Origin: an uncultured Nitrospiraceae bacterium
GTDB lineage: Bacteria > Nitrospirota > Nitrospiria > Nitrospirales > Nitrospiraceae
DNA: 64,000 nucleotides
Direction of reading: 5' to 3'
Assembly (NCBI GenBank): GCA_963846575.1
Contig: CAWJWJ010000001.1
Location: forward strand, 608,001-672,000
Shown here: piece after piece, positions 1 through 64,000 of the stretch
Layout: the number at the start of each line of letters is the position of its first letter
How positions within the stretch are numbered: the stretch's first letter is position 1
Position numbers and translations under genes: made by a program
Notes under the pieces: model-generated
The model's input: only the letters and a program-made list of their open reading frames with translations
Told to the model about the DNA's origin: nothing
Database searches by the model: none

Positions 1-2
1 TG

Positions 3-968
3 GAAGTGCTCTTCGTCCGCCACGGGTTCCTCGGCCTGGCCAACAACTGGATCGATGCCGTATCCGAGGAAGACACGCGCGGGATGAGCAGTCACGCCAG
101 CAGTCCGATCGGAAGCAGCCGCTTCGAGGACTTCAAGGACGAGCAGGTGCAGCATGCCGCCATGCGTTCGCTGACTGCCTATCGAGACGACTCTGCCCTC
201 ATCGTACTGGGCGGCGATGGAAGCCTGCGCGGCGCCAGGGCCATGTACGAAACGTTCGGTATGCAGGTCGTCGGCATTCCCGGGACGATCGACAACAATA
301 TCGCCGGCACGACCTCATTGGGATTTCATTCAGCGGTGGCACTTGCGAATCAATCGATCGAATCCCTCAAGGCCACCAGCGCCGCTATGGGCAGCATTTT
401 CTTTGTGGAAGTCATGGGGGCCGGGTCCGGCCACCTGGCGCTGGCCTGTGCCTATCAAGCACGGGCGGAAGGTATTTTGGTCAACGAGCATCCCGATCCG
501 GATGCCTACATCGAGGAAATCGTCCTGGGTACGTTGAAACACACGTTGGGCGTCCCCAACAAGAGTCACATTTTCGTGGTGGCGGAGCGAACTCCCCATC
601 GGCATCACCGGGAAGGCGGAGTCCATGGTTTGGTGGATTACGTCGCGAACACCATCGCGAAATGGCCTGTGCGACGGTCACAGTCCGTCCACTATTCCCT
701 GGCCTCGGCCACGAAGGCCACGATTCTCGGGCATACGCTCCGAGGGGCGCCACCGACGCCGGAAGACAAAATGATTGCCCAGCATCTGGCCTATGAAACC
801 GTGCGCCGGCTCGTCGAGCAACCGGAAACCATTGTCGGCTGCATGGTGGCGTACCGGGACTCGACGACGCTTGAAACCATTCCCCTGCATGCCCTCTCCC
901 CCAAGCCTTTCGATTGGGAATTGTTTACCCGCATGCATGGGTCGGAGTTGCCTTTCGAAAAAGTGTGA
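3..968 (+). CDS. pfkA: 6-phosphofructokinase-family protein, 5'-truncated by the window edge
   Basis: Motifs GGDGS, PGTIDNN, VEVMG, LGHTLRG. The frame is open to the window start. Confidence 0.85.
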   Translation, partial: EVLFVRHGFLGLANNWIDAVSEEDTRGMSSHASSPIGSSRFEDFKDEQVQHAAMRSLTAYRDDSALIVLGGDGSLRGARAMYETFGMQVVGIPGTIDNNIAGTTSLGFHSAVALANQSIESLKATSAAMGSIFFVEVMGAGSGHLALACAYQARAEGILVNEHPDPDAYIEEIVLGTLKHTLGVPNKSHIFVVAERTPHRHHREGGVHGLVDYVANTIAKWPVRRSQSVHYSLASATKATILGHTLRGAPPTPEDKMIAQHLAYETVRRLVEQPETIVGCMVAYRDSTTLETIPLHALSPKPFDWELFTRMHGSELPFEKV

Positions 969-1007
969 GATGGGGCCGACGCCACCGCCACAGAGGATCA
1001 GGCCACG

Positions 1008-1039
1008 TTGACCCCTCCCATGCGACATGCTAGGGTCAA
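1008..1039 (+). promoter_or_regulatory. sigma70-type promoter of the RNase-barstar pair, overlapped by an inverted repeat
   Basis: TTGACC(1008)-17 nt-TAGGGT(1031) with extended -10 TG. Inverted repeat TTGACCC/GGGTCAA at 1008-1014 and 1033-1039. Confidence 0.45.
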
Positions 1040-1070
1040 TACTTGTTGAAGCGAGGAGGCGTTATTCAGC

Positions 1071-1529
1071 ATGCCTGTTCGAGACTTCATCGGATTGCTG
1101 CTGTGGCTGTGCGTCGCCGTGTTTGTTCACCTGGACGTCCCCTTCGCAGCGGCTGATGCAACCGTCCAGGATCTCCCGGTCCAGACAGTCCCACCCGTGC
1201 CAGCCGACAAGCCTGACCCGTCACACGATGGGGTAGGCGCCAAGTCCGGGGTTCAGGCATCCGGTCCGGCAGTGACCGTTCCAGAGGCGGCGCAGCAGAC
1301 GCTCAAAGCCCTCGAAGCCCGTCACGGTAATCCCTTGCCCGGTTATGTCGGGGGACGCACCTTTCGGAATCGCGAACACGCGCTTCCCCGTGGCCGGTAC
1401 CGGGAATACGACGTGCACCCCAAGGTGCCCGGAAAAAATCGAGGACCGGAACGGATCGTCATCGAGCAGCGCACCGGCAAAGCCTTCTACACCGCGGATC
1501 ACTACCGCTCATTTATTCCAATGAATTGA
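1071..1529 (+). CDS. secreted guanyl-specific ribonuclease (barnase/RNase Sa family)
   Basis: Signal peptide. GGRTFRNRE..LP..RYREYDV..RGPERIV..FYTADHY.SF. RBS GAGGAGG. Confidence 0.9.
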   Translation: MPVRDFIGLLLWLCVAVFVHLDVPFAAADATVQDLPVQTVPPVPADKPDPSHDGVGAKSGVQASGPAVTVPEAAQQTLKALEARHGNPLPGYVGGRTFRNREHALPRGRYREYDVHPKVPGKNRGPERIVIEQRTGKAFYTADHYRSFIPMN

Positions 1530-1535
1530 GGATAC

Positions 1536-2075
1536 ATGTCGATCATCGCGCTCCAATCGATCAAGAAGCCGTGGGCGCATCTCCTGGTGCATCCCGAGGG
1601 ACAGACACTCGAGAAGATTCTATCGGTCCCTGCGCATTTCGTGATCAAGACCGTCTCCGGCAAGAAATGCAGAACAAAAGCAGGGCTCCTGGACGAATTC
1701 AGCCGTATCTTTTCCTTTCCGGAATACTTCGGCCATAACTGGGACGCACTCGAGGAATGTCTGGCTGATCTCGAGTGGCTTCCGGCGAAGGGCTATCTGA
1801 TCGTGGTGACGGAGGCCGATCAAGTGCTGACGAAGCCAGATGAGGAAGATGACTTCGAAACGTTCGTCGAAATTTTGAGCGAAGCCGGAGAAGCCTGGAG
1901 CCTCAGGGAGTCTGACGAGGCGACCGGAAACGGCCTTCCTTTCCACGCCGTGCTGGCCGTGGCCGACAGCCATAAGCGCGCCCGGCACAACTGGTTCGCC
2001 CCTCCATTAGTGATGGACCGCAAGACCGCAAGCCCTCCGCCATCCAAGGGATCGAAGAAACAGACTCATAAGTAG
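1536..2075 (+). CDS. barstar-family ribonuclease inhibitor
   Basis: YFGHNWDALEECLADLEW motif. Starts 6 nt after the RNase stop. Confidence 0.9.
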   Translation: MSIIALQSIKKPWAHLLVHPEGQTLEKILSVPAHFVIKTVSGKKCRTKAGLLDEFSRIFSFPEYFGHNWDALEECLADLEWLPAKGYLIVVTEADQVLTKPDEEDDFETFVEILSEAGEAWSLRESDEATGNGLPFHAVLAVADSHKRARHNWFAPPLVMDRKTASPPPSKGSKKQTHK

Positions 2076-2336
2076 CGGGCGTTCTCGACGCGGAGCAGAC
2101 CCTGCCGATCTCGCCGCAACAGGTCCCGCAGGGTCCTGGCGTGGCGTTGGTAACCCGATCGGCAACGCAGGGCGGAGTCGTTCGAACGCCGCGAGCGTCC
2201 GAATAGCAGCAGGACATTCAGGCATGATGATCGATCCGCTGGAGTTCCGCGGCAAGGTTCCGGAAAGAAACATGATGGAGAGGGAGTCGAATTGCTTGCG
2301 AGTAGAGGTCGCGCAGGATATGTAGCGGTCCGGAAA

Positions 2337-2564
2337 CTACCGTCTCAATGAGCCGAGTCCCCAATGTGTCAGTTTCCGACAGACCCGGCGCAAATACGAG
2401 AGCAGCCATAGCCGGGAATCGACGACTTTTCCCACTCCCGTTCTCAGCGACGTGAAATGATCCCCACAGAGCCCATGCGTTTCCCTGGGATCATCCAATG
2501 GCAACTTGTGACGCAGAAACGACGGCCTACCGTCCCGCACACACCAAGCGCACAACACTTTCAC
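2337..2564 (-). CDS. small putative Zn-binding protein (CAWC...THGLCGDH), 75 aa
   Basis: GTG start at 2564 with GGAG RBS. Clear paralog of 2858-3088. Confidence 0.7.
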   Translation of the reverse strand: MKVLCAWCVRDGRPSFLRHKLPLDDPRETHGLCGDHFTSLRTGVGKVVDSRLWLLSYLRRVCRKLTHWGLGSLRR

Positions 2565-2612
2565 GGCTGGACTCCACTCAAAGGGGTTTCTCGACCATTG
2601 AACTTCTCCTAG

Positions 2613-2628
2613 GGCAAGACTCGCGCCA
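2613..2628 (-). promoter_or_regulatory. sigma54 -24/-12 promoter
   Basis: TGGCGCGAGTCTTGCC (GG-N10-GC) about 50 nt upstream of the 2564 start. Confidence 0.6.
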
Positions 2629-2857
2629 TTGCATGGTGAGAGCGATGGCACGCAATCATTTCGATAGCATACCGCCCCGGTTCCAGAAGGATATCACCTG
2701 TTCCAAGCATGGCCGGCGTGACATTACGGCAATGATTGACGCTTTTTGGCTACAGAATCCGATGGCGGCTGCACCAAAGCCGCCTGCCGCCCGGTTGTAC
2801 TGCGGTCGCGGGACTGGCCAGCACTCGTATCGACAACACACGGTCAATGGAGGCTGG

Positions 2858-3088
2858 TCATTCAACACGGGTCACCGCCGCGGAGGGCACCTGGCTAATA
2901 AGGACTGCTTGATAGCGTCCTGAGGTCTTGTCGCCATCGCGAGGAATCTGCGGCTCCCGGCCGTTGCCCAACTGTTGGAGGTGGATGACACAGATGCCGT
3001 GCGTCTCACGTACATCCCAGAGAGGAGCCTTCTCTCGCAGGAACCCGACCTGTCCCTCGCTCTTGCACCATGAACAGATGACCTTCAT
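2858..3088 (-). CDS. small putative Zn-binding protein (CSWC...THGICVIH), 76 aa
   Basis: ATG at 3088 with strong RBS GGAGGAGG. Paralog of 2337-2564. Confidence 0.75.
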   Translation of the reverse strand: MKVICSWCKSEGQVGFLREKAPLWDVRETHGICVIHLQQLGNGREPQIPRDGDKTSGRYQAVLISQVPSAAVTRVE

Positions 3089-3123
3089 CGCCTCCTCCCC
3101 ACCCACGGTGATGCACGGTGTTG

Positions 3124-3139
3124 AGCAAAAGCTACGCCA
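3124..3139 (-). promoter_or_regulatory. sigma54 -24/-12 promoter
   Basis: TGGCGTAGCTTTTGCT (GG-N10-GC) 35 nt upstream of the 3088 start. Confidence 0.65.
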
Positions 3140-3320
3140 GCGGGTAAAGATCGATCATTCACGGCAATCCCGGGTTGTCTTGCGTGATTTCATCAACCGA
3201 ATGATCGCCTCTGTTTCGGATGAGATACCTGCCCCTATCCAATCCTGGACAATCAGTAGGGGCTCTCCCTGAGAGATGTGTCGTCCGGGTCTTCCCTCAT
3301 GGCTCGATGCCCGGTCGCAA

Positions 3321-3350
3321 TTGACCGTTTTGAATTTCCCATGGTAGGTT
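3321..3350 (+). promoter_or_regulatory. sigma70-type promoter of hemL
   Basis: TTGACC-18 nt-TAGGTT with extended -10 TG. Confidence 0.45.
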
Positions 3351-3386
3351 GGCCCCCCAGTCTCACCGGCGTGATGAAAGAGGCCC

Positions 3387-4670
3387 ATGAAAACAGAACG
3401 ATCCGAACAACTTTTCGCAGAATCGCAACAAGTCATTCCCGGCGGAGTGAACAGCCCTGTGCGAGCCTTTCGCTCGGTCGGCGGCCATCCCCTCTTCATC
3501 GCCCGCGCCAAGGGCTCGCGGCTGTACGACGTCGATGGGAACAGCTACATCGACTACGTGCTCTCCTGGGGACCGATGATCCTAGGCCATGCGCCCGTCA
3601 CCGTCACCAAAGCCATTCAACAGGCCGCCGCGAACGGGACAAGTTATGGCGCGCCGACGGAGCTGGAGATCCAGCTCGCGACCATGATTCGTGAAGCCCT
3701 GCCGTCCATGGAGCAGGTCCGTCTGGTGAGTTCAGGGACAGAAGCAGTCATGAGCGCCGTGCGAGTCGCCCGTGCCTACACGAAGCGCGACGGCATCCTG
3801 AAGTTTGAAGGTTGCTACCACGGCCACAGCGACTATCTGCTCGCGAAAGCCGGGTCGGGGTTAGCCACCCTGGGGATTCCCGACTGTCCCGGCGTGCCGG
3901 AGGATTTCACGAAACACACGTTGACGGCGCCCTATAACAATGTTCAGGCGCTCACGCAGCTCATTAAGAAGCATGAACGCCAACTGGCCTGCGTCATTGT
4001 GGAACCCATTGCCGGCAACATGGGAGTGGTTCCACCTTCGCCGGAATTCCTGCAGGCGCTGCGCAAGCTGACGGATGCGCACGGCATGTTGTTGATTTTC
4101 GACGAAGTCATCTCGGGATTCCGCGTGCAATACGGCGGGGCGCAAACACTATTCGGCATCAAGCCCGATCTCACGATCCTGGGCAAGATTATCGGCGGCG
4201 GCCTTCCGGTGGGAGCCTACGGCGGTGCGAAGGACATCATGAAGATGATCGCCCCATCCGGCCCTGTCTATCAGGCAGGAACGTTGTCAGGCAATCCACT
4301 GGCGGTGACGGCCGGGATCGAAACATTGAAGCGTCTGAAGAAACCCGGCGTTTATGAACAACTTGAACAACGGTCAGCCGAGATGGCCGACGGGCTGGGA
4401 CAAGCGGCCAAGCAAGCGGGCGTGCCGCTCACGCAAACCCGTGTCGGCTCGATGATGGGTGCGTTCTTTACGCCCGGACCGGTGGTGGACTGGGGGACAG
4501 CCAAGAAATGCGACACGAAGGCCTACGCGAAGTTCTTTCACCAGATGCTGGCGGCGGGCATTTATCTCGCTCCGTCACAGTTCGAAGCGGCGTTCATGTC
4601 CCTCGCCCATTCACCACGCGACATCGAACGCACCATCAAAGCCGCACAAGCGGCGTTCAAGAATCTCTAG
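3387..4670 (+). CDS. hemL: glutamate-1-semialdehyde 2,1-aminomutase
   Basis: PGGVNSPVRAF, SGTEA, FDEV, GKIIGGGLPVGA, AGTLSGNP, PSQFEA. Confidence 0.97.
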   Translation: MKTERSEQLFAESQQVIPGGVNSPVRAFRSVGGHPLFIARAKGSRLYDVDGNSYIDYVLSWGPMILGHAPVTVTKAIQQAAANGTSYGAPTELEIQLATMIREALPSMEQVRLVSSGTEAVMSAVRVARAYTKRDGILKFEGCYHGHSDYLLAKAGSGLATLGIPDCPGVPEDFTKHTLTAPYNNVQALTQLIKKHERQLACVIVEPIAGNMGVVPPSPEFLQALRKLTDAHGMLLIFDEVISGFRVQYGGAQTLFGIKPDLTILGKIIGGGLPVGAYGGAKDIMKMIAPSGPVYQAGTLSGNPLAVTAGIETLKRLKKPGVYEQLEQRSAEMADGLGQAAKQAGVPLTQTRVGSMMGAFFTPGPVVDWGTAKKCDTKAYAKFFHQMLAAGIYLAPSQFEAAFMSLAHSPRDIERTIKAAQAAFKNL

Positions 4671-4793
4671 ATCATTACGCCTGCTCACCAGGCGGGCGGT
4701 GGGGCGCTTACCGACCGTATCAAAACCGATACGCCAGGTGCCCATTCGGATACAGGACGAAGCCGGGAATCGTACTCGGCGTAGGCACAGCAG

Positions 4794-4900
4794 GATGCTC
4801 AAAACGGCTCCCCAGCAAGTCCGCAGCGAGCGCACACCCGAGCGGTACATTGCAGGCACAAATGGGGCGCGAACGATGCTGGGGACCGTTTTCAGCATGC
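4794..4900. repeat. non-coding ~107-bp element with imperfect terminal inverted repeats (REP/MITE-like)
   Basis: GATGCTCAAAACGGCTCCCCAGCA (4794-4817) versus TGCTGGGGACCGTTTTCAGCATGC (4877-4900), lying between convergent genes. Confidence 0.65.
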
Positions 4901-4904
4901 AAAT

Positions 4905-5138
4905 CTATTCGTCGTCGTCCTCGTCCTCCGCATCCAATACTTCCTGGCGCTTCTGCTCTTCCATTGCGTTGTGCAGGAGCATGCGGACAAACATCGAATA
5001 GAGCGACCCTTTTTCCAGGGTGCCACCGGGAGGTATCGCGATCTTCCCTTCCTTGATCATGCGATCCATCCAGGCTTTCTGGTCCGGAGCGATCAGGATC
5101 GGGACCTCGACCAGACCCACTTTTCCAAACATATCCAT
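4905..5138 (-). CDS. small hypothetical protein with acidic C-terminus, 77 aa
   Basis: ATG at 5138 with GGAGAG RBS. Protein-like composition. Confidence 0.7.
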   Translation of the reverse strand: MDMFGKVGLVEVPILIAPDQKAWMDRMIKEGKIAIPPGGTLEKGSLYSMFVRMLLHNAMEEQKRQEVLDAEDEDDDE

Positions 5139-5285
5139 ATGGGACTCTCCTATGGTGCGTGGGTGCTTAATGACAAGAGCGAATGGCACAGGCTATCAGC
5201 CCTCGGCCATGCGTTTCCCATCCGAAGGGGCATTTGAGCATGCGGTTTTTCGGCTTGTCAACCGCGGAGGCCTACACTTCCCCGA

Positions 5286-5301
5286 TGGCACGGAGCCTGC
5301 T
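5286..5301 (+). promoter_or_regulatory. sigma54 -24/-12 promoter candidate
   Basis: TGGCACGGAGCCTGCT, 34 nt upstream of the thermonuclease ATG. Confidence 0.55.
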
Positions 5302-5335
5302 TTGTCTTTCCTCGCCAACAAGGAGGACAGCGCAC

Positions 5336-5965
5336 ATGTTAAACAGATTCGTACCGGGTTCCCGCTTTCTGAGCCCGTTGACCTGCTTCCTCCTCGTCGC
5401 CTCGCCGGTCGCACCGGCCGCCGGTGTGGTGGAAGAGAGTCGCTCCACGCTTCACACCTATGCGCCGTCAGTTCCAGGCGGCCCGATCCCGTTTCATTGC
5501 AACGACTGTTGGGATCTGAGGCCCGAAACTGGCCAGCCACTGCCTCAGCATCAGGCTCCGCGTTATCGACGTGGTCATCATGACCGAGGCCTTCGTCCGC
5601 ACAAGCACCCTTTCGCCAAAAAGTCGCGTGTTCATAACAGAGGGCTTCGATTGCTCCATCGACATGCCCTGTCACTGGGAGGCTTTGAACGCACCCTTCA
5701 ACCCTGGCAAATACGCGCCGTGGACGGAGACACGATTCGTTTTGGCAGGGACCGCATTCGCATCCGCGGATACAACGCCCCGGAGCTGTCGGAACCGGGA
5801 GGCTGGGACGCCGCAATCCGACTCGAGCGGCTGCTGCGGGAAGGCCCGATTACGATCCTACCGCATGGCCACGATGTCTACGGCCGGACGTTGGCCGATG
5901 TCTTCGTGAATGGACACAATGTGGCGGAGCCCATGATTGCCGAGGGATACGCGAGAAGGGGATAG
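5336..5965 (+). CDS. secreted thermonuclease (SNase-like) family protein
   Basis: RBS AAGGAGG. Signal-like N-terminus. VDGDT, RIRGYNAPE, DVYGRTLA. Confidence 0.85.
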   Translation: MLNRFVPGSRFLSPLTCFLLVASPVAPAAGVVEESRSTLHTYAPSVPGGPIPFHCNDCWDLRPETGQPLPQHQAPRYRRGHHDRGLRPHKHPFAKKSRVHNRGLRLLHRHALSLGGFERTLQPWQIRAVDGDTIRFGRDRIRIRGYNAPELSEPGGWDAAIRLERLLREGPITILPHGHDVYGRTLADVFVNGHNVAEPMIAEGYARRG

Positions 5966-6102
5966 CGCGCGTCCATCGTCACTCCAGGGTTGTTGGCCAT
6001 CCAGACAGGCCGGCCGCGCTACCCTGAGCCTGCCGACCCGGCAGAGATGGACCGCGAGGCCACAGGAACGGACGCGGGGGCACGTATTCCCGGGTAGCCT
6101 CA

Positions 6103-6131
6103 TTGACAGAAGCTCAAGAGAGGCTGAGAAT
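6103..6131 (+). promoter_or_regulatory. sigma70-type promoter candidate
   Basis: TTGACA-17 nt-GAGAAT upstream of the VOC gene. Confidence 0.4.
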
Positions 6132-6239
6132 CTTTGCAAGTCCCGCCGAAGAATGCGAAGGTGTTGGGAGAGGCCGCCACTGAATGCCAGGCTCCCCTCA
6201 CCCGTCAACTGTCCGTCCGCAATCGCAACGGAGAATTCT

Positions 6240-6590
6240 ATGAAGGTGCGCCGTATTGTCGCCAACATTCAGGCGTCTGACCACGCGAAGGCCGAGCGGT
6301 TCTACCGGGACCTCCTTGGCCTTGACGTGCTGATGGATCTCGGCTGGATACAGACATTTGGCTCGAGTAACACCATGACCGTCCAAGTGAGCGTCATGTC
6401 AGAAGGAGGCTCCGGAACTCCTGTGCCTGATCTATCGATTGAGGTCGAGGATCTTTCCGCTGCGCTCGACAAAGTCAAGAAAGCCGGCATTGCGATGGAA
6501 TACGGACCGGTCGACGAGCCTTGGGGAGTCCGCCGCTTTTACATTCGGGACCCTTTCGGCAAGCTACTGAATATCCTGGAACATCGGTAA
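6240..6590 (+). CDS. VOC/glyoxalase/bleomycin-resistance family protein
   Basis: FY.DLLGL, PDLSIEV, EPWGVRRFYIRDPFG. Confidence 0.9.
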   Translation: MKVRRIVANIQASDHAKAERFYRDLLGLDVLMDLGWIQTFGSSNTMTVQVSVMSEGGSGTPVPDLSIEVEDLSAALDKVKKAGIAMEYGPVDEPWGVRRFYIRDPFGKLLNILEHR

Positions 6591-7034
6591 CGGGCGCTCA
6601 CAGGCCGCGACCCATCCGCTCACGCAAACCCACGTCATGAACCGGCGCGCCGTAATTCCGGTAGCCCGGGTCGGCTGGCATAATGCGACGCTGTTCTTAA
6701 CTGCCTCGCTGTCATTCCCGAACAGACAGCCTGGCCGGCGCAGCACTCCGCGTCGCGCATCGAGGGCAAGCCCGAGATTCCCCTGTGAGAAATCAAGAGG
6801 CCAAAGCCTTCGTCATACGCCTGGTTTGATTCGGACCGGCAAGCGAGTACAATTCCCCCCACGCCCCCGACGCAACCGGCAGTGCCCCTCTTTGCCAGCT
6901 GCACTGGATGTTCATATATTTCGTCCAAGAATCTCCACGCTCAACCGATCACCTAACAGAGAATCGTGCCACCGTCGCAGGGGGCTACACTCCCGCGCGA
7001 TCAGGCCTACCGCACCCCGGAAGGAGCCCAACTC

Positions 7035-8297
7035 ATGAATGATCGAATACGCTTTCTGCTGAACCGCGTGAAGGAACGGCTCTGGGTCCGGCCACTCGCG
7101 ATGTGCCTTCTGTCCGTAGCGGGAGCCTACCTGGCGAAGATGGCAGACTATGCCAACATCGATCGCTTCGTGCTGGACATAACGCCCGATTCTCTGGAGA
7201 CCCTGCTCAAAATCATATCCGCAAGCATGCTGGTAATCGCCACCTTCGCGGTCGCCTCCATGGTATCTGCCTTCGCATCCGCGAGCAGCACCGCCACACC
7301 CCGATCGTTCTCTCTCGTCGTCTCCGACGACGTGTCTCAGAATGCGCTCTCCACTTTCATCGGCGCGTTCATCTTCAGCATCATCGCGTTGATCGCCTTG
7401 AAAAACGGCTACTACGACACAGTCGGCCGGTTTGCGCTCTTCACCCTGACCTTGATTGCATTCGCCGTCGTAATTCTAACTTTCGTGGCGTGGGTGGATC
7501 GTATCGCGCGCCTCGGACGCCTCGGAGCCACCATCGACAAGGTGGAGAGGGCGGCGATGGCCGCATTTAAACAGCGTCGATCCGCACCGACGCTGCGCGG
7601 TCTGCCTCTGGTGGGACATCAGCACGGTGGTGCCGCCGTGTATGCGGATTCGATCGGGTATGTCCAACGCATCGATGTCAACGCCCTGCAGCGCCAGGCG
7701 GAAAAATCCCAACTGCGCATCACGGTGGCGGCTCTGCCCGGCACGTTCGCCGCGCCAAACCGTGCGCTGGCCTACGTCATGGCAGACCCGGGCAACCTCA
7801 TGGAGATCGAATCCAACCAGATTGCCGCTGCGTTCACCATCGGACACGACCGGGTCTTCGACGAAGATCCGCGATTCGGTCTGGTCGTGTTGTCAGAGAT
7901 TGCCAGTCGGGCGCTCTCACCTGCGGTCAACGATCCCGGAACCGCGATCGACATCCTCGGGACCTTGATCAGACTGTTTGCCTTCTGGAACGAACCGCTG
8001 AAAGACGGTGATAAGCAGCCGACTGACTGCGATCGCGTGGCGGTGCCGGAACTCTCTATGCGGGATCTGTTCGACGACGCCTTCACCGGCATTGCCCGGG
8101 ACGGCGCCGGCTCCATCGAAGTTGTGGTACGGCTGCAGAAAGCCCTGGCGTCGCTCGCATGGATCGGCAGCGCGACCATGCGGGAGAGCGCGACTCACCA
8201 CGGCCGGCTCGCCCTGGCCAGGGCGGAGAAGGCGCTCCAGCTACCGGAGGATGTAGAGGTGGCGCGACAGCTGGCGGCCTTCGCCAAGATGGGCTGA
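7035..8297 (+). CDS. DUF2254-type membrane protein
   Basis: RBS AAGGAG. Four TM segments, TPR motif, ALSPAVNDPGTA. Confidence 0.85.
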   Translation: MNDRIRFLLNRVKERLWVRPLAMCLLSVAGAYLAKMADYANIDRFVLDITPDSLETLLKIISASMLVIATFAVASMVSAFASASSTATPRSFSLVVSDDVSQNALSTFIGAFIFSIIALIALKNGYYDTVGRFALFTLTLIAFAVVILTFVAWVDRIARLGRLGATIDKVERAAMAAFKQRRSAPTLRGLPLVGHQHGGAAVYADSIGYVQRIDVNALQRQAEKSQLRITVAALPGTFAAPNRALAYVMADPGNLMEIESNQIAAAFTIGHDRVFDEDPRFGLVVLSEIASRALSPAVNDPGTAIDILGTLIRLFAFWNEPLKDGDKQPTDCDRVAVPELSMRDLFDDAFTGIARDGAGSIEVVVRLQKALASLAWIGSATMRESATHHGRLALARAEKALQLPEDVEVARQLAAFAKMG

Positions 8298-8684
8298 GCA
8301 GGCCTCACGGTCGTCAGGAGTCACCCGTAGCGGGACAAGATTTCAGGTCTTGGCCGGACGGTCTGAACCATGGGGGGAGCGACGTCCCGAGCGAGCGTGG
8401 AGCGCATCGCCTTCAGGGAAACACGAAGGATGGTATTCAGCTGCGCGTGACCGCGATGTGTGTCGATGTTGAGGAAATGGACTCGCTCGCCGATCGGCAT
8501 AGACTCGCACCTCCGCCTCAGGTCCTGGAATCGTTGAGTAGAAATCACCCTCCGTATCCGTTTCGATACGCCGCGGTATCGCTTCTGATACTGCGCTGAA
8601 CCACCCTTGCACATTGGCACGGCGCTGGTTCGCCAATCCTCTCAGAACTTGAGCTCACCCTAATAGTATTCCGTTTCTGAGACC

Positions 8685-8700
8685 GGGCATCCGTTTTGCT
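8685..8700 (+). promoter_or_regulatory. sigma54 -24/-12 promoter candidate
   Basis: GGGCATCCGTTTTGCT (GG-N10-GC) just upstream of ORF 8724. Confidence 0.45.
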
Positions 8701-8723
8701 CAGTCTAGGTAGCAAGAACCGGA

Positions 8724-9314
8724 ATGCACATCATGGCTACTGTCAGTTTCAACAGATGGCTCAAGGACGGATCCTCAGCCCTAGTACGCCATCAAGCCCT
8801 GACTCACGCGAATGGCCTCGAAGCGAACGGGGATCAGCCAATGGACGCAAACAAGGAACTACCCACGCCACCGCTTCTGGGCTGGTTCGACTATGGAACG
8901 CAGGCAACAACCAAATGCTGGACGTGGCTCGCAGGTGCGAGGGGCCGGGCGGAACATACATTCCTCACCCCGGAGTTGCTCTTTCCCTTGATCTACGGAG
9001 CAGCACTCGCCGCAAACTTATCGTGGGTCTGGATCGCACTCGGCCGCCCGTTCCATCCGGCATGGATCGTCGCGCCGCTCGTGATGTTTCTGACGGCCGA
9101 CTGGACGGAACAGCTTTTCCACCTGGCACAATTCCGTCACTATCTTTCCTCGGACGAGGGGCGCAGTCAAAACCTGTGGCTCCTGGCCTCCGGCTATGTG
9201 ATGGTGCTTAAGATGTGGCTCACCACCGGTCTCTACGTGAGCCTGGGCGGACTAATCGTCAGAATGATTGTCACGCTCTCGGATCGGCGGGTGGTGTCTA
9301 CAGCCGCGGAATAA
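8724..9314 (+). CDS. hypothetical membrane protein (start uncertain)
   Basis: Three hydrophobic segments, LLFPLIY and ADWTE motifs. Confidence 0.65.
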   Translation: MHIMATVSFNRWLKDGSSALVRHQALTHANGLEANGDQPMDANKELPTPPLLGWFDYGTQATTKCWTWLAGARGRAEHTFLTPELLFPLIYGAALAANLSWVWIALGRPFHPAWIVAPLVMFLTADWTEQLFHLAQFRHYLSSDEGRSQNLWLLASGYVMVLKMWLTTGLYVSLGGLIVRMIVTLSDRRVVSTAAE

Positions 9315-9791
9315 TGATTGGTCGTCAGGAACTCTTTGTCGAGGGAAGTGGTACAGCCAAATGACAACGGCCCGCATGAGAAGCGACTGCCTCGAATTAT
9401 TGAGCGTGCGTTCCCCCGCCGGCGGGCCACACCGGAAGCAATTGGATCAGACATGCTCCAGAACCGCCCTGCAAGGATGGCCTCAACTCGTCAATACCTG
9501 CCCGCCGCCAGACATCCCCTGGATTGCCGATGAACCAGCGGTTCACCGTTGGCTTGAAAGGTGGCGGAGGACTCGCGCAGCCGCGGTTAATCCCGGGATG
9601 GCCGTGAAGGCCTTCTGGCCGGAGATCGAACACCGCAGTCCCTCCGGAAACAGGCGCACGTTGCCTCAACCGAAACACCTGGCCGACCTTCTCAATCGCT
9701 CCGCACAACCCTTGAGAGACATTACCGCCGCCACCTGCTCCACGCGCCCGACCCACCGCCAGCAGCAGCTATCTTTCCGTCGCAACATCAC

Positions 9792-10487
9792 TTGCGTAGG
9801 CTTTGGCGTTCGCGTACCTTTAAGATTCACCATCGCAGGGAGATCATTATTTTACAAAACTATCGCCCTCTCTTCCTCGCTCTTGTACTCTCAGCCCTGC
9901 CCGGCTGTGCGATCGAACAGGAAATTTCCCGCACCCCGCGAACAGCCGTCGAGCAACTGCTCCTGACAACCTCCGTCGAGCGGGCATTGGTCAACCTGAC
10001 GCTGACCCTACCCCCCAAAGCCAGCCTGCATCTGGAAGTCACCGGGTTTTACATCGATCGTGGCCGGTTGACGTTGAGGGATTCGGGCTCAGGTACCATT
10101 CAGGATCCCACGGTTGATTTCCTGTTCGTAAGGGACACCGTGGGCGTGGCGCTTGGGCGAATGGGGTACCGTGTCCGCAAGCGCGACGAGCACCCTGACT
10201 ACCTGGTCCGGGTGTCAATCGAGTCACTCGGCACCATGCAGGGCCTGACCTTCGTCGGCATGCCGCCCGTCCAAAGCCTCATCATCCCCTTTGCGCTTCC
10301 CGAACTGACGCTCTACAAACACCAGGCCCAAAGCGGATACGCCAGGTTGCATCTCGATGTGTTTGAGCAGGCCACGGGCGACTACAAAGGATCGTCCGCC
10401 ACGATCATCGGGCGCACCCATTATGATCAATACACGGCCTTCTTTTACGCGACCTGGATCGAAACGGATCTGATGGCGCCGCCATAA
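9792..10487 (+). CDS. putative lipoprotein (DUF6655-like); start uncertain
   Basis: Lipobox LPGC followed by RTAVEQLLL. Confidence 0.7.
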   Translation: MRRLWRSRTFKIHHRREIIILQNYRPLFLALVLSALPGCAIEQEISRTPRTAVEQLLLTTSVERALVNLTLTLPPKASLHLEVTGFYIDRGRLTLRDSGSGTIQDPTVDFLFVRDTVGVALGRMGYRVRKRDEHPDYLVRVSIESLGTMQGLTFVGMPPVQSLIIPFALPELTLYKHQAQSGYARLHLDVFEQATGDYKGSSATIIGRTHYDQYTAFFYATWIETDLMAPP

Positions 10488-10909
10488 CGTGAGGCCCCCT
10501 CCGTGGAGCCTCACGTCTTGAAATCAATGACGGACATGCCGCGCTGAGCTTCCTCGCACAGAATCCGGATAGAGAATTCTCCCGCCTCCCCTCTGCGCCG
10601 GCAGGTATCCCCGCCACGACGGAAACCCTTCTCAAGATGGATCTCTTTCAACGAAGGGGACAGGACCGTCGGTCCCCCTCCCGCTCAAGCTCTGCAAAAG
10701 TTTGATCTCTGCTTGGCAATCCGCGGGTCTTCTTCAATACTGAGCCGAGATTGTGTGTCTGTGGATCTTGCGAATGCGAGAACCGGCCGAGGTCTGGGAG
10801 CACTTGAGGCTGGCACGGCTGATCTCGTTGACTCCCTGCCCCCTCTCGCAGCCTAGGCTGTGAACCAGATGCCAACAAGACGTGGTCGTCGAACAACTGG
10901 AGTGATTCG

Positions 10910-12169
10910 ATGTTACATCGGAGAGGCGCGCTGACCGCCATCGTAGTCGGGTTGGCCACCGCCCTGGCCGGACTCATGCTGCTGGAGGGTTTGTCACGGA
11001 TCCTTCTGACGGTGCGTGCGGACCTGTCATCCCCTGAACCGGATTGGTACCAATACGCCTCCGACGTCGGCTGGGATCGACGGCCCCTGTTCAAAGGACT
11101 GGTCGCGGGAGAGCTGCGCCGGCAAGACCCGCTGCGATATCAGCGCGAGTTCGACTCACAGGGGTTCTTTTCGATCGACACGGAGCAGATCCACAGCAGG
11201 GCGCACAAGAAGGTCCTTGCGATCGGCGATTCCAATACATTCGGGTGGGGCGTGCCGAGCCGAAACGCATTTCCGGAAGTCCTGGATGACCTTCGCCCCG
11301 ATGTCGACGTCATCAATTTGGGAGTCAGCGGCCACACGTCGCTTCAAGGCTACGAAATGCTGGTCAAACATTTCGATCAGGTCCGTCCGGATATCGTCGT
11401 CGCCGCCTATAGTTTCAACGATCGGCGTATCGTCTCCTCAAAGGAAGCCGCCGACAGCCGCGGGAAATACGAACGAGAAACGCTATCGCATCGGTTCGAC
11501 CTGATCCGCGGAAAGCTCTATCTCTATCGCGCGATGCAAGTGCTGTTGTCCAAGGTAGGTCTCATCAAGAGTGGCGGAGAACCCAATCTCACGGTAGACG
11601 CGCGCACCGCCGACACGCGCGTCTCGCCCGAACAATACCGCTTGAATCTGGAGCGCATCGCACAATTCTGCCGGGACCGGCAGGTGCCGGTGGTGTTCGT
11701 CGTATTACAGGATAATCCGGCTCACACCGAACATCTGCGGGCGGGCATCTCCCATCTGAACAGCGGCCGGTATGCAGAGGCGGAAGCAGCACTGCGCATC
11801 GCAGTCTCCATGGATAACTGGTTTTCAGACTTGGCCAGGAAATATCTGGCCATGGCCTTAGAGCATCAGGGGGCTTCGGAGGAAGCCCGGTCCGTGGCCG
11901 CCCTCACCGTACCGGCCTGGAGACTGACACACGGAGGAAGACCGCTTCGTCTGGACAGCGACTACAACGACATCGTGCGGGCCGTCGGCCGTGGGTTCGG
12001 CGCGATCGTCGTGGAAGCCGGACAGGCGCTCGCGGACGATGCCAGCCTGTACCTGGATATGGCCCACCCGGATGAACGCGGTCACCGCATCATTGCCACG
12101 CTCGTGAATCGCGCCCTCGAGGGCCTGCTGCCTACGCCCCAAATAGCCGCTCAACCGCCATCCCATTGA
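10910..12169 (+). CDS. membrane-anchored SGNH/GDSL hydrolase with a TPR-like helical insert
   Basis: GDSNTFG, NLGVSG, FND and D..HP blocks. N-terminal TM segment. Confidence 0.85.
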   Translation: MLHRRGALTAIVVGLATALAGLMLLEGLSRILLTVRADLSSPEPDWYQYASDVGWDRRPLFKGLVAGELRRQDPLRYQREFDSQGFFSIDTEQIHSRAHKKVLAIGDSNTFGWGVPSRNAFPEVLDDLRPDVDVINLGVSGHTSLQGYEMLVKHFDQVRPDIVVAAYSFNDRRIVSSKEAADSRGKYERETLSHRFDLIRGKLYLYRAMQVLLSKVGLIKSGGEPNLTVDARTADTRVSPEQYRLNLERIAQFCRDRQVPVVFVVLQDNPAHTEHLRAGISHLNSGRYAEAEAALRIAVSMDNWFSDLARKYLAMALEHQGASEEARSVAALTVPAWRLTHGGRPLRLDSDYNDIVRAVGRGFGAIVVEAGQALADDASLYLDMAHPDERGHRIIATLVNRALEGLLPTPQIAAQPPSH

Positions 12170-12472
12170 AAACAAATCGAGCAATGCCTTTCTCCGTGGA
12201 CCTCCACGGTTCTCCTTCGTGAAATCCTCCGTCAGGACGGCGCCTTTTTTTTGAGTTCTGGACCACTCGCCGTTGACCGGACTCTCCCCCCTAGGACCGG
12301 GGCAATTGAGTCGGCTCTGGAGTGTCGAACGACGGTTCCGACCACTGAGGACCAGCCTTCACCGGCGATGTGACCAGACCCTTCCGGTGCCCTATGGAAA
12401 GAATTCGCCCTTGAACCAGCTAGGGAAGCACGTCACACTGGTCTGGAAAGGGACTGAATCTTCGAGGATATC

Positions 12473-13366
12473 ATGCTGCCACGGAACAGATTTTTTCAGG
12501 TAGGCCTCGCGACTTGCGGTTCGCTGGTCGGCACGCTCTTCCTGCTGCTCCTACCTACTCTATCTGCTTCCGCCCAGCCGGCGCGCCCGACAGATGAAAT
12601 CACCAACCTGGTCGAGGACGTCTACCTGTTCCGGCATCAATCCCATCAGGCCATCTTCATCGTGACACCGAAGGGGGTGATCGTGACCGATCCGATCAGC
12701 CTTGAGGCCGCGACCTGGCTGAAAGGGGAGATCACAAAACGGACCGATCAACCCGTGCGTTATGTCATCTACAGTCATCATCACAACGATCACATCACCG
12801 GAGGCCGCGTGTTTGCCGACCAGGCATTATTCGTCAGCCACCAGGCTGCGCGCGCCAGAATCCTCCAGGCGGACGATCCCGATACTCCCGCGCCAGACCT
12901 GACGTTCACGGATCGGATGTCCATCGATCTGGGCGGAAAACGCGTCGAGCTCGTGTATACGGGAAAGAACCATTCGGACAACAGCCTCGTCCTGCTGCTG
13001 CCGCAGGAACGGCTGTTATTCGCCGTCGATTTCATTCCCGTCGGGACGGTCGCCTATCGGGCCCTGCCGGACGGCTATCCCGACGAGTGGATCGAATCTC
13101 TGAAGCAGGTCGAGCGCTTGGACTTCGACACGTTGGTCCCGGGGCATGGAAAGGTCGGTAAGAAAGCAGATGTGCGGCTCTTTCGAGCCTATCTCGAAGC
13201 GCTTCGCGCCGCCGTAAGGGAGCAGCTTCAGCAGGGCGCGAGCCTGGAGGAGGCGATGCAAATCGTCCGTCTGCCTCAGTACGAAGATTGGTACGGCTAT
13301 GCAGACTGGTTTACCGAGAACGTGGAAGGCATGTACCGGCACCTCGCGCAGCAGTCGCACAGATAG
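12473..13366 (+). CDS. exported MBL-fold metallo-hydrolase
   Basis: SHHHNDH, later H, D and PGHG ligands. Signal peptide. Confidence 0.9.
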   Translation: MLPRNRFFQVGLATCGSLVGTLFLLLLPTLSASAQPARPTDEITNLVEDVYLFRHQSHQAIFIVTPKGVIVTDPISLEAATWLKGEITKRTDQPVRYVIYSHHHNDHITGGRVFADQALFVSHQAARARILQADDPDTPAPDLTFTDRMSIDLGGKRVELVYTGKNHSDNSLVLLLPQERLLFAVDFIPVGTVAYRALPDGYPDEWIESLKQVERLDFDTLVPGHGKVGKKADVRLFRAYLEALRAAVREQLQQGASLEEAMQIVRLPQYEDWYGYADWFTENVEGMYRHLAQQSHR

Positions 13367-13474
13367 TTGCGCATCCTGCCTGCATGAGGCCTCAATCACA
13401 GCCGTTTGTCCGGCCGCCGGTGACAATGCGGAACCCGACCTTGAACGGGGGAAGGCCTGACGGCAACGCAATCG

Positions 13475-13588
13475 CTACGGTTTCTTCTTTTTCTTGTCGG
13501 CAGGGTTATCGGAAAAGAGCAACCAGGCGAGGACGACGAAGCCGATCGCAACACCCGTGACCGCCAGCCATGTGCCGAGTTTGTCCAT
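13475..13588 (-). CDS. 37-aa single-TM peptide MDKLGTWLAVTGVAIGFVVLAWLLFSDNPADKKKKKP
   Basis: Below the ORF-track cutoff. TAATG overlap with the ybgC stop, GAGGAG RBS, TM helix and poly-Lys tail. Confidence 0.7.
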   Translation of the reverse strand: MDKLGTWLAVTGVAIGFVVLAWLLFSDNPADKKKKKP

Positions 13589-13989
13589 TAGCTCCTCGTC
13601 TGTGGGGGTCCTTGTAACGCAGCCAGCGTGACTGTGTCGAGACGCGTCACTTTCAAATCATCGCCCACCGGCACGAGCTTGGCCGATCCTTCGACCACCA
13701 GGCGCCCGCTGACCCGTTCCCGCACGACGTGGGCAAAGGTGATGGAAGCCTGGCCCACTGCGGCCAGATTTGTCTCGACGGTCAAGGTATCACCATACCG
13801 GGCAGGCGAGCGATAGTCCAGTTCCGCATGCACGACCATGAACTGCCTGCCCTGATTGCGGAGCCCCGCTACCGAAACACCTCGGTCCTCGAGATACTGC
13901 GTCCTCGCCCGCTCGAAATATTTCAGATAATTGGCGTAGTACACTACCCCGCCGCAATCGGTGTCTTCGTAGTAGATCCGTATGTCCAT
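13588..13989 (-). CDS. ybgC: YbgC/FadM-family acyl-CoA thioesterase
   Basis: RIYYEDTDCGGVVYYANYLKYFERAR. Confidence 0.9.
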   Translation of the reverse strand: MDIRIYYEDTDCGGVVYYANYLKYFERARTQYLEDRGVSVAGLRNQGRQFMVVHAELDYRSPARYGDTLTVETNLAAVGQASITFAHVVRERVSGRLVVEGSAKLVPVGDDLKVTRLDTVTLAALQGPPQTRS

Positions 13990-14057
13990 GGAATGTCGAG
14001 CGGCGTCTCTCGTCACCCGGTCCTCGTCAGCGCATGCGTCTCATGATCCACGGGACG

Positions 14058-15314
14058 CTAAAGCGCCAACGTCGGGAACTTCGGCAAGGCAGACTCGCTC
14101 ACGCCGGTGATTTTCATGACCACGTCGGACAACTGCTGTACCCGCTCGGATTTGATCGCCTCGAATCCATGACCGAGAATGGCGTGGTTGGCGGCATCGA
14201 GCAGCGGCTTCATCTTCGGCCAGTCACGAAGAAACGCTTGGCCCATCTGGTCCCCAAGCCCCGCAAGCGCGCGAAACTGACCCTGCAACGGCAATTTGTA
14301 TTTCCCGTCCACGTCGTCCTGATAACAGGTGCGGCAGGTCTCACGTAGCGCCTCCGGAAGCTGGTCCGGCTGCACGTCCCAGGTCTTGATCTTGTACTGT
14401 TTGAACAGCTGACGCTGAGCGGAGGCTTCCAGCGCGCGCAGGAGGGCCACCATGGCCCGCTCGGGATCGTGGTCGAGCTGGGCACGACGGTGTGCGTGGG
14501 CTAAAAGGTCAAGCGCGACGCCCTCTTTGACCTCGGCAGGGTCGAGGACGAGCCGTTCCAGAAATCCACTGTTCGCCTTGATGAACGGGAGCAGCGCCTT
14601 CAGTCCGGGCGGCCCGCCCCACAACGACGCCATGTCGAGTGCCTTCAGCGAGGTCTTGAGTTTTTCCCAGGCCTGCCGGTAATGAAATTGTTCCCAGAGC
14701 GCATAACCTACCGCGAGGTCGCCTAAGGCGCGATAGAGCGGCTTCTGCCCCCCGCTCACGCGAGCTTCCAAAGTATGGAACAGAATGGACGCAGCCCTGA
14801 ACGATCCGTGATTGAACGCTCCGCACGCTTCCTTGCGAACGCCGACCGCCGCTTCATCCCAGGGGTTGCCTTGCAGCCAGCGCTTGGCATGGCCGTCGAT
14901 GACAATTGCTTCGTCGGCCTCCGGCCCCGCGACATCGACCAGGCTGATGACGCGCGAGGTCCAGGGTTGACAGGCAGAGGCCAGCGCTGCCCCCATCGCC
15001 GATGTCGCTCCGGTGAGATCCACGACCAGGTCGCCGACGTGCACATCCCAGGCTTGGAACAGGTCCTGGAGGGAGCGCGACAGAGCCTGGTGGCAGGCGA
15101 TCACATCCGCCGCATCAGGGGTGACCACCCAGTCCCATCGCTTCGGCATCTGCTGCACCTGTGGCTGCACCGCCTCTTCGACCAGCATCTTGGCCGATTC
15201 CGGCACAAAGAAGCAGAGCAATTCCGGCTGCAACCGGTTGATCACGTAGGCCGCCAGGGACGGGGCGTCCGTGAAGGCGACGACGAGGGCTTTGACGGGC
15301 GTATCCGACGGCAT
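14058..15314 (-). CDS. TIGR02710-like CARF-HEPN protein, orphan, with degenerate motifs
   Basis: CARF-like N-terminus (VVDLTGATSAM, NP motif), W..F.Y..A, DLLA.A.RR, RALE..AQ..L, N..ILGHG. Confidence 0.75.
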   Translation of the reverse strand: MPSDTPVKALVVAFTDAPSLAAYVINRLQPELLCFFVPESAKMLVEEAVQPQVQQMPKRWDWVVTPDAADVIACHQALSRSLQDLFQAWDVHVGDLVVDLTGATSAMGAALASACQPWTSRVISLVDVAGPEADEAIVIDGHAKRWLQGNPWDEAAVGVRKEACGAFNHGSFRAASILFHTLEARVSGGQKPLYRALGDLAVGYALWEQFHYRQAWEKLKTSLKALDMASLWGGPPGLKALLPFIKANSGFLERLVLDPAEVKEGVALDLLAHAHRRAQLDHDPERAMVALLRALEASAQRQLFKQYKIKTWDVQPDQLPEALRETCRTCYQDDVDGKYKLPLQGQFRALAGLGDQMGQAFLRDWPKMKPLLDAANHAILGHGFEAIKSERVQQLSDVVMKITGVSESALPKFPTLAL

Positions 15315-15323
15315 GATCCGCGG

Positions 15324-15353
15324 ACTATACCATCGCACTCCGCGCCGGTTCAA
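15324..15353 (-). promoter_or_regulatory. sigma70-type promoter with a very short leader
   Basis: TTGAAC-18 nt-TATAGT (extended -10 TG), 9 nt before ATG 15314. Confidence 0.55.
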
Positions 15354-15513
15354 TGAACGGGGTTCGCACGGGTTCTTGTCGGAGCAGAGACCATCGTGAG
15401 CCCTGTCAACGAGCCGTGCCACCCTGGCCGCAACTTGTTCTCAAGAAACGGGACAAAGACGACCAGGCGGGACCGGAGTGGCATTTCCGGCCGGAGGAGG
15501 TCGGACTTCTCGC

Positions 15514-16566
15514 TCACCTGTCCCCCCCTGTGTGCCGTGGTTCACCGCCCGGCGGCAACGCCTCGTGCCCGAATATCGCGTGCCGTTTGAACACCCGGAG
15601 GAGATAGTAGAGCGATGGAAACAACAGGAGGCCTCCGACAGACATGGCGAGGAGGAGCCACCGGAGCGTCGGCTCCGGCGCAGCCGCCATGGAGATCGTC
15701 AGGTGCGGCGGGACGAGGTAGGGAAATTGCGCGAACGCCCAGGCCCAGATCGTCAACGTGACCTGCCCGACGATGCAGAGCCGCGCCCATCGCAAGCGTT
15801 TTTGCCAGAGGCACAGCAGTCCGGCAAGACCGGCGGCCGCAGTCCCGAACTGGACGGCCGCTCCCCACACGGTGCCGGTCAAGGCGTCCCATACGATGGG
15901 CGCGCCGCTTCGCGACGCCAGCAAGACCGTCTCCTCCAGCAACGAGGCCGCCAGTCCAGCCGTGATGGCGCGCCAGCGAAAGTCTTCCCTGAGCCTGTCG
16001 TCGACCGCCTCAACGGCCAGATAGGCCGCCGCCAGGTAAGAGACCAAGACGAGGGTAAAGAGGCCGACGAGAAAGGGGAACCATTGCAGCCAAGGGCTGA
16101 CGAAGGCTGGAACAAACCCTCCGGCGACGGGAGGGAGGCCACCGGCGATCGTGCCGATCACCACGCCGAGCCAGAAGGGCGTCAACAGGCTGGTCAGGGC
16201 GAACAGCCCTTCCCAGTGGGGGTGGAGCCTGCCGAACGAGACGTCCGCATGGCGAAGGGCGAATGAGGCGCCCCGTAAGACGATGCCGATCAGCAACAGG
16301 GTCAGAGGGATGTACAGGCTGGTTACGATGGCGGTGAAGGCGGCGGGAAAGGCGGTGAAGAGCAGCATCAGCACGAAGATCAGCCAGACATGGTTGGCCT
16401 CCCAGATCGGCACCAAGGCCTCGTCGATGAAGGCCCGGTACACCTTCGAGCGCTCGCCTCCCGCAAACAGGAACCAGGCCCCGGCTCCATAGTCCGCACC
16501 GCCCGTCAATACATAGACCGTCAGGGCCATCAGTAACGCGCCGGCGATGATCAGTTCCAGGCTCAT
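15514..16566 (-). CDS. cydB: cytochrome bd ubiquinol oxidase subunit II
   Basis: GADYGAG, PIWEANHVWL, RG.SF..R, QFPYL. ATGA overlap with cydA. Confidence 0.92.
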   Translation of the reverse strand: MSLELIIAGALLMALTVYVLTGGADYGAGAWFLFAGGERSKVYRAFIDEALVPIWEANHVWLIFVLMLLFTAFPAAFTAIVTSLYIPLTLLLIGIVLRGASFALRHADVSFGRLHPHWEGLFALTSLLTPFWLGVVIGTIAGGLPPVAGGFVPAFVSPWLQWFPFLVGLFTLVLVSYLAAAYLAVEAVDDRLREDFRWRAITAGLAASLLEETVLLASRSGAPIVWDALTGTVWGAAVQFGTAAAGLAGLLCLWQKRLRWARLCIVGQVTLTIWAWAFAQFPYLVPPHLTISMAAAPEPTLRWLLLAMSVGGLLLFPSLYYLLRVFKRHAIFGHEALPPGGEPRHTGGDR

Positions 16567-17945
16567 TCTGGGTTGCTCGTCGTCCCGGAGACCGGCACGG
16601 TCCCGGCCCGGCCGCGCGAATCTCCGTGTTTCTGCCGTCCCGGCGTGATGGGAGGACTTGCTCCGATCTGGTGGAACAGCACCCAGACCACGATGGTTGC
16701 CAGAAACAGATAGAGCGCCCCGAAGAAAATCAGAGGCACGACGAGGCCGGGTACGGGCGTCACGGCGTCCGCCGTTCGCATCACGCCCGTGATAATCCAG
16801 GGTTGTCGTCCGACCTCCGTGGCCGTCCATCCCGCCTCGATCGCGAGAAATCCCAGCGGCGTGCTGCCCACCATGGCCCAGAGAAAACGTCGCGAACCTG
16901 TCATGGATCCGTCCCGCCACCAGAGCCAGCTGCCCCATAACGCGACGCCCGCCATCCAGACTCCGGTCAGGACCATGAGCTGAAACGCCGTGCGAACGAT
17001 GGCAACCGGCGGCCACTCCTCGCGCGGGACGGCATCCAGCCCGGTCACGGTCGCATGGGGGTCCAAGTACAGCATGAGGCTCAGGGCATAGGGGATCTCA
17101 ATGGCATAACGCAGCCGGCCCTGCTCCAGATCCGCCAGGCCTCCCAGCCGAAACGGCGCGCCTGATTCTGTAACAAACTGGCCCTCGAACGCCGCCAGTT
17201 TGGCCGGCTGATGGTCGGCGACGGCCTTCGCCAGAATATCGCCGCTCACCGGCTGGAAGAGCGCGCTGACGCCGCCGACCACACAGGCGATAGCAAAGGC
17301 GCGCCGATGGAGCCGACTGTCTGGATCGCGAAGCAACTGAAAGGCATGGATGCCGGCGACGGCGAACCCGGTCGCCGCATAGGCGGCCAGCACCATGTGG
17401 GGGACTTGAAACAGACCCGACGGATTCAGCATGGCCGCGATGGGGTCGATGTCGAGAGGCTGGGCATCGACGAGGCGAAATCCGCGCGGAGTCTGCATCC
17501 ATCCGTTGGCCAGCACGACGAAGACTGCCGAAGCGATGCCGCTGAGCGCCACGACGATACCCGCCGCCAGATGCGCCGCAGGAGTAAGCCACCGCCATCC
17601 GTAGAGATACAGACCGAGAAAGATCGCCTCGGCGAAGAACGCGAACCCTTCCAAGGTAAAGGCCAGTCCGATGACCGGGCCTGCCCAGGCCATGAACCCG
17701 GGCCAGAGCAGCCCGAGTTGAAACGACAGGATGGTGCCGGAGATGGCCCCGATCGCGAACAGAACCGCCGTTTTCTTCGCCCACCGTTTCGTCAGCGTCA
17801 GGTATACGTCTTCCCCTGTTCGCAGCCAGCGCCACTCGGCGATCACCATCAAGAGCGGCAGGCCCATCCCCACCACCGCAAAGATGATGTGGAACGCCAG
17901 CGACATCGCCATCAACGATCGGGCTGCGAGGAGTTCCGGTATCAT
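16563..17945 (-). CDS. cydA: cytochrome bd ubiquinol oxidase subunit I (short Q-loop)
   Basis: FHII, EGFAFF.E, NGWMQTP, HM, QPAKLAA.EG, GW..TEVGRQPW. RBS GGAGG. Confidence 0.95.
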   Translation of the reverse strand: MIPELLAARSLMAMSLAFHIIFAVVGMGLPLLMVIAEWRWLRTGEDVYLTLTKRWAKKTAVLFAIGAISGTILSFQLGLLWPGFMAWAGPVIGLAFTLEGFAFFAEAIFLGLYLYGWRWLTPAAHLAAGIVVALSGIASAVFVVLANGWMQTPRGFRLVDAQPLDIDPIAAMLNPSGLFQVPHMVLAAYAATGFAVAGIHAFQLLRDPDSRLHRRAFAIACVVGGVSALFQPVSGDILAKAVADHQPAKLAAFEGQFVTESGAPFRLGGLADLEQGRLRYAIEIPYALSLMLYLDPHATVTGLDAVPREEWPPVAIVRTAFQLMVLTGVWMAGVALWGSWLWWRDGSMTGSRRFLWAMVGSTPLGFLAIEAGWTATEVGRQPWIITGVMRTADAVTPVPGLVVPLIFFGALYLFLATIVVWVLFHQIGASPPITPGRQKHGDSRGRAGTVPVSGTTSNPE

Positions 17946-18497
17946 GCCGCCCTCCGACAGTACGCCGGGAATGTACTCGACGATGACCTCCAGGACGCGG
18001 ACCAGCCATCCGGCGCAAGAGCCGCCCGGCCGGACGGACCGGCAGCGCGCCGCGGAATCAAGCCTGCCGCTGCGGAGCCGTGTGGATCGCGGAGCATCGG
18101 GCGGGAACCCCGCCGTTTCACCACGGCGGGGATTTCCTCCATCGGTAGGCCCTGCAGCAGGGCGTGGTCGTATCCTGATTCCAAGTCCACCCCCTCGCCC
18201 CTGCAGCCGCAGCCTCGTGACCGTTCCAGAGAAAGCAAAACCAGTCCTGTGCGGCGCCATTCACAGGGTATCGTCCACTCACCCACCTCCACAGAGTAAC
18301 AACTAACCGGGTGGTATGATATCCCGCCGCACGGCCGTGCCGGGTTTTTCTCTCGCCTGGTGCTCATCCACCCCTGCCGGAGAATCCGCCTGTTCTTCCG
18401 TAACAACTTCATTTTGTTGACCCTTTCGGGAAAGACGCCTAGACTTTGCCGGTATCGATCATTCATTTCTCCACGATTTCTCTACGCGAGCACACGA

Positions 18498-18932
18498 ATG
18501 GCCTGGTGGATGTGGGCATTTCTGGGATTGGTCCTGCTGGGCGTCGAAATTACGACTCCCGGCGGGTTCTACATTTTCTTCTTCGGACTCTCGTCGCTCG
18601 TGGTGGCGGCGCTTGCGGGATTCGGGATCACTGAAGCGGAATGGGTCCAGTGGCTGCTCTTTTCGGTGATGTCCGTCGCGTCGCTGTTCGTGTTCCGCGG
18701 CCCGCTGCTACGTATGATCAAATCACATGAGGTATCAGGACCGGCGATCGACACCATGATCGGAGAGATCGCCATCCCGCTCGAACCGTTGGCGCCCGGC
18801 AGCACCGGGAAAGCGGAATGTCGCGGTACGGCCTGGACCGCCCATAATGCCGGGCCGGTCGGTCTGGCGAAGGGACAGCGCAGTCTGGTCGATCGGGTCG
18901 AGGGCCTCGCCCTGTGGCTCAAACCGGAATAG
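18498..18932 (+). CDS. NfeD-like membrane protein
   Basis: TM N-terminus and OB-fold-like G..W.A C-terminus, upstream of the SPFH gene. Confidence 0.85.
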   Translation: MAWWMWAFLGLVLLGVEITTPGGFYIFFFGLSSLVVAALAGFGITEAEWVQWLLFSVMSVASLFVFRGPLLRMIKSHEVSGPAIDTMIGEIAIPLEPLAPGSTGKAECRGTAWTAHNAGPVGLAKGQRSLVDRVEGLALWLKPE

Positions 18933-18950
18933 GCTGAGGGAGTTCTCAGG

Positions 18951-19904
18951 ATGGAGGAATCAGGTATGTCAGGTGGATTGATGGTCATGGTCGTCCTGGC
19001 GTTCCTGGTGGTGCTGATCATCGCCAAGACCGCCCGCATTGTCCCGCAACAAAGCGCGTATGTGGTCGAACGATTGGGTCGGTACTCCCGCACCCTGAGT
19101 GCCGGGTTCCACATCCTGATTCCCTTCATCGACGCCGTCCAGTATAAGCACTCACTCAAAGAGACCGCTGTCGATATTCCTGAACAGATCTGCATCACGC
19201 GCGACAACGTGCAGGTCGGGGTAGATGGCATCCTCTACATCAAAGTACTCGACCCGCAACGGGCGTCCTACGGCATCAACGACCATCGCTTCGCCATTAC
19301 CCAGCTGGCTCAGACCACGCTGCGAAGCGAGATCGGCAAGATCGATCTCGACCGGACCTTTGAGGAACGCACCAATATCAACCTGCAGGTTGTCAACGAA
19401 CTCGACAAGGCGTCAGAGCCCTGGGGCATCAAAGTGCTCCGCTACGAAATCAAAAACATCACGCCGCCCAAAGACATTTTGAACGCCATGGAAAAGCAGA
19501 TGCGGGCGGAACGGGAAAAACGTGCCGTCATTCTGGCCTCGGAAGGAGAGCGGGACGCCGCCATCAATCAGGCGGAAGGGGTAAAGCAACAGGTCATCAA
19601 GGCCTCGGAGGCCAGAAAGCAGCAACAAATCAACGAAGCGGAAGGTGCCGCGGCGGCGATCACGGCCATTGCCGCCGCCACGGCAGAAGGCCTGAGAAAG
19701 GTGGCCGAGTCGACTCAAATCCCCGGTGGGTACGAAGCCATCCAACTACGGGTCGCGGAGCAATACATCGGCAAGTTCGGCGAGCTGGCCAAGACCAGCA
19801 ATACCCTGGTCCTGCCGGCGAATGTCGCCGATGTGGGCTCGATGTTGGCGCTAGCCATGAACATGATCACGAAACGTTCCTCCCCGACGCCGCCTGCGAG
19901 ATAA
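18951..19904 (+). CDS. SPFH/stomatin-like (paraslipin/QmcA) protein
   Basis: VVERLGRY, ITRDNV, AQTTLRSEIG, QMRAEREKRA. Confidence 0.93.
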   Translation: MEESGMSGGLMVMVVLAFLVVLIIAKTARIVPQQSAYVVERLGRYSRTLSAGFHILIPFIDAVQYKHSLKETAVDIPEQICITRDNVQVGVDGILYIKVLDPQRASYGINDHRFAITQLAQTTLRSEIGKIDLDRTFEERTNINLQVVNELDKASEPWGIKVLRYEIKNITPPKDILNAMEKQMRAEREKRAVILASEGERDAAINQAEGVKQQVIKASEARKQQQINEAEGAAAAITAIAAATAEGLRKVAESTQIPGGYEAIQLRVAEQYIGKFGELAKTSNTLVLPANVADVGSMLALAMNMITKRSSPTPPAR

Positions 19905-19921
19905 GCAGCGGTTCCACCCGT

Positions 19922-19950
19922 TTGACAGTGGCTTGACGGTTCCCTACAAT
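19922..19950 (+). promoter_or_regulatory. sigma70 promoter giving a leaderless gmhA mRNA
   Basis: TTGACA-17 nt-TACAAT, 7 nt before ATG 19958. No SD sequence. Confidence 0.7.
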
Positions 19951-19957
19951 TCCGCCC

Positions 19958-20536
19958 ATGAAAGATTTCGTCATCAAGGCGTTCGATGAAAGTGCCGACG
20001 TCAAGCGGCGCTTCGCCCGGGACCACGCCGACAAGATCGGTGAGGTCGCGCAGGTCATCGGGCAGGCCTTTCGAGAGGGACGCAAGGTCCTGCTGTTCGG
20101 CAACGGCGGCAGTGCGACCGACGCCGCACACATGGCGGCCGAATTCGTCGGTCGATACAAGCGGGAACGCGCTCCCTTACCGGCCATTGCTCTCGCCACC
20201 GACATCGCCGCCATCACCTGCATCGCCAACGACTACGGCTTCGAAGCCCTTTTCGCCCGTCAGGTGCTCGCGCACGGCCAGAAAGGCGACGTCGCCATCG
20301 CCATCAGCACGAGCGGCAACTCCCCCAATGTCCTCAAGGGTATCGAAGCGGCCAGATCTCTCGGCCTGACGACGATTGCCTGGACCGGCGGTTCGGGCGG
20401 CAAGCTGGCCGGCCTTGCAGACTATGCCTTTATCGTGCCCTCGACCGTTACCGCCCGCATTCAGGAGAGCCATATCACGTTGGCCCACGTGCTTTGCGAA
20501 CTGATCGAGGACCAGGTTCTTGCCAACCCGGCGTAA
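19958..20536 (+). CDS. gmhA: sedoheptulose-7-phosphate isomerase
   Basis: GNGGSA.DA.H, ND, STSGNS, RIQESH. Confidence 0.95.
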   Translation: MKDFVIKAFDESADVKRRFARDHADKIGEVAQVIGQAFREGRKVLLFGNGGSATDAAHMAAEFVGRYKRERAPLPAIALATDIAAITCIANDYGFEALFARQVLAHGQKGDVAIAISTSGNSPNVLKGIEAARSLGLTTIAWTGGSGGKLAGLADYAFIVPSTVTARIQESHITLAHVLCELIEDQVLANPA

Positions 20537-21518
20537 GCGCACCAGTCACCCTGCCGTCCCTCCCGCGATCATCCAGCCGATAGATACATCGCGCCTGAAG
20601 ACCTATCCGCTCCAGCGACGTCACAGCAAAGTCCAGGTGGCACACTTTGCCAAGGCCTGGCCCGTCGGCCGGTCGTTGAGTCACTTTCTCGACTCGCTTC
20701 CCGACATCCTGGCGGTCAAAACGTTGCGCGAAGTGGCGCAGGCCATCGCGAAGGCCCATCGGCGCGGTCGCCCCGTCATTGTGGGCATGGGCGCCCATGT
20801 GGTGAAGGTGGGGCTGGGGCCGCTCCTGGTGGACCTGATGGAGCGCGGCATCGTCACGGCTCTCGCGATGAACGGCGCCGTGATCATCCACGACTTCGAA
20901 CTGGCCTTCATGGGGCATACATCCGAGGAGGTCGACGCGGAAATCGATTCGGGACGATTCGGCATGGCGGAAGAAACCGGTCGCATGTTGAACGAGGCCA
21001 TCTCGCTGGGCATGAAGGAGGGCCAGGGCCTGGGCGAATCACTCGGGCTCTACATCAATCGCCAAAAACGGCAGTTTCCGCACCGCGCCACCAGCCTGCT
21101 GGCGACCGGAGCGCGCCTGGGTATTCCCGTCACGGTCCATGTGGCCGTCGGGACCGACATCATTCACATGCATCCGTCTGCCGACGGTGCCGCAATCGGT
21201 GCCGGATCACTGCTCGATTTTCGCCGCCTCGCGGCCGTCGTCTCCGCGATGGAAGGCGGAGTCTACCTCAATCTGGGCTCCGCGGTGATCCTACCGGAGG
21301 TGTTCTTGAAAGCCGTCTCCCTTGGACGCAATCTCGGCCACCCGCTCACGAACATCACGACCGTGAATATGGATTTTCTGACGCACTACCGCCCCATGAC
21401 CAACGTCGTGCGCCGTCCTACGCAAAAAGGCGGCAAGGGCTATGCGTTGACCGGGCATCACGAGATCATGGTGCCGCTATTGGCGGCCGCTGTGCTTGAG
21501 GAATTGGCGGGCCAGTGA
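20520..21518 (+). CDS. deoxyhypusine-synthase-like conserved protein
   Basis: GAHVVKVG, NGA..IHD.E, TVHVA.GTDI.H, GSAV..PEVFLK, GHHE. TTG start overlapping gmhA. Confidence 0.7.
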   Translation: MPTRRKRTSHPAVPPAIIQPIDTSRLKTYPLQRRHSKVQVAHFAKAWPVGRSLSHFLDSLPDILAVKTLREVAQAIAKAHRRGRPVIVGMGAHVVKVGLGPLLVDLMERGIVTALAMNGAVIIHDFELAFMGHTSEEVDAEIDSGRFGMAEETGRMLNEAISLGMKEGQGLGESLGLYINRQKRQFPHRATSLLATGARLGIPVTVHVAVGTDIIHMHPSADGAAIGAGSLLDFRRLAAVVSAMEGGVYLNLGSAVILPEVFLKAVSLGRNLGHPLTNITTVNMDFLTHYRPMTNVVRRPTQKGGKGYALTGHHEIMVPLLAAAVLEELAGQ

Positions 21519-21564
21519 CGCGGACTTCCCGATAGCGCCTGCCGTCGCAGACACGGGAGAAATA

Positions 21565-22197
21565 GTGACCACCACCCTGCCCACGACGGAACTGCTGCTC
21601 GCCAGCTGGGCGGATCTCAACTCCCGCTACTTTCGTGGCGCCTTGCCTCCGATTCGCATCGAATGGAGCCGTCGACTCACCTCATCCGCCGGAATGTTCG
21701 TCTGCCGCATGGGCCCCCGGCACGCCGTGGCACCGCTAACCGCTGACGACAGCCGGCGGCGTTGCATCAAACTTTCGGCGATCCTCCTGCATAAACAGGG
21801 GTCGCACGACGCACACGAGACCTTGACGACGCTGGCCCACGAAATGATCCATCAATGGCAATACGATATTCTGAAGCGTCGCCCGAATCATGGCCGCGAT
21901 TTCCGGCGCATGATGGCGCGGATGAATGAAGAAGGCCTTGGCATTACGATCTACCACTCACTGGGCAGGGAAGTGGCCGCTTTGGCCAAGTATGCCTGGC
22001 GCTGCCAGCGTTGCGGCTCGATCTACCATCGCCAGCGCCGGAGCATTCAACCGCGGCGGCATTCCTGCGGTGCCTGTCGAGGACCGTTACGCGAACTGAC
22101 GGTCGCGCAGGACGACTCGCGGCCGACAGTGGAACCGGCACCCGTCGCGACCGGGGCCACCGGACCGCAACTGATCCTGCCCTTCCGCGTCCCGTAG
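21565..22197 (+). CDS. SprT-family zinc metalloprotease with Zn ribbon and C-terminal QLILPF
   Basis: LN..YF...LP, W..RL...AG, HEMIH, H..F, CxxC..CxxC. GTG start after GGGAG. Confidence 0.85.
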   Translation: MTTTLPTTELLLASWADLNSRYFRGALPPIRIEWSRRLTSSAGMFVCRMGPRHAVAPLTADDSRRRCIKLSAILLHKQGSHDAHETLTTLAHEMIHQWQYDILKRRPNHGRDFRRMMARMNEEGLGITIYHSLGREVAALAKYAWRCQRCGSIYHRQRRSIQPRRHSCGACRGPLRELTVAQDDSRPTVEPAPVATGATGPQLILPFRVP

Positions 22198-22205
22198 GAC
22201 CATCC

Positions 22206-23399
22206 ATGTCCGCCCGATGGCTTCGACAAATTCTTTTCGGCGACATCGATGCGATGTTTGCTTCGGCGGCTGTCTTGTCGGATCCCTCCCTCGCCGGGAG
22301 ACCGATCGCCGTCGGTGGTCCGCCCCCTCGCGGCATCATCGCGGCAGCCAGTTACGAAGTGCGCCGGTACGGGGTCCATTCCGCCATGCCGACCATGACA
22401 GCCCTCCGGCTTTGTCCCGGACTTGTGTTAGTTCCACCCGACCGGCCGCTGTACGACCGCCTGCATCACGAACTCCAGCTGGTGACGGACCGGTTTTTCC
22501 CTGAAACCGAATGGACCAGCGTCGACGAGTTTTATACCGACACCACCCGGCTCCAAACACGGCATCCCGATCCTCACGAGCTGGGTCATGCGCTCAAGGC
22601 CGGCATCCGCCGCTCGACCGGATTGACCTGTACGGTCGCGGTGGCGTCGGGCAAAGCCGTCGCGAAGATCGCGGCCGACACGCATAAGCCTGATGGCCTG
22701 GCGGTGATCGAGCCGGGCACTGAGGCGGCCTTCCTGGCTCCGTTGCCGGTTCGCTCCCTTCCCGGGATGGGACCCAAATCCACCGAGTCAGTCGAACGCC
22801 TGGGGATTCGGGTCGTCGGTGATCTGCTCGCGCCGCGCTTCGAATCGTCGCTCGCTCGCCTGTTCGGCACGCGTTTCGCGACGCTCCAATTACTGGCCCG
22901 GGGAATCGATACCGATCCTGTCGTGGCGGACCGCGAGGCGAAAAGCGTGAGCCATGAGACGACCTTCGATGAGGATACCAATGATCCGGCCCTGCTGGAA
23001 CCGATTGTCCATGGCTTTCTGGAGCAACTGACGCATGATCTTCGAATGGAAGGGCTGGCCGCCGGTTCGTTCACCGTCAAACTTAAGGACGCCCGGTTTC
23101 GCATCACGACGCGGCAACGGAGATTCTCCACGCCGGCAAACTATGATCCGGCGATGTGGCCGAGCATCAGGCTCGCCCTCACCGAGCTGATGCAATCTGG
23201 ATCACGATACCGGCTGGTAGGTCTGGGACTGTCGGATCTGACCACGGCCCCCGTACCGCTCTTCGACCGGCGGCAACGCGACGCCGTCGCTGTTCTCGAT
23301 CGCTTGATCGAACAGCACGGTTCCGGCGTGGTTCGTCTGGGAGGACTCCCGGCTGCGGGCGAAAGTAAGAAGAAGCGGGACCATCACCGGAAACCGTGA
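22206..23399 (+). CDS. dinB: DNA polymerase IV (Y-family)
   Basis: DIDAMFAS, AASYE.R.YGV.SAMP, SVDE, AKIA....KPDG, KSVSHETTF. Confidence 0.92.
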   Translation: MSARWLRQILFGDIDAMFASAAVLSDPSLAGRPIAVGGPPPRGIIAAASYEVRRYGVHSAMPTMTALRLCPGLVLVPPDRPLYDRLHHELQLVTDRFFPETEWTSVDEFYTDTTRLQTRHPDPHELGHALKAGIRRSTGLTCTVAVASGKAVAKIAADTHKPDGLAVIEPGTEAAFLAPLPVRSLPGMGPKSTESVERLGIRVVGDLLAPRFESSLARLFGTRFATLQLLARGIDTDPVVADREAKSVSHETTFDEDTNDPALLEPIVHGFLEQLTHDLRMEGLAAGSFTVKLKDARFRITTRQRRFSTPANYDPAMWPSIRLALTELMQSGSRYRLVGLGLSDLTTAPVPLFDRRQRDAVAVLDRLIEQHGSGVVRLGGLPAAGESKKKRDHHRKP

Positions 23400-23485
23400 G
23401 CTGCCCATAGCGGGGAGCGAGAGAACCATTGCTTCAAGAGGCACCCTCCCCCTAAGATAAGGTTTTTCGAATTGGCATCGATTCT

Positions 23486-23968
23486 ATGCACTCAAAAGTC
23501 GTTATGCGCCCACAACTGGTCTCCCTCCTGGGAGAACCTCGCCGTAAACAACAGGTCCTGGTCTTTACCAACGGCTGCTTCGACCTCATGCACATCGGCC
23601 ACACGCGCTACCTGCAGGCCGCCCGCGACCTTGGTGATCTGTTGATCGTGGGCGTCAATTCGGACGCATCCGTACGAACCTTGAGCAAGGGCGCCGACCG
23701 CCCCATCGTGCCGGACGATCAACGGGCCGAAGTCCTCGCCGCGTTGTCCTGCGTCGATTATGTGGTCATTTTTCCAGAGCCAGATCCCGGTCCGCTCATC
23801 GCGGCCCTCCAGCCCGATATTCTCGTGAAGGGCGGAGACTGGCCGTTGGATCGAATTGTGGGCCGGGAGACGGTCGAGGCTCGAGGCGGACGTGTCCAGA
23901 CGATTCCTCTCATCCCCGGTGTCTCGACAACGACTTTGTTACAGCGGATTCGTTCCACCACAGCGTAA
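23486..23968 (+). CDS. rfaE2: D-glycero-beta-D-manno-heptose 1-phosphate adenylyltransferase
   Basis: TNGCFDL.H.GH, NSD.SV, KGGDW, STT. Confidence 0.93.
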
Positions 23969-23975
23969 GGACCTC

Positions 23976-26900
23976 GTGCCGCCCATCGCGCCATCGCATC
24001 TCATCAATTGGCTCACTCCTGCGCGGGACGCCCTTCAGACAGGCAGTAGCAAGCCCTGCCTGGTGGGTTTGCACGGCTCGACGGCCGGCTTTGGCCTGGC
24101 GCTCCTGACCCAGAACGCCACGAACCAACCCCTCGCCGATCGGTCCTGGCTGGTGGTCGCTAAGACCGACGATGAGGCGGAACGCCTCTATGGCGATACG
24201 CTGTTTTTTCGAACCCTCTGCGGGTTATCCGGCGACGATCTGGCACTCTTCCCCAAGTGGGAAACCCTGCCCTATGAATCGACCGTGCCCCATATTGATC
24301 TGGTGGCCCGCCGCATGCAGACCTTGCAACGCCTCTGCACCACGTCGCGCACGGTGCTGTTCACGTCGATGCCGGCACTCATGCAGCGTGTCCTCCCCGC
24401 GCTCGTCTTTAGCGACGCCGTGCTCCACTTCGAACCGAACGGGGATCTGGAACGGGAGGTCCTGGTGTCCAGACTGTTGCGCTTGGGGTACCGGAAGAGT
24501 TCCGTGGTGGAAATTCCCGGCGAGTTCAGCATCCGCGGCGGGATCGTCGATATTTATTCGACGGCCTATCCCGACCCGCTACGAGTCGAATTCCTCGGCG
24601 ACACCATCGAGTCGCTCCGGTTCTTCGATCCCGCCACCCAGAAATCCACCGACAAGGTCAAGCAGGCTTGGGTATTGCCCGCTCGTGAGTTGATTCGTCC
24701 GGAGGAGGCCCCCGACGCCTTAGCGCCCCTGCCGGCAGACGCCGAATGGCACGCGCCTTCTGTCTACGGCGCGATGGACAGTCTGCTGGATTATTTCCCC
24801 CGTCCGCCGGTGGTCGTCCTGGATCAACCGAACACGCTCAAGGACCAGAATGCGGCATGTTGGCGGGCTATTGAAGAAGGGTATCTCCGTCATGAAGACC
24901 GGACGGACCCGAATCCCTACCCGACTCCCGATCAACTGTATGTCACATGGGATCAGATTGTCGACGCGACTCATGGCTACGCCACGCTCGCCTTGGAACC
25001 GGTCACGGCGCCGGATGCGACCTGGGACCCCCTCGTCACCTGTCCGGCACAAACGCCGGCGAGCGTCGGGCTCGGCCAACGCGGCACCGCGTTCAGTCAT
25101 ACGCTGGAAGTTCTCGACCGGCTGCGCGAAAGCGGGCCCGTCGTGCTCGTCGCCCGCAGCCAGGGCCAGGTCGGTCGCCTGCTCGCGCTCTTCAGCGAAC
25201 ACGATCGCCCCGCCGTTGAATGGAAGCCCGCGGCGCTCTCGGCCGGCGGCGCACAGAAGGCCCCCTTCTCCGTTCTCAACGGCGAGGTCTCAGCCGGTTT
25301 TCTCTCCCCGGATCTGCGCCTCGTCGTGCTCACGGAGGAAGAACTCTTCGCCAAAGGCACTCGCCACAAACCGCAGGCCAAGAGCAAGGCCGCCACGTTT
25401 CTCTCCTCGCTGGAAGATCTGAACGTCGGCGACTATGTCGTGCACATGCAGTATGGCATTGCGAAGTATCAGGGACTTCGCCGCCTGTCGGTTCAGGACT
25501 TTGACAGTGACTTCCTGGTGTTGGAGTTTGCCGGAACGGACAAACTTTATGTGCCCCTCGATCGGCTGAACCAGGTCCAACGGTATGCGGGAGCCGACGC
25601 CCATGTGCCCCGCCTGGATCGGCTGGGCGGCACCAGCTGGGCGAAGACAACCGCGCGGGTCAAAAAAGACATCGAGGAGATGGCGCACGAGCTCGTCGAT
25701 CTCTATGCCAACCGGGAACTGGTCCACCGAACGTCGTACGGCAAAGACAGCATGCTGTATCACGAGTTCGAGGCGGCCTTCGAGTATGAGGAAACGCCTG
25801 ATCAACGTCGGGCCATTGAAGACATCGCGAATGACATGGCCTCCACCAAACCGATGGACCGCCTCGTCTGCGGCGATGTGGGGTACGGCAAGACCGAGGT
25901 GGCCATGCGGGCCGCTTTCAAGGCAGTGGAAGAAAATCGCCAAGTCGCCGTGCTCGTCCCGACCACGCTGCTGGCGCACCAGCACTACGACAACTTTGCG
26001 GAACGGTTTGCGCCCTTCCCCACCCGTGTCGCCCTCCTCTCCCGTTTTCAATCCCCCAAGGAGACCAAAGCGATTATCAAGGACACTGCGGCGGGCGTCG
26101 TCGATGTGTTAATCGGCACCCACCGTCTTTTGCAGAAAGACGTGCAGTTCCGCAACCTCGGACTGGTGATCATCGACGAGGAACAATGGTTCGGCGTGAA
26201 ACACAAGGAACGTCTCAAACAATTGCGCACCCAGGTCGACGTCTTGACCCTGACCGCCACGCCGATTCCCAGAACCCTGCAAATGACCATGGCGAGCGTG
26301 CGCGACCTTTCGATCATCGATACGCCTCCCTCCGGCCGGCTGGCCATTCGCACACAGGTCTTACGATTCAGTGAGAAGGCCATCCGGGAGGCGATCTTGC
26401 GCGAACTCGGCCGCGGCGGCCAAACCTACTTCGTCCACAATCGGGTGGAAACCATGGAGCGGATGGGGGCCTGGCTCCAGGAACTCGTGCCGGAGGCTCG
26501 CATCGTGATGGCCCACGGACAGATGGACTCCAAACCGCTGGAAGCCGTGATGCTGAAGTTTTTCCATCGGGAGGCCGATATCCTGATCGCCTCCGCCATC
26601 ATTCAATCCGGCCTGGATGTGCCGACCGCCAACACCATCATCGTCAATCGTGCAGACGCGTTCGGACTGGCCCAGCTGTACCAGCTGCGCGGGCGGGTCG
26701 GCCGGGGCGGCGAACAGGCCTACGCCTACTTTCTCGTGCCGGACGAGGGCTCGCTCTCGGATGATGCCCAGAAACGCCTGACCGCCATTCAACAATTTAC
26801 CGAGTTGGGATCCGGCTTCCGGATTGCGGCAGCGGACTTGGAGATCCGCGGTGCGGGCAACTTGCTGGGCAAGCAGCAGTCGGGGCATATCGCGGCTGTG

Positions 26901-27449
26901 GGCCTCGATCTGTACCTGCAAATGGTCGAACAGGCCGTCCAACGGCTGAAAGGCCAGGTGGTGGAGGAGGAACCGGATCCCACGTTGCGCCTCAGCGTCT
27001 CGGCGTTCATTCCTGAAGATTACGTGGTGGACAGCCACCAGCGCCTGTCGCTGTACAAGCGTCTGTCTTCCTGCGGGCAACTCGGGGACTTGGCGTTAAT
27101 GCATGGTGAAATTGAAGACCGGTACGGACCGCCTCCCGATCCCGTTGAACGTCTCTTCGAGATGATGCAGATCCGTCTTCTGGCCAAGCAGCTTCGTTTG
27201 AGTTCCGTCGTCGAACAGCCTCACGCCGTCGTGATCACCTTCGATCCCAAGGCCATGGTTCCTGAGGCCGCGGTGCAAGCCTTGATGGACCGGTACAAGA
27301 AGCGGTTGCGTTTTCTGTCTCCCCTCTCCTTTGAACTCCAGATGCCGCATGAAGACTGGAGTTTGGTCTTTCCGGAACTCAACGCAACCTTGCAAACCCT
27401 CCTGGTCTGTGGTACCAACAGACAAGGGCCACAAACGGGCTCGACCTGA
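23976..27449 (+). CDS. mfd: transcription-repair coupling factor
   Basis: GDVGYGKTEVA, DEEQ, TATPIPRTL, QLRGRVGR, DLEIRGAGN, TRCF C-domain. Confidence 0.97.
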   Translation: MPPIAPSHLINWLTPARDALQTGSSKPCLVGLHGSTAGFGLALLTQNATNQPLADRSWLVVAKTDDEAERLYGDTLFFRTLCGLSGDDLALFPKWETLPYESTVPHIDLVARRMQTLQRLCTTSRTVLFTSMPALMQRVLPALVFSDAVLHFEPNGDLEREVLVSRLLRLGYRKSSVVEIPGEFSIRGGIVDIYSTAYPDPLRVEFLGDTIESLRFFDPATQKSTDKVKQAWVLPARELIRPEEAPDALAPLPADAEWHAPSVYGAMDSLLDYFPRPPVVVLDQPNTLKDQNAACWRAIEEGYLRHEDRTDPNPYPTPDQLYVTWDQIVDATHGYATLALEPVTAPDATWDPLVTCPAQTPASVGLGQRGTAFSHTLEVLDRLRESGPVVLVARSQGQVGRLLALFSEHDRPAVEWKPAALSAGGAQKAPFSVLNGEVSAGFLSPDLRLVVLTEEELFAKGTRHKPQAKSKAATFLSSLEDLNVGDYVVHMQYGIAKYQGLRRLSVQDFDSDFLVLEFAGTDKLYVPLDRLNQVQRYAGADAHVPRLDRLGGTSWAKTTARVKKDIEEMAHELVDLYANRELVHRTSYGKDSMLYHEFEAAFEYEETPDQRRAIEDIANDMASTKPMDRLVCGDVGYGKTEVAMRAAFKAVEENRQVAVLVPTTLLAHQHYDNFAERFAPFPTRVALLSRFQSPKETKAIIKDTAAGVVDVLIGTHRLLQKDVQFRNLGLVIIDEEQWFGVKHKERLKQLRTQVDVLTLTATPIPRTLQMTMASVRDLSIIDTPPSGRLAIRTQVLRFSEKAIREAILRELGRGGQTYFVHNRVETMERMGAWLQELVPEARIVMAHGQMDSKPLEAVMLKFFHREADILIASAIIQSGLDVPTANTIIVNRADAFGLAQLYQLRGRVGRGGEQAYAYFLVPDEGSLSDDAQKRLTAIQQFTELGSGFRIAAADLEIRGAGNLLGKQQSGHIAAVGLDLYLQMVEQAVQRLKGQVVEEEPDPTLRLSVSAFIPEDYVVDSHQRLSLYKRLSSCGQLGDLALMHGEIEDRYGPPPDPVERLFEMMQIRLLAKQLRLSSVVEQPHAVVITFDPKAMVPEAAVQALMDRYKKRLRFLSPLSFELQMPHEDWSLVFPELNATLQTLLVCGTNRQGPQTGST

Positions 27450-27478
27450 TCTTCGCAGAGGATACGCCTTCCGACCGC

Positions 27479-28375
27479 ATGACAGCACCGCTCACATTCC
27501 ACAGGATCGACCGGCAGGTTCGCGTGACCTGGTTCGCGCTTGGGCTCTGGGTCTTCGCTCCCTTGGCCGCCTGCACTCAACCTCCGCAGGAAGAACCGGT
27601 CATCGCCATGGTCAACGGGCGATCCATCACGCAATCTGAATTTGATATGCGCTGGGAGGAACTCTCGCAGGCCACCCGCACCAGATATGAAAAAGAAGGC
27701 GGAAAGCGCCGCTTTCTTGATGAATTGATCATGCGCGAATTGCTCATGCAGGAGGCGCGCAAGCAGGGATTGGATCAGAACGATGACATCCGTGAAAAGA
27801 CCTTACGCTATCGTGAGCAACTGATCCTGGATGAACTCCTCAAAGATCGGCTCAAGACCAAAGTCGAAATCTCCAAAGACGAGCTGGATGCCTACCTCGG
27901 GAAACATGCCAACCAGCTGTTGGCGAATCCCAAGGTGCAGGTATCGGTGATGTTGTTGCCGAACATTTATGCGGCGAAGGACCTCAAGCGGCAGGTGGAG
28001 GCCGGCGGCAACTTTTCGCGCTTTGCCCTTCGCTATTCCATCGATGAACGGAGCCGCGCCAAAGGCGGCGACCTGGGTCCCTATCGCAAAGGCCTTCTGG
28101 AACCGGAACTCGAAGCATTGATTCCCTCCCTCCATGCGGGAGCGGTCAGCGATCCGGTGAAGACCGACAAGGGCTATTACCTGATGAAGGTGAGTCCGCT
28201 GGATCCGGAAATCCTCCAAAAGGATCAAGCCATCCGCGAACGGCTCCGGCAGGAACTTCTGGCCGAAAAGCACAGGAAGCGGCTGGAGGATATTTACACT
28301 GACCTCCGCTCCGGCGCGACGATCCGTCTGGCCGACGCCGCGCGTTATGTGACCGATGAACCCGCTCGTCCCTAG
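27479..28375 (+). CDS. PrsA/PpiC-type peptidyl-prolyl isomerase lipoprotein
   Basis: Lipobox LAAC, SurA-like N-domain, F..A..YS.D, GGDLG. Confidence 0.85.
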   Translation: MTAPLTFHRIDRQVRVTWFALGLWVFAPLAACTQPPQEEPVIAMVNGRSITQSEFDMRWEELSQATRTRYEKEGGKRRFLDELIMRELLMQEARKQGLDQNDDIREKTLRYREQLILDELLKDRLKTKVEISKDELDAYLGKHANQLLANPKVQVSVMLLPNIYAAKDLKRQVEAGGNFSRFALRYSIDERSRAKGGDLGPYRKGLLEPELEALIPSLHAGAVSDPVKTDKGYYLMKVSPLDPEILQKDQAIRERLRQELLAEKHRKRLEDIYTDLRSGATIRLADAARYVTDEPARP

Positions 28376-28485
28376 TCATCATCCCATTCGACTCCTGCGT
28401 ACCTGCGTTCTGCGCCCTTCCGTACATGGCATGATGAACGCGCTCCCCTTCTGACCTGTCGATTGTGTACAATTCCCTCATTGCC

Positions 28486-29520
28486 ATGAAGGATCGAACC
28501 ATCTTCCTCACCATGTGCCAACACCTCGTACGGTTCATCCCTCGCGAAAGCCCATGGCCGCCGCGTTCGTGGAGGAGCGACTTTCCCGCTCTCCAGGCTC
28601 TGGGCTGCCTGTTGCTGGCGCTCTCCATCCTCCCGCTTGGTCTCGATTCTGCGCAGGCCGCAAGGCTGGAGGATCGCATCATCGCGGTGGTTAATAAAGA
28701 TCTCATCATGCTCTCGGAACTGAAACGAGACCTCCTTCCCGAGCAGGACCGCCTTCGCAAATTGTACAAGGGAGAAGAGTTGGAGCGCCGCCTCCAGACT
28801 GCGGAGGCCATGGCCGTGACGAAGATGATCGAGCGCAAACTGCAACTTCAAGCCGCGCAAAACAAAGGGCTCGAGGTATCGGATCAGGAAGTGGTCCAGG
28901 CGGTAGAGGAAATGAAGAAACAGGGAGAGCGGCTCGACAGTGGTGACCCCAATACGGCCCGGAACGTCCGGGAGCAACTGACCTTGATGCGTGTGGTCGA
29001 TCGGGAAGTCCGGGGTGTGATTATGGTGGGCGAGTCGGATATGAAACGCTACTACGAGGAGCACGAGGACCGCTTCGCCTATCCGGAGGAATATCAGTTA
29101 AGCCAGATCCTGATCAAGCCGAGCAGTCCCGAGGAAACGTCGATCGCCCGCGGTCGGGCCGAAGCCCTTGTCGCCACTCTCAAACAGGGGGATTCGTTCG
29201 AAGAGCTGGCGCTCCGGTTTTCGGACGGTCCCGGCGCATCGCGTGGCGGCCGGCTGGGATTGGTGCGACAGGGCGAACTGATTCCCGCATTGGAGCAGGC
29301 GCTGACGTCGCTGGAGGTGGGGCAGACCACGGGGATCGTCGAGACGGCGGAAGGATTACACATCGTGCGCGTTGACGATAAGAAACCCCGTCAATTTCGA
29401 CCCTTCGAACAGGTGAAGACGGAAATTCAGTCGCTGGTGTTTCAGCAGAAAACCGAGGATCAATATAAACGCTGGATGGCCGACCTGAAGGACAAGGCGT
29501 ACATCGACATTAAGTTTTGA
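28486..29520 (+). CDS. SurA-type chaperone/peptidyl-prolyl isomerase (start uncertain)
   Basis: DRIIAVVN, FEELA..FS, GG.LG, GLHIV. Confidence 0.85.
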   Translation: MKDRTIFLTMCQHLVRFIPRESPWPPRSWRSDFPALQALGCLLLALSILPLGLDSAQAARLEDRIIAVVNKDLIMLSELKRDLLPEQDRLRKLYKGEELERRLQTAEAMAVTKMIERKLQLQAAQNKGLEVSDQEVVQAVEEMKKQGERLDSGDPNTARNVREQLTLMRVVDREVRGVIMVGESDMKRYYEEHEDRFAYPEEYQLSQILIKPSSPEETSIARGRAEALVATLKQGDSFEELALRFSDGPGASRGGRLGLVRQGELIPALEQALTSLEVGQTTGIVETAEGLHIVRVDDKKPRQFRPFEQVKTEIQSLVFQQKTEDQYKRWMADLKDKAYIDIKF

Positions 29521-30112
29521 ACTGCGTACGGATCTCCCCCCACAGCGCGTCGCGTCCCTCATGCGTTTCCGCCGAATACAAAATGACCGGCACCTCGGGG
29601 CCCAATCCACAAGCCGTCCGCACGGCCGTAAGGCTGGGGGCCCGTTCGCTCTGCCGTAGCTTGTCCGCTTTGGTCAGCACGATGATGAGGCCGCACCCGA
29701 GGGATTGAACCCATCGCACCGTCAGCACGTCCTGCGGCATCCACACGCGCGCTTCAATCAACAGAATGACCGCCCCAAGCGTCTGCCGCTGCTCGAGATA
29801 CTGTTCGATCATCGGTCCCCATTGGGCTCGCACAGTCTTCGAAACTTTGGCATATCCATAACCGGGAAGGTCGACCAGCGACAGAAGGGAGAGGTTCGGA
29901 TCGGACGTCCGAACCGTGAAAAAATTCACCGCGCGCGTTTTCCCGGGGGTCTTACTGACCTTGGCCAGTTTCTTCCTATGGAGCAACGAATTGATCAGTG
30001 ATGACTTCCCGACGTTCGATCGCCCTACGAACGCAATCTCCGGCAATCGGTCGGCAGGAAATTGTTCTGGAGAGACGGAACTTTTGATAAACTCGGCGCT
30101 GAGCAATTTCAT
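29510..30112 (-). CDS. engB: ribosome biogenesis GTPase YihA/YsxC
   Basis: GRSNVGKSS, PGKT, DLPGYG, TKAD. Confidence 0.95.
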   Translation of the reverse strand: MKLLSAEFIKSSVSPEQFPADRLPEIAFVGRSNVGKSSLINSLLHRKKLAKVSKTPGKTRAVNFFTVRTSDPNLSLLSLVDLPGYGYAKVSKTVRAQWGPMIEQYLEQRQTLGAVILLIEARVWMPQDVLTVRWVQSLGCGLIIVLTKADKLRQSERAPSLTAVRTACGLGPEVPVILYSAETHEGRDALWGEIRTQFKT

Positions 30113-30212
30113 GGCGGCGAATGGCGAACCGTTCTGCGGGATGCACCTTCACCCCCGGTGAGAACAATCGAACCGGGGGGCACCTCGTGCACTCATAGAT
30201 AGAGTGTTGTGA

Positions 30213-30998
30213 ATGAGCAAGTCAACTGGCAGTCTATTTGGGCGGACTCTGTTTTGGTTGACCCTGTTGATCGGTCTCCCCGCCGCTGCGTTAGGGCTGT
30301 ACTGGTTGACGACCCTGCCGGACGTGTCCACCCTTGCCAAACGCCCCCCAACCGACACGGCACTCATGGAGGCACGACGGGCGCAAGCGAAGGAACAGGG
30401 TCGTCCGCAGCGCCAGCTCTTCATCTGGGTTCCCCTCAGCCGCATTGCACCGGCGCTTCAGCGGGCCGTCGTGGCGACTGAGGATGCGTCCTTCTTCGCC
30501 CATGAGGGCTTCGATTGGGAGGGCATCAAGGATGCGGCGCTGTACAACCTGGAGGTGGGTGAGTTCAAGCGCGGAGGGAGCACCATCACTCAGCAATTGG
30601 CAAAGAACCTGTACCTGTCTTCTGAACGCTCGCTCTTTCGGAAAGCCCGTGAGGCGCTGATCACCCGTTCCCTGGAAAATCACTTGGCCAAGGAGCGGAT
30701 TTTGGAGTTATACCTCAATGTCGCTGAGTGGGGGCACGGCGTGTTCGGGGCGGAAGCGGCGGCACGGCACCATTTCGGTAAATCGGCGAAAGAGTTGACG
30801 CTCGAAGAAGCGGCCCTGCTGGCTGCGATCCTCCCCTCTCCGCGCCGCTATGACCCCATCCGGCACACCGCCTATTTGAATCGACGGCAGCACCACATTA
30901 TCCGGCGGCTCGAACGAGGAAGCGGCCGTCGTCCGGCCCCGCTCTCCCGCACATCCAGTCCGTCCCGCAACGGAACGTCTTTCTCTCACGAAGAGTGA
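30213..30998 (+). CDS. mtgA: monofunctional peptidoglycan transglycosylase
   Basis: EDASFF.H.G.D, GGSTITQQLAKN, RK..E, ILELYLN. Confidence 0.92.
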   Translation: MSKSTGSLFGRTLFWLTLLIGLPAAALGLYWLTTLPDVSTLAKRPPTDTALMEARRAQAKEQGRPQRQLFIWVPLSRIAPALQRAVVATEDASFFAHEGFDWEGIKDAALYNLEVGEFKRGGSTITQQLAKNLYLSSERSLFRKAREALITRSLENHLAKERILELYLNVAEWGHGVFGAEAAARHHFGKSAKELTLEEAALLAAILPSPRRYDPIRHTAYLNRRQHHIIRRLERGSGRRPAPLSRTSSPSRNGTSFSHEE

Positions 30999-31042
30999 GA
31001 TCAGCTTTTGCGTGAGGCGGACGGTGATCCGTACGGCCAGGT

Positions 31043-31471
31043 CTACTCGGCATCCCCGACCGCCGTAAATGCTCGTTCTCCGAAAATCGCCGACTCGTGC
31101 AGGTAATATTTGAACTCGAGGAGATTCCCGGAAGGATCTTCAAGGAAAAACGTGAAGTGTTCAATACGCGTGTCGGCAAATCGCCGCCGCGGCTGCTGAT
31201 AGAACCGGAGCTCGTGGACCTTGGCTCGATCGGCCATGGCCTGCCATTCTTCTTTCAGGGTCAGGACCAGACCAAAATGGCGGGGATAGATACCCTTCTG
31301 CGGAACTATCGTGTCACCGGCAAGATGGGCGATCAACTGGTGTCCGGCCAATCCGAAGGTGACGGCCGTCGGCGACTCCCGCCCCAGCACGCACCCTAGG
31401 CCGTCCACATAAAAACGCTTGGCGGCTTCAAGATCATGAACGGGGAAGGCGAGATGAAATAACGCCGGCAT
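31043..31471 (-). CDS. VOC/glyoxalase family protein
   Basis: FHLAFPV, HQL.AH, PRHFG, DPSGN.LEFK. Confidence 0.9.
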   Translation of the reverse strand: MPALFHLAFPVHDLEAAKRFYVDGLGCVLGRESPTAVTFGLAGHQLIAHLAGDTIVPQKGIYPRHFGLVLTLKEEWQAMADRAKVHELRFYQQPRRRFADTRIEHFTFFLEDPSGNLLEFKYYLHESAIFGERAFTAVGDAE

Positions 31472-31509
31472 AGTGACTCCTCGGGTCACTCTATCAAGCC
31501 GCCCTGAGC

Positions 31510-32448
31510 CTATGCAAACCGGCCCTTCACGCGTGGCCGTCCGTCGCTGCCGATGAAGCCCGCCACCATATGCGGGGTGCTATGCCGGATCGCGAATCGA
31601 CCGTCCGGAGCCAATGCTAATACGCCTGCGGCCCCGCGAATACGATTCGAGACCTTTCGCAGGACGCGATTGGCGGACAGGACGGGACTGACGCCGCTCG
31701 CCAGGAGATCACTGATTTCCTTGGCCACCGCCACCCGAATAATGCTCTCACCGAGTCCTGTCATAGAGACGGCTCCGGATTCATTGTCAGCATAGACCCC
31801 GCAACCGATCAGCGGCGTATCACCGACTCGGCCCGGCAACATGACATCCACTCCACCAGTCGAAGCCCCCGCGGCCACAGTGCCTGTGAGATCCAACGCC
31901 ACCGCACCTACCGTCTCTTTTCCTAAACTTCGTGCGCGGATGCTCCCCTGTCGCAACAGAGCACGATGCAACCGGAGCGTCCGGCGAAGGTCTTCGTGAG
32001 GAGTCAACTGAAGAGATCCCGCTGTCGGCTTTCGCCTGGCACGCGCCGCCCGCTCCAGACCAAAGTATTGTGCAAAACGCGTGGCCGACCGGCCGACAAT
32101 CAACACATGTGCGGTTTTCTCCATGACGAGGCGTGCAGCGGTAATGGGATGGACGATGCCCTCAATGGACGCCACGGCCCCTGCGCGTAACCGGAGGCCT
32201 TCCATGATTGACGCATCCATGCGACGGACGCCGTCAAGTTGGTGGTTCGCACCTCGCCCCGCATTGAACAATCCCGACCCTTCCAGCACCCGAATGGCCT
32301 CCTCGACGACGCCCAGGGCCGGGGTGCCGGCCAGGAGTAATCGATGGCCCTCGGCCAGCGCAGATTCGAGGCAGGCCGCTTGCGCAGCGGTCATGGCGCG
32401 GCATCCCGCGCCACCGTGAATTAAAAGGATCGGTCGCGGTCGTTTCAA
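31510..32448 (-). CDS. iaaA: isoaspartyl peptidase/L-asparaginase (Ntn hydrolase)
   Basis: IHGGAG, FNAG.G, MDASIM, ETVGAVA, GRVGD.P.IG.G.YA, TG.GE. Confidence 0.92.
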   Translation of the reverse strand: MKRPRPILLIHGGAGCRAMTAAQAACLESALAEGHRLLLAGTPALGVVEEAIRVLEGSGLFNAGRGANHQLDGVRRMDASIMEGLRLRAGAVASIEGIVHPITAARLVMEKTAHVLIVGRSATRFAQYFGLERAARARRKPTAGSLQLTPHEDLRRTLRLHRALLRQGSIRARSLGKETVGAVALDLTGTVAAGASTGGVDVMLPGRVGDTPLIGCGVYADNESGAVSMTGLGESIIRVAVAKEISDLLASGVSPVLSANRVLRKVSNRIRGAAGVLALAPDGRFAIRHSTPHMVAGFIGSDGRPRVKGRFA

Positions 32449-33011
32449 TTGAGCAAAAGATCTTTAATGGGTCGGTAGGCGGGATCTTGCATGCGGTCCA
32501 GGTCGGACCGGACGAATCCGAGTCCGGTCACACAGAGCTCAAAGTTTTCCGACAATTTCCGGAACAGCGGAGAATCCTGTTCAGGGTCGTAGTCGCCATA
32601 TTCGGCCACCAATCCGTATGAGCGCTTCCCCGTCTTCATGTAGTCCACCAGAAAGTCCTGGTGGTAAATCAGACCCGCCGTCTTGAGGCGGCGAAGATAC
32701 TCCGGGAACAATCCGGTCATGAAGAGCGTGAAATCACCGATGTGGCGATGGACTTCGCGCTCCCGGTCAAATGATTGGGCTTCCAGGAGCACTTCGGATT
32801 CGAATAACATCTCGACCACTGAATCGAGGGCACGGCCTTGTTTGTTCTGAATTTTATAGAGCTGGTCGGTGTGGGCGAATTCGACGAGGAGGTTGGAAAC
32901 GTATTCGGTGACGTTGAGATCCGGCCACCCGAGGTGTTCGGTAAAACTCTTTTCTGTCAATGCGCCAAAAAGTTGGCGGAGTGGATGGCTACGAGAAACG
33001 GGACTTCCCAT
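32445..33011 (-). CDS. conserved hypothetical protein
   Basis: RBS GGGAGG. HRHIGDFTLF.TG.FPE motif. Stop overlaps the iaaA start. Confidence 0.8.
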   Translation of the reverse strand: MGSPVSRSHPLRQLFGALTEKSFTEHLGWPDLNVTEYVSNLLVEFAHTDQLYKIQNKQGRALDSVVEMLFESEVLLEAQSFDREREVHRHIGDFTLFMTGLFPEYLRRLKTAGLIYHQDFLVDYMKTGKRSYGLVAEYGDYDPEQDSPLFRKLSENFELCVTGLGFVRSDLDRMQDPAYRPIKDLLLN

Positions 33012-33108
33012 CTCGACCTCCCGGGCAATCCGTGCCCCTTGAAAATAGTATAACAGACCATTGATGTCTCGATCGCCACTACTCCCTTATCATTATCGGC
33101 GGACCGTA

Positions 33109-33579
33109 TCAAAACTTAACGTCTGGCGACTGGGATGGACGCCGGCTATCCAGCAAGAACGTGACCGGCCCGTCGTTGACCAGTTCCACCTGCATGTGCG
33201 CTCCGAACACACCCGTCTCCACGCGCAACCCCGCCGCCCGGAGGCGCTTCACAGCTTCCTCATACCATGCACGTGCTTCGTCCGCGGGAGCAGCTAGGTC
33301 AAACCCTGGCCGCCGACCTTTGGCCGTATCACCGAGAAGCGTGAACTGCGAGACCAGCAGGAGCGCCCCCTCGACTTCGCCCAGTGCACGATTCATCTTC
33401 CCCTCGTTATCTCCAAAAATGCGAAGCGTCTGGATTTTTTCGATGACGGAGAGAAGATCGCGTTCCCCGTCGCCTTTGGCCACGCCCAGGAGAACCAGAA
33501 GGCCCGTGCCGATCTGGCCCACCACCTGACCATTCACCGTTACCGTAGCACGGGTGACGCGTTGGATGACCGCCCTCAT
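33109..33579 (-). CDS. dtd: D-aminoacyl-tRNA deacylase
   Basis: [19 protein letters not shown]. Confidence 0.96.
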
Positions 33580-33617
33580 GAAATCTGATTCCTTGCTCCT
33601 TGACCGCCAGCCACTGG

Positions 33618-34128
33618 TTACTGGGCATTGCGCAATTGTGTCAGCGTTCCCTCCAGTCTGAGGAGGCGGCGTTTAACCGGCAAGCCGCAGGAAAAGCCGC
33701 CCAGCGACCCATCCTGCGCAATGATCCGATGACAAGGCACGACCACTGGCACCGGATTGGCGCCGAGCGCCATACCGACCGCCCTGGCATACTGCTTCCC
33801 TCCCACGCGGATGGCCACCCACTGATAGGATCGGACGCGGCCATAAGGAATACGGGTGATCGCTTTCCAGACCCGTCGCTGGAACGGGGTGCCTGCCGAA
33901 TAGTCCAGAGGGAGAGGAAAAATCTCGACGTGAGCCCGTAAAGTAGGCCAGGAGTTGCGTTCGAGCCTCCAACAGCAAGGCGGCGACCGTGGCATTTTCC
34001 CCAACCTGCGGTCTCTGCGAAATCATTCTTCGAGTCGTGGGCGACAGGTCGATAGAAGTGATGCCCTTTGGGGAAGCCGCAATCTCCACCCATCCATGAG
34101 GCGTCTCGAACATCGTTGTGTGCGTCAT
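33618..34128 (-). pseudogene. ogt: methylated-DNA-protein-cysteine methyltransferase split by a 1-nt frameshift (or sequencing error)
   Basis: N-half (..QLLAYFTGSRRDF) and C-half (PLDYSAGTPFQ..PCHR) lie in different frames. The junction is at the A5 run 33918-33922. Confidence 0.8.
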
Positions 34129-34129
34129 A

Positions 34130-35758
34130 TCACGCCCTTCCGGATCTCCGTGCCATCCGTCCAAATTTTCGCCGCACCATTCCCAGCACCACGTCCAGTT
34201 CCTCCGACCCTAGCGCGACATGGACCCCGAGATATCCGACGATGCTGATCCCGATCCCAACAATCAGCACCGCGGACTTCATCATCCATTCACCATCCTG
34301 CGTCCATATCGAGGCGTCCGCTACCCACAAACACAGGAGAACGACCGGCATACAGGCCGTCAGGACACGGAGCGCGGACCTCCCGATGGACCCCCACTCG
34401 ATGCGCCCCAGCCGCCGATGCAGCACTCCGATGAGAATGGTGCCATTGAGCATGGAAGACAAAGCCGTCGCCAGGGCCAACCCCGCAGCGTTCAGGAACG
34501 TCATTAACCACAGCGACAAGAGTACATTGGCCGCAACCGCGATTCCTGCCGTCACAGCCGGGGTCCTGGTGTCCTGCAAGGAATAAAACGCGGAGACCAC
34601 GATGCGCACACCGGCAAACGCCCACAATCCTACCGCATAACATAACACCGCGGTCGCCGTCGCCAGCGTATCGGCTTTCGTAAACGACCCATGCTCGAAA
34701 AAAAGATGCACGATCGGCTGCCGCAGCAGGATCAGACCCACCATTGCCGGCAAGATGATGAAGAAGATCATCCGGAGCCCGAACCCCACCGTCGTCCGCA
34801 ACTCATCGAGCGCCCCCCGGGCAGCCTGAGCGGAGAGGGTGGGCAGGATCGCCGTCGCAAGCGCCACCCCGAAAATGCCGAGCGGAAACTGGATCAATCG
34901 CATGCCGTAAAACAGGTAGGTCGGTCCTCCGGAAAAATATGAGGCGAGAATGGTGCTGACGGTAATATTGATCTGCGTGACCGACAGCCCCAGCAGCGAA
35001 GGGATCATGAGTCGGCCGATCCGCTTGACCCCCGGGTGCGCGGGATGAAACTTCAGGCCGAACAACATCCCTCGCCCTTTCAGCCCCGGGAGCTGCATCG
35101 TGAACTGTGCGGCGCCCCCCACCACGATGCCGATGGCCACGCCGATGATGGGCTCGGGCAGCATGGGTGAGAGGAGCAACGCGCAGGCGATGGTGAAGAT
35201 ATTAAAAAATACGGGCGAGAAGGCCGGTGCCGCAAAGGCGCGCAGCGAGTTCAAGATCCCCATAGCCAGAGCCGCCAGGCTAATAAACAAGAGATAGGGG
35301 AACATCACGCGGGTCAACAGCGTCGTCAGCGCCAGCTTGTCAGGATTGTCGTGAAACCCCGGCGCAAGTAACCACACGATCCCCGGCGCCGCCAGAACGC
35401 CGATCACGGTCACCGCGGTCACGATCGTAAGGAGTGTGGTGAACGTGGCACTGGCCAACTCCCACGCATCCCGTTTCGTTTTGAGCGTGTGATACTCGGT
35501 GAAGACCGGAATGAAGGCTGCGGACATCGAGCCTTCGGCAAACAGTTCCCGCAACAGGTTGGGAATGCGATACGCGACAAAAAACGCATCGGCCGCCGGA
35601 GTTGCCCCAAAGAGCCTGGCCAGCACCATGTCACGGACAAAGCCGAGAATCCGGCTGGAAAACGTGGCGACCCCGATGAGACCAGCTGCCTTGACGACGG
35701 AGTGCGTTTCGTCGGGGATCGATCGAGATGGTTCGACGGAGGCGGTGGGCTCGGACAT
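34130..35758 (-). CDS. murJ: lipid II flippase
   Basis: SRILGFVRD, PNLLR.LFAEG, RL.QFP.G. Confidence 0.95.
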   Translation of the reverse strand: MSEPTASVEPSRSIPDETHSVVKAAGLIGVATFSSRILGFVRDMVLARLFGATPAADAFFVAYRIPNLLRELFAEGSMSAAFIPVFTEYHTLKTKRDAWELASATFTTLLTIVTAVTVIGVLAAPGIVWLLAPGFHDNPDKLALTTLLTRVMFPYLLFISLAALAMGILNSLRAFAAPAFSPVFFNIFTIACALLLSPMLPEPIIGVAIGIVVGGAAQFTMQLPGLKGRGMLFGLKFHPAHPGVKRIGRLMIPSLLGLSVTQINITVSTILASYFSGGPTYLFYGMRLIQFPLGIFGVALATAILPTLSAQAARGALDELRTTVGFGLRMIFFIILPAMVGLILLRQPIVHLFFEHGSFTKADTLATATAVLCYAVGLWAFAGVRIVVSAFYSLQDTRTPAVTAGIAVAANVLLSLWLMTFLNAAGLALATALSSMLNGTILIGVLHRRLGRIEWGSIGRSALRVLTACMPVVLLCLWVADASIWTQDGEWMMKSAVLIVGIGISIVGYLGVHVALGSEELDVVLGMVRRKFGRMARRSGRA

Positions 35759-35766
35759 TATCGCCG

Positions 35767-35795
35767 ATTGTAGCGAAACCGAGCGAGGCCGTCCA
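35767..35795 (-). promoter_or_regulatory. sigma70 promoter giving a leaderless murJ mRNA
   Basis: TGGACG-17 nt-TACAAT, 8 nt before ATG 35758. Confidence 0.55.
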
Positions 35796-35816
35796 TGGTC
35801 CAGCAAGAACGAGCCA

Positions 35817-36479
35817 TCATACGTCCTGAATGACTTCGTTCGACAGTTCATTGGGGTTGTCGCCCTTCCCTGCAGGGCAGGCACGCGCAAGAATGACTCC
35901 GCTCGCTGCGATGCCAGCGCAGAGTCCACCAACAAGATCGTCGGCCTTAAGACGCTCGACCATCATTGCAACGACTTCCTGCCACTGAGCGTCCGACACC
36001 CGGCCGATCAGAGATTTGTCCGCGAGCACATACACCTGTCGTTCCAGAAGCGAGACCATGATCAACAACCCGGTTTGCCGCCTGGTTTGGCCGATGCCAT
36101 GGTGGGCAAAGGCCAGTTCAGCGCGCATGTGGACTTTCCGGCTCATTCTCCCGCGGGAAGTGAGGAACCGGATGAGAACAGGCCAGGTCCCGATCCAGGC
36201 GCCAAAGCCATATCCCAGCGTCGTCGCGGCCAGCAGCCCCAAACCATTCGCCGCATGCCATCCCCATGGAAGCCAGGCGGTTTCAGTCGTCAGTAAACCC
36301 GTTAATACCAGCAGGGCGGTGACGAGGCCGGCACGATGCTGCGCCTCACGATACAGCCCGGATTTCGCAACGACCATCGGCACAATCTCGGCGCAGGTCT
36401 GTCGCTCAGCCGCTTGCACCGCAGCTTCCACCCGCAGGCGCTCCTCCCGGGTGAGCGCCGCTCGTTTACCAATCGCCAC
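35817..36479 (-). CDS. TPM-domain membrane protein
   Basis: AE..T.AEIV, TGLLI.VS..ER, NPNELSN. GTG start with GGAGG RBS. Confidence 0.85.
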   Translation of the reverse strand: MAIGKRAALTREERLRVEAAVQAAERQTCAEIVPMVVAKSGLYREAQHRAGLVTALLVLTGLLTTETAWLPWGWHAANGLGLLAATTLGYGFGAWIGTWPVLIRFLTSRGRMSRKVHMRAELAFAHHGIGQTRRQTGLLIMVSLLERQVYVLADKSLIGRVSDAQWQEVVAMMVERLKADDLVGGLCAGIAASGVILARACPAGKGDNPNELSNEVIQDV

Positions 36480-37392
36480 TCGCGCCTCCTCCCCCGAAAT
36501 CACCACCGCCGCCCGAAAAGCTATCCGCTCCTCCGAACGACCCGCCGATCCCGCCCGATCCCCAGCCACCATGTTGCGTACTGAACCATGTCCCCTCAAG
36601 CGCGCTCCCGCCCGGCCGCCGTCCGGTTCCGGCGCCTTGCCTCAGGGCACTCAGCAGCGTGACCAAAGCCAGGCTCACACCTCCGGCAATCAACGCGGGC
36701 ACCACCCATGGTGCAGCGAGAAACGAGAGCCCCCCTCCGGCGATCGGCCCGAGCACGCGATGCAGGCGAGAGAGAAGGAGCCCGATGACCACTCCCAGAA
36801 TCACCGCGACCACGGTGTTGCTTAACGCGTCGCCCGATGAGGGGGATACAGAGGGACGCTCGGGGGCGCGATAAGTACCCTCAATGGTCTTTAGGATGGC
36901 CTGCACCCCGGCGGTGATACCTCCCGGCACATTGCCAGCCCGGAACCTCGGAACGATTTCGTTACGGATGATCTGCGCCGACCGCGCATCTGTCAGGACA
37001 CCCTCAAGCCCATATCCGACTTCAATGCGTATTTTTCGATCCTTGATCGCGACCAGAAGCAACGCTCCGTTGTCGGTTCCCTTGCGGCCCAAATGCCAGG
37101 TGGTCGCCACTTGATGCGACACGTCAAACAGCGGTTCTCCTTCCAGCGAGGGCAAAATGAGAACCGCCACCTGATTGGTGGTCTTCGCCTCATGCTCCTG
37201 GAGAATGGTCGACAACTCTTCGCGTACGGAAGCAGGAAGGACCTGCGCCGCATCAACGATGCGGCCAGTCAGCGGCGGAACGTCGAATGCCTCGGCTGGA
37301 GTGCTCAAGGCACACCCTAGCCAGATTACAGCGATGAGAAGCGCAGTCCCTGCCCGGAACATCAGCCGCATCGCCAGGTCCCTCACCCTCAT
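36466..37392 (-). CDS. TPM-domain protein (YgcG type) with Gly-rich tail
   Basis: DNGALLL, RIEVGYGLEG, GGGDFGGGGASGDW. Confidence 0.92.
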   Translation of the reverse strand: MRVRDLAMRLMFRAGTALLIAVIWLGCALSTPAEAFDVPPLTGRIVDAAQVLPASVREELSTILQEHEAKTTNQVAVLILPSLEGEPLFDVSHQVATTWHLGRKGTDNGALLLVAIKDRKIRIEVGYGLEGVLTDARSAQIIRNEIVPRFRAGNVPGGITAGVQAILKTIEGTYRAPERPSVSPSSGDALSNTVVAVILGVVIGLLLSRLHRVLGPIAGGGLSFLAAPWVVPALIAGGVSLALVTLLSALRQGAGTGRRPGGSALEGTWFSTQHGGWGSGGIGGSFGGADSFSGGGGDFGGGGASGDW

Positions 37393-37402
37393 GATATGGA
37401 CA

Positions 37403-38005
37403 TTAGAATTGTACTTCCGGCGGCTTGGCCACCGACTTCTCGTCGGCTACCGTGAAGTTGGCTTTTTCTTCCAGATGCAGCAGAAACTTGGCAGTCAGAT
37501 TGGTGGGGAAATAGCGCACCATTTTATTAAACTCTGCCACCCGGTCGATGTACCGTTTGCGTGCCACCGCGATTCGATTTTCCGTGCCTTCCAGCTGGCT
37601 TTGAAGGTCACGAAAGTTCTGGTCAGCCTTTAGATTGGGGTAATTCTCCGCGATGGCCAACAACCTGCCCAACGCGCCGGAAAGCCCCTGTTGGGCTTCC
37701 TGAAATTTCTTGAACGCGGCCTCATCTCTCAGCAATTCCGGTGTCACGTGGACACTCGTCGCCGTCGACCGCGCCTGCACGACGTTTTCCAACGTCTCCT
37801 TCTCATGGGCGGCATAGCCCTTCACCGTATTCACCAGATTCGGAATCAAATCCGACCTCCGCTGATACTGGTTGATGACCTCACTCCACGCGGCCTTCGT
37901 ATCTTCGTCCAGACCCTGCAAATCGTTGTACCCGCACCCGGAGAAGGCCAATGCTCCTGTAAAAACCAGCATCGCCCCGATCAACCGCCTAACTGAACTG
38001 ACCAT
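37403..38005 (-). CDS. lemA: LemA family protein
   Basis: QRR.DLIPNLV, E.YP.LKA, EGTENRI. Confidence 0.93.
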   Translation of the reverse strand: MVSSVRRLIGAMLVFTGALAFSGCGYNDLQGLDEDTKAAWSEVINQYQRRSDLIPNLVNTVKGYAAHEKETLENVVQARSTATSVHVTPELLRDEAAFKKFQEAQQGLSGALGRLLAIAENYPNLKADQNFRDLQSQLEGTENRIAVARKRYIDRVAEFNKMVRYFPTNLTAKFLLHLEEKANFTVADEKSVAKPPEVQF

Positions 38006-38177
38006 ACGTTCCTCCTTTACGCCACTTGTGATCGACGGCACCTGTTGAAGAGCTACGGGTGTTCATCGACCAAATCAATGCCCGTCTCCATGCGACCAGC
38101 GCGCGACGATATCGATTCGGATGCCGCCTTGGTATACTTGTGCTTCACTATCTGTTCATTCTGCAGATGGAGCACTC

Positions 38178-38483
38178 ATGGCACTCGATCGTTCCAGCGC
38201 CAACCCTGGTGGGTTTCAGGTCCGACACCGCGCCTTGGGTGTCTTCCAAGGAAGTTCGATCGGGCTAGCTTTTTGGCACCCCTCCTCCCACATGCCGGAG
38301 TATGGACTCTGCCGGTTTGCCACGGAAGCAAAGGCCCAGGACTATGTCGACTTCCTCTCTTCACCCGGCTGTCCTGAGCCGTTAGACCGCGCAGACCTGA
38401 TCGTGGAAGCGTTCGACCATCTCGAACACGAACGGCTGACGACAGAATACCCTCAAGCATCGGCCTGGGAAACACCACTGTAG
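38178..38483 (+). CDS. hypothetical protein
   Basis: GGAG RBS before ATG 38178, TATACT -10 upstream, protein-like composition. Confidence 0.6.
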   Translation: MALDRSSANPGGFQVRHRALGVFQGSSIGLAFWHPSSHMPEYGLCRFATEAKAQDYVDFLSSPGCPEPLDRADLIVEAFDHLEHERLTTEYPQASAWETPL

Positions 38484-38618
38484 CAGAATGCCCCTCATCG
38501 CTCCCACTCGCCACTGCGGGGGTTACGCTCAGTTCGCCCGGCTCGCTCTATTCCATGGTCTGTGAGGAGGCGCGTGAGATGACGAGCGCGACAAAGTGAA
38601 TGATATGTATGGGCGGAT

Positions 38619-39119
38619 TTATGGGGAAGAAGGAAGGCCGGAAGATTCGGCCTGGGCATGCACGAATGCCAAAAGGCGCTTATTTTCCTGGGCTGCCCTC
38701 AGAAATTTAAACGCAATTCCACGGGAGCTTATGGACCGGACCATTGCCGCCACTTCCAGGGGCGCCTGCTCATCTTCCAGCGCAATCTGCAGATAGAATA
38801 TGTCGTCGACATGCACCGAGGCTTGACTCGCTATGATGCACCCGCCCATCGAGATGTCCAGAACCGTTCCTTCTCCCCGCACTTTCCCCCCAGAGAAGGA
38901 TAAGAACAAGCGCACAGGGATGCGCAGATGTTCGCGACGCTCTATCACCCCCGTTGGATAGAGTTTGCCCCACCTGGAAGCTGGAAATCGAAAACTGCAG
39001 GATTGACAGTGGAAGGGCGAAATGTACGCGAGTGACCGGAGACGCTCCAGGAAGGTATGACATCGCGAACGGAGCACCTTATCCTGTCCGCATTGTGGGC
39101 AGATCATTGGCTGGGGCAT
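38619..39119 (-). CDS. PilZ-domain protein with N-terminal Zn ribbon
   Basis: CPQC..CQSC. PilZ motifs RREHLR and DISMGG. Confidence 0.85.
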   Translation of the reverse strand: MPQPMICPQCGQDKVLRSRCHTFLERLRSLAYISPFHCQSCSFRFPASRWGKLYPTGVIERREHLRIPVRLFLSFSGGKVRGEGTVLDISMGGCIIASQASVHVDDIFYLQIALEDEQAPLEVAAMVRSISSRGIAFKFLRAAQENKRLLAFVHAQAESSGLPSSP

Positions 39120-39244
39120 CGTCACCGTTCGCCACTTCTCATGGCCGCTGTTTAAAACATCCTCATCCACGGGCAACCGGGAACGGTCTAGCCAACACCC
39201 TACATAGCCAGAGCCTTCATCAATGCAGCACGACTCAGCTCTGG

Positions 39245-39271
39245 GTTTCGACTTTGCACGAGCCGGCCTTA
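39245..39271 (-). promoter_or_regulatory. sigma28 (FliA)-type promoter candidate for the PilZ gene
   Basis: TAAG-N15-GTCGAAAC versus consensus TAAA-N15-GCCGATAA. Confidence 0.35.
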
Positions 39272-39759
39272 AGTGAGGGGCACAAGACTCAGCAGTGGCA
39301 TCGCACCATTCAATCGATAAAGGATGACGAATGTTCTGTCAAGAAACTCGACGGTTCTGCGCGGTAGCATGTTGGATCACACTTCCATTCTATTTTCCCC
39401 ACTAGCGGACGAGCTTGGATGGGCTGACTCTCGTTCTTCGCGCCACACCCAACAATTCAGACTCAAGCCCAGACTGCGGAGGGCTCGGACCGGGGTGTTC
39501 ATTCATCAAGTCGGGAGCAACGATTCGTCATAGAGCACATGATCCATACAGTTCCTGCAGCGATTTTTGACAGAACTAGCCACGCCCTTTCTATATTTGT
39601 CCAATCTCCTACACCGAACCCACCGATATTGCGGATGTAATAGGATTAGATTGTTTTAACGTCGCACTAACACCCCTCTAATCTCCCATTGTTATCCTCC
39701 TCCCTACATGGGCACCGCCCTCTGAGCAATGAGGGCACAATCCTAAGGAGGTAGCAGCC

Positions 39760-39939
39760 ATGACATGCGGACGATGCCAAGGATTAATGGTCGACGAATG
39801 GCGGCCAGATTTTTCCCCGGAGACGTTTGTGTGGCGGTGCATCAATTGTGGATCGATCGTAGATCCACTAATCGAACAGAATCGGCGAACGCGTCTGGCC
39901 GAGCAGTTATTTGTAGAACCAGTGGAAGTGTTGAATTGA
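39760..39939 (+). CDS. 59-aa C4 zinc-ribbon microprotein (CGRC...CINC)
   Basis: Absent from the ORF track. Perfect RBS TAAGGAGGT. MTCGRCQGLMVDEWRPDFSPETFVWRCINCGSIVDPLIEQNRRTRLAEQLFVEPVEVLN. Confidence 0.8.
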   Translation: MTCGRCQGLMVDEWRPDFSPETFVWRCINCGSIVDPLIEQNRRTRLAEQLFVEPVEVLN

Positions 39940-39941
39940 AT

Positions 39942-39983
39942 TGTCCAGCCGCGGAGCCGCCGACAGGATCCGCGGCTGGCACA
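39942..39983. terminator. hairpin between convergent genes
   Basis: CCAGCCGCGGA / TCCGCGGCTGG 11-bp stem with extensions. Confidence 0.6.
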
Positions 39984-39986
39984 AAG

Positions 39987-40760
39987 CTATATGGCGAATT
40001 CGGCCCAAAGCACGGTGTGGTCGGAGGGGTCAGCCGCGCGGCGCGGCTCCAAATCAACCTCTACGCGCTGACACTTTTGTGCCAGTGAGTTCGTGGCAAG
40101 TATGTGGTCGATGCGCCACCCTTTATTAGCAGCGAGCGCACTCGGTGCACGATAGTCGAAGAACGTGAACTGCTGGCGATCTGGATACAGTTTGCAGAAA
40201 ACATCTTCGAAGCCCCACGCAATCGTCTTCCCATAGGCATTGCGCGCGTCTTCGTGATAGCAGACATGTTTCAGATGTTTCTCCGGGCTGTGGACATCAA
40301 TGGGTCTTGGGGCCACATTCATGTCTCCACACCAGATCGCCGGCTCCTTCGGAGAGAGATGGGCCTCAAAATGCCTACGCAAGCGATCATACCAGGCCAG
40401 CTTATATTGGTATTTGGGTGAATCAATCTCAAACCCCTGCGGGACGTAGGTATTGACGATGGGAATCCCCTGAATCACAACCCGCAAGAGCCTGGCGTCT
40501 TCCAGATCACCGCCGTCATCAAACCCATACGATACCGCCTCCGGCTTCGTACGGCTAAGTACCGCAACCCCATTGTATGATTTCATCCCCCGGAACGTAA
40601 TCTCGTATCCCGAAACAGCGAGACCGGCGAGAGGGAATTCGCTGTCCTGGACTTTGGTTTCCTGCAAACAGAGAACATCAGGTCGATGGCGCTCCAGCCA
40701 ATTCAGCACGGTGGGAAGGCGCTTGCGGAGTGAGTTAACATTAAAGGTCGCGATTTTCAT
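39987..40760 (-). CDS. xthA: exodeoxyribonuclease III
   Basis: ATFNVNS, LQETK, GDMN, GWRIDH, SDH. Confidence 0.95.
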   Translation of the reverse strand: MKIATFNVNSLRKRLPTVLNWLERHRPDVLCLQETKVQDSEFPLAGLAVSGYEITFRGMKSYNGVAVLSRTKPEAVSYGFDDGGDLEDARLLRVVIQGIPIVNTYVPQGFEIDSPKYQYKLAWYDRLRRHFEAHLSPKEPAIWCGDMNVAPRPIDVHSPEKHLKHVCYHEDARNAYGKTIAWGFEDVFCKLYPDRQQFTFFDYRAPSALAANKGWRIDHILATNSLAQKCQRVEVDLEPRRAADPSDHTVLWAEFAI

Positions 40761-40814
40761 AGTCGGCAATACTACCAGAGCGTCCTCGTCGCAACAACCA
40801 CGCTCCATACCGAT

Positions 40815-40852
40815 CACGGCCCGTAATCGGAATTATCCGATTACGGGCCGTG
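40815..40852. terminator. perfect 17-bp hairpin downstream of the Lys/Ala-rich gene
   Basis: CACGGCCCGTAATCGGA-ATTA-TCCGATTACGGGCCGTG. Confidence 0.65.
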
Positions 40853-40898
40853 TGTATCGAACCTGGCAACATGATCCCCGCCGTCGCGTGAGTGGGGC

Positions 40899-41303
40899 TT
40901 AGTTCCGCATCGCATCCTTCATATCTTTATTCATCCCGTCGGCTTCCTGCACGGTGTCCGCGGCGGCACCCTTCAACTGTGCAGCTTTTGCACGGGCCGC
41001 CTCTTTTTTGGCTTTCGTCTTGGCCTTCACCTGTGCATGCTTAGCCTTCATCGCGGCTTTGGCTTGCTTCTTCTTTGCGTTGGCCTCGTCCGCCATCGCC
41101 TTCATTCCGTTTCCTGCCGACTCTTTCTTAACCGTAAGATCGTTCGTTAGCTCGCTTTTCCGGGCATTCAAATCATCGGACACGTTGCCCATGTCCTGCT
41201 TCAACTCATCCGAGAGTTTGCCAAGCCCCATGCCGTCGGCTAGAGCGAATGAACTCATGCCCACCCATGCAACCATGCTCAGAACAGCGAAGAACCTTCT
41301 CAT
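40899..41303 (-). CDS. secreted Lys/Ala-rich low-complexity protein
   Basis: RBS GGAGG, signal peptide ending ALA, helical K/A-rich body. Confidence 0.75.
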   Translation of the reverse strand: MRRFFAVLSMVAWVGMSSFALADGMGLGKLSDELKQDMGNVSDDLNARKSELTNDLTVKKESAGNGMKAMADEANAKKKQAKAAMKAKHAQVKAKTKAKKEAARAKAAQLKGAAADTVQEADGMNKDMKDAMRN

Positions 41304-41487
41304 CAACCACCCTCCCTTGTAAGTAAGATACGGCAATCGGCTCCATGCCGAAACGACGGTATGCAACACCCATCCATACGCCGAGAGGGGACATTTGCCA
41401 ATAGTTTTGCGATTTTTTTGCCGGCATGAACACCGGCGAGATGCTCGGGATTCCAGGCGTTCTCACAACCGGAACCAATGCGGGAGG

Positions 41488-42318
41488 CTAGGTGCGGATG
41501 GCGGTAAGATAGCGCCGAAGAATCGCCTGCTCGACTCGCGAGCGGCCACGGTCCGGCGCAGGAAATCGGAGCACAAGATGAATGCGCCCGGCCTCCGGGA
41601 ATTGAATGGTGATCCGCGGGTCGGGAGATGGGGCTTCCAGCAGATTTCGTTGTTCGAGCAGTTTCATCTGCCGGCCCATTTGATCCATGAAGGGAGCGCA
41701 CTCCATCCTGGCGGCTTCGAGGAGGGCATGTTCGGCCGCCTGCCAGTTCTCCGAACTGAGCAGAGGGACTGAGAGTACATATAGGCCGTACTCTTGCGAG
41801 GGACTCTCTTTGATCAAGGGGTTGGTGAACAGAAGACTGTTCGGAAAGACGACAATGCGGCCGGTATAGAGATGTGACGTCTGACCGGGACCAATCTCCA
41901 GCAGTTTTGTGGAAAAGGCATCATGGTCAAGCACGACGCCGCGGTAGAGCCCTAACTGAATACGATCACCCACTCCATAAACGCCCCCTCCTACGCGCAA
42001 CGCGGCTCCGCTCCAGCACAGAATCAGCTCTTTTGTGGCAAGAACCACGGTCGCCGCCAATGCGACAAGAGACACGGCAAACGCTTCCAGCTCATGGGCC
42101 CAGATCACCACAAGACCCACGAGGAGTCCGAGCACCATGCTGTTGCGAAAGGTGACAATCCATCGGCGCTTCGCTTCGATGGTCAGAGTCTGGTTCCGCT
42201 TGATCGAGCGAACCACGACCATTCGAACGATGAGCAGGATGAGGAGGAGCAGGACGGACTTGATGAGGTCAAAGAAGACGCTGGAACCGATGACCGGCAG
42301 CATTTCTCGCATAGGCAA
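41488..42318 (-). CDS. MscS-family mechanosensitive channel
   Basis: Three TMs, VGDRI, PNS motif. Confidence 0.88.
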   Translation of the reverse strand: MPMREMLPVIGSSVFFDLIKSVLLLLILLIVRMVVVRSIKRNQTLTIEAKRRWIVTFRNSMVLGLLVGLVVIWAHELEAFAVSLVALAATVVLATKELILCWSGAALRVGGGVYGVGDRIQLGLYRGVVLDHDAFSTKLLEIGPGQTSHLYTGRIVVFPNSLLFTNPLIKESPSQEYGLYVLSVPLLSSENWQAAEHALLEAARMECAPFMDQMGRQMKLLEQRNLLEAPSPDPRITIQFPEAGRIHLVLRFPAPDRGRSRVEQAILRRYLTAIRT

Positions 42319-42329
42319 TACTGACCGCG

Positions 42330-42800
42330 TTACTGCGACGCGGCCTCATCCTCACTGACGCGCGGGATGCATTCCTCCCGTTTCCAATCCTTAAGCCGCT
42401 TGTCTTCACCGAAGGACAGCGTATACCGGTAACAATAGAGCGGTTCGCGGTAGGGCTCCTCGGCACCGGCCAAACTTTTCCCGAAGGGAGACGGCGAGGC
42501 CGGGGCTTTCGTTCTCTTCCCGGTGGTCAAGCTACTGGGATCCCAGGGATGGACTTCCCGGTCACCCATCGGCACGCGATACGTCCAGACCGTATCTCCA
42601 CCCAGCACCGGGGTCTTGGCCGTGCTGGGCGGTCCGAGCTTTTCGGCAATATCGTCCTGAGAGAGCCTCTTGACCCCCTTGCTGAGATACTGATCACGCC
42701 ACGGCCCTCCGCAGCCGGACAATATCACAAGACAAAGCAGAAAGAAGCAGGCAGTAGACCAACCCGGGCATCTCGCTCCGCTGCTCTTGTCATCCGTCAA
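42330..42800 (-). CDS. putative lipoprotein, SmpA/BamE-like (start uncertain)
   Basis: Lipobox LSGC, LGPP..VWTY..L.F. TTG start just after the upstream stop. Confidence 0.65.
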   Translation of the reverse strand: MTDDKSSGARCPGWSTACFFLLCLVILSGCGGPWRDQYLSKGVKRLSQDDIAEKLGPPSTAKTPVLGGDTVWTYRVPMGDREVHPWDPSSLTTGKRTKAPASPSPFGKSLAGAEEPYREPLYCYRYTLSFGEDKRLKDWKREECIPRVSEDEAASQ

Positions 42801-42804
42801 CTGG

Positions 42805-43020
42805 TTACCGTTCCGAATCACGCCGCTCTCGAGTCCATCGGATTGAACAATACATCGCATAGCCCTGAGCCATCATGCCGGTAACCAGTAGTCCCAAGGC
42901 CGTCTGCAACCACACCGTACCGGGGTGCTCCAGCCCATAGATACCCAGTATAAATCCCACGGCAATGCAGACAATGCCTGCCCCACGCGCGATCAATGCA
43001 TTCGTTCGCAAATCAGTCAT
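42805..43020 (-). CDS. small two-TM membrane protein
   Basis: Two hydrophobic helices, in line with the operon. Confidence 0.65.
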   Translation of the reverse strand: MTDLRTNALIARGAGIVCIAVGFILGIYGLEHPGTVWLQTALGLLVTGMMAQGYAMYCSIRWTRERRDSER

Positions 43021-43082
43021 CGGGGGTTCACTCAGTGACAAAGCCGCTACGCTACACCGGGGCATCCCATCGGTTCAACTCA

Positions 43083-43775
43083 TCAACCCTGTTCGAGCTT
43101 CGTTTTCCCACGGATAGCATTGGCTCTTTCTTCCAGGACCCCGGCCTCTGTATCGCGCTTGAGTTTGCGCAATGCCCCGGCATAGTCGTCGAGATTCTTC
43201 ACTATATCAGGATGCTCAGGGCTCAGATGGTGTTCCCGCACCGCCAACGAGCGCCCTAATAATGTCGCCCCCGGCGCCCAGTTACCCTGAGCGAGATGCA
43301 TCGCGGCCAGGTTGCTCAATGCCAACGCCACCTCCAGATGATCCGGCCCCAGAATTTGCTCCTTGATCGCAAGCGCCCTCGTCAACAGTCGCTGGGCGTC
43401 GGCGTATTGTCCATGTTTGCGGTGCAGAACCCCAAGGTTGTTCAACATCGCGGCCACATCGAGATGGTTTTCACCATACATGTCCTGATAGATCTTGAGC
43501 GCCTCTAGGTAGAGCGGTTCTGCCTCAACAAATTTACCCTGCGCACTATAGGTTTGAGCCAGATGAGCGAGCGTCACCGCCATCCGTCGATCCTGACGGC
43601 CAAACTTCTCCGCTTTGTGGACGGCAACCGTAAAAATCTGTTCAGCCTCCCGGTATTCGCCTTGTTGCAGCGCCCAATCCCCCGCTTGCATGGCATCGTC
43701 CCACGACTGTTGTCCGCACGAGACAGTCATCAGTATGAAACACGTGAGCAGCAGGACCTGGCGTTTCGGCGTCAT
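43083..43775 (-). CDS. TPR-repeat lipoprotein (kinesin-light-chain-like repeats)
   Basis: Lipobox VSC, repeated A..LNNL...G.Y..A units. Confidence 0.88.
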   Translation of the reverse strand: MTPKRQVLLLTCFILMTVSCGQQSWDDAMQAGDWALQQGEYREAEQIFTVAVHKAEKFGRQDRRMAVTLAHLAQTYSAQGKFVEAEPLYLEALKIYQDMYGENHLDVAAMLNNLGVLHRKHGQYADAQRLLTRALAIKEQILGPDHLEVALALSNLAAMHLAQGNWAPGATLLGRSLAVREHHLSPEHPDIVKNLDDYAGALRKLKRDTEAGVLEERANAIRGKTKLEQG

Positions 43776-45181
43776 GATCGGTTCATCTGCTCGACGATGG
43801 ATTCGGCCGGATAGGTCACAATTTCCGCCAACGTCGGGTGATAGTGCGGGATGCGGAGCAGGTCCTGAGCGGTTCCGTGGAAATACATCACGGCGAGGAG
43901 TTCATGGATCAGTTCCGACGCATGCGGGCCGACGATGTGTGCGCCCAGCAAGGCTCCGGTATCCGAACGACACAGGAGCTTCACGAACCCATGCACAGCC
44001 CCCATGACCATCGCTTTCCCATGGTCAGCGAACGGGTAGGAGGCGGTCAGGTATGGGACACCCTGGCCTCGGCATTGCCGTTCGCTCAGCCCGGCAACCG
44101 CAACCTGCGGTTCGGTGAACACCGCCTCGGCATCCAGGCGATGATCCACCACTCGCGCGGGGTCATTCGGGTGAGTCGCATTGAATGCTGCGATTTCACC
44201 CTGCTGGATCGCCAGATGCACGATCGGGGTGAGATCATTCACATCGCCCACTGCAAATATGTGAGACTGGGAGGTCCGCATGTCCGGAGTGACCGTCAAT
44301 CGACCGTCAACCACGGTCACTCCCGCCGCCTCAAGGCCCAAACCCTGCAGGTTGGGGCGACGGCCGAGGGCTTGAAGTATATACTCACCGGAGCGTGCCT
44401 GCAGGGCACCGCGCTGCATATAGTGCACCGTTTTTTCTGACGGTGCGGCCGTCACGCGCTTGAACGACACATTGGTCACCACCTCGATCCCCTCCTCGCG
44501 AAACGAGGCCTCCAGCGCCCGGCCGACATCCTCGTCCATATCGGACAACAATGTTGCACTCCGTTGAAGGATGGTCACCTTAGTCCCGATGCGGCCGAAA
44601 AATTGTCCCAGTTCGACAGCCACCGGACCGCCGCCCAATACCAGCAGCGAGTGGGGCGCCTGACGGAGATCGAGAATTGAGTCACTGGTCAGGCAGGCGG
44701 ACGCGTCTAACCCGGGAATCGCTGGGTCTCTGGCGGTCGACCCGGTGGCAATCACGAATGTGTGGCCGTGTATCCGAACGTCTCCGGCAAGGATGTCGTG
44801 GGGGGAAACGAATTCTGCGCGCGACTCGTACAGCGTGAACCCTGGATCGCGCAACGCGGCGACGCGATAGTCCGCAAACTCCTGCACTAACCGGTTTTTG
44901 CGATCGACGATGGCCGACAGGTCAGCACGGGCCGTGACGGGGACAATCCCGAACTCGCGCGCCCGCTTCATCATCGCCATGATTTCGGACGATTGAAGAA
45001 ACGTCTTCGTCGGCATGCAGCCGCGCAAGATACAGAGGCCACCCAGGGGACCATGATCGACGATGGCCACATCGGCGCCCGCATCGCGCGCCGTTCGTGC
45101 AGCCGCATAGCCGGCAGAGCCTCCGCCGATAATGACAACGTCGTGTCGACGTTCGGTCATGTGAGCTAGTTGTCGTGACAT
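43772..45181 (-). CDS. dihydrolipoyl-dehydrogenase-family flavoprotein disulfide reductase
   Basis: GGGSAG, GGLCILRGCMP.K, GGG.VAVE, GD, HPTLAE. Confidence 0.9.
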   Translation of the reverse strand: MSRQLAHMTERRHDVVIIGGGSAGYAAARTARDAGADVAIVDHGPLGGLCILRGCMPTKTFLQSSEIMAMMKRAREFGIVPVTARADLSAIVDRKNRLVQEFADYRVAALRDPGFTLYESRAEFVSPHDILAGDVRIHGHTFVIATGSTARDPAIPGLDASACLTSDSILDLRQAPHSLLVLGGGPVAVELGQFFGRIGTKVTILQRSATLLSDMDEDVGRALEASFREEGIEVVTNVSFKRVTAAPSEKTVHYMQRGALQARSGEYILQALGRRPNLQGLGLEAAGVTVVDGRLTVTPDMRTSQSHIFAVGDVNDLTPIVHLAIQQGEIAAFNATHPNDPARVVDHRLDAEAVFTEPQVAVAGLSERQCRGQGVPYLTASYPFADHGKAMVMGAVHGFVKLLCRSDTGALLGAHIVGPHASELIHELLAVMYFHGTAQDLLRIPHYHPTLAEIVTYPAESIVEQMNRS

Positions 45182-45228
45182 GCCGTGAACGATTATATTG
45201 CGCAGCGGATGAATTGTAAGGATACACT

Positions 45229-45447
45229 ATGATCAAACCCGGTCGCTATCGTCACTATAAGGGGAAGGATTATGAAGTGCTCGGGGTGGCGAGACACTCT
45301 GAAAACGAGGAGGAATACGTCGTGTATCGCCAACTCTACGGAGAAGGCGGCCTCTGGATCAGGCCGATGGGAATGTTTCTGGAATCGGTGTCGGTCGAGG
45401 GGGTGGTGATGCCCCGGTTTCGGCGACTAGAGGAAGGTCCAGTGTGA
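45229..45447 (+). CDS. DUF1653 family protein
   Basis: GRYRHYKG..YEV...ARHSE..VVYR.LYG..WIRP..MF. Confidence 0.9.
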   Translation: MIKPGRYRHYKGKDYEVLGVARHSENEEEYVVYRQLYGEGGLWIRPMGMFLESVSVEGVVMPRFRRLEEGPV

Positions 45448-45900
45448 GAAAGTGGCGGCCTGCCCCACGCAGCGCCCCGCGCGGTCACTGACGCTCCAGA
45501 CGATTGCGTTTTCGATCAGGAACCGACGCCCGCTGGTAGAGATTCTGACTCCCCGGTAGTTATCCAGGTAGCCTCGCGTGCGGGCACGCTCAAGCATCCA
45601 TTCCCGCTCTGCGCGGTTGACGGCCTCCGCCGTCAGGCGGGAGGGCGTCCGCAACAGATCCTCCCACGTCGTCTCCCAGAGCGTGAGTGCGAGATGCGTA
45701 CCGTAATTCAGCATCGGGTCGGCTTCAATCCCATGCGACACGACGACGAAGGGTGCCAAAAACAATGCGTGTGCCTGTTCGTCAGGCCCTCCGACCCGCT
45801 GAAGCAAATCTCGCCCCAGCCATTGGCGATAACTGTCCAGCAGCAGTTGGGACCATTCGACGACCGACGGCTGACTCCACACCTGGTTTGGATCGTCCAT
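45427..45900 (-). CDS. stand-alone MEKHLA-domain protein
   Basis: PFVVVSH, PSRLTAE, Y.GVRIS..GRRF.I, GQAATF. Confidence 0.9.
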   Translation of the reverse strand: MDDPNQVWSQPSVVEWSQLLLDSYRQWLGRDLLQRVGGPDEQAHALFLAPFVVVSHGIEADPMLNYGTHLALTLWETTWEDLLRTPSRLTAEAVNRAEREWMLERARTRGYLDNYRGVRISTSGRRFLIENAIVWSVSDRAGRCVGQAATFSHWTFL

Positions 45901-46014
45901 CGCCCCTCCCCGGACTACATCGGGAGTTGGTGGGGTACATACGACTCTAGAATCCGGGAGTCTCCCGATGCTGTTCCGTGGTTAACACGCTTGCATTCCC
46001 GATGCAACGCACGA

Positions 46015-46566
46015 CTATGAAGTGCTCTTTCGTAATTGGCGCACAAACAGTGCCTTGCCCTCCGATCCCAGCAACGTCATCAGCAGGTCGCCGCGTCGTA
46101 CAGCAGTTCGATGGGCGTCTCGCTCGAAGTCTCGGGTCGCAATCTGACAAGACCATATTTCTTTGGGTTCGTCGTGCCCTGTCGCCTTGAGAATGACGCG
46201 GCCGCTCCGGCGGACTTCGTACGTCATGTCCATTGGCACCGTCTGAAGCACCTTGCCCGGACTGTCCTGAATCGGCCGCCTTGAGTGGGCCGATTTTGCG
46301 CCCCCATGAGTCGTATACTGAAAAACTTGATGCGGAAACAGATAGGGAGCCCGGGGATTTCGGAAACGATAGGGTGAATCGAACGTCACCAGTTCCCAGT
46401 CGCCAGCCAGGTCCCGGCCCACGCAAGTCCGGGCGTATCCGACCTGAAGGGCTGTTCCAGCTTTCATGAGGGACTTGTGAACGGGGTGATCGGTAGCCTC
46501 CGCAGGGCACCAGGCTGTAACAGCCCCCAAACCGATGATGAGGAGTGCAGCTATCCAGCGTGTCAT
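46015..46566 (-). CDS. secreted hypothetical protein
   Basis: RBS AGGAGG, signal peptide ending AEA. Confidence 0.75.
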   Translation of the reverse strand: MTRWIAALLIIGLGAVTAWCPAEATDHPVHKSLMKAGTALQVGYARTCVGRDLAGDWELVTFDSPYRFRNPRAPYLFPHQVFQYTTHGGAKSAHSRRPIQDSPGKVLQTVPMDMTYEVRRSGRVILKATGHDEPKEIWSCQIATRDFERDAHRTAVRRGDLLMTLLGSEGKALFVRQLRKSTS

Positions 46567-46664
46567 AGGGATCCTCCTGCTGAGAGACAATTCCTCTCCT
46601 GCCTGTTCTCGCTTCATCAAGACAAGCCTAGCAGAGGATTGGACGTCGCCAGAAACCCGTAATA

Positions 46665-46898
46665 TTAAGGGTCTTTCCGTACGTCTGCGGCCGGGGACGG
46701 GGCGGGTAAAGACTTGGGGGCTCGCGGCAACACCCGGTATTCGATCAGCCGGCAGGTACAAAAGGAAACCTGCCGCCATTCTGCGGTGATCTTGACGATA
46801 GCCGATCCGCAGATCGAACAACCCAGCGCTCGAGGATCGCGCTTGATGGTCCATCGGGGAATCGTGATACGTTCGCTGTCGAGTGGTTCCTGTTCCAT
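46665..46898 (-). CDS. possible small Cys-cluster protein (CSIC...CTC)
   Basis: TAAGG RBS. Fills the intergenic gap divergent from leuC. Confidence 0.45.
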   Translation of the reverse strand: MEQEPLDSERITIPRWTIKRDPRALGCSICGSAIVKITAEWRQVSFCTCRLIEYRVLPRAPKSLPAPSPAADVRKDP

Positions 46899-47053
46899 GG
46901 AGACCTTATCGGTCCCGGGTTTTAAAATCTGAAGAGGAATGTGTCGGCCACCCTTTACCCTTGATGCGGCAGGCCTGGTCGCATATATAATGGTCCCGCA
47001 TTATATCGAGCCATCGTCATTAAAGACGGCTCGGCCTAGAAGGAGTGACGGCC

Positions 47054-48457
47054 ATGGGTCCACAGACATTGTTCGATAGAATTTGGGATGAACACGTGGT
47101 TCGGGCAGAACCTGACGGTACCACGTTACTGTACATTGATCGCCATTTGGTTCATGAAGTCACATCTCCTCAAGCCTTTGAAGGACTGACTGTCGCGGGG
47201 CGAGTGCCCCGTAGGCCGGGCGCTGCGCTTGCCGTGCCCGACCATAACGTCCCGACGACCGACCGAGGATTGGCCATTGCCGACCCTGTCAGCGCGAAAC
47301 AAATTCAAACGCTGCAGGATAATTGTGCCGCCTTTGGGATTACCTTCTTCGGTATGAATGATATTCGGCAAGGGGTCGTTCATATCATCGGCCCTGAACA
47401 GGGGTTCACCTTGCCAGGCATGACCATTGTCTGCGGGGATTCCCATACCTCGACCCATGGCGCCTTTGGCGCGCTCGCATTTGGAATCGGGACCAGCGAA
47501 GTCGAACATGTCCTGGCCACCCAATGTTTAGTCCAAAAACGCCCCAGAACCATGGAAGTCCGGGTCGAGGGACACTTGTCGCCCCGTTGCTCGGCAAAAG
47601 ACGTGATTTTGGCCATTATCGGCAAGATCGGCACGGCCGGTGGAACGGGCTACGTCATCGAATACACCGGTTCGACGATTCGTGGACTCAGCATGGAAGG
47701 CCGGATGACCCTCTGCAACATGTCGATCGAGGCCGGAGCCCGGGCCGGCATGGTCGCGCCGGACGACACAACGATCGCCTACATTCAAGGACGTCCCATG
47801 GCCCCGAAGGGCGCCCTCTGGGAGCAGGCGGTCAACGCCTGGCGACAACTCAAGACCGATCCTGGCGCACGATACGATGCCGTGGTGGAGTTGCAAGCTG
47901 AAACCATCGCGCCGCAAGTCACCTGGGGTACGAGTCCGGGGATGGTCACCGGTGTGGACGGCAATGTGCCGGATCCCCGCACCATGGATGATCAGAAACT
48001 CCGCGAGGCCACTGAGCGGGCTCTCTCCTACATGGCATTGGCGCCCGGCATGCCGATACGAGACATCAAGATCGATAGAGTGTTCATCGGGTCCTGCACG
48101 AATGCCCGGATCGAAGATCTTCGGCTCGCAGCCTCCTTCGCCAAGGGCAAAAAGGTGGCCGGGAGCGTGCACGCAATGGTGGTGCCCGGGTCGGGTCTCG
48201 TTAAACAACAGGCTGAACAAGAAGGACTCGATCGAATTTTCAAAGACTCGGGATTCGAATGGCGGGAAGCCGGATGCAGCATGTGCCTGGCCATGAATGC
48301 CGACGTGCTGAAACCGGGAGAACGCTGCGCCTCGACCAGCAATCGAAATTTTGAGGGACGCCAGGGAGCTGGCGGGAGAACGCACCTCGTGTCCCCTGCC
48401 ATGGCGGTGGCTGCCGCCATTGAAGGTCATTTCGTGGATATCCGTCATTGGTCATGA
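47054..48457 (+). CDS. leuC: 3-isopropylmalate dehydratase large subunit
   Basis: [38 protein letters not shown]. Confidence 0.97.
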
Positions 48458-48535
48458 CGCCGGGGTCTCCCTGGTCCATGGCACGCGATTCAGTACAGTC
48501 ATGTCACGCAGGAAGCATGAGAGGATGAACAAGGG

Positions 48536-49156
48536 ATGAATGCGTTCACCATTCTTACCGGCTTGGTTGCGCCGCTGGACCGGCCGAATGTCGATACCGA
48601 TCAGATTATTCCGAAACAGTTTTTAAAGACGATCAAGCGGACAGGTCTGCGAGAAGGTCTATTCTATGATTGGCGGCGGCGGAAGGATGGCTCCCAGGAT
48701 CCGGCTTTCTTCCTGAACCAACCCCGTTACCAGCGGGCTACCATTTTGTTGGCGAGGGAAAACTTCGGCTGTGGATCATCGCGGGAACACGCTCCATGGG
48801 CCTTGCTGGATCAGGGCTTTCGATGCGTGCTCGCCCCTTCCTTCGCGGACATTTTCTATAATAATTGCTTTCAAAACGGCATGCTGCCCGTCGTGCTGAA
48901 GGCAGGTGAAATCCAGGCGCTGTTCAACGCGGTGGAGGCCCGGGAAGGGTATGAACTCACAGTGGACCTTGCTGCCCAACGCGTTACCACGCCGGAAGGC
49001 ACCGCGTATCACTTTGACATCGACCTTTTTCGGAAAGACTGCCTGTACCGCGGGTTGGACGCAATCGGTCTCACGCTTCAGCAGACCGATCAAATCAAAC
49101 TGTACGAAACGCGCCGTCGCACGCAAGCCCCTTGGCTATTTCAGGATGTGACGTAG
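48536..49156 (+). CDS. leuD: 3-isopropylmalate dehydratase small subunit
   Basis: [24 protein letters not shown]. Confidence 0.97.
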
Positions 49157-49172
49157 CCGAGGGGACCGCACG

Positions 49173-49517
49173 ATGCCAAAAATACTCCTGACCCTATTGT
49201 TTTTCGGCGTCGCCGCCTTGCTTCTGATCAGCTTCAATTGGAGTTACTCCGACGGCGAACGCGTGGGGTACCTCCAAAAGCTGTCTCGGAAAGGGTGGAT
49301 TTGCAAAACGCAGGAAGGTGAGCTCGCCATGACCACGGTACCCGGCGTCGCCCCCCTGCTCTGGGACTTCAGTGTGTGGGATGATTCCGTGGCCAGAAAA
49401 CTGGACGGGCAGATGGGTAAACGCGTCGTGCTTCACTACCGGGAGTTTCGTTATATCCCCACCACGTGTTTCGGAGAAACCAATTACTTCGTGGATCGCG
49501 TCGAGATCCTGGACTGA
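49173..49517 (+). CDS. conserved hypothetical membrane-anchored protein
   Basis: TM, then YS.G.R.G..QK.S.KG..CKT.EGEL. Confidence 0.75.
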   Translation: MPKILLTLLFFGVAALLLISFNWSYSDGERVGYLQKLSRKGWICKTQEGELAMTTVPGVAPLLWDFSVWDDSVARKLDGQMGKRVVLHYREFRYIPTTCFGETNYFVDRVEILD

Positions 49518-49537
49518 CCGGTTTATCTCACGAACCG

Positions 49538-50596
49538 CTACAGCCACTTCTTTTGCTTAAAGAAGTACAGCATGGATACGCCGGTCACGGCCATGACGCC
49601 CAGCACGGCCGGATACCCCCACGTTGATTTCAACTCCGGCATGTGTTCGAAATTCATCCCGTAGATACTGGCGATAAAACTCAGCGGCATAAAGATGGTG
49701 GTGATGATCGTTAATATTTTCATGACCCCATTCAAACGATAACTGACGCTGGAAAGATAGACTTCCATCATGGACGAGACCATTTCCCTCAAGGTCTCGA
49801 CCGTATCGCCGATCTGAATGACGTGGTCATACACGTCCCGGAAAAAGACTTTCGTCGAGCCTTGTAAGAATTTCCCATCAGACCGGGAGAGATTGTTCAT
49901 GACTTCCCGTAGGGGCCAGACAGAGCGGCGCAAGAAGAGGAGCTGCCGCTTGAGCGAATGGATGTCCCGAAGGGTTTCCGGTCCTGGATTGGTGAGGCAA
50001 AGGTCCTGGAGGGCTTCGATTCGTTCTCCCAGCGTTTCCAGAATAATGAAGTAGCGATCTACGATCGAATCCATCAACGCGTACAGCAGATAATCTGCCC
50101 CCGCGTGACGCAGACGGCCCTTACCGTTCCGCAAGCGCTCCTTCACCCCTTGAAATACGTCGCCGCCATTCTCCTGGAACGACAAAAGGAAATTTTCTCC
50201 AAAAACCAAGCTGACCTGCTCAACGTTGATGTCTCCCGGACGGTGCCCTTCATACAGCATTTTCAGCACGACATAGCCATAGGCACCATAATCGTCCAGT
50301 TTCGGGCGCTGGTCGGTGTTCGCAATATCCTCCAACAGCAGCGGATGGAGTCCAAATATTTTTCCGAAGGACTCCAGCACGTCCATCTTGTGAATACCCC
50401 CGATGTCCACCCATCGAACGGTCGGTTCCCCTGTGAGGGTAATTTCGTCCGGTTTCGCAACGGTTCGCTCTTGAAACTGTCCTTCGCCGTACTCATAGAC
50501 TGAAAGGGTGACGTTCTCGGATCTCTTTTCACCGATATGCACCAGCGTGCCGGGCGGCAGGCCGGACTTTCGCGAATGTTTGTGCATCAATTTCAT
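49538..50596 (-). CDS. corA: magnesium/cobalt transporter
   Basis: HPL.LEDI, QRPK, YGMNF..MPEL. Confidence 0.95.
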   Translation of the reverse strand: MKLMHKHSRKSGLPPGTLVHIGEKRSENVTLSVYEYGEGQFQERTVAKPDEITLTGEPTVRWVDIGGIHKMDVLESFGKIFGLHPLLLEDIANTDQRPKLDDYGAYGYVVLKMLYEGHRPGDINVEQVSLVFGENFLLSFQENGGDVFQGVKERLRNGKGRLRHAGADYLLYALMDSIVDRYFIILETLGERIEALQDLCLTNPGPETLRDIHSLKRQLLFLRRSVWPLREVMNNLSRSDGKFLQGSTKVFFRDVYDHVIQIGDTVETLREMVSSMMEVYLSSVSYRLNGVMKILTIITTIFMPLSFIASIYGMNFEHMPELKSTWGYPAVLGVMAVTGVSMLYFFKQKKWL

Positions 50597-50740
50597 GTAG
50601 GGTCAGCTTGTACGCGTATCCTTAAATCGGGTCAAGAGTCTCCTCTCCCTCATGGATCCATTCTCCTCTTTGTTCCCGGCTGCAGACCTGGTACGGTGGG
50701 AAGGAGTACGTCCGCTATCGAATCTGGAGTCGACATCCCA

Positions 50741-51550
50741 ATGGAACAGGAACTCGCCACATTGTCCCACACGATGCTCCGTGCCGGTCGCGAGGCCCTC
50801 AGATTGGCGCAGGAGGGGTTTGAAATTCATACGAAACCGGATCGCTCTCCGGTCACCTCTGTCGACTTGGCCGTGAATCAGATTTTTCGGGACAACTTGT
50901 CGGCGGCATATCCGGATGATGGCTGGCTCTCGGAGGAATCTCCGGACACTCCCGACCGGCTGGATAAGAAACGAGTCTGGATCGTCGACCCAATCGATGG
51001 AACCCGCTCATTCGTGCGAGGCCTGCCTGAATTCTGCCTGTCGGTGGCGCTGGTTGAACAGGGTCTGCCGGTGGTCGCAGCCATTTTCAATCCTTCCACG
51101 GGCGAATTCTTTTCCGCTATCCGGGGTCGGGGCCTGCGCGTCGAACGCCATGTCGGAGCTGACAAGCCTCCCTTCACATCCAGCGAGCGTCCGCTCGCCC
51201 TCGTGAGTCCCTGGGAACTTCAGGCCGGCCGTTTTCAATCACTCGCACCCTACATCAGTTGCCGTCCCATCGGATCAATTGCCTATGCCCTCGCGCTGGT
51301 CGCAGCGGGGCAAGCGGAGGCTGCCATGACGATGGAAGGGGGGAACGAATGGGATATTGCCGCCGGAGTCCTCCTTATTGAAGAAAGCGGAGGACGCGCC
51401 ACGACCCCGTCAGGCCATCCCTTTTCCTTCAATCGTACAGATCCTCGACTGCATGGCACCTTCGCCCTCGCCCCGGATCTACCTGCACCTCTGCAGGCCC
51501 AGTTAAGACAACTCGGCGCAACCGGGTCTCCCCTTCGCTCGTCTCTGTGA
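50741..51550 (+). CDS. inositol monophosphatase / CysQ-family phosphatase
   Basis: SPVT..D, SEE, WIVDPIDGT, EWDIAAG. Confidence 0.9.
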   Translation: MEQELATLSHTMLRAGREALRLAQEGFEIHTKPDRSPVTSVDLAVNQIFRDNLSAAYPDDGWLSEESPDTPDRLDKKRVWIVDPIDGTRSFVRGLPEFCLSVALVEQGLPVVAAIFNPSTGEFFSAIRGRGLRVERHVGADKPPFTSSERPLALVSPWELQAGRFQSLAPYISCRPIGSIAYALALVAAGQAEAAMTMEGGNEWDIAAGVLLIEESGGRATTPSGHPFSFNRTDPRLHGTFALAPDLPAPLQAQLRQLGATGSPLRSSL

Positions 51551-51768
51551 TGCTTTCCATCACCCGATGTTGTCTGTAGGATGCTCCCTGACTTGTTTCG
51601 GGCGACGAGGCATTGGAGTCCTACGGCACGAGTGATCTTAAACAAGACGGGCGGCGAAATCGTCCTCCCGGCGAGGCAGAGCATCATAAGAACGGTAACG
51701 AGGACCTCGGACAGCAAAGCGAGTGAATGTCGATCGTTGGGAGCATCGAAATTGCAGGGAGGTCGTGC

Positions 51769-52644
51769 ATGCGGGTAGCCTTGTTAGGAACCGGATTGCT
51801 GGGAGGGGCGGTGGCGGAACGATTGCATGCCACCGGCCACAGCCTGGCTGCCTATAACCGTACCCCGGAAAAAACTTTCTCACTTCGTGAGCGCGGCATT
51901 CGGATCGACGCCACTCCCGGAGGGGCCATGTCCGATGCCGAGGTGGTTCTCCTCCTCCTCACTGACGCGGCCGCTATCCGCTCAGTCCTCCTCGACGAGT
52001 CCACTCGCGAGTCGCTCAGAGGTCGCACCATTATTCAGATGGGCACAATCGGTCCGGAGGAAAGTCGTTCGATCCAACAGGAAATCTATCAGTTCGGGGG
52101 TCAATACCTGGAGGCGCCCGTTCTCGGCAGCATCACAGAAGCCCACGCCGGCAGGCTGCTGGTCATGGTCGGTGCGACGCAGGAGCAGTATGCCGAATTG
52201 GCACCGCTCTTACGTGCCCTCGGATCCGAGGTACATCTGATCGGTCCGGTCGGGAGTGCCGCAGTGTTAAAATTGGCCTTCAACCAGCTCATTGCCGCGG
52301 AGGTTGTGGCATTTGCCTTGAGCTTCGGATTGGTTCGGCGAGAGGGCGTTGGAACGGATATCTTTATGAGCCTGCTGCGTAAAAGCTCTCTGTATGCCCC
52401 GATGTTCGACAAAAAACTGGCCCGCATGTCGGAGCGGCATTATGACAGTCCTAACTTTTCGACTTCCCACTTGCTGAAAGATGTGGAATTAGTTCTCGGA
52501 GCGGCAGAAGGCAGGGGCCTGGCTACGAGAGGACTACAGGGTGTACAGGCGCTGCTCACCGACACCATCGCCGCAGGATTGGGGTCCGTGGACTACTCGG
52601 CCGTCCACGAGACGATTGATCCGCCGGAGCACCGCCGACCGTAA
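51769..52644 (+). CDS. beta-hydroxyacid (3-hydroxyisobutyrate-type) dehydrogenase
   Basis: GTGLLG, YNRT, EAPVLG, KLAFN, KD. Confidence 0.9.
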   Translation: MRVALLGTGLLGGAVAERLHATGHSLAAYNRTPEKTFSLRERGIRIDATPGGAMSDAEVVLLLLTDAAAIRSVLLDESTRESLRGRTIIQMGTIGPEESRSIQQEIYQFGGQYLEAPVLGSITEAHAGRLLVMVGATQEQYAELAPLLRALGSEVHLIGPVGSAAVLKLAFNQLIAAEVVAFALSFGLVRREGVGTDIFMSLLRKSSLYAPMFDKKLARMSERHYDSPNFSTSHLLKDVELVLGAAEGRGLATRGLQGVQALLTDTIAAGLGSVDYSAVHETIDPPEHRRP

Positions 52645-52646
52645 GG

Positions 52647-53132
52647 TTATCGCGGAAATCGATCCATGGCCTGATTATCGGCCGTCGATTGCACCTTCAT
52701 CACATGAAACCTGCCTCCGGGCTTGTTGGGAGTTCCGTCATGTTCGATGCGGGTGTACCACCATCGCCCCTCACCTTCCGAGTAGTCAGGTGACAACGTG
52801 ATTTCGAAGCCGCCTTCCCGATCATTCGCACGCTGAGCCCAGGCTCCCGCCCAGCGGCGCTCGGAAAGCAGATCAGTCCGGAAATGGCCGTCCTTATAAT
52901 CATAGGTGCCGTTTCCATACCGATCCAGCCGCAGCGGCACGACCACCCCGCCTTCCTCATACTCCCATTCGCCCGCAAGCACCGCGTTCTCTTTCACTCC
53001 AGTCTGCTCAGAGACTTCAGGAGATCCGGGCATATTTGATGAAGAGCCCTGTGGCATCGGCGCATGGCCGCAGGCTGGCAAGGTTATCAGTCCGAAGGCT
53101 ATTGCGATGAAAGACAGAGTAGGGGTTTTCAT
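52647..53132 (-). CDS. hypothetical lipoprotein
   Basis: Lipobox LPAC, beta-rich Trp/Gly domain. Confidence 0.7.
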   Translation of the reverse strand: MKTPTLSFIAIAFGLITLPACGHAPMPQGSSSNMPGSPEVSEQTGVKENAVLAGEWEYEEGGVVVPLRLDRYGNGTYDYKDGHFRTDLLSERRWAGAWAQRANDREGGFEITLSPDYSEGEGRWWYTRIEHDGTPNKPGGRFHVMKVQSTADNQAMDRFPR

Positions 53133-53335
53133 ACGGTAATCCTTGTAATGCTTCAAGACAATGGGCGACCTGGTACATCGCCCTAAGTTCTTTCATACCA
53201 CGCGTCTGAGCCTCGCTCAAGACTCCTCCGCGTTTTTGCTCCTATGCCCCTTAAGCGGTCTCTCTCGCCTAGGTCTAAGAGCGACAACCATAGGCCAATA
53301 GTCCCATCTATGGCGACTCATTCTGAAGCAGTGTC

Positions 53336-53362
53336 TCAAGGTCAGACATGCTTAACCGATAA
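53336..53362 (+). promoter_or_regulatory. sigma28 (FliA)-type promoter of the hybrid kinase
   Basis: TCAA-N15-ACCGATAA. Confidence 0.5.
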
Positions 53363-53488
53363 AGGGAGACTGGGAAAGTTGCGTCAAAAACCATCCTGTC
53401 GATGACAGCTCACGCGAGTGCGGCCGCATGGAGCCCTCGTAGCGCAGGTGGACAAGTAACGGTCAGGAGGGCGACCCGAGCATAGGCG

Positions 53489-56400
53489 ATGACTGACAAT
53501 ACAATGAACAAGATCGCACCAACTCCTGATAACAACGTATCTTCCGCAACAGAGAGTCGATCCGTCCCGAAGATCGAACAGGAACCACGAACGGATGAGG
53601 TGGCTATTCTGGCGGCCACGATCTGTCAGGTTCCTTTCGTCAAGATCGGCTTGAACGCTCCTTTCCATCAGTGGTCAACGTCAGCCGGCGGAGTGCCGGA
53701 CTGCACCATGCCTTGTGACTGCGCCTTTTGTGTCCATGCAGTCCCACAGTGCGGCATCTTCGAGGTGCCAAACACGCTCGACGACGAGCGATTTGCGGCC
53801 CACCCGTTCGTGACGGGACCATCCCTCATTCGCTTTTATGCCGCAATCCCTCTAGTCAGCGCGGAAGGGCATGCGCTCGGGCACCTTGGTCTCATGGACC
53901 AGACCCCTCGACAACTGACACCCGGACAACGGGAAGCCCTCGCAGCCCTGGCACGTCAACTCGTCAGCCACCTGGATCTTTGCTTGCGCGTGAGGCAGCT
54001 GAATGAGGGGCTCGCGGCCAGGAACTCAGTACAGCTGGACCGAACATCGCTGCTATTTGCACTCGATCACGCCATCGACGGCATTGCCCTCCTCGATCAA
54101 TCCGGCTGTTTCACCTATGTCAATCAAGCCTTGGCTGCCATTTTCGGATATGCCGCAGATGAACTGATCGGGACGTCATGGCGGCAGCTGTATGCGCCCG
54201 AATGGGTGGCGAAGATCGACGAGGATGCTCTGCCCACGGTGATTGAGAGCGGCCGTTGGCATGGTGAAGCGATCGGCAGAAGAAAGACCGGATCCTCCAT
54301 CTGCACTGAAATCTCCCTGGTACTCTTCCCGGAGCAAAGGAACGGGAACAATTGGCTCCTGTGGACTTGTCGGGATCAAACCGCGCAAAAGGCTGCTCGC
54401 GAGGGCATTCTGGACGCGCAATCGCGACTCCTGGCGGTCCTGGACGCAGCGACGGAAGTCTCCATCATAGCGATGGACCCGGATGGAACGATCACGGTGT
54501 TCAATCGCGGGGCGGAATGGATGTTGGCCTATGACGCCGTGGAAATGATCGGGAAACAGACCGCGCTCCTGCTTCATCTCCCGGCTGAAATCGAATCCCG
54601 CAGCCGGGAACTTTCGGAACAGTGCGGCCGACCAATCGAGGGGTTCAACGTGCTCGTGGAAGAAGTCAGGCGAGGCACGCATGAAGAGCGCGAGTGGACC
54701 TATCTTCGCAAGGACGGCCAACACATTCCGGTGACTCTTTTGGTCACCGCCATGCGCGATGCGTCCGGCAATATCACGGGGTACCTGGGAATTGCCAAGG
54801 ATCTCACCGACTCCAAACAGGCGGAGGCAGCCTTGCGCGCGAGCGAGGAACGCTATCAAGTCGCCGTTCGAGGGTCGAGCGATGGCATCTGGGATTGGAA
54901 CGTCCTGACGAACGACATGTACTACTCCCCCAGATTCAAAGAACTGCTCGGGTACGAAGACCACGAAATCGCCAATGTCTTTTCCAGTCTCTCCTCACGG
55001 CTGCATGGCGACGACGCACGCATGTTCACGGAGGCCGTGGAGGCGCACCTGACCGGGAGACGGCCCTACGATGTCGAGTACCGGTTACGCACCAAAACCG
55101 GCCGCTATCGCTGGTTTCGAGCGCGCGGCCAAGCGGTATGGAATGAGCAGGGGCTGGCGGTGCGAATGGCAGGATCGATCACAGATATCACCGAGAAGAG
55201 GACGGCCGAGGAGGCCCTGGCCACTGCCGCGGCGGAGCTGGCTGGCCGGAACGTCGAACTCCAGCAGGCACGAGACCACGCGCTGGCAGCGACGAAGGCA
55301 AAATCCGAGTTCCTAGCCACCATGAGCCACGAAATCCGGACTCCGATGAATGCCATCATCGGCATGGCCGAACTCCTCCAGGAGACGACGCTGTCTCAGG
55401 TGCAACAGGAGTACGTCGACCGCTTCAGCCGCGCAGCTGCCGGCTTGCTCGACCTGATCAATGACATCCTGGACCTTTCGAAAATCGAAGCCGGCCATGT
55501 AGAGCTGGAGTCGATCCCCTTCGATCTCCACGATCTCATCGACAAAACCGCGGAATCGATGTCTGTTCGTGCCCATGCCAAACACATCGAACTGATCGCG
55601 TTCGTACATCCGGACGTGCCCGGCTCCTTGTTGGGCGATCCCACACGCCTGCGCCAGGTGCTGATTAATCTTGCCGGCAATGCCATCAAATTCACGGAGC
55701 GAGGGGAAGTTGCGCTCACGGTGGAGCGGGCGGGCGATCAGTCTGCGCCGGTCGCACTGCGCTTTTCGATCAGGGACACCGGCATTGGGATTCCTCAGGA
55801 AAAAATCGGCGCCATCTTTGACAGCTTCACACAGGTCGATTCCTCCACCACACGCAAATACGGCGGGACCGGACTCGGATTGGCCATCTCGAGACGCATT
55901 GTGGGGCTCATGGGAAGCCGCATCGATGTGCAAAGCGTCGTCGGTCGCGGGAGCACCTTCTCCTTCGTTCTCCAGTTGGAAGAGGCGCCACCCCTGGAAT
56001 CCTCGGCGATGGTGCCCGCGCTGGATCTCCGGGGCCGCCGCATCCTGATCGTGGATGACAGTGAAACCCACCGGATGATCGTTCGGGAACATCTCTCCCC
56101 GATGGGAGCCCTGATCATCGAATCGCCCGACGCCACATCTGCCTTGATGGCCTTGGACGCGGCTCATCAGCGGAACGAGCCGATTCACCTCGCCATACTG
56201 GACTGTAACCTTCCGGACATACATGGGATCGAGCTGGCACGGGCCATCCGCCAACGCCCGCTGGACGCCACACTCCCCCTGGTGATGCATACTGCGGATG
56301 TGCGGCGCGCAACCGCACGCCGGGCCGATCAATTGAACATCGCCAGTTACGTCTACAAACCAATCAGCCGGAAACGGCTCCTGGCCTCACTGGCCGGAGT

Positions 56401-56866
56401 GTTGCAACAAGTGCCATTCGTCCCCGCCGTGCAGAGGCCCATACCATCTGCGCCCGACCTTTCCACTCAGCCGACAATCCCCATCCTGCTCGTCGAGGAT
56501 TTGGAAGACAACCGCGATCTCATCACACTGTTCCTGAAGGGGATGCCGTACCAGCTGGACGTCGCAGAGAACGGATCTGTGGGCGTGGAAAAGTTTCAAT
56601 CCGGTAGCTACGGCCTCGTGTTGATGGATATTCAAATGCCCGTCATGGACGGCTATCAGGCCACGAGCGCCATAAGGGCGTGGGAACGGAGCCGGGGACA
56701 GGAGCCCACCCCGATCATCGCCCTCTCGGCCAATGCATTCAAGGATGACATCGACAAGAGCATGGCCGCCGGCTGTACCACGCATCTGACAAAGCCCATC
56801 AAAAAGCAGACCCTACTGGAGGCCATTGCGACCTATAGCAGGATGCGCGCCGGCAGAGCTGCTTAG
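53489..56866 (+). CDS. soluble hybrid histidine kinase GAF-PAS-PAS-PAS-HisKA-HATPase-REC-REC
   Basis: [27 protein letters not shown], two receiver domains with Asp. Confidence 0.95.
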
Positions 56867-56985
56867 GTCAGAGTCACCGGCACGTTCGACTGATCCCGGG
56901 CGAAGGCCTCTCGGACCGAGTGACACGAATCTGCTGGAAAACCAGTTGCCGTTGCCGGAGTAAACCTGTGGAAGGAGGCCGCCTG

Positions 56986-57321
56986 ATGAGTGACATTGCC
57001 CAGACATCCGCAAACCCTGGATGGGAGCCGATCGTGGTCCATGTCGATGCCACGTACGAGCCGCTGGTGCCCAAGTTCATGAGCAATCGAAAAAAAGAAA
57101 TCACTGCCATGACGGACGCCGTGGCGCAGGGCGACTTCGAGACGGTCAAGAATGTCGCCCACGGAATGAAGGGGGTCAGCGGAAGTTATGGATTTCCAGA
57201 GATGAGCACCGTCGCAGCTCGATTGGAACAGGCCGCTGAGACTGCGGATGCAGGATTGATTCGGAGCGACCTCGTGGCGTTGGCCTCCTACCTTGATCGC
57301 GTCGTCATCGTCTATGACTGA
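56986..57321 (+). CDS. Hpt-domain protein
   Basis: AHGMKGVSGSYG. RBS AAGGAGG. Confidence 0.9.
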   Translation: MSDIAQTSANPGWEPIVVHVDATYEPLVPKFMSNRKKEITAMTDAVAQGDFETVKNVAHGMKGVSGSYGFPEMSTVAARLEQAAETADAGLIRSDLVALASYLDRVVIVYD

Positions 57322-57411
57322 TCACAAGAAACTACCCGGTGCCACGGATAGGACAAAGCTGATTCACGGGTGATTCTCGTCATGACGCGCTGATGCAGAA
57401 GGAGAAAATGA

Positions 57412-57834
57412 ATGGGAGGCATGACCGATTATCACACCTCACCCGGATTGACCGTCCTGCTTGTGAAAGATGGAGAAGACACGGAATGTCTGTTGGAATT
57501 CGTGCTACGAAAGCATGGGTATCGAGTGATTCACTCCAAGAGCAATCGCCATGCGAGGAACCTGATCCTATCGATGGAACCTCCGGATGCCGTGTTATTG
57601 GCGTTGCACCTATCCGACGCGACCGGTCTCGACCTGCTTGCGCATCTACGTGCCCAGCCTCACTGGAAGACCGTACCCATCGCCATGCTGACCACTCAGG
57701 CCGAGAGCGTCGATCTGGCTGAGGCGGCGCGGCTCGGAGCCCATGACCATATTCTCACGCCGATCAGCCCGACCAGGCTGGTTACAAGGCTGAACCGCTT
57801 ACTGCTGCAGGCTCCAAAGAAAACGCCCGGGTGA
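57412..57834 (+). CDS. single-domain atypical (pseudo-)receiver protein
   Basis: REC fold, but PDAVLLAL (Asp replaced by Ala) and HILTP (Lys replaced by Thr). Confidence 0.8.
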   Translation: MGGMTDYHTSPGLTVLLVKDGEDTECLLEFVLRKHGYRVIHSKSNRHARNLILSMEPPDAVLLALHLSDATGLDLLAHLRAQPHWKTVPIAMLTTQAESVDLAEAARLGAHDHILTPISPTRLVTRLNRLLLQAPKKTPG

Positions 57835-58035
57835 ACCTGATGGCGTTCGCCGCGCCCTGAACGCAGCACCTATGAGCGATCCATGCAAGTGACTGCCCGC
57901 CGTGAACCGGCAGCGTTATTGATGGCAGCTATGGGAGAGCCCGCGATCCTGGAAATTTCGGCTACCGACAACTCAGTTCCGTCAGGAAGTTGGCAGCTGC
58001 GACGAACGGGACCGGTATGTGGATGGGCGCTGTCG

Positions 58036-59187
58036 TTACCTCAACTGCTCGATGTATCGACTGGCCTGCTCCAGATCTTCGTCGGTTTTCGCCATACAGA
58101 ACCGCATGAAGCGACTTCCCTCAGGACCTTCGAAGAACGCTTCGCCCGGGACTCCTGCCACCCGCGTCTTGTCCAGTAAATACATGGCCCGGTCCCGTCC
58201 CGTCTTTCCCGGAAGGCGAGACACATCCGCCAGCACATAGTAGGCACCTTGTGGAATGCAAGGAGGCAGACCGGCCTTGTCCAATGCCTGGCAGAACCGA
58301 TCCCGCTTCTGTTGATAGTCCGTCGAGAGGCTCGCGTAAAACGATCCGGGCAGGTCGCGAATCCCGGCCGCGACACCATACTGCAGTGGAGTCGGCGCGC
58401 AGACATAGAGGACATCGCTCATGGCCCCGATGGCCTTGGCCCATGTCGCCTCCGCCACGCTGTAGCCGATGCGCCATCCGGTGATGCTGAACGTTTTTGA
58501 ATACCCGCCTATAGTGATGGTCCGTTCCGACATGTTCGGTAGGGAAGCCATGCTGACGTGCTCACGCCCATCAAATACAAAATATTCATAAATCTCGTCG
58601 GTGATCACCAGCACATCGTGGCGACAGGCGATCTCCGCGATCTGCGCCAACTCACTCCGCGTAAATATCTTTCCCGAAGGGTTCCCGGGAGTATTCACCA
58701 CGAGGGCCTTGGTCCTGGGGGTAATGGCCTGTTCCAATGCCTGCACGTCCCAACTCCAGTCCGGCGCGCGCATCGTCACATAGCGGGGAGTCGCCTCAAC
58801 TGCAAGGATGGCTTGGATGTGATAGGCGTAGAACGGCTCGAAGAGAACGACTTCGTCGCCCGGGTTGAGCAGGGCCATACAGGTTGCCTGGAAGGAGCCT
58901 GTCGCTCCGGCGCTCACGGTGATATTCGTGTCCGGATCCGCCGTGAGGCGATTGTAAGCCGCTAACTTGGTCGCAATGGCTTGACGTAATTCCGGAATGC
59001 CGTCATACCGCGAATAAATGTTCCGTCCCTGCGCCATGGCGTCTTTGGCAGCCTGCACCACCTCCGGAGGAACCGGGGTATCGCACACCCCCTGAGACAT
59101 ATTGATCCCTTGAACCTTCGCACAGGCGAGGGTCATAGCGCGGATGTCGGATTGGGCCAGGCGCACGGTGCGGTCGCTTTTGTTCAT
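58036..59187 (-). CDS. PLP-dependent aminotransferase class I/II
   Basis: NTPGNPSG, DEIY, SKTFSITGWRIG. Confidence 0.93.
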   Translation of the reverse strand: MNKSDRTVRLAQSDIRAMTLACAKVQGINMSQGVCDTPVPPEVVQAAKDAMAQGRNIYSRYDGIPELRQAIATKLAAYNRLTADPDTNITVSAGATGSFQATCMALLNPGDEVVLFEPFYAYHIQAILAVEATPRYVTMRAPDWSWDVQALEQAITPRTKALVVNTPGNPSGKIFTRSELAQIAEIACRHDVLVITDEIYEYFVFDGREHVSMASLPNMSERTITIGGYSKTFSITGWRIGYSVAEATWAKAIGAMSDVLYVCAPTPLQYGVAAGIRDLPGSFYASLSTDYQQKRDRFCQALDKAGLPPCIPQGAYYVLADVSRLPGKTGRDRAMYLLDKTRVAGVPGEAFFEGPEGSRFMRFCMAKTDEDLEQASRYIEQLR

Positions 59188-59470
59188 TTACATTCCTCGG
59201 TATGTTCGGCCGATATCCCATCGCCGGTCTGGAGCCAGTCACGCGATCCAAGTCACCCTCCGGCGGCGACACACGCCATCCCCCTCAGGCCGGCCGCCCT
59301 ATCCCCCGTTCCCATGACCGGAACGCTTCCCTGCACGCTCTTCCCGTACCCCGTTCTGCGAAAAAATGCAATCGCCGCGGGCGGCTGACACAGAAATCTG
59401 TGGCGGGATAAAGGCGTTTTCCGGATGGAGATGACTCTCAGAAGCCACGAGAGATCGAACCAGGGTCAGA

Positions 59471-60142
59471 CTAGCGACGAACCGAGCTCACCCAGACAGC
59501 CGCCAGGGGCGCATCCCTCATGAAACGGGCGTACTGCCGCAACACGCGTTCGACATAAACCTGGGTGCCAGGGAGTGACTCCGTGCCGACGGCCTGACTC
59601 ACTCGCCGCTCTCCGGCATGATAGGCCGCCAGTGCCAGCGACAGATCGCCCTCGAATCGATCCAACAACCGCCGCAGGAGCGCCGCGCCTGCGCGAATGT
59701 TGTCGTCCGGATCGAAGGGATCCAGTACATTCAGCGCGGCGGCGGTCAACGGCATCAACTGCATCAACCCGATCGCGCCCTTCGATGACACGGCCTGCGG
59801 GTTGAAATCTGACTCCACCTTGATCACCGCCTGTATCAGCGCCGGATCGAGTCCGTACTGTTCGGCATGGGTGGCGATGAGGGACGGGATCGATTTAGTG
59901 GGACGAGGTATGTCCAGATCCGTCATGCCGGGATCCGGTGTCAGACGGTTCAGCGACGGCATGATTACCGTCAGGCAGACTGCGATCACCAGCGGGCAGA
60001 GCGCGCGCGCCACCTGAATACCACGAGATTGCCAATCCGAATGGCGCATGATGAAAAACCGGCTCGAACTCTGTGGGCCGAGGGTTTCAAAGATCCTCAT
60101 GAGGTCTTTCGCCACTATTCCACGGAGAGGGAGGATGCACAA
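59471..60142 (-). CDS. SLT-domain lytic transglycosylase (start uncertain)
   Basis: VESDF, GAIGLMQLMP, AAYHAG. Confidence 0.88.
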   Translation of the reverse strand: MCILPLRGIVAKDLMRIFETLGPQSSSRFFIMRHSDWQSRGIQVARALCPLVIAVCLTVIMPSLNRLTPDPGMTDLDIPRPTKSIPSLIATHAEQYGLDPALIQAVIKVESDFNPQAVSSKGAIGLMQLMPLTAAALNVLDPFDPDDNIRAGAALLRRLLDRFEGDLSLALAAYHAGERRVSQAVGTESLPGTQVYVERVLRQYARFMRDAPLAAVWVSSVRR

Positions 60143-60392
60143 GAAAATGACAAAAACCGGTCTCCCGCGATGCGCCGTGACTGTGCCGGCTCAGAGCAGG
60201 AAGCTTAACCCGCGATCGAATCGAGTGGTGGGCCTCTGGGGAGTGAGGAACGATGGAAGAACGGGTAGTCGGCGGAATAGCCTCGAACGCCAGGGATGAC
60301 CGAACATCATTCCTGGAGCCCCGTCATGGCGGGAATTGGTCGGCGCAGGCTGTCCCGAATCTCACGGACTCGCTGAACCCTGACCAGCACCG

Positions 60393-60809
60393 CTATTCTT
60401 TGCGGAGCGCAACGTGCTCCTTGAGCCAGCAACGATCCATCACAACCTGCAGTCCGGCCTGGCGGGCTCGTGCAGCGGCCGCCTCGTCGATGACGCCCTC
60501 CTGGAGCCAGACCGCTTTGGCTTTGACCTGAATAGCCTCATCCACGATTGAGCCCGCCTCCGCGGATCGCCTAAAGATATTAACCAGATCGATCGGGCCA
60601 GGCACTGACGAGAGCGACGGATAAGCGGGTTGACCCAACACGCTCGTCTCATGAGGATTCACGGGAATGATCACCTTGCCCTGCTGTTGCATATACGCGG
60701 CCACCCGATAGGACGGGCGGACCGGATTCGACGACAATCCCACCACCGCGATGGTCCGACAGTCCCGGAGCAGAGCCACTGCCAACTCCGGCGAGAGAGC
60801 CTCCCTCAC
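60393..60809 (-). CDS. CoA-binding protein (YccU-like)
   Basis: IAVVGLS..P.RPS, PVNP, WLQEG, DRC. GTGA overlap with msrA. Confidence 0.9.
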   Translation of the reverse strand: MREALSPELAVALLRDCRTIAVVGLSSNPVRPSYRVAAYMQQQGKVIIPVNPHETSVLGQPAYPSLSSVPGPIDLVNIFRRSAEAGSIVDEAIQVKAKAVWLQEGVIDEAAAARARQAGLQVVMDRCWLKEHVALRKE

Positions 60810-61435
60810 GAAGCTCCCCACAGTTCTTCCAAGCGGTTGGCTCGCCCGCAATTGAACTTGTAGAATTTGTACCGGATCGGATTCTTCTTATAAAAATCCT
60901 GGTGATACTCCTCCGCCGGATAAAACTTGGAGGCCATCACGAGTTCCGTGACAATGGGCTGCGCGAACCGTTTGGCTTGCTCGATCGCCCGTTTCGACTC
61001 TTCTGCGATGCGTTGCTGTTCCTCGGTCTGATAGAAAATCACCGACCGATACTGGCTGCCGTGGTCGCAGAACTGCGCATCGGGCGTCACCGGGTCGACG
61101 TTATGCCAGAACGCATCGAGCAGCTGGGTATAGGTGACCTTGTCCGGATCGTACGACACCTCCACCGCCTCGGCATGGCCTGTTGCTCCAGCGGACACCT
61201 CTTCGTAACTCGGGTTCTCGACCCGTCCGCCCATGTACCCGCTGGTCACGGAGGTGACACCGGGGATCTTTTCAAACACCTCCTCCATACACCAAAAACA
61301 GCCTCCGGCAAAGAAGGCCTTGGAGGGTCCGGCCTGAACGGCTGCCTGGGTCGCCAGAACGACAACGCCGGGTGCGAGCAGGAGCAGGCAAAACATTCCG
61401 TAAAACATGAACCGTCGTGGAGCATTCATGAGCAT
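60806..61435 (-). CDS. msrA: exported peptide-methionine (S)-S-oxide reductase
   Basis: GGCFWC, GHAE, AEEYHQ. Signal peptide. Confidence 0.95.
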   Translation of the reverse strand: MLMNAPRRFMFYGMFCLLLLAPGVVVLATQAAVQAGPSKAFFAGGCFWCMEEVFEKIPGVTSVTSGYMGGRVENPSYEEVSAGATGHAEAVEVSYDPDKVTYTQLLDAFWHNVDPVTPDAQFCDHGSQYRSVIFYQTEEQQRIAEESKRAIEQAKRFAQPIVTELVMASKFYPAEEYHQDFYKKNPIRYKFYKFNCGRANRLEELWGAS

Positions 61436-61615
61436 CGTCCTCCCTGCAGGTAAGTGGACTTTCCTGTCACCATCTTACCGGAAAGCCCTTGGCTTCTGCC
61501 GGATGGTCTCCAGGCCTGCTACTCGTTATCTACGAACCGGAACGACACATGGATGTGCCGGAGGTGGGGCGACAGAGCGAGGAGTGGACCAGAAGGAAGG
61601 AAGATGCGGCGACCG

Positions 61616-62149
61616 CTACAGGCATCCCCAGGATCGCGCACCCTGAACCATATCAGGCTGCCGGCGTTCGAACTGTTTCATCATGAGCGTAATGGCTTCT
61701 TCCGGGTTGTCCACGGCAGCAACCAACCGTCCCCCCAGTTTCTTGAAAAACTTGGCTTCAGCCGGCGTCGCCCCCACCAGGATGACCGGTTTTCCCGCCT
61801 TCAGGGCGAGCGCCACCTCCGAGACGGTGCCTGCTCCCGTCAACCCGCAGGCGACTATCACATTGCTCGACATGACATTGACGTTGTTGCGGGCATTGCC
61901 CATGTCGGTGATGATAGCCACATCAACAAACTTCGAGACCCGTTCCCGCGCCGAAGGGAGCACGCCGATCGTCAGGCTGCCGGGAACGAGTTTGGCCCCC
62001 TGAGAGGCCGCCTCCATCACGCCCACGGCGCGACCGCCTGTCAGCACCACCCACTCCCGTCGCGCGATCAACTCGCCGAGGACGCGGGCATTGTCGAGGT
62101 CTTTTTTTCTGGCCTTGGCAGGACCCATGACGCCCACAATGTATCTCAT
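61616..62149 (-). CDS. TIGR00725/LOG (SLOG) family protein
   Basis: TGG..GVMEA, RN..NV.SS, GT.SE. Confidence 0.85.
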   Translation of the reverse strand: MRYIVGVMGPAKARKKDLDNARVLGELIARREWVVLTGGRAVGVMEAASQGAKLVPGSLTIGVLPSARERVSKFVDVAIITDMGNARNNVNVMSSNVIVACGLTGAGTVSEVALALKAGKPVILVGATPAEAKFFKKLGGRLVAAVDNPEEAITLMMKQFERRQPDMVQGARSWGCL

Positions 62150-62156
62150 GCCATCC

Positions 62157-62975
62157 TTACAGGCGGCCGCCGCACTGCGGCTGCCACCAGCCGCTGACCG
62201 CCACGGTCGCATAATACATGGCCCAGGCCTCTGGATCATCGGCTAGCCGGCAATACAGATCGATATCGGCACTCTCGACCATGCCTGTCGCCACATACTT
62301 CACCCGCAGTTGTTCTGCGGACAGCTTCATGAGCTGTGGAATGAGCTCGCCTCCGGCCGACAGATGGCCCTCATAGTCCACCGTGAGTTGGCTCAGATGA
62401 TGCTGCTGGTAGAGGGCAGGCAACTTCGCTCCCAGCGCATGGTCCATCCCGATCGAGGTGAACATGCGTTCAATGGCGTCATTGACACGGCCGAAGGCGG
62501 CCCGCGCTTCGTCCGGGCCGGCGATCGCCCGGGCCCCTTGGAAATCGGGTTCTTCGATGACCACCCAGCCGCCCGGTTTGACACAGCGCAACATGCGCTC
62601 AAAAGCTTTGCGGTACTCCGCGATGTGGATCAGGACATACCGCGCATGCACCAGATCGAATGTGGCCGGAGGGAGGTCGACGTCACAAATATCCCCATTG
62701 AGAATCTCGATGGTCGAGCTACTGCTATGCCGCAAGAAACGCGGATTGCTGTCAAGGGCGACCACTTTCCCCGACGGACCCACCCGCTGTTCCAACCAGC
62801 GCACAATGGAACCGGCCCCTGCTCCGACTTCCAAACAATGCCATCCGGTGGTCAGGCCGGTCGCCAGCATCCGGCGTTGGGTGCCGGAATCGAAAATCCG
62901 CTCCAACATCTGCAACCGTTCGAGCTCGCGTGGCTCTTCCGCCGCCTGAAACACATAATCTGTCACGTGGCTCAT
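62157..62975 (-). CDS. class I SAM-dependent methyltransferase
   Basis: LEVGAGAG, FDLVHARYVL.H, KPGGW. Confidence 0.9.
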   Translation of the reverse strand: MSHVTDYVFQAAEEPRELERLQMLERIFDSGTQRRMLATGLTTGWHCLEVGAGAGSIVRWLEQRVGPSGKVVALDSNPRFLRHSSSSTIEILNGDICDVDLPPATFDLVHARYVLIHIAEYRKAFERMLRCVKPGGWVVIEEPDFQGARAIAGPDEARAAFGRVNDAIERMFTSIGMDHALGAKLPALYQQHHLSQLTVDYEGHLSAGGELIPQLMKLSAEQLRVKYVATGMVESADIDLYCRLADDPEAWAMYYATVAVSGWWQPQCGGRL

Positions 62976-63025
62976 CCTTTGTTTGGGGCCATCGGGAAGC
63001 GCCGGCCTTGATGGGTCATGACTGT

Positions 63026-64000
63026 CTAAAACCGTGACCCTGGTAACGTGACATCGGCCCGAGCCCAGGCGGCGCGAAACCGGCTCTCTTCCTGCGCGGC
63101 GTCTTTGTTTTGAGCCCGCAGACTTTGGACGAGTCCCTGCAATGCCCATCCGTTCTCGGGATTGAGGCGCAGGTCCTCCCGATAGACCGCTTCGGCCTCT
63201 CCCGGACGTTGTGCCAGCAGGAGCACCGCCCCCAGACGGTGGCGAACCGGTTGAACCCAGAACGGGGGCTCGCTGTAGGGCAAGGCGGCCTCCAGTTGAA
63301 GCGCCTCGCGCAGGGCCTGAATGCCCGCGTCATACTGACCGCGTCCGGCAGCCAGCTCCCCCACCAGGACCCGCTCGGCCACCTTCAGGATGGCACGGCT
63401 GGTTTTGGCCTCAGCGGTTTTAGCCTTGGCGAATGGCTTCAAGGCTTTTCTGAGGTTCCACAACTCCCCCTCCGCACTCCCGAATCGTGTCGTCCCGACG
63501 AAGGCCAACCCACGCACATAGTGCCAGACGCCCGTGGTAAACCGAAGCCCCTTGGGCGGCGGCGGTTGCCGGATCAACTCATTCCAATGACCGAACCGCG
63601 CCAGCGTCAACATCACCGTAGGGGCATACCATTCCAGGGAGGGTTCCTTGGCCAGCTCTTCGCTGGACACTTTGGTCAGAAGATCCCGCCCGACTTGCAT
63701 GGCCTCCGCACTCCGCCCTTCCATCATCAGGGAGGCATTTAAAAAATGCAGATTGTGCGCATAATATCCTGCCGCATAGTTTCCCTCCAGGGAAGCGTGG
63801 GCCAGGTACTCATGGTCCACCGTCGCCGCCGCGCTGTTCCGTTCAGACGCCTCCCGGTACAGTCCCAGACGCATGTAGATATGCGCCGGCATATGCACGA
63901 GATGTCCCGCGCCGGGCATGAGCGAGGGCAGTCGTTCGGCACAGTCCAAGGCCCGTTGAGGATTTGACGATGCTTCAACGGCGTGGATGTAGTAATGGCA
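63026..64000 (-). CDS. TPR-containing protein, 5'-truncated by the window edge
   Basis: Frame open to 64000 (CHYYIHAVEA..GHLVHMPAHIY). C-terminal TPR units. Confidence 0.85.
   Translation of the reverse strand, partial: CHYYIHAVEASSNPQRALDCAERLPSLMPGAGHLVHMPAHIYMRLGLYREASERNSAAATVDHEYLAHASLEGNYAAGYYAHNLHFLNASLMMEGRSAEAMQVGRDLLTKVSSEELAKEPSLEWYAPTVMLTLARFGHWNELIRQPPPPKGLRFTTGVWHYVRGLAFVGTTRFGSAEGELWNLRKALKPFAKAKTAEAKTSRAILKVAERVLVGELAAGRGQYDAGIQALREALQLEAALPYSEPPFWVQPVRHRLGAVLLLAQRPGEAEAVYREDLRLNPENGWALQGLVQSLRAQNKDAAQEESRFRAAWARADVTLPGSRF

Follow-up and report, generated by a model that had tools for sequence, protein, structure and literature searches.

A Csm6-family gene outside CRISPR loci, without its cA4-binding and RNA-cutting residues and under purifying selection in a Nitrospirota order

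Introduction

Why would a bacterium keep an intact gene for a Csm6-type protein when the residues for sensing and cutting are gone? The question is raised by a gene in a 64,000-nucleotide stretch of DNA (hereafter the window) from an uncultured Nitrospiraceae bacterium (contig CAWJWJ010000001.1, positions 608,001 to 672,000). A sequence-only reading of the window had described an orphan TIGR02710-like CARF-HEPN protein with both functional motifs degenerate, and had proposed domestication to a new ligand or a housekeeping role, or a part as decoy or regulator of cOA signalling. The reading we favour, held with about even confidence, is that this Csm6-family gene lies outside CRISPR loci, has no cA4-binding or RNA-cutting residues, is near-core under purifying selection and likely encodes a non-catalytic binding adaptor.

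The gene and its site

The gene is an intact ORF on the minus strand, from an ATG at 15314 to a stop ending at 14058, and encodes a 418-aa Csm6-derived CARF-6H-HEPN protein, here P0001. The interval first assigned to it, 14058..15353, holds this ORF but ends in the −35 box instead of at the start codon. A longer GTG start at 15422 was rejected because it overlaps the promoter and orthologs begin at the ATG. The features of the locus are as follows:

13588..13989, minus strand: ybgC-family acyl-CoA thioesterase gene, 68 bp downstream of the P0001 gene
14058..15314, minus strand: P0001 gene
14061..14534, minus strand: HEPN domain, residues ~261-418 (PF09670); core retained, catalytic residues gone
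14169..14192, minus strand: former HEPN R-x6-H motif ANHAILGH, residues 375-382; Ala375 is at the position of Arg415 of Thermus thermophilus Csm6 (TtCsm6), His382 at that of His422
14325..14336, minus strand: CxxC (Cys327, Cys330), new in the order
14535..14864, minus strand: helical 6H domain, residues ~151-260 (PF22205); the most constrained domain in the clade
14604..14621, minus strand: clade signature WGGPPG, residues 232-237, common to stand-alone outgroup copies
14733..14762, minus strand: clade signature RVSGGxKPLY, residues 185-194, common to stand-alone outgroup copies
14865..15296, minus strand: CARF Rossmann domain, residues ~7-150; fold retained and ligand pocket degenerate, from CARF structure matches and site rates
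14886..14945, minus strand: residues 124-143, once the loop that clamps the ligand (family YVGGxxRxKxGxGxVxxGxE); no other part evolves as fast today
14994..15020, minus strand: former CARF motif II DLTGATSAM, residues 99-107 (family DxTGGTKxM); Ser105 is at the position of TtCsm6 Lys137
15261..15278, minus strand: former CARF motif I AFTDAP, residues 13-18 (family VGG[S/T]P; TtCsm6 G58-T59-S60)
15324..15353, minus strand: promoter of sigma70 type, TTGAAC-N18-TATAGT with an extended −10 box, 9 bases upstream of the ATG

The site of the P0001 gene is fixed, with gmhA on one side and ybgC on the other. Among 41 orthologous loci, gmhA is divergent to the gene in 38 and ybgC lies downstream in 35, and a cas-family ORF is found in none. 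The promoter, with TG before the −10 box, scores 9/12; as a match in a single sequence it does not exceed chance (1 occurrence, against a mean of 0.6 in shuffled sequence), and what sustains the sigma70-like promoter read from the window is its conservation, TGnTATAGT lying just upstream of the gene in 37/41 loci. The transcript is predicted to be near-leaderless, and co-transcription of the gene with ybgC is likely. In N. moscoviensis, NITMOv2_4618, which abuts ybgC and which we treat as the ortholog from its annotation, length and position, has an RPKM of 69 ± 50, or 0.71 times the median, from very low counts (baseMean 4.5); the other CRISPR-labelled rows in the same supplement table are type I genes (PMC6606698, supplement Table 1).

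Of the 130 genomes sampled from the order, 4 gave no match to the gene. One of these (G102) carries a clean deletion that joins gmhA and ybgC and leaves the promoter intact directly before ybgC (L095:5931-6049), and in two others (G294, G374) neither the ortholog nor ybgC is at the site. The clean deletion and the separate losses show that the gene is dispensable and separable from ybgC; it is not essential everywhere. An obligate partnership with YbgC was rejected since the two genes are lost independently, and promoter conservation was set aside as proof of the gene's importance because the promoter survives deletion of the gene.

Domain architecture and fold

The whole protein scores 129.3 bits against the TIGR02710 profile (curated cut-off 83.9). 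Pfam identifies HEPN (PF09670, E 5e-21) and Csm6_6H (PF22205, E 6e-10), with no match to a CARF domain at E ≤ 1, and an ESM Atlas search returned the same Pfam families only. The PADLOC profile PDLC01812 (CARF1--CARF_HEPN) covers 418/418 positions (E 2.6e-238), so the subfamily had already been clustered earlier. We found no description of it in the literature searched; the cluster may be covered in Makarova 2020, reportedly the source of the CARF1 classes, or in its supplements. The TIGR02710-like identity proposed from the sequence is thereby borne out, and both named domains are present, but the 6H domain between them had been overlooked.

A PDB search with the single P0001 sequence returned nothing, and one with an alignment profile found TtCsm6 (E 7e-24). 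The AlphaFold2 model (pLDDT 95.6, pTM 0.90) has Thermus Csm6 as its best fold match (Foldseek E 8e-13; Z 22, rmsd 6.2, 384 residues aligned), and model residues 5-151 align with the CARF domains of Can2, Cam1 and Card1 (Z 14-15). By profiles and model, then, P0001 has the fold of TtCsm6 (PDB 5FSH, 8JBB, 8JBC, 8JH1), which shows the same CARF-6H(HTH)-HEPN architecture with motif positions that correspond residue for residue (PMC10897365); P0001 differs in being only ~20% identical and in not being linked to type III CRISPR. Modelled alone, the 6H domain matches TtCsm6 (Z 13.2), DUF309 (12.5), Bro1 (11.4), BamD (10.7) and TPR and MIT domains. It resembles the TPR, Bro1, MIT and BamD binding modules (Z 8-11.4 for TPR, Bro1 and BamD), but Z values of 8-12.5 are, by the tool's own scale, those of a common arrangement. 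Matches of TPR-type profiles to the 6H domain fall below significance (best TPR_14, E 0.055, in 2/55; STI-1, E 0.79), and membership of the TPR family was not adopted.

Loss of the CARF and HEPN residues

Mutants of TtCsm6 show what these residues do (PMC10897365): K137A no longer binds cA4, T59A/S60A can no longer be activated, and RNase activity is lost in R415A, in N416A and in H422A; activation is relayed by the 165-179 loop. A profile alignment places these key residues at S105, D16/A17, residues 128-143, A375, N376 and H382 of P0001. The motif readings AFTDAP, DLTGATSAM and ANHAILGH proved correct, at residues 13-18, 99-107 and 375-382. Against TtCsm6, P0001 has no equivalents of G58/T59/S60, T81, G135, K137, Y161, N164, the basic mobile loop, E179 or R415. 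It carries T15-D16-A17, A103 and S105 where CARF motifs I (G-T/G-S) and II (TxGTK) and the cA4-binding Lys would stand, and hence does not have the two intact motifs of a Crn1-type CARF ring nuclease.

The loss of both motifs, first noticed in one protein, is clade-wide. The cA4-binding Lys is found in 0/40 order members and 117/118 distant relatives, most of the latter being cluster representatives without genomic context, and the catalytic HEPN Arg in 0/40 and 118/118. Among 121 close sequences neither residue occurs at either site. With the Arg gone, the HEPN R-x4-6-H catalytic motif is absent from the order members; its His is kept in 34/40 (118/118 in relatives) and replaced by Tyr, Phe, Ala, Gln or Asn in 6 orthologs that are otherwise intact, and its Asn remains in 18/40. 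The erosion reaches further than the earlier reading saw, taking in the ligand-clamping loop, Tyr124, Ser38 and several HEPN residues. The family's Y124, G127, R130 and E143 are gone from the loop, which is hypervariable in place of a mobile cA4 clamp, and 32 family-conserved positions are lost throughout. A CxxC is present in 33/40 order members, and Cys327 in 0/118 relatives. Judged from these residues, P0001 would lack cA4 binding, RNase activity and ring-nuclease activity. By profile it is a TIGR02710 homologue above the family cut-off (PF09670 with PF22205; PADLOC CARF1--CARF_HEPN), but it has neither CRISPR linkage nor either motif, and going by its defining residues or its linkage it is not a working Csm6.

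Independence from type III CRISPR

The source genome is assembled in 2 contigs and is 99.93% complete. Profiles for Cas10, RAMP and Cas1 match nowhere in it (controls matched), a simple repeat scan finds no CRISPR-like array, and the family profile finds no paralogue of P0001. The absence of cas genes and array noted for the 64 kb therefore holds for the whole genome. The cyclases of CBASS- and mCpol-linked CARF/SAVED sensors are likewise missing as far as two cyclase families are concerned, mCpol and SMODS (PF18182, PF18144) being found in 0/5 and 0/5 genomes tested, the source genome included.

We surveyed 400 other genomes of the phylum, 130 of them of the same order, a label that rests on close homologues being named Nitrospira or Nitrospirales. 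The gene is present in 126 of the 130 (86/87 in family f1, 38/41 in f2 and 2/2 in f3); two copies are cut by contig ends, one is split (G018) and one has two stops (G306). Type III RAMPs occur in 10/130 genomes and were not found in 120/130. In 64 genomes selected for a Cas10 profile search the pattern was alike: of those with RAMPs, a single one (G350) went unmatched. The comparison with cas10 that the sequence-only reading had called for thus shows that the orthologs do not track type III: they neither retain the Arg and Lys nor co-occur strictly with such loci, and neither linkage to cas10 or RAMP nor co-occurrence marks them as type III ancillary effectors.

Genomes with type III loci retain the dead copy as well (L081, L077, L038, L042, L043), and several hold a second, armed and distant copy (L061, L064, L067). 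Incoming type III loci carry their own armed TIGR02710 copies (G094, G380, G384), 23-30% identical to the dead one. The CRISPR context of comparison loci was set by Cas10/Cmr matches for two loci (L060, L061) and nearby RAMP matches for five; the Cas names of the ORF families they share are our assumption. No match to the gene was found in 50,697 phage and 72,556 plasmid records. Databases label the orthologs 'CRISPR-associated', and in these genomes neither the label 'CRISPR-associated TIGR02710' nor a CARF profile match indicates type III immunity.

Selection and the shift of constraint

Pairwise dN/dS within the genus, a crude NG86 estimate in which 78/91 pairs have dS under 1.5 (median 1.05), is 0.067 for the P0001 gene, compared with 0.084 for gmhA and 0.113 for ybgC. 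A pseudogene or neutral relic was rejected on this ground, and the values agree with the proposal of a domesticated gene under purifying selection; the selection is strong in a genus with RAMPs in 0/14 genomes. By domain, dN/dS is 0.079 for CARF, 0.040 for 6H, 0.075 for HEPN and 0.29 for the old ligand loop.

Site rates, from 40 order members and 59 of the 118 distant relatives, show where the constraint went. The 11 former cA4-contact sites evolve at a mean rate of 1.60 in the order versus 0.13 in relatives, which puts them at the 69th percentile, faster than average. The former clamping loop runs at 2.46 (92nd percentile) versus 0.57, and the family-conserved HEPN residues 273, 286, 290, 292 and 378 at 1.20 versus 0.06. 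The reverse holds for the RVSGG region (0.42 in the order, 1.76 in relatives) and a WDW at residues 60-62 (0.24 and 1.44). Of 33 sites slow in the order and fast in relatives, 18 lie in residues 170-258; columns conserved at ≥90% number 43/110 in 6H and 22/150 in CARF, the least conserved domain; and tryptophans average 11.4 per protein in the order versus 4.9 in relatives. Constraint has moved from the ligand pocket to the 6H domain and to Trp and Lys positions. The newly conserved sites may be structural.

Stand-alone relatives and the order of loss

Stand-alone relatives of the gene occur in four other families of the phylum, in 7/11 genomes of f22, 3/3 of f13, 6/9 of f11 and 2/2 of f44. 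The f22 copies have GGTK and RNxSILAH intact, with the loop deleted in some; the f13 copies keep both motifs and have a short loop; the f11 copies keep GGT[K/R] and read RERSILGH in HEPN; and the f44 copies have lost both Lys and Arg. Three of the six f11 copies are interrupted, by either decay or sequencing error. A tree of 57 rows, for which the CRISPR-linked copies served as root, nests f22, f13/f11, f44 and the order in turn (support 100/99, 99/94, 98/90, 100/98); its rows were thinned by hand, and a 110-row quick tree agrees. The gene tree follows taxonomy, and recent transfer was rejected on this ground and on the gene's composition, which is like that of gmhA (GC 0.628, GC3 0.773). Many other families of the class are without the gene, so losses or transfers have occurred.

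The armed f22 and f13 copies (loci L052-L057, L054, L126) belong to the same clade as P0001 (100/99) and share its RVSGG and GGPPG signatures and a housekeeping neighbourhood. They differ in keeping GGTK and RNxSILAH, in their neighbours, and in that several of their genomes have type III elsewhere; RAMPs are present in 4/7 (f22), 2/3 (f13), 0/7 (f11) and 0/2 (f44) genomes. The neighbours are NAD kinase and rho in f22, murJ and glmM in f13, and thiC in f44, and because they change at each step the context gives no function. Of 54 sites fixed in the order yet rare in relatives, 26 are common to at least four of five f22 copies and 36 to the f13 copy. This suggests that part of the clade signature predates the loss of the motifs, though shared ancestry alone would also yield such sharing.

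Some of the relatives merit description in their own right. In five f22 loci (L052, L053, L055, L056, L071) the armed Csm6-like gene is divergent from NAD kinase and lies upstream of rho-prfA-murA-his genes, and neither Cas10 nor RAMP was found in the f22 genomes G008 and G054. The armed f22 gene is a candidate for a resident effector acting in trans, or for an RNase that answers a signal of its own. In f28, an unrelated stand-alone TIGR02710-like gene with intact motifs lies beside fmt/def (L068:7422-8717, L069:7920-9227) in genomes with type III loci elsewhere, and is a second escape from CRISPR loci. A copy of the CRISPR-linked clade is found among glycolytic genes (L070:6497-7768); its CARF loop is partly eroded and its HEPN motif intact, and no Cas10 was found in its genome (G353).

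What the protein may do

For P0001 itself, we give a role as a protein-binding adaptor an even chance, and a housekeeping role is plausible. The protein would still fold as a Csm6-like dimer and be made constitutively at a modest level, and its helical-repeat-like 6H domain and newly fixed Trp and Lys positions would bind a macromolecule of the cell; its partner is most probably a protein and probably not YbgC alone. Its history can be proposed as a series of steps. Early in the phylum, a stand-alone armed copy may have come to rest in a housekeeping neighbourhood, from which it could have acted in trans for type III systems that passed through. Next it would have gained the RVSGG and GGPPG signatures, and afterwards it would have lost, step by step, its activation loop, Lys and Arg. 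Taken whole, this path of full domestication, in which the gene left its locus early, gained a new binding surface while armed, shed sensing and catalysis and became a core adaptor throughout the main order of nitrite oxidisers and comammox bacteria, is put forward tentatively, at slightly under an even chance.

Other functions have to be set against the same results. P0001 could be a nuclease-dead RNA binder, an RNA chaperone or guard whose HEPN dimer cleft holds RNA without cutting it. HEPN is still constrained (dN/dS 0.075), R276, R277 and R293 are retained, and basic or aromatic residues are newly fixed (W312, K338, W365, K369, K388, R391 and the 6H lysines), but the mean net charge is 0.0 for HEPN and +1.7 for 6H, and HEPN residues 273, 286, 290, 292 and 378 now drift (1.20 vs 0.06), which makes this reading unlikely. 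That the active site was rebuilt around His382 or the new cysteines is an idea to which we attach only the slimmest probability: His382 (34/40), Glu296 (38/40), Asp373 (40/40) and the CxxC (33/40) are widely kept, yet His382 is replaced in 6 intact orthologs, Asn376 drifts, and the Arg-to-Ala change is a known inactivating one in TtCsm6 (PMC10897365). A pocket remodelled for another nucleotide or an acyl-CoA would fit the adjacency of ybgC (35/41 loci), the retained CARF fold, the new WDW at 60-62 and the common replacements A103 (35/40), P105 (30/40) and D17 (28/40). Ten old CARF motif sites are nearly unchanging within the genus alone, the sole result that favours such remodelling; across the order they drift. 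The former contact sites now evolve at 1.60 vs 0.13, which tells against the new ligand suggested earlier; no region changes faster than the lid loop and no domain is less conserved than CARF; the gene and ybgC are lost independently, and the two cyclases are found in 0/5 genomes, so that a small-molecule sensor is improbable.

The remaining alternatives keep the protein in defence. As a cOA decoy or damper, it would act as a cA4 sponge or as a dominant-negative partner of an incoming Csm6, and type III loci with their own armed copies do enter the order (10/130). The Lys needed for cA4 binding is nevertheless absent in 40/40, no RAMP was found in 120/130 genomes, selection is strong in the genus with 0/14 RAMP, and the armed copies are only 23-30% identical, so the decoy or regulator role proposed from the sequence is scarcely credible. 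A CRISPR-independent component against phage or stress, sensing a phage protein or working with an unlinked effector, would suit the defence ancestry of the gene and its dispensability in some lineages. It is very improbable given the fixed housekeeping site, the near-universal single copy, a taxonomy-like tree unlike those of defence genes, the lack of a match in the phage and plasmid records, and the absence of a remaining catalytic effector.

Exapted nuclease-inactive Cas12 variants and CASTs (PMC12669027) are also CRISPR components without catalysis that are kept for another role. They differ from P0001, an ancillary signalling nuclease by descent that is fixed in a chromosome core, in being modules for effector or guide functions within systems that are mobile or regulatory. 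Stand-alone CARF-nuclease genes have been remarked on (PMC3710099), in-trans signalling has been raised as a possibility (PMC11229360), and the terms CRISPR and CARF are absent from the main text of a comparative-genomics paper on Nitrospirales (PMC12342949). New in this analysis are the ladder of stepwise loss, the swap in site rates, the clean deletion and the N. moscoviensis expression value. Defence genes are usually patchy and short-lived, and here one is near-core in an order central to nitrification. With outgroups that carry armed, half-eroded and dead versions, the order of exaptation, function before or after loss of catalysis, is directly testable. If the proposal is true, P0001 would be a rare pseudo-enzyme in housekeeping service that began as an ancillary effector of CRISPR, and its path could be followed by experiment along its whole length.

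Neighbouring genes

The likely start of ybgC is the ATG at 13989, not the GTG at 14016, and the gene (13588-13989) lies apart from any tol-pal genes among the ORFs inspected. In many genomes the gap between the P0001 ortholog and ybgC is ~440-550 bp and holds an ORF of a 107-129 aa family, presumably four-helix bundles (L072, L075, L076, L078, L079, L050); the insert is absent from the window, where the gap is 68 bp. At 15514-18260 a pair of genes, which we take to be cytochrome bd-like cydAB, lies between the P0001 gene and an NfeD/SPFH-like operon, the two being adjacent in close relatives. At 18360-19904, between gmhA and the P0001 gene, are what we assume to be a small membrane protein gene and an SPFH/band-7-like gene, an arrangement of part of f1 only. 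In most of the order's loci gmhA is followed by a GSU2086-family gene (20520-21518 in the window).

Follow-up and report, generated by a model that had tools for sequence, protein, structure and literature searches.

A SPRTN-like SprT metalloprotease of Nitrospirales with a conserved, predicted beta-clamp-binding hexapeptide

Introduction

Human SPRTN, a 489-aa protease of eukaryotic DNA-protein crosslink (DPC) repair, combines a SprT-type protease domain with a zinc module and a flexible tail that carries a PIP box. Mutation of its residue R185 impairs activity (PMC7534798), and PIP mutants of SPRTN still cleave DPCs (PMC9240642). In GCNA/ACRC proteins, the SprT domain is followed by a C2C2 finger (PMC5098910). 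Canonical bacterial SprT proteins, such as YggI of Escherichia coli (PRK04860) and the members of PRK04351, have the PF10263 domain, a zinc ribbon and a conserved arginine. On the side of the replication machinery, ligands of the bacterial beta sliding clamp of the Hda/DinB type present a hexapeptide Q-L-x-L-x-[FL] near a flexible terminus, and the Hda hexapeptide QLSLPL is given as a tight clamp binder in a recent preprint (bioRxiv 10.1101/2025.03.10.642433).

According to a 2026 review, a dedicated repair of DPCs by proteolysis lacks clear evidence in bacteria (PMC13705206). In the mostly open-access literature that we covered, we found no published description of a bacterial SprT bearing a clamp motif, a prior mention being possible; as far as the accessible texts go, papers pairing the beta-clamp with SPRTN dealt only with eukaryotic DPC repair and with a SPRTN-like fold in mycobacteriophages. 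Here, we analyze a locus of an uncultured Nitrospiraceae bacterium in which a SprT gene with such a motif precedes dinB. The window, i.e., the whole stretch of DNA that was analyzed, comprises 64,000 nucleotides (assembly GCA_963846575.1, contig CAWJWJ010000001.1, positions 608,001 to 672,000).

Results

Gene neighborhood and origin of the locus

The locus reads gmhA, a GSU2086-family gene, sprT, dinB, rfaE2 and mfd (Table 1), and the dinB start codon lies 8 nt past the sprT stop codon. A preliminary description, made from the letters of the window, had reported a SprT protein with HEMIH, a third histidine, a CxxC/CxxC ribbon, a P/A/T-rich linker and a terminal QLILPF, followed closely by a dinB with only PVPLF where a clamp motif would be expected; all of these features were confirmed in the respective reading frames.

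Table 1. Features of the sprT-dinB locus; positions count from the first letter of the window.
Feature	Position	Strand	Basis or remark
Sigma-70-type promoter, TTGACA-17-TACAAT	19922..19950	+	11/12 consensus positions matched
gmhA, sedoheptulose-7-phosphate isomerase	19958..20536	+	TIGR00441, 202 bits, slightly below cut-off 209
GSU2086-family gene	20520..21518	+	NF052581 above cut-off
sprT, SPRTN-like SprT metalloprotease, 210 aa, pI 10.6	21565..22197	+	GTG start, TAG stop
Active-site HEMIH, with H109 as third zinc ligand	21838..21891	+	HExxH in 132/132 and third His in 131/132 orthologs
Basic CxxC...HxCxxC zinc ribbon, invariant R156	22003..22077	+	PF17283, net charge, SPRTN alignment
Variable low-confidence linker	22099..22167	+	pLDDT <50 at residues 182-191 and 193-197
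QLILPF, Hda-type hexapeptide, predicted beta-clamp ligand	22168..22185	+	Ortholog conservation
dinB (DinB/Pol IV)	22206..23399	+	ATG start; IMS domains, intact catalytic motifs
PVPLF, degenerate xxxLF at the DinB clamp-motif position	23250..23264	+	Behind the little finger
rfaE2, heptose-1-phosphate adenylyltransferase	23486..23968	+	TIGR02199 above cut-off
mfd, start approximate	23976..27449	+	TIGR00580

In three loci of outgroup Nitrospirota (L250, L267 and L273), gmhA, the GSU2086 gene and rfaE2 are contiguous, and mfd comes next in L250 and L273. This contiguity indicates that sprT, with or without dinB, is a later insertion into a pre-existing block, which bears out the earlier statement that the pair interrupts a heptose cluster. 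It also means that the adjacency of mfd and rfaE2 is older than the sprT insertion, so that the proximity of mfd, noted correctly in the preliminary description, is inherited synteny and no evidence for a repair module. The commonest neighbor of sprT is the GSU2086 gene, a non-repair gene that adjoins it in 30 of 36 Nitrospiraceae genomes. The local GC content resembles that of the flanks, and the search for a mobile origin was negative, with weak matches and no close relative in viral contigs, no relative in phages, one weak archaeal match in plasmids and one weak PHROGs family.

Two further observations concern the rest of the window. Downstream of mfd lie two tandem SurA-like PPIase genes (27479-29520), and a 454-aa open reading frame on the reverse strand (14058-15422) resembles, as judged by eye, CARF/TIGR02710-type CRISPR-associated proteins.

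The promoter upstream of gmhA likely drives gmhA, the GSU2086 gene, sprT and dinB together; of 94 distinct regions upstream of gmhA, 92 have a similar sigma-70-type site. The end of the promoter, 7 nt before the gmhA start codon, suggests a leaderless transcript, and the operon appears to be constitutive and common to the heptose genes. Both of the genome's lexA-like genes (including the one at G000 C2:948976) have the palindrome TGTAAC-N5-GTTACA in front of them. No copy of this lexA-like operator was found within three mismatches in positions 18001-23500 of the window; since recA also goes without it, its use may be confined to the lexA-like genes. Elsewhere in the genome, a lexA-like-imuB-dnaE2 cassette (L128:4268-9109; G000 C2:2377267-2382108) stands divergent from a uvrB-like gene.

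Architecture of the SprT protein and its relation to SPRTN

The sprT product matches the Pfam SprT-like domain PF10263 with an E value of 2e-18 (66.8 bits versus a cut-off of 25.6) and also carries Zn_ribbon_SprT (PF17283). HEMIH occupies residues 92-96, the ribbon is C147xxC150...C168xxC171, the P/A/T-rich linker spans residues 179-201, and QLILPF corresponds to residues 202-207. The ribbon is strongly basic, with a median net charge of +8 over the orthologs, and the tail is unstructured in the AlphaFold model. Judged by PF10263, sprT is single-copy in this genome.

The relatives in the clade that have names come from Nitrospira, which are nitrite oxidizers, and other Nitrospiraceae. Among 36 Nitrospiraceae genomes drawn evenly and 16 genomes of the sister family, the clade was found in 36/36 and 15/16, respectively, and elsewhere there was one marginal cross-match; sprT is near-universal in these two Nitrospirales families. 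In the sister family, the gene resides in a different neighborhood and the motif is intact. A 466-aa match (P0123) is a frameshifted read-through of GSU2086 and sprT rather than a SprT-DinB fusion, and no fusion was found among the best 7990 candidates scored.

Several comparisons place the protease domain close to SPRTN. Human SPRTN was the best PDB sequence for a profile of the clade (E value of 3e-25, compared with 1.5e-11 for the single-sequence query), and 6MDW and 6MDX, both SPRTN, were the only Foldseek matches to the SprT model below an E value of 0.001. The VIA comparison with SPRTN gave a Z score of 11.8 over 108 residues at an rmsd of 3.1, a match that covers the protease domain alone, and the SPRTN-type protease domain was the top structural match overall. 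The clade profile scores SPRTN-type proteins at 85-100 bits versus 21 bits for E. coli YggI, and the protein falls far short of the NCBIfam cut-offs for canonical SprT (38.1 of 113 bits for PRK04351 and 23 of 175 bits for PRK04860). In a search of 1.84 billion representatives, the matches ranking next after the clade itself came from a small group of cyanobacteria, and behind these stood proteins of the SPRTN-type, GCNA-like and small prokaryote-like kinds; Pfam classification covered 47 of the 150 listed matches. The likeness to Spartan claimed initially thus held in the profile, Foldseek and VIA comparisons alike.

Shared with human SPRTN are HEMIH with the third histidine, the ITxYH linker, the WRC start of the zinc module, the basic character of a DNA-binding module and a flexible tail bearing a motif of clamp type. 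The invariant R156 aligns with SPRTN R185 by HExxH numbering, in the 6MDW alignment and with a weevil ortholog; YggI and the small SprTs of prokaryotes have an equivalent arginine too, making it a family-wide feature. In contrast, SPRTN Y179 and W197 fall in gaps of the alignment, i.e., in loops that Nitrospira SprT does not have, and the zinc module differs: PF22934, carried by the SPRTN-type matches, was not found in the sprT product, which has the C4-type PF17283 ribbon instead. With just 39 residues after the ribbon, this 210-aa protein has no SHP, PIP or UBZ elements, and a predicted beta-clamp hexapeptide takes the place of the PIP box. GCNA/ACRC proteins likewise join a SprT domain to a finger, but the Nitrospira protein lacks a long acidic disordered region and an HMG box and stands on a separate branch of the tree. 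YggI, finally, differs in having neither the tail nor the clamp motif.

In a quick tree built from 61 protease domains, the Nitrospirales proteins fell outside the SPRTN rows, which form a branch of their own (SH-aLRT of 96). This tree has long branches, resolves neither the deep order nor a sister relation to SPRTN, and draws on a partial eukaryotic sample, some long SPRTN- and GCNA-like matches having been left out. A transfer of the gene from eukaryotes, also considered, is unsupported by this tree. The nearest bacterial relatives form a group typified by Synechococcus PCC 7336 (P0168 and P0284-P0291); the seven proteins viewed end just past the ribbon, with no tail or clamp motif. Taken together, Nitrospira SprT likely works like SPRTN, yet it is no SPRTN ortholog.

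Conservation of the terminal hexapeptide

A hexapeptide of this kind is easily met by chance. In this genome, 10 of 3601 crude open reading frames had the loose pattern within their 20 C-terminal residues, with 11.3 expected, and 3 had a tighter form there, with 1.2 expected; chance carriers include TonB and PilN proteins. Since the genome-wide frequency is about that of chance, the single occurrence of QLILPF proves nothing, and it is conservation that carries the case. From 158 ortholog loci, one without sprT and three others (with an open end, no ribbon and a read-through) were set aside, which left 154 loci and, among them, 132 tails that differ from one another. Of these non-redundant tails, 111/132 contained the strict pattern Q[LFIVM]x[LF]x[FL], with 2.1 expected from shuffled tails, which answers in the affirmative whether the C-terminal QLxLxF is kept in SprT orthologs. 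A relaxed pattern matched 123/132 tails (4.1 expected from shuffles), a count to be read with the reservation that this pattern was widened after the tails had been inspected, which makes the strict count the less biased figure. Of 119 database homologs examined, 116 had a ribbon, and the strict motif was present in 112 of these.

The distance from ribbon to motif varies from 23 to 66 residues across orthologs, and a median of three residues follows the motif. The glutamine is present in all 123 relaxed matches, both of its codons being used, and the leucines are written with several codons. The motif is missing from nine of the 132 tails, mainly through truncation. An origin of the conservation at the DNA level, such as a ribosome site for dinB, was ruled out, given that codons vary and that the motif persists where dinB is absent: 83 of the 88 tails from loci with dinB show the relaxed motif, as do 40 of the 44 from loci without it, the latter including one locus with a truncated dinB. 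By this pattern of conservation, the terminal hexapeptide is a short protein motif under selection at a flexible end. As for its variants (L096, L097, L104, L105, L130, L140, L146, L147 and L149), most SprTs with tryptophan at position 6 of the motif (QLxLxW) come from loci without dinB, and in one clade lacking dinB, this position is leucine.

The clamp and a second SprT-like family

The Nitrospira protein shows a mark of beta-clamp-binding proteins, the conservation of Q-L-x-L-x-[FL] within a terminal segment that is flexible, its peculiarity being that the predicted ligand is borne by a protease. The DnaN of this genome (G000 C1:701633-702763) is ordinary. Residues T176, H179, L181, P252, V257, N330, Y333, P356, M372 and P373, which we take to be the positions lining the peptide pocket in the E. 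coli clamp, are kept in it and are invariant in 30 Nitrospirota clamps. Other proteins of the genome carry a QxxLF motif, namely MutS, a uracil-DNA glycosylase (L127:1787-2455, ending QMDLF) and a radical-SAM protein (L125:1510-2757, ending QLELF). We consider it very probable that the SprT hexapeptide binds DnaN.

A PF10263 search over 121 genomes of the phylum, followed by inspection of 23 distant loci, revealed a second SprT-like family (L323-L352; e.g., L309:911-1591 and L350) that is only distantly related (hhalign probability of 34%); the sequences viewed have no ribbon cysteines. Here, Q-L-x-L-x-F stands at the N terminus, in 23 of the best 30 loci versus 0.6 expected, and one of these motifs is again QLILPF. 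Among the distant loci of the same phylum, YgjP-type proteins and three canonical SprTs were without the motif. The second family occurs in 67 of 221 phylum genomes and in none of the 36 Nitrospiraceae or 16 sister-family genomes; this complementary distribution is suggestive, following lineages rather than independent events. That two families bear an identical kind of peptide, one at the C terminus and the other at the N terminus, is the best argument for a docking signal. At L331, L338 and L340, the second-family gene immediately precedes mfd in the same orientation.

Distribution and features of DinB

Counting as orthologs those DinB proteins with an identity of at least 58%, we found one in 15/36 Nitrospiraceae genomes, adjoining sprT in 14 of these 15. 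Linkage is therefore not limited to this genome, being present in 14 of the 36. On the other hand, the expectation that dinB adjacency would be conserved across sprT orthologs was not borne out: an ortholog is absent from 21/36 Nitrospiraceae and 16/16 sister-family genomes, although many genomes hold other Y-family genes, and sprT occurs without it in 21/36 and 15/16, respectively. What stands of the proposed sprT-dinB module is the close adjacency wherever the ortholog occurs and the consistent lack of a Q-type motif in DinB; what does not stand is an obligate pair. A quick sprT tree showed about 10 changes of the dinB label, at least three of them forced by well-supported branches, a pattern consistent with an ancient adjacency that was lost repeatedly. 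In one genome (G241), dinB is separated from the GSU2086 gene by one gene (L152:4502-6859), and sprT is found on another contig.

The DinB of the window has the IMS domains, scoring 253.5 bits versus a cut-off of 256 for PRK02406, and its D13, D107, E108 and F18 have aligned counterparts in E. coli Pol IV, in which we take the first three to be catalytic and F18 to be the steric gate. The catalytic motifs are kept in 84/84 distinct full-length DinBs. Unlike the Pol IV type, however, these proteins carry no Q-type clamp motif after the little finger (0/84) and have an extra C-terminal extension beyond the xxxLF; xxx-L-[FY] is present in 83/84, and the corresponding site in the genome's own ImuB reads QCNLF. 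The DinB xxxLF may retain some weak clamp-binding function, or it may indicate that a partner recruits the polymerase.

Discussion

The reading that we favor, at a probability of roughly 0.55, is that Nitrospira SprT is a clamp-tethered, SPRTN-like, DNA-activated protease that would trim crosslinked or trapped proteins at replication forks, with the adjacent DinB as an optional helper. The conserved hexapeptide would dock the predicted protease on the beta sliding clamp, and the zinc ribbon would bind DNA and switch the protease on, which by analogy with SPRTN we regard as probable. The protease would then cut proteins crosslinked to or trapped on the DNA and met by the fork; that such proteins are the substrates is a somewhat less secure part of the picture, to which we lean nonetheless. 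The leftover peptide would be removed by nucleotide excision repair (NER) or bypassed by the adjacent DinB, or else by ImuB-DnaE2 or another enzyme. The role of DinB in this last step, where the gene is present, strikes us as doubtful. The 2026 review holds that translesion synthesis (TLS) and Mfd of E. coli do not act on DPCs (PMC13705206), which counts against the polymerase step, although E. coli YggI lacks the tail. The cleavage of DPCs by SPRTN PIP mutants (PMC9240642) also weighs against the reading that we favor.

The evidence from the motif, however, tells where the protein acts rather than what it cuts, and SprT might instead be a clamp-bound regulatory protease for particular replisome or repair proteins, such as stalled polymerases or clamp partners, and no general crosslink protease. 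Its near-universal presence in the order and the lack of a damage-inducible operator in view would suit such a role, as would the regulation of TLS by SPRTN itself (PMC9240642). We nevertheless hold it to be unlikely, as the closeness to SPRTN over protease domain and linker, along with the basic ribbon, fits DNA-triggered, sequence-independent cutting. A reading that starts from DinB, in which SprT trims the crosslinked protein and recruits the motif-deficient polymerase as the second step of a dedicated module, draws on the adjacency of the ortholog in nearly all family genomes having it, across about 50% SprT divergence, on the retention of catalytic residues in DinBs without the glutamine, and on the bypass of acrolein DNA-peptide crosslinks by E. 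coli DinB (PMC3901139). Yet sprT has kept its motif through several apparent losses of dinB, the GSU2086 gene is its more constant neighbor, xxxLF motifs also occur in other polymerases, and one ancestral insertion accounts for the adjacency, all of which renders a dedicated two-step module distinctly improbable.

The hexapeptide might also be no clamp ligand at all, folding back on the protein or binding another partner, and SprT might then have a housekeeping role away from DNA, perhaps with the heptose/LPS operon. The place of sprT in the gmhA operon, its frequent position beside GSU2086, and the chance occurrence of such hexapeptides at the ends of TonB and PilN proteins would agree with this. 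It is hard to reconcile, however, with the sister family, whose sprT keeps the motif elsewhere in the genome, with a tail that is unstructured in the model, and with the same Q-L-x-L-x-F at the opposite end of another family, and we judge it very unlikely. Returning to the clamp-tethered protease, one could extend this reading to a general scheme in which clamp-tethered SprT provides replication-coupled bacterial DPC proteolysis, evolved repeatedly, with families replacing each other in Nitrospirota and with SprT of Nitrospira also bringing its co-transcribed, motif-deficient Pol IV to the trimmed adduct, as a bacterial counterpart in two genes of SPRTN plus TLS, a scheme that we put forward as a long shot.

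What this locus adds is a close likeness to SPRTN, a quantified independence from dinB and a complementary second family. Nitrospira sprT is a small, single-copy candidate close to SPRTN, with a conserved clamp-type motif, for DPC proteolysis in bacteria, and the question of a bacterial DPC protease thereby becomes testable by peptide binding and DNA-dependent cleavage. That another, distant protease family bears this motif as well suggests that proteases have been recruited to the clamp repeatedly. If the proposed function is true, a pathway thought to be eukaryotic would extend to bacteria, and the Nitrospira protein would offer a minimal model of SPRTN without ubiquitin control.
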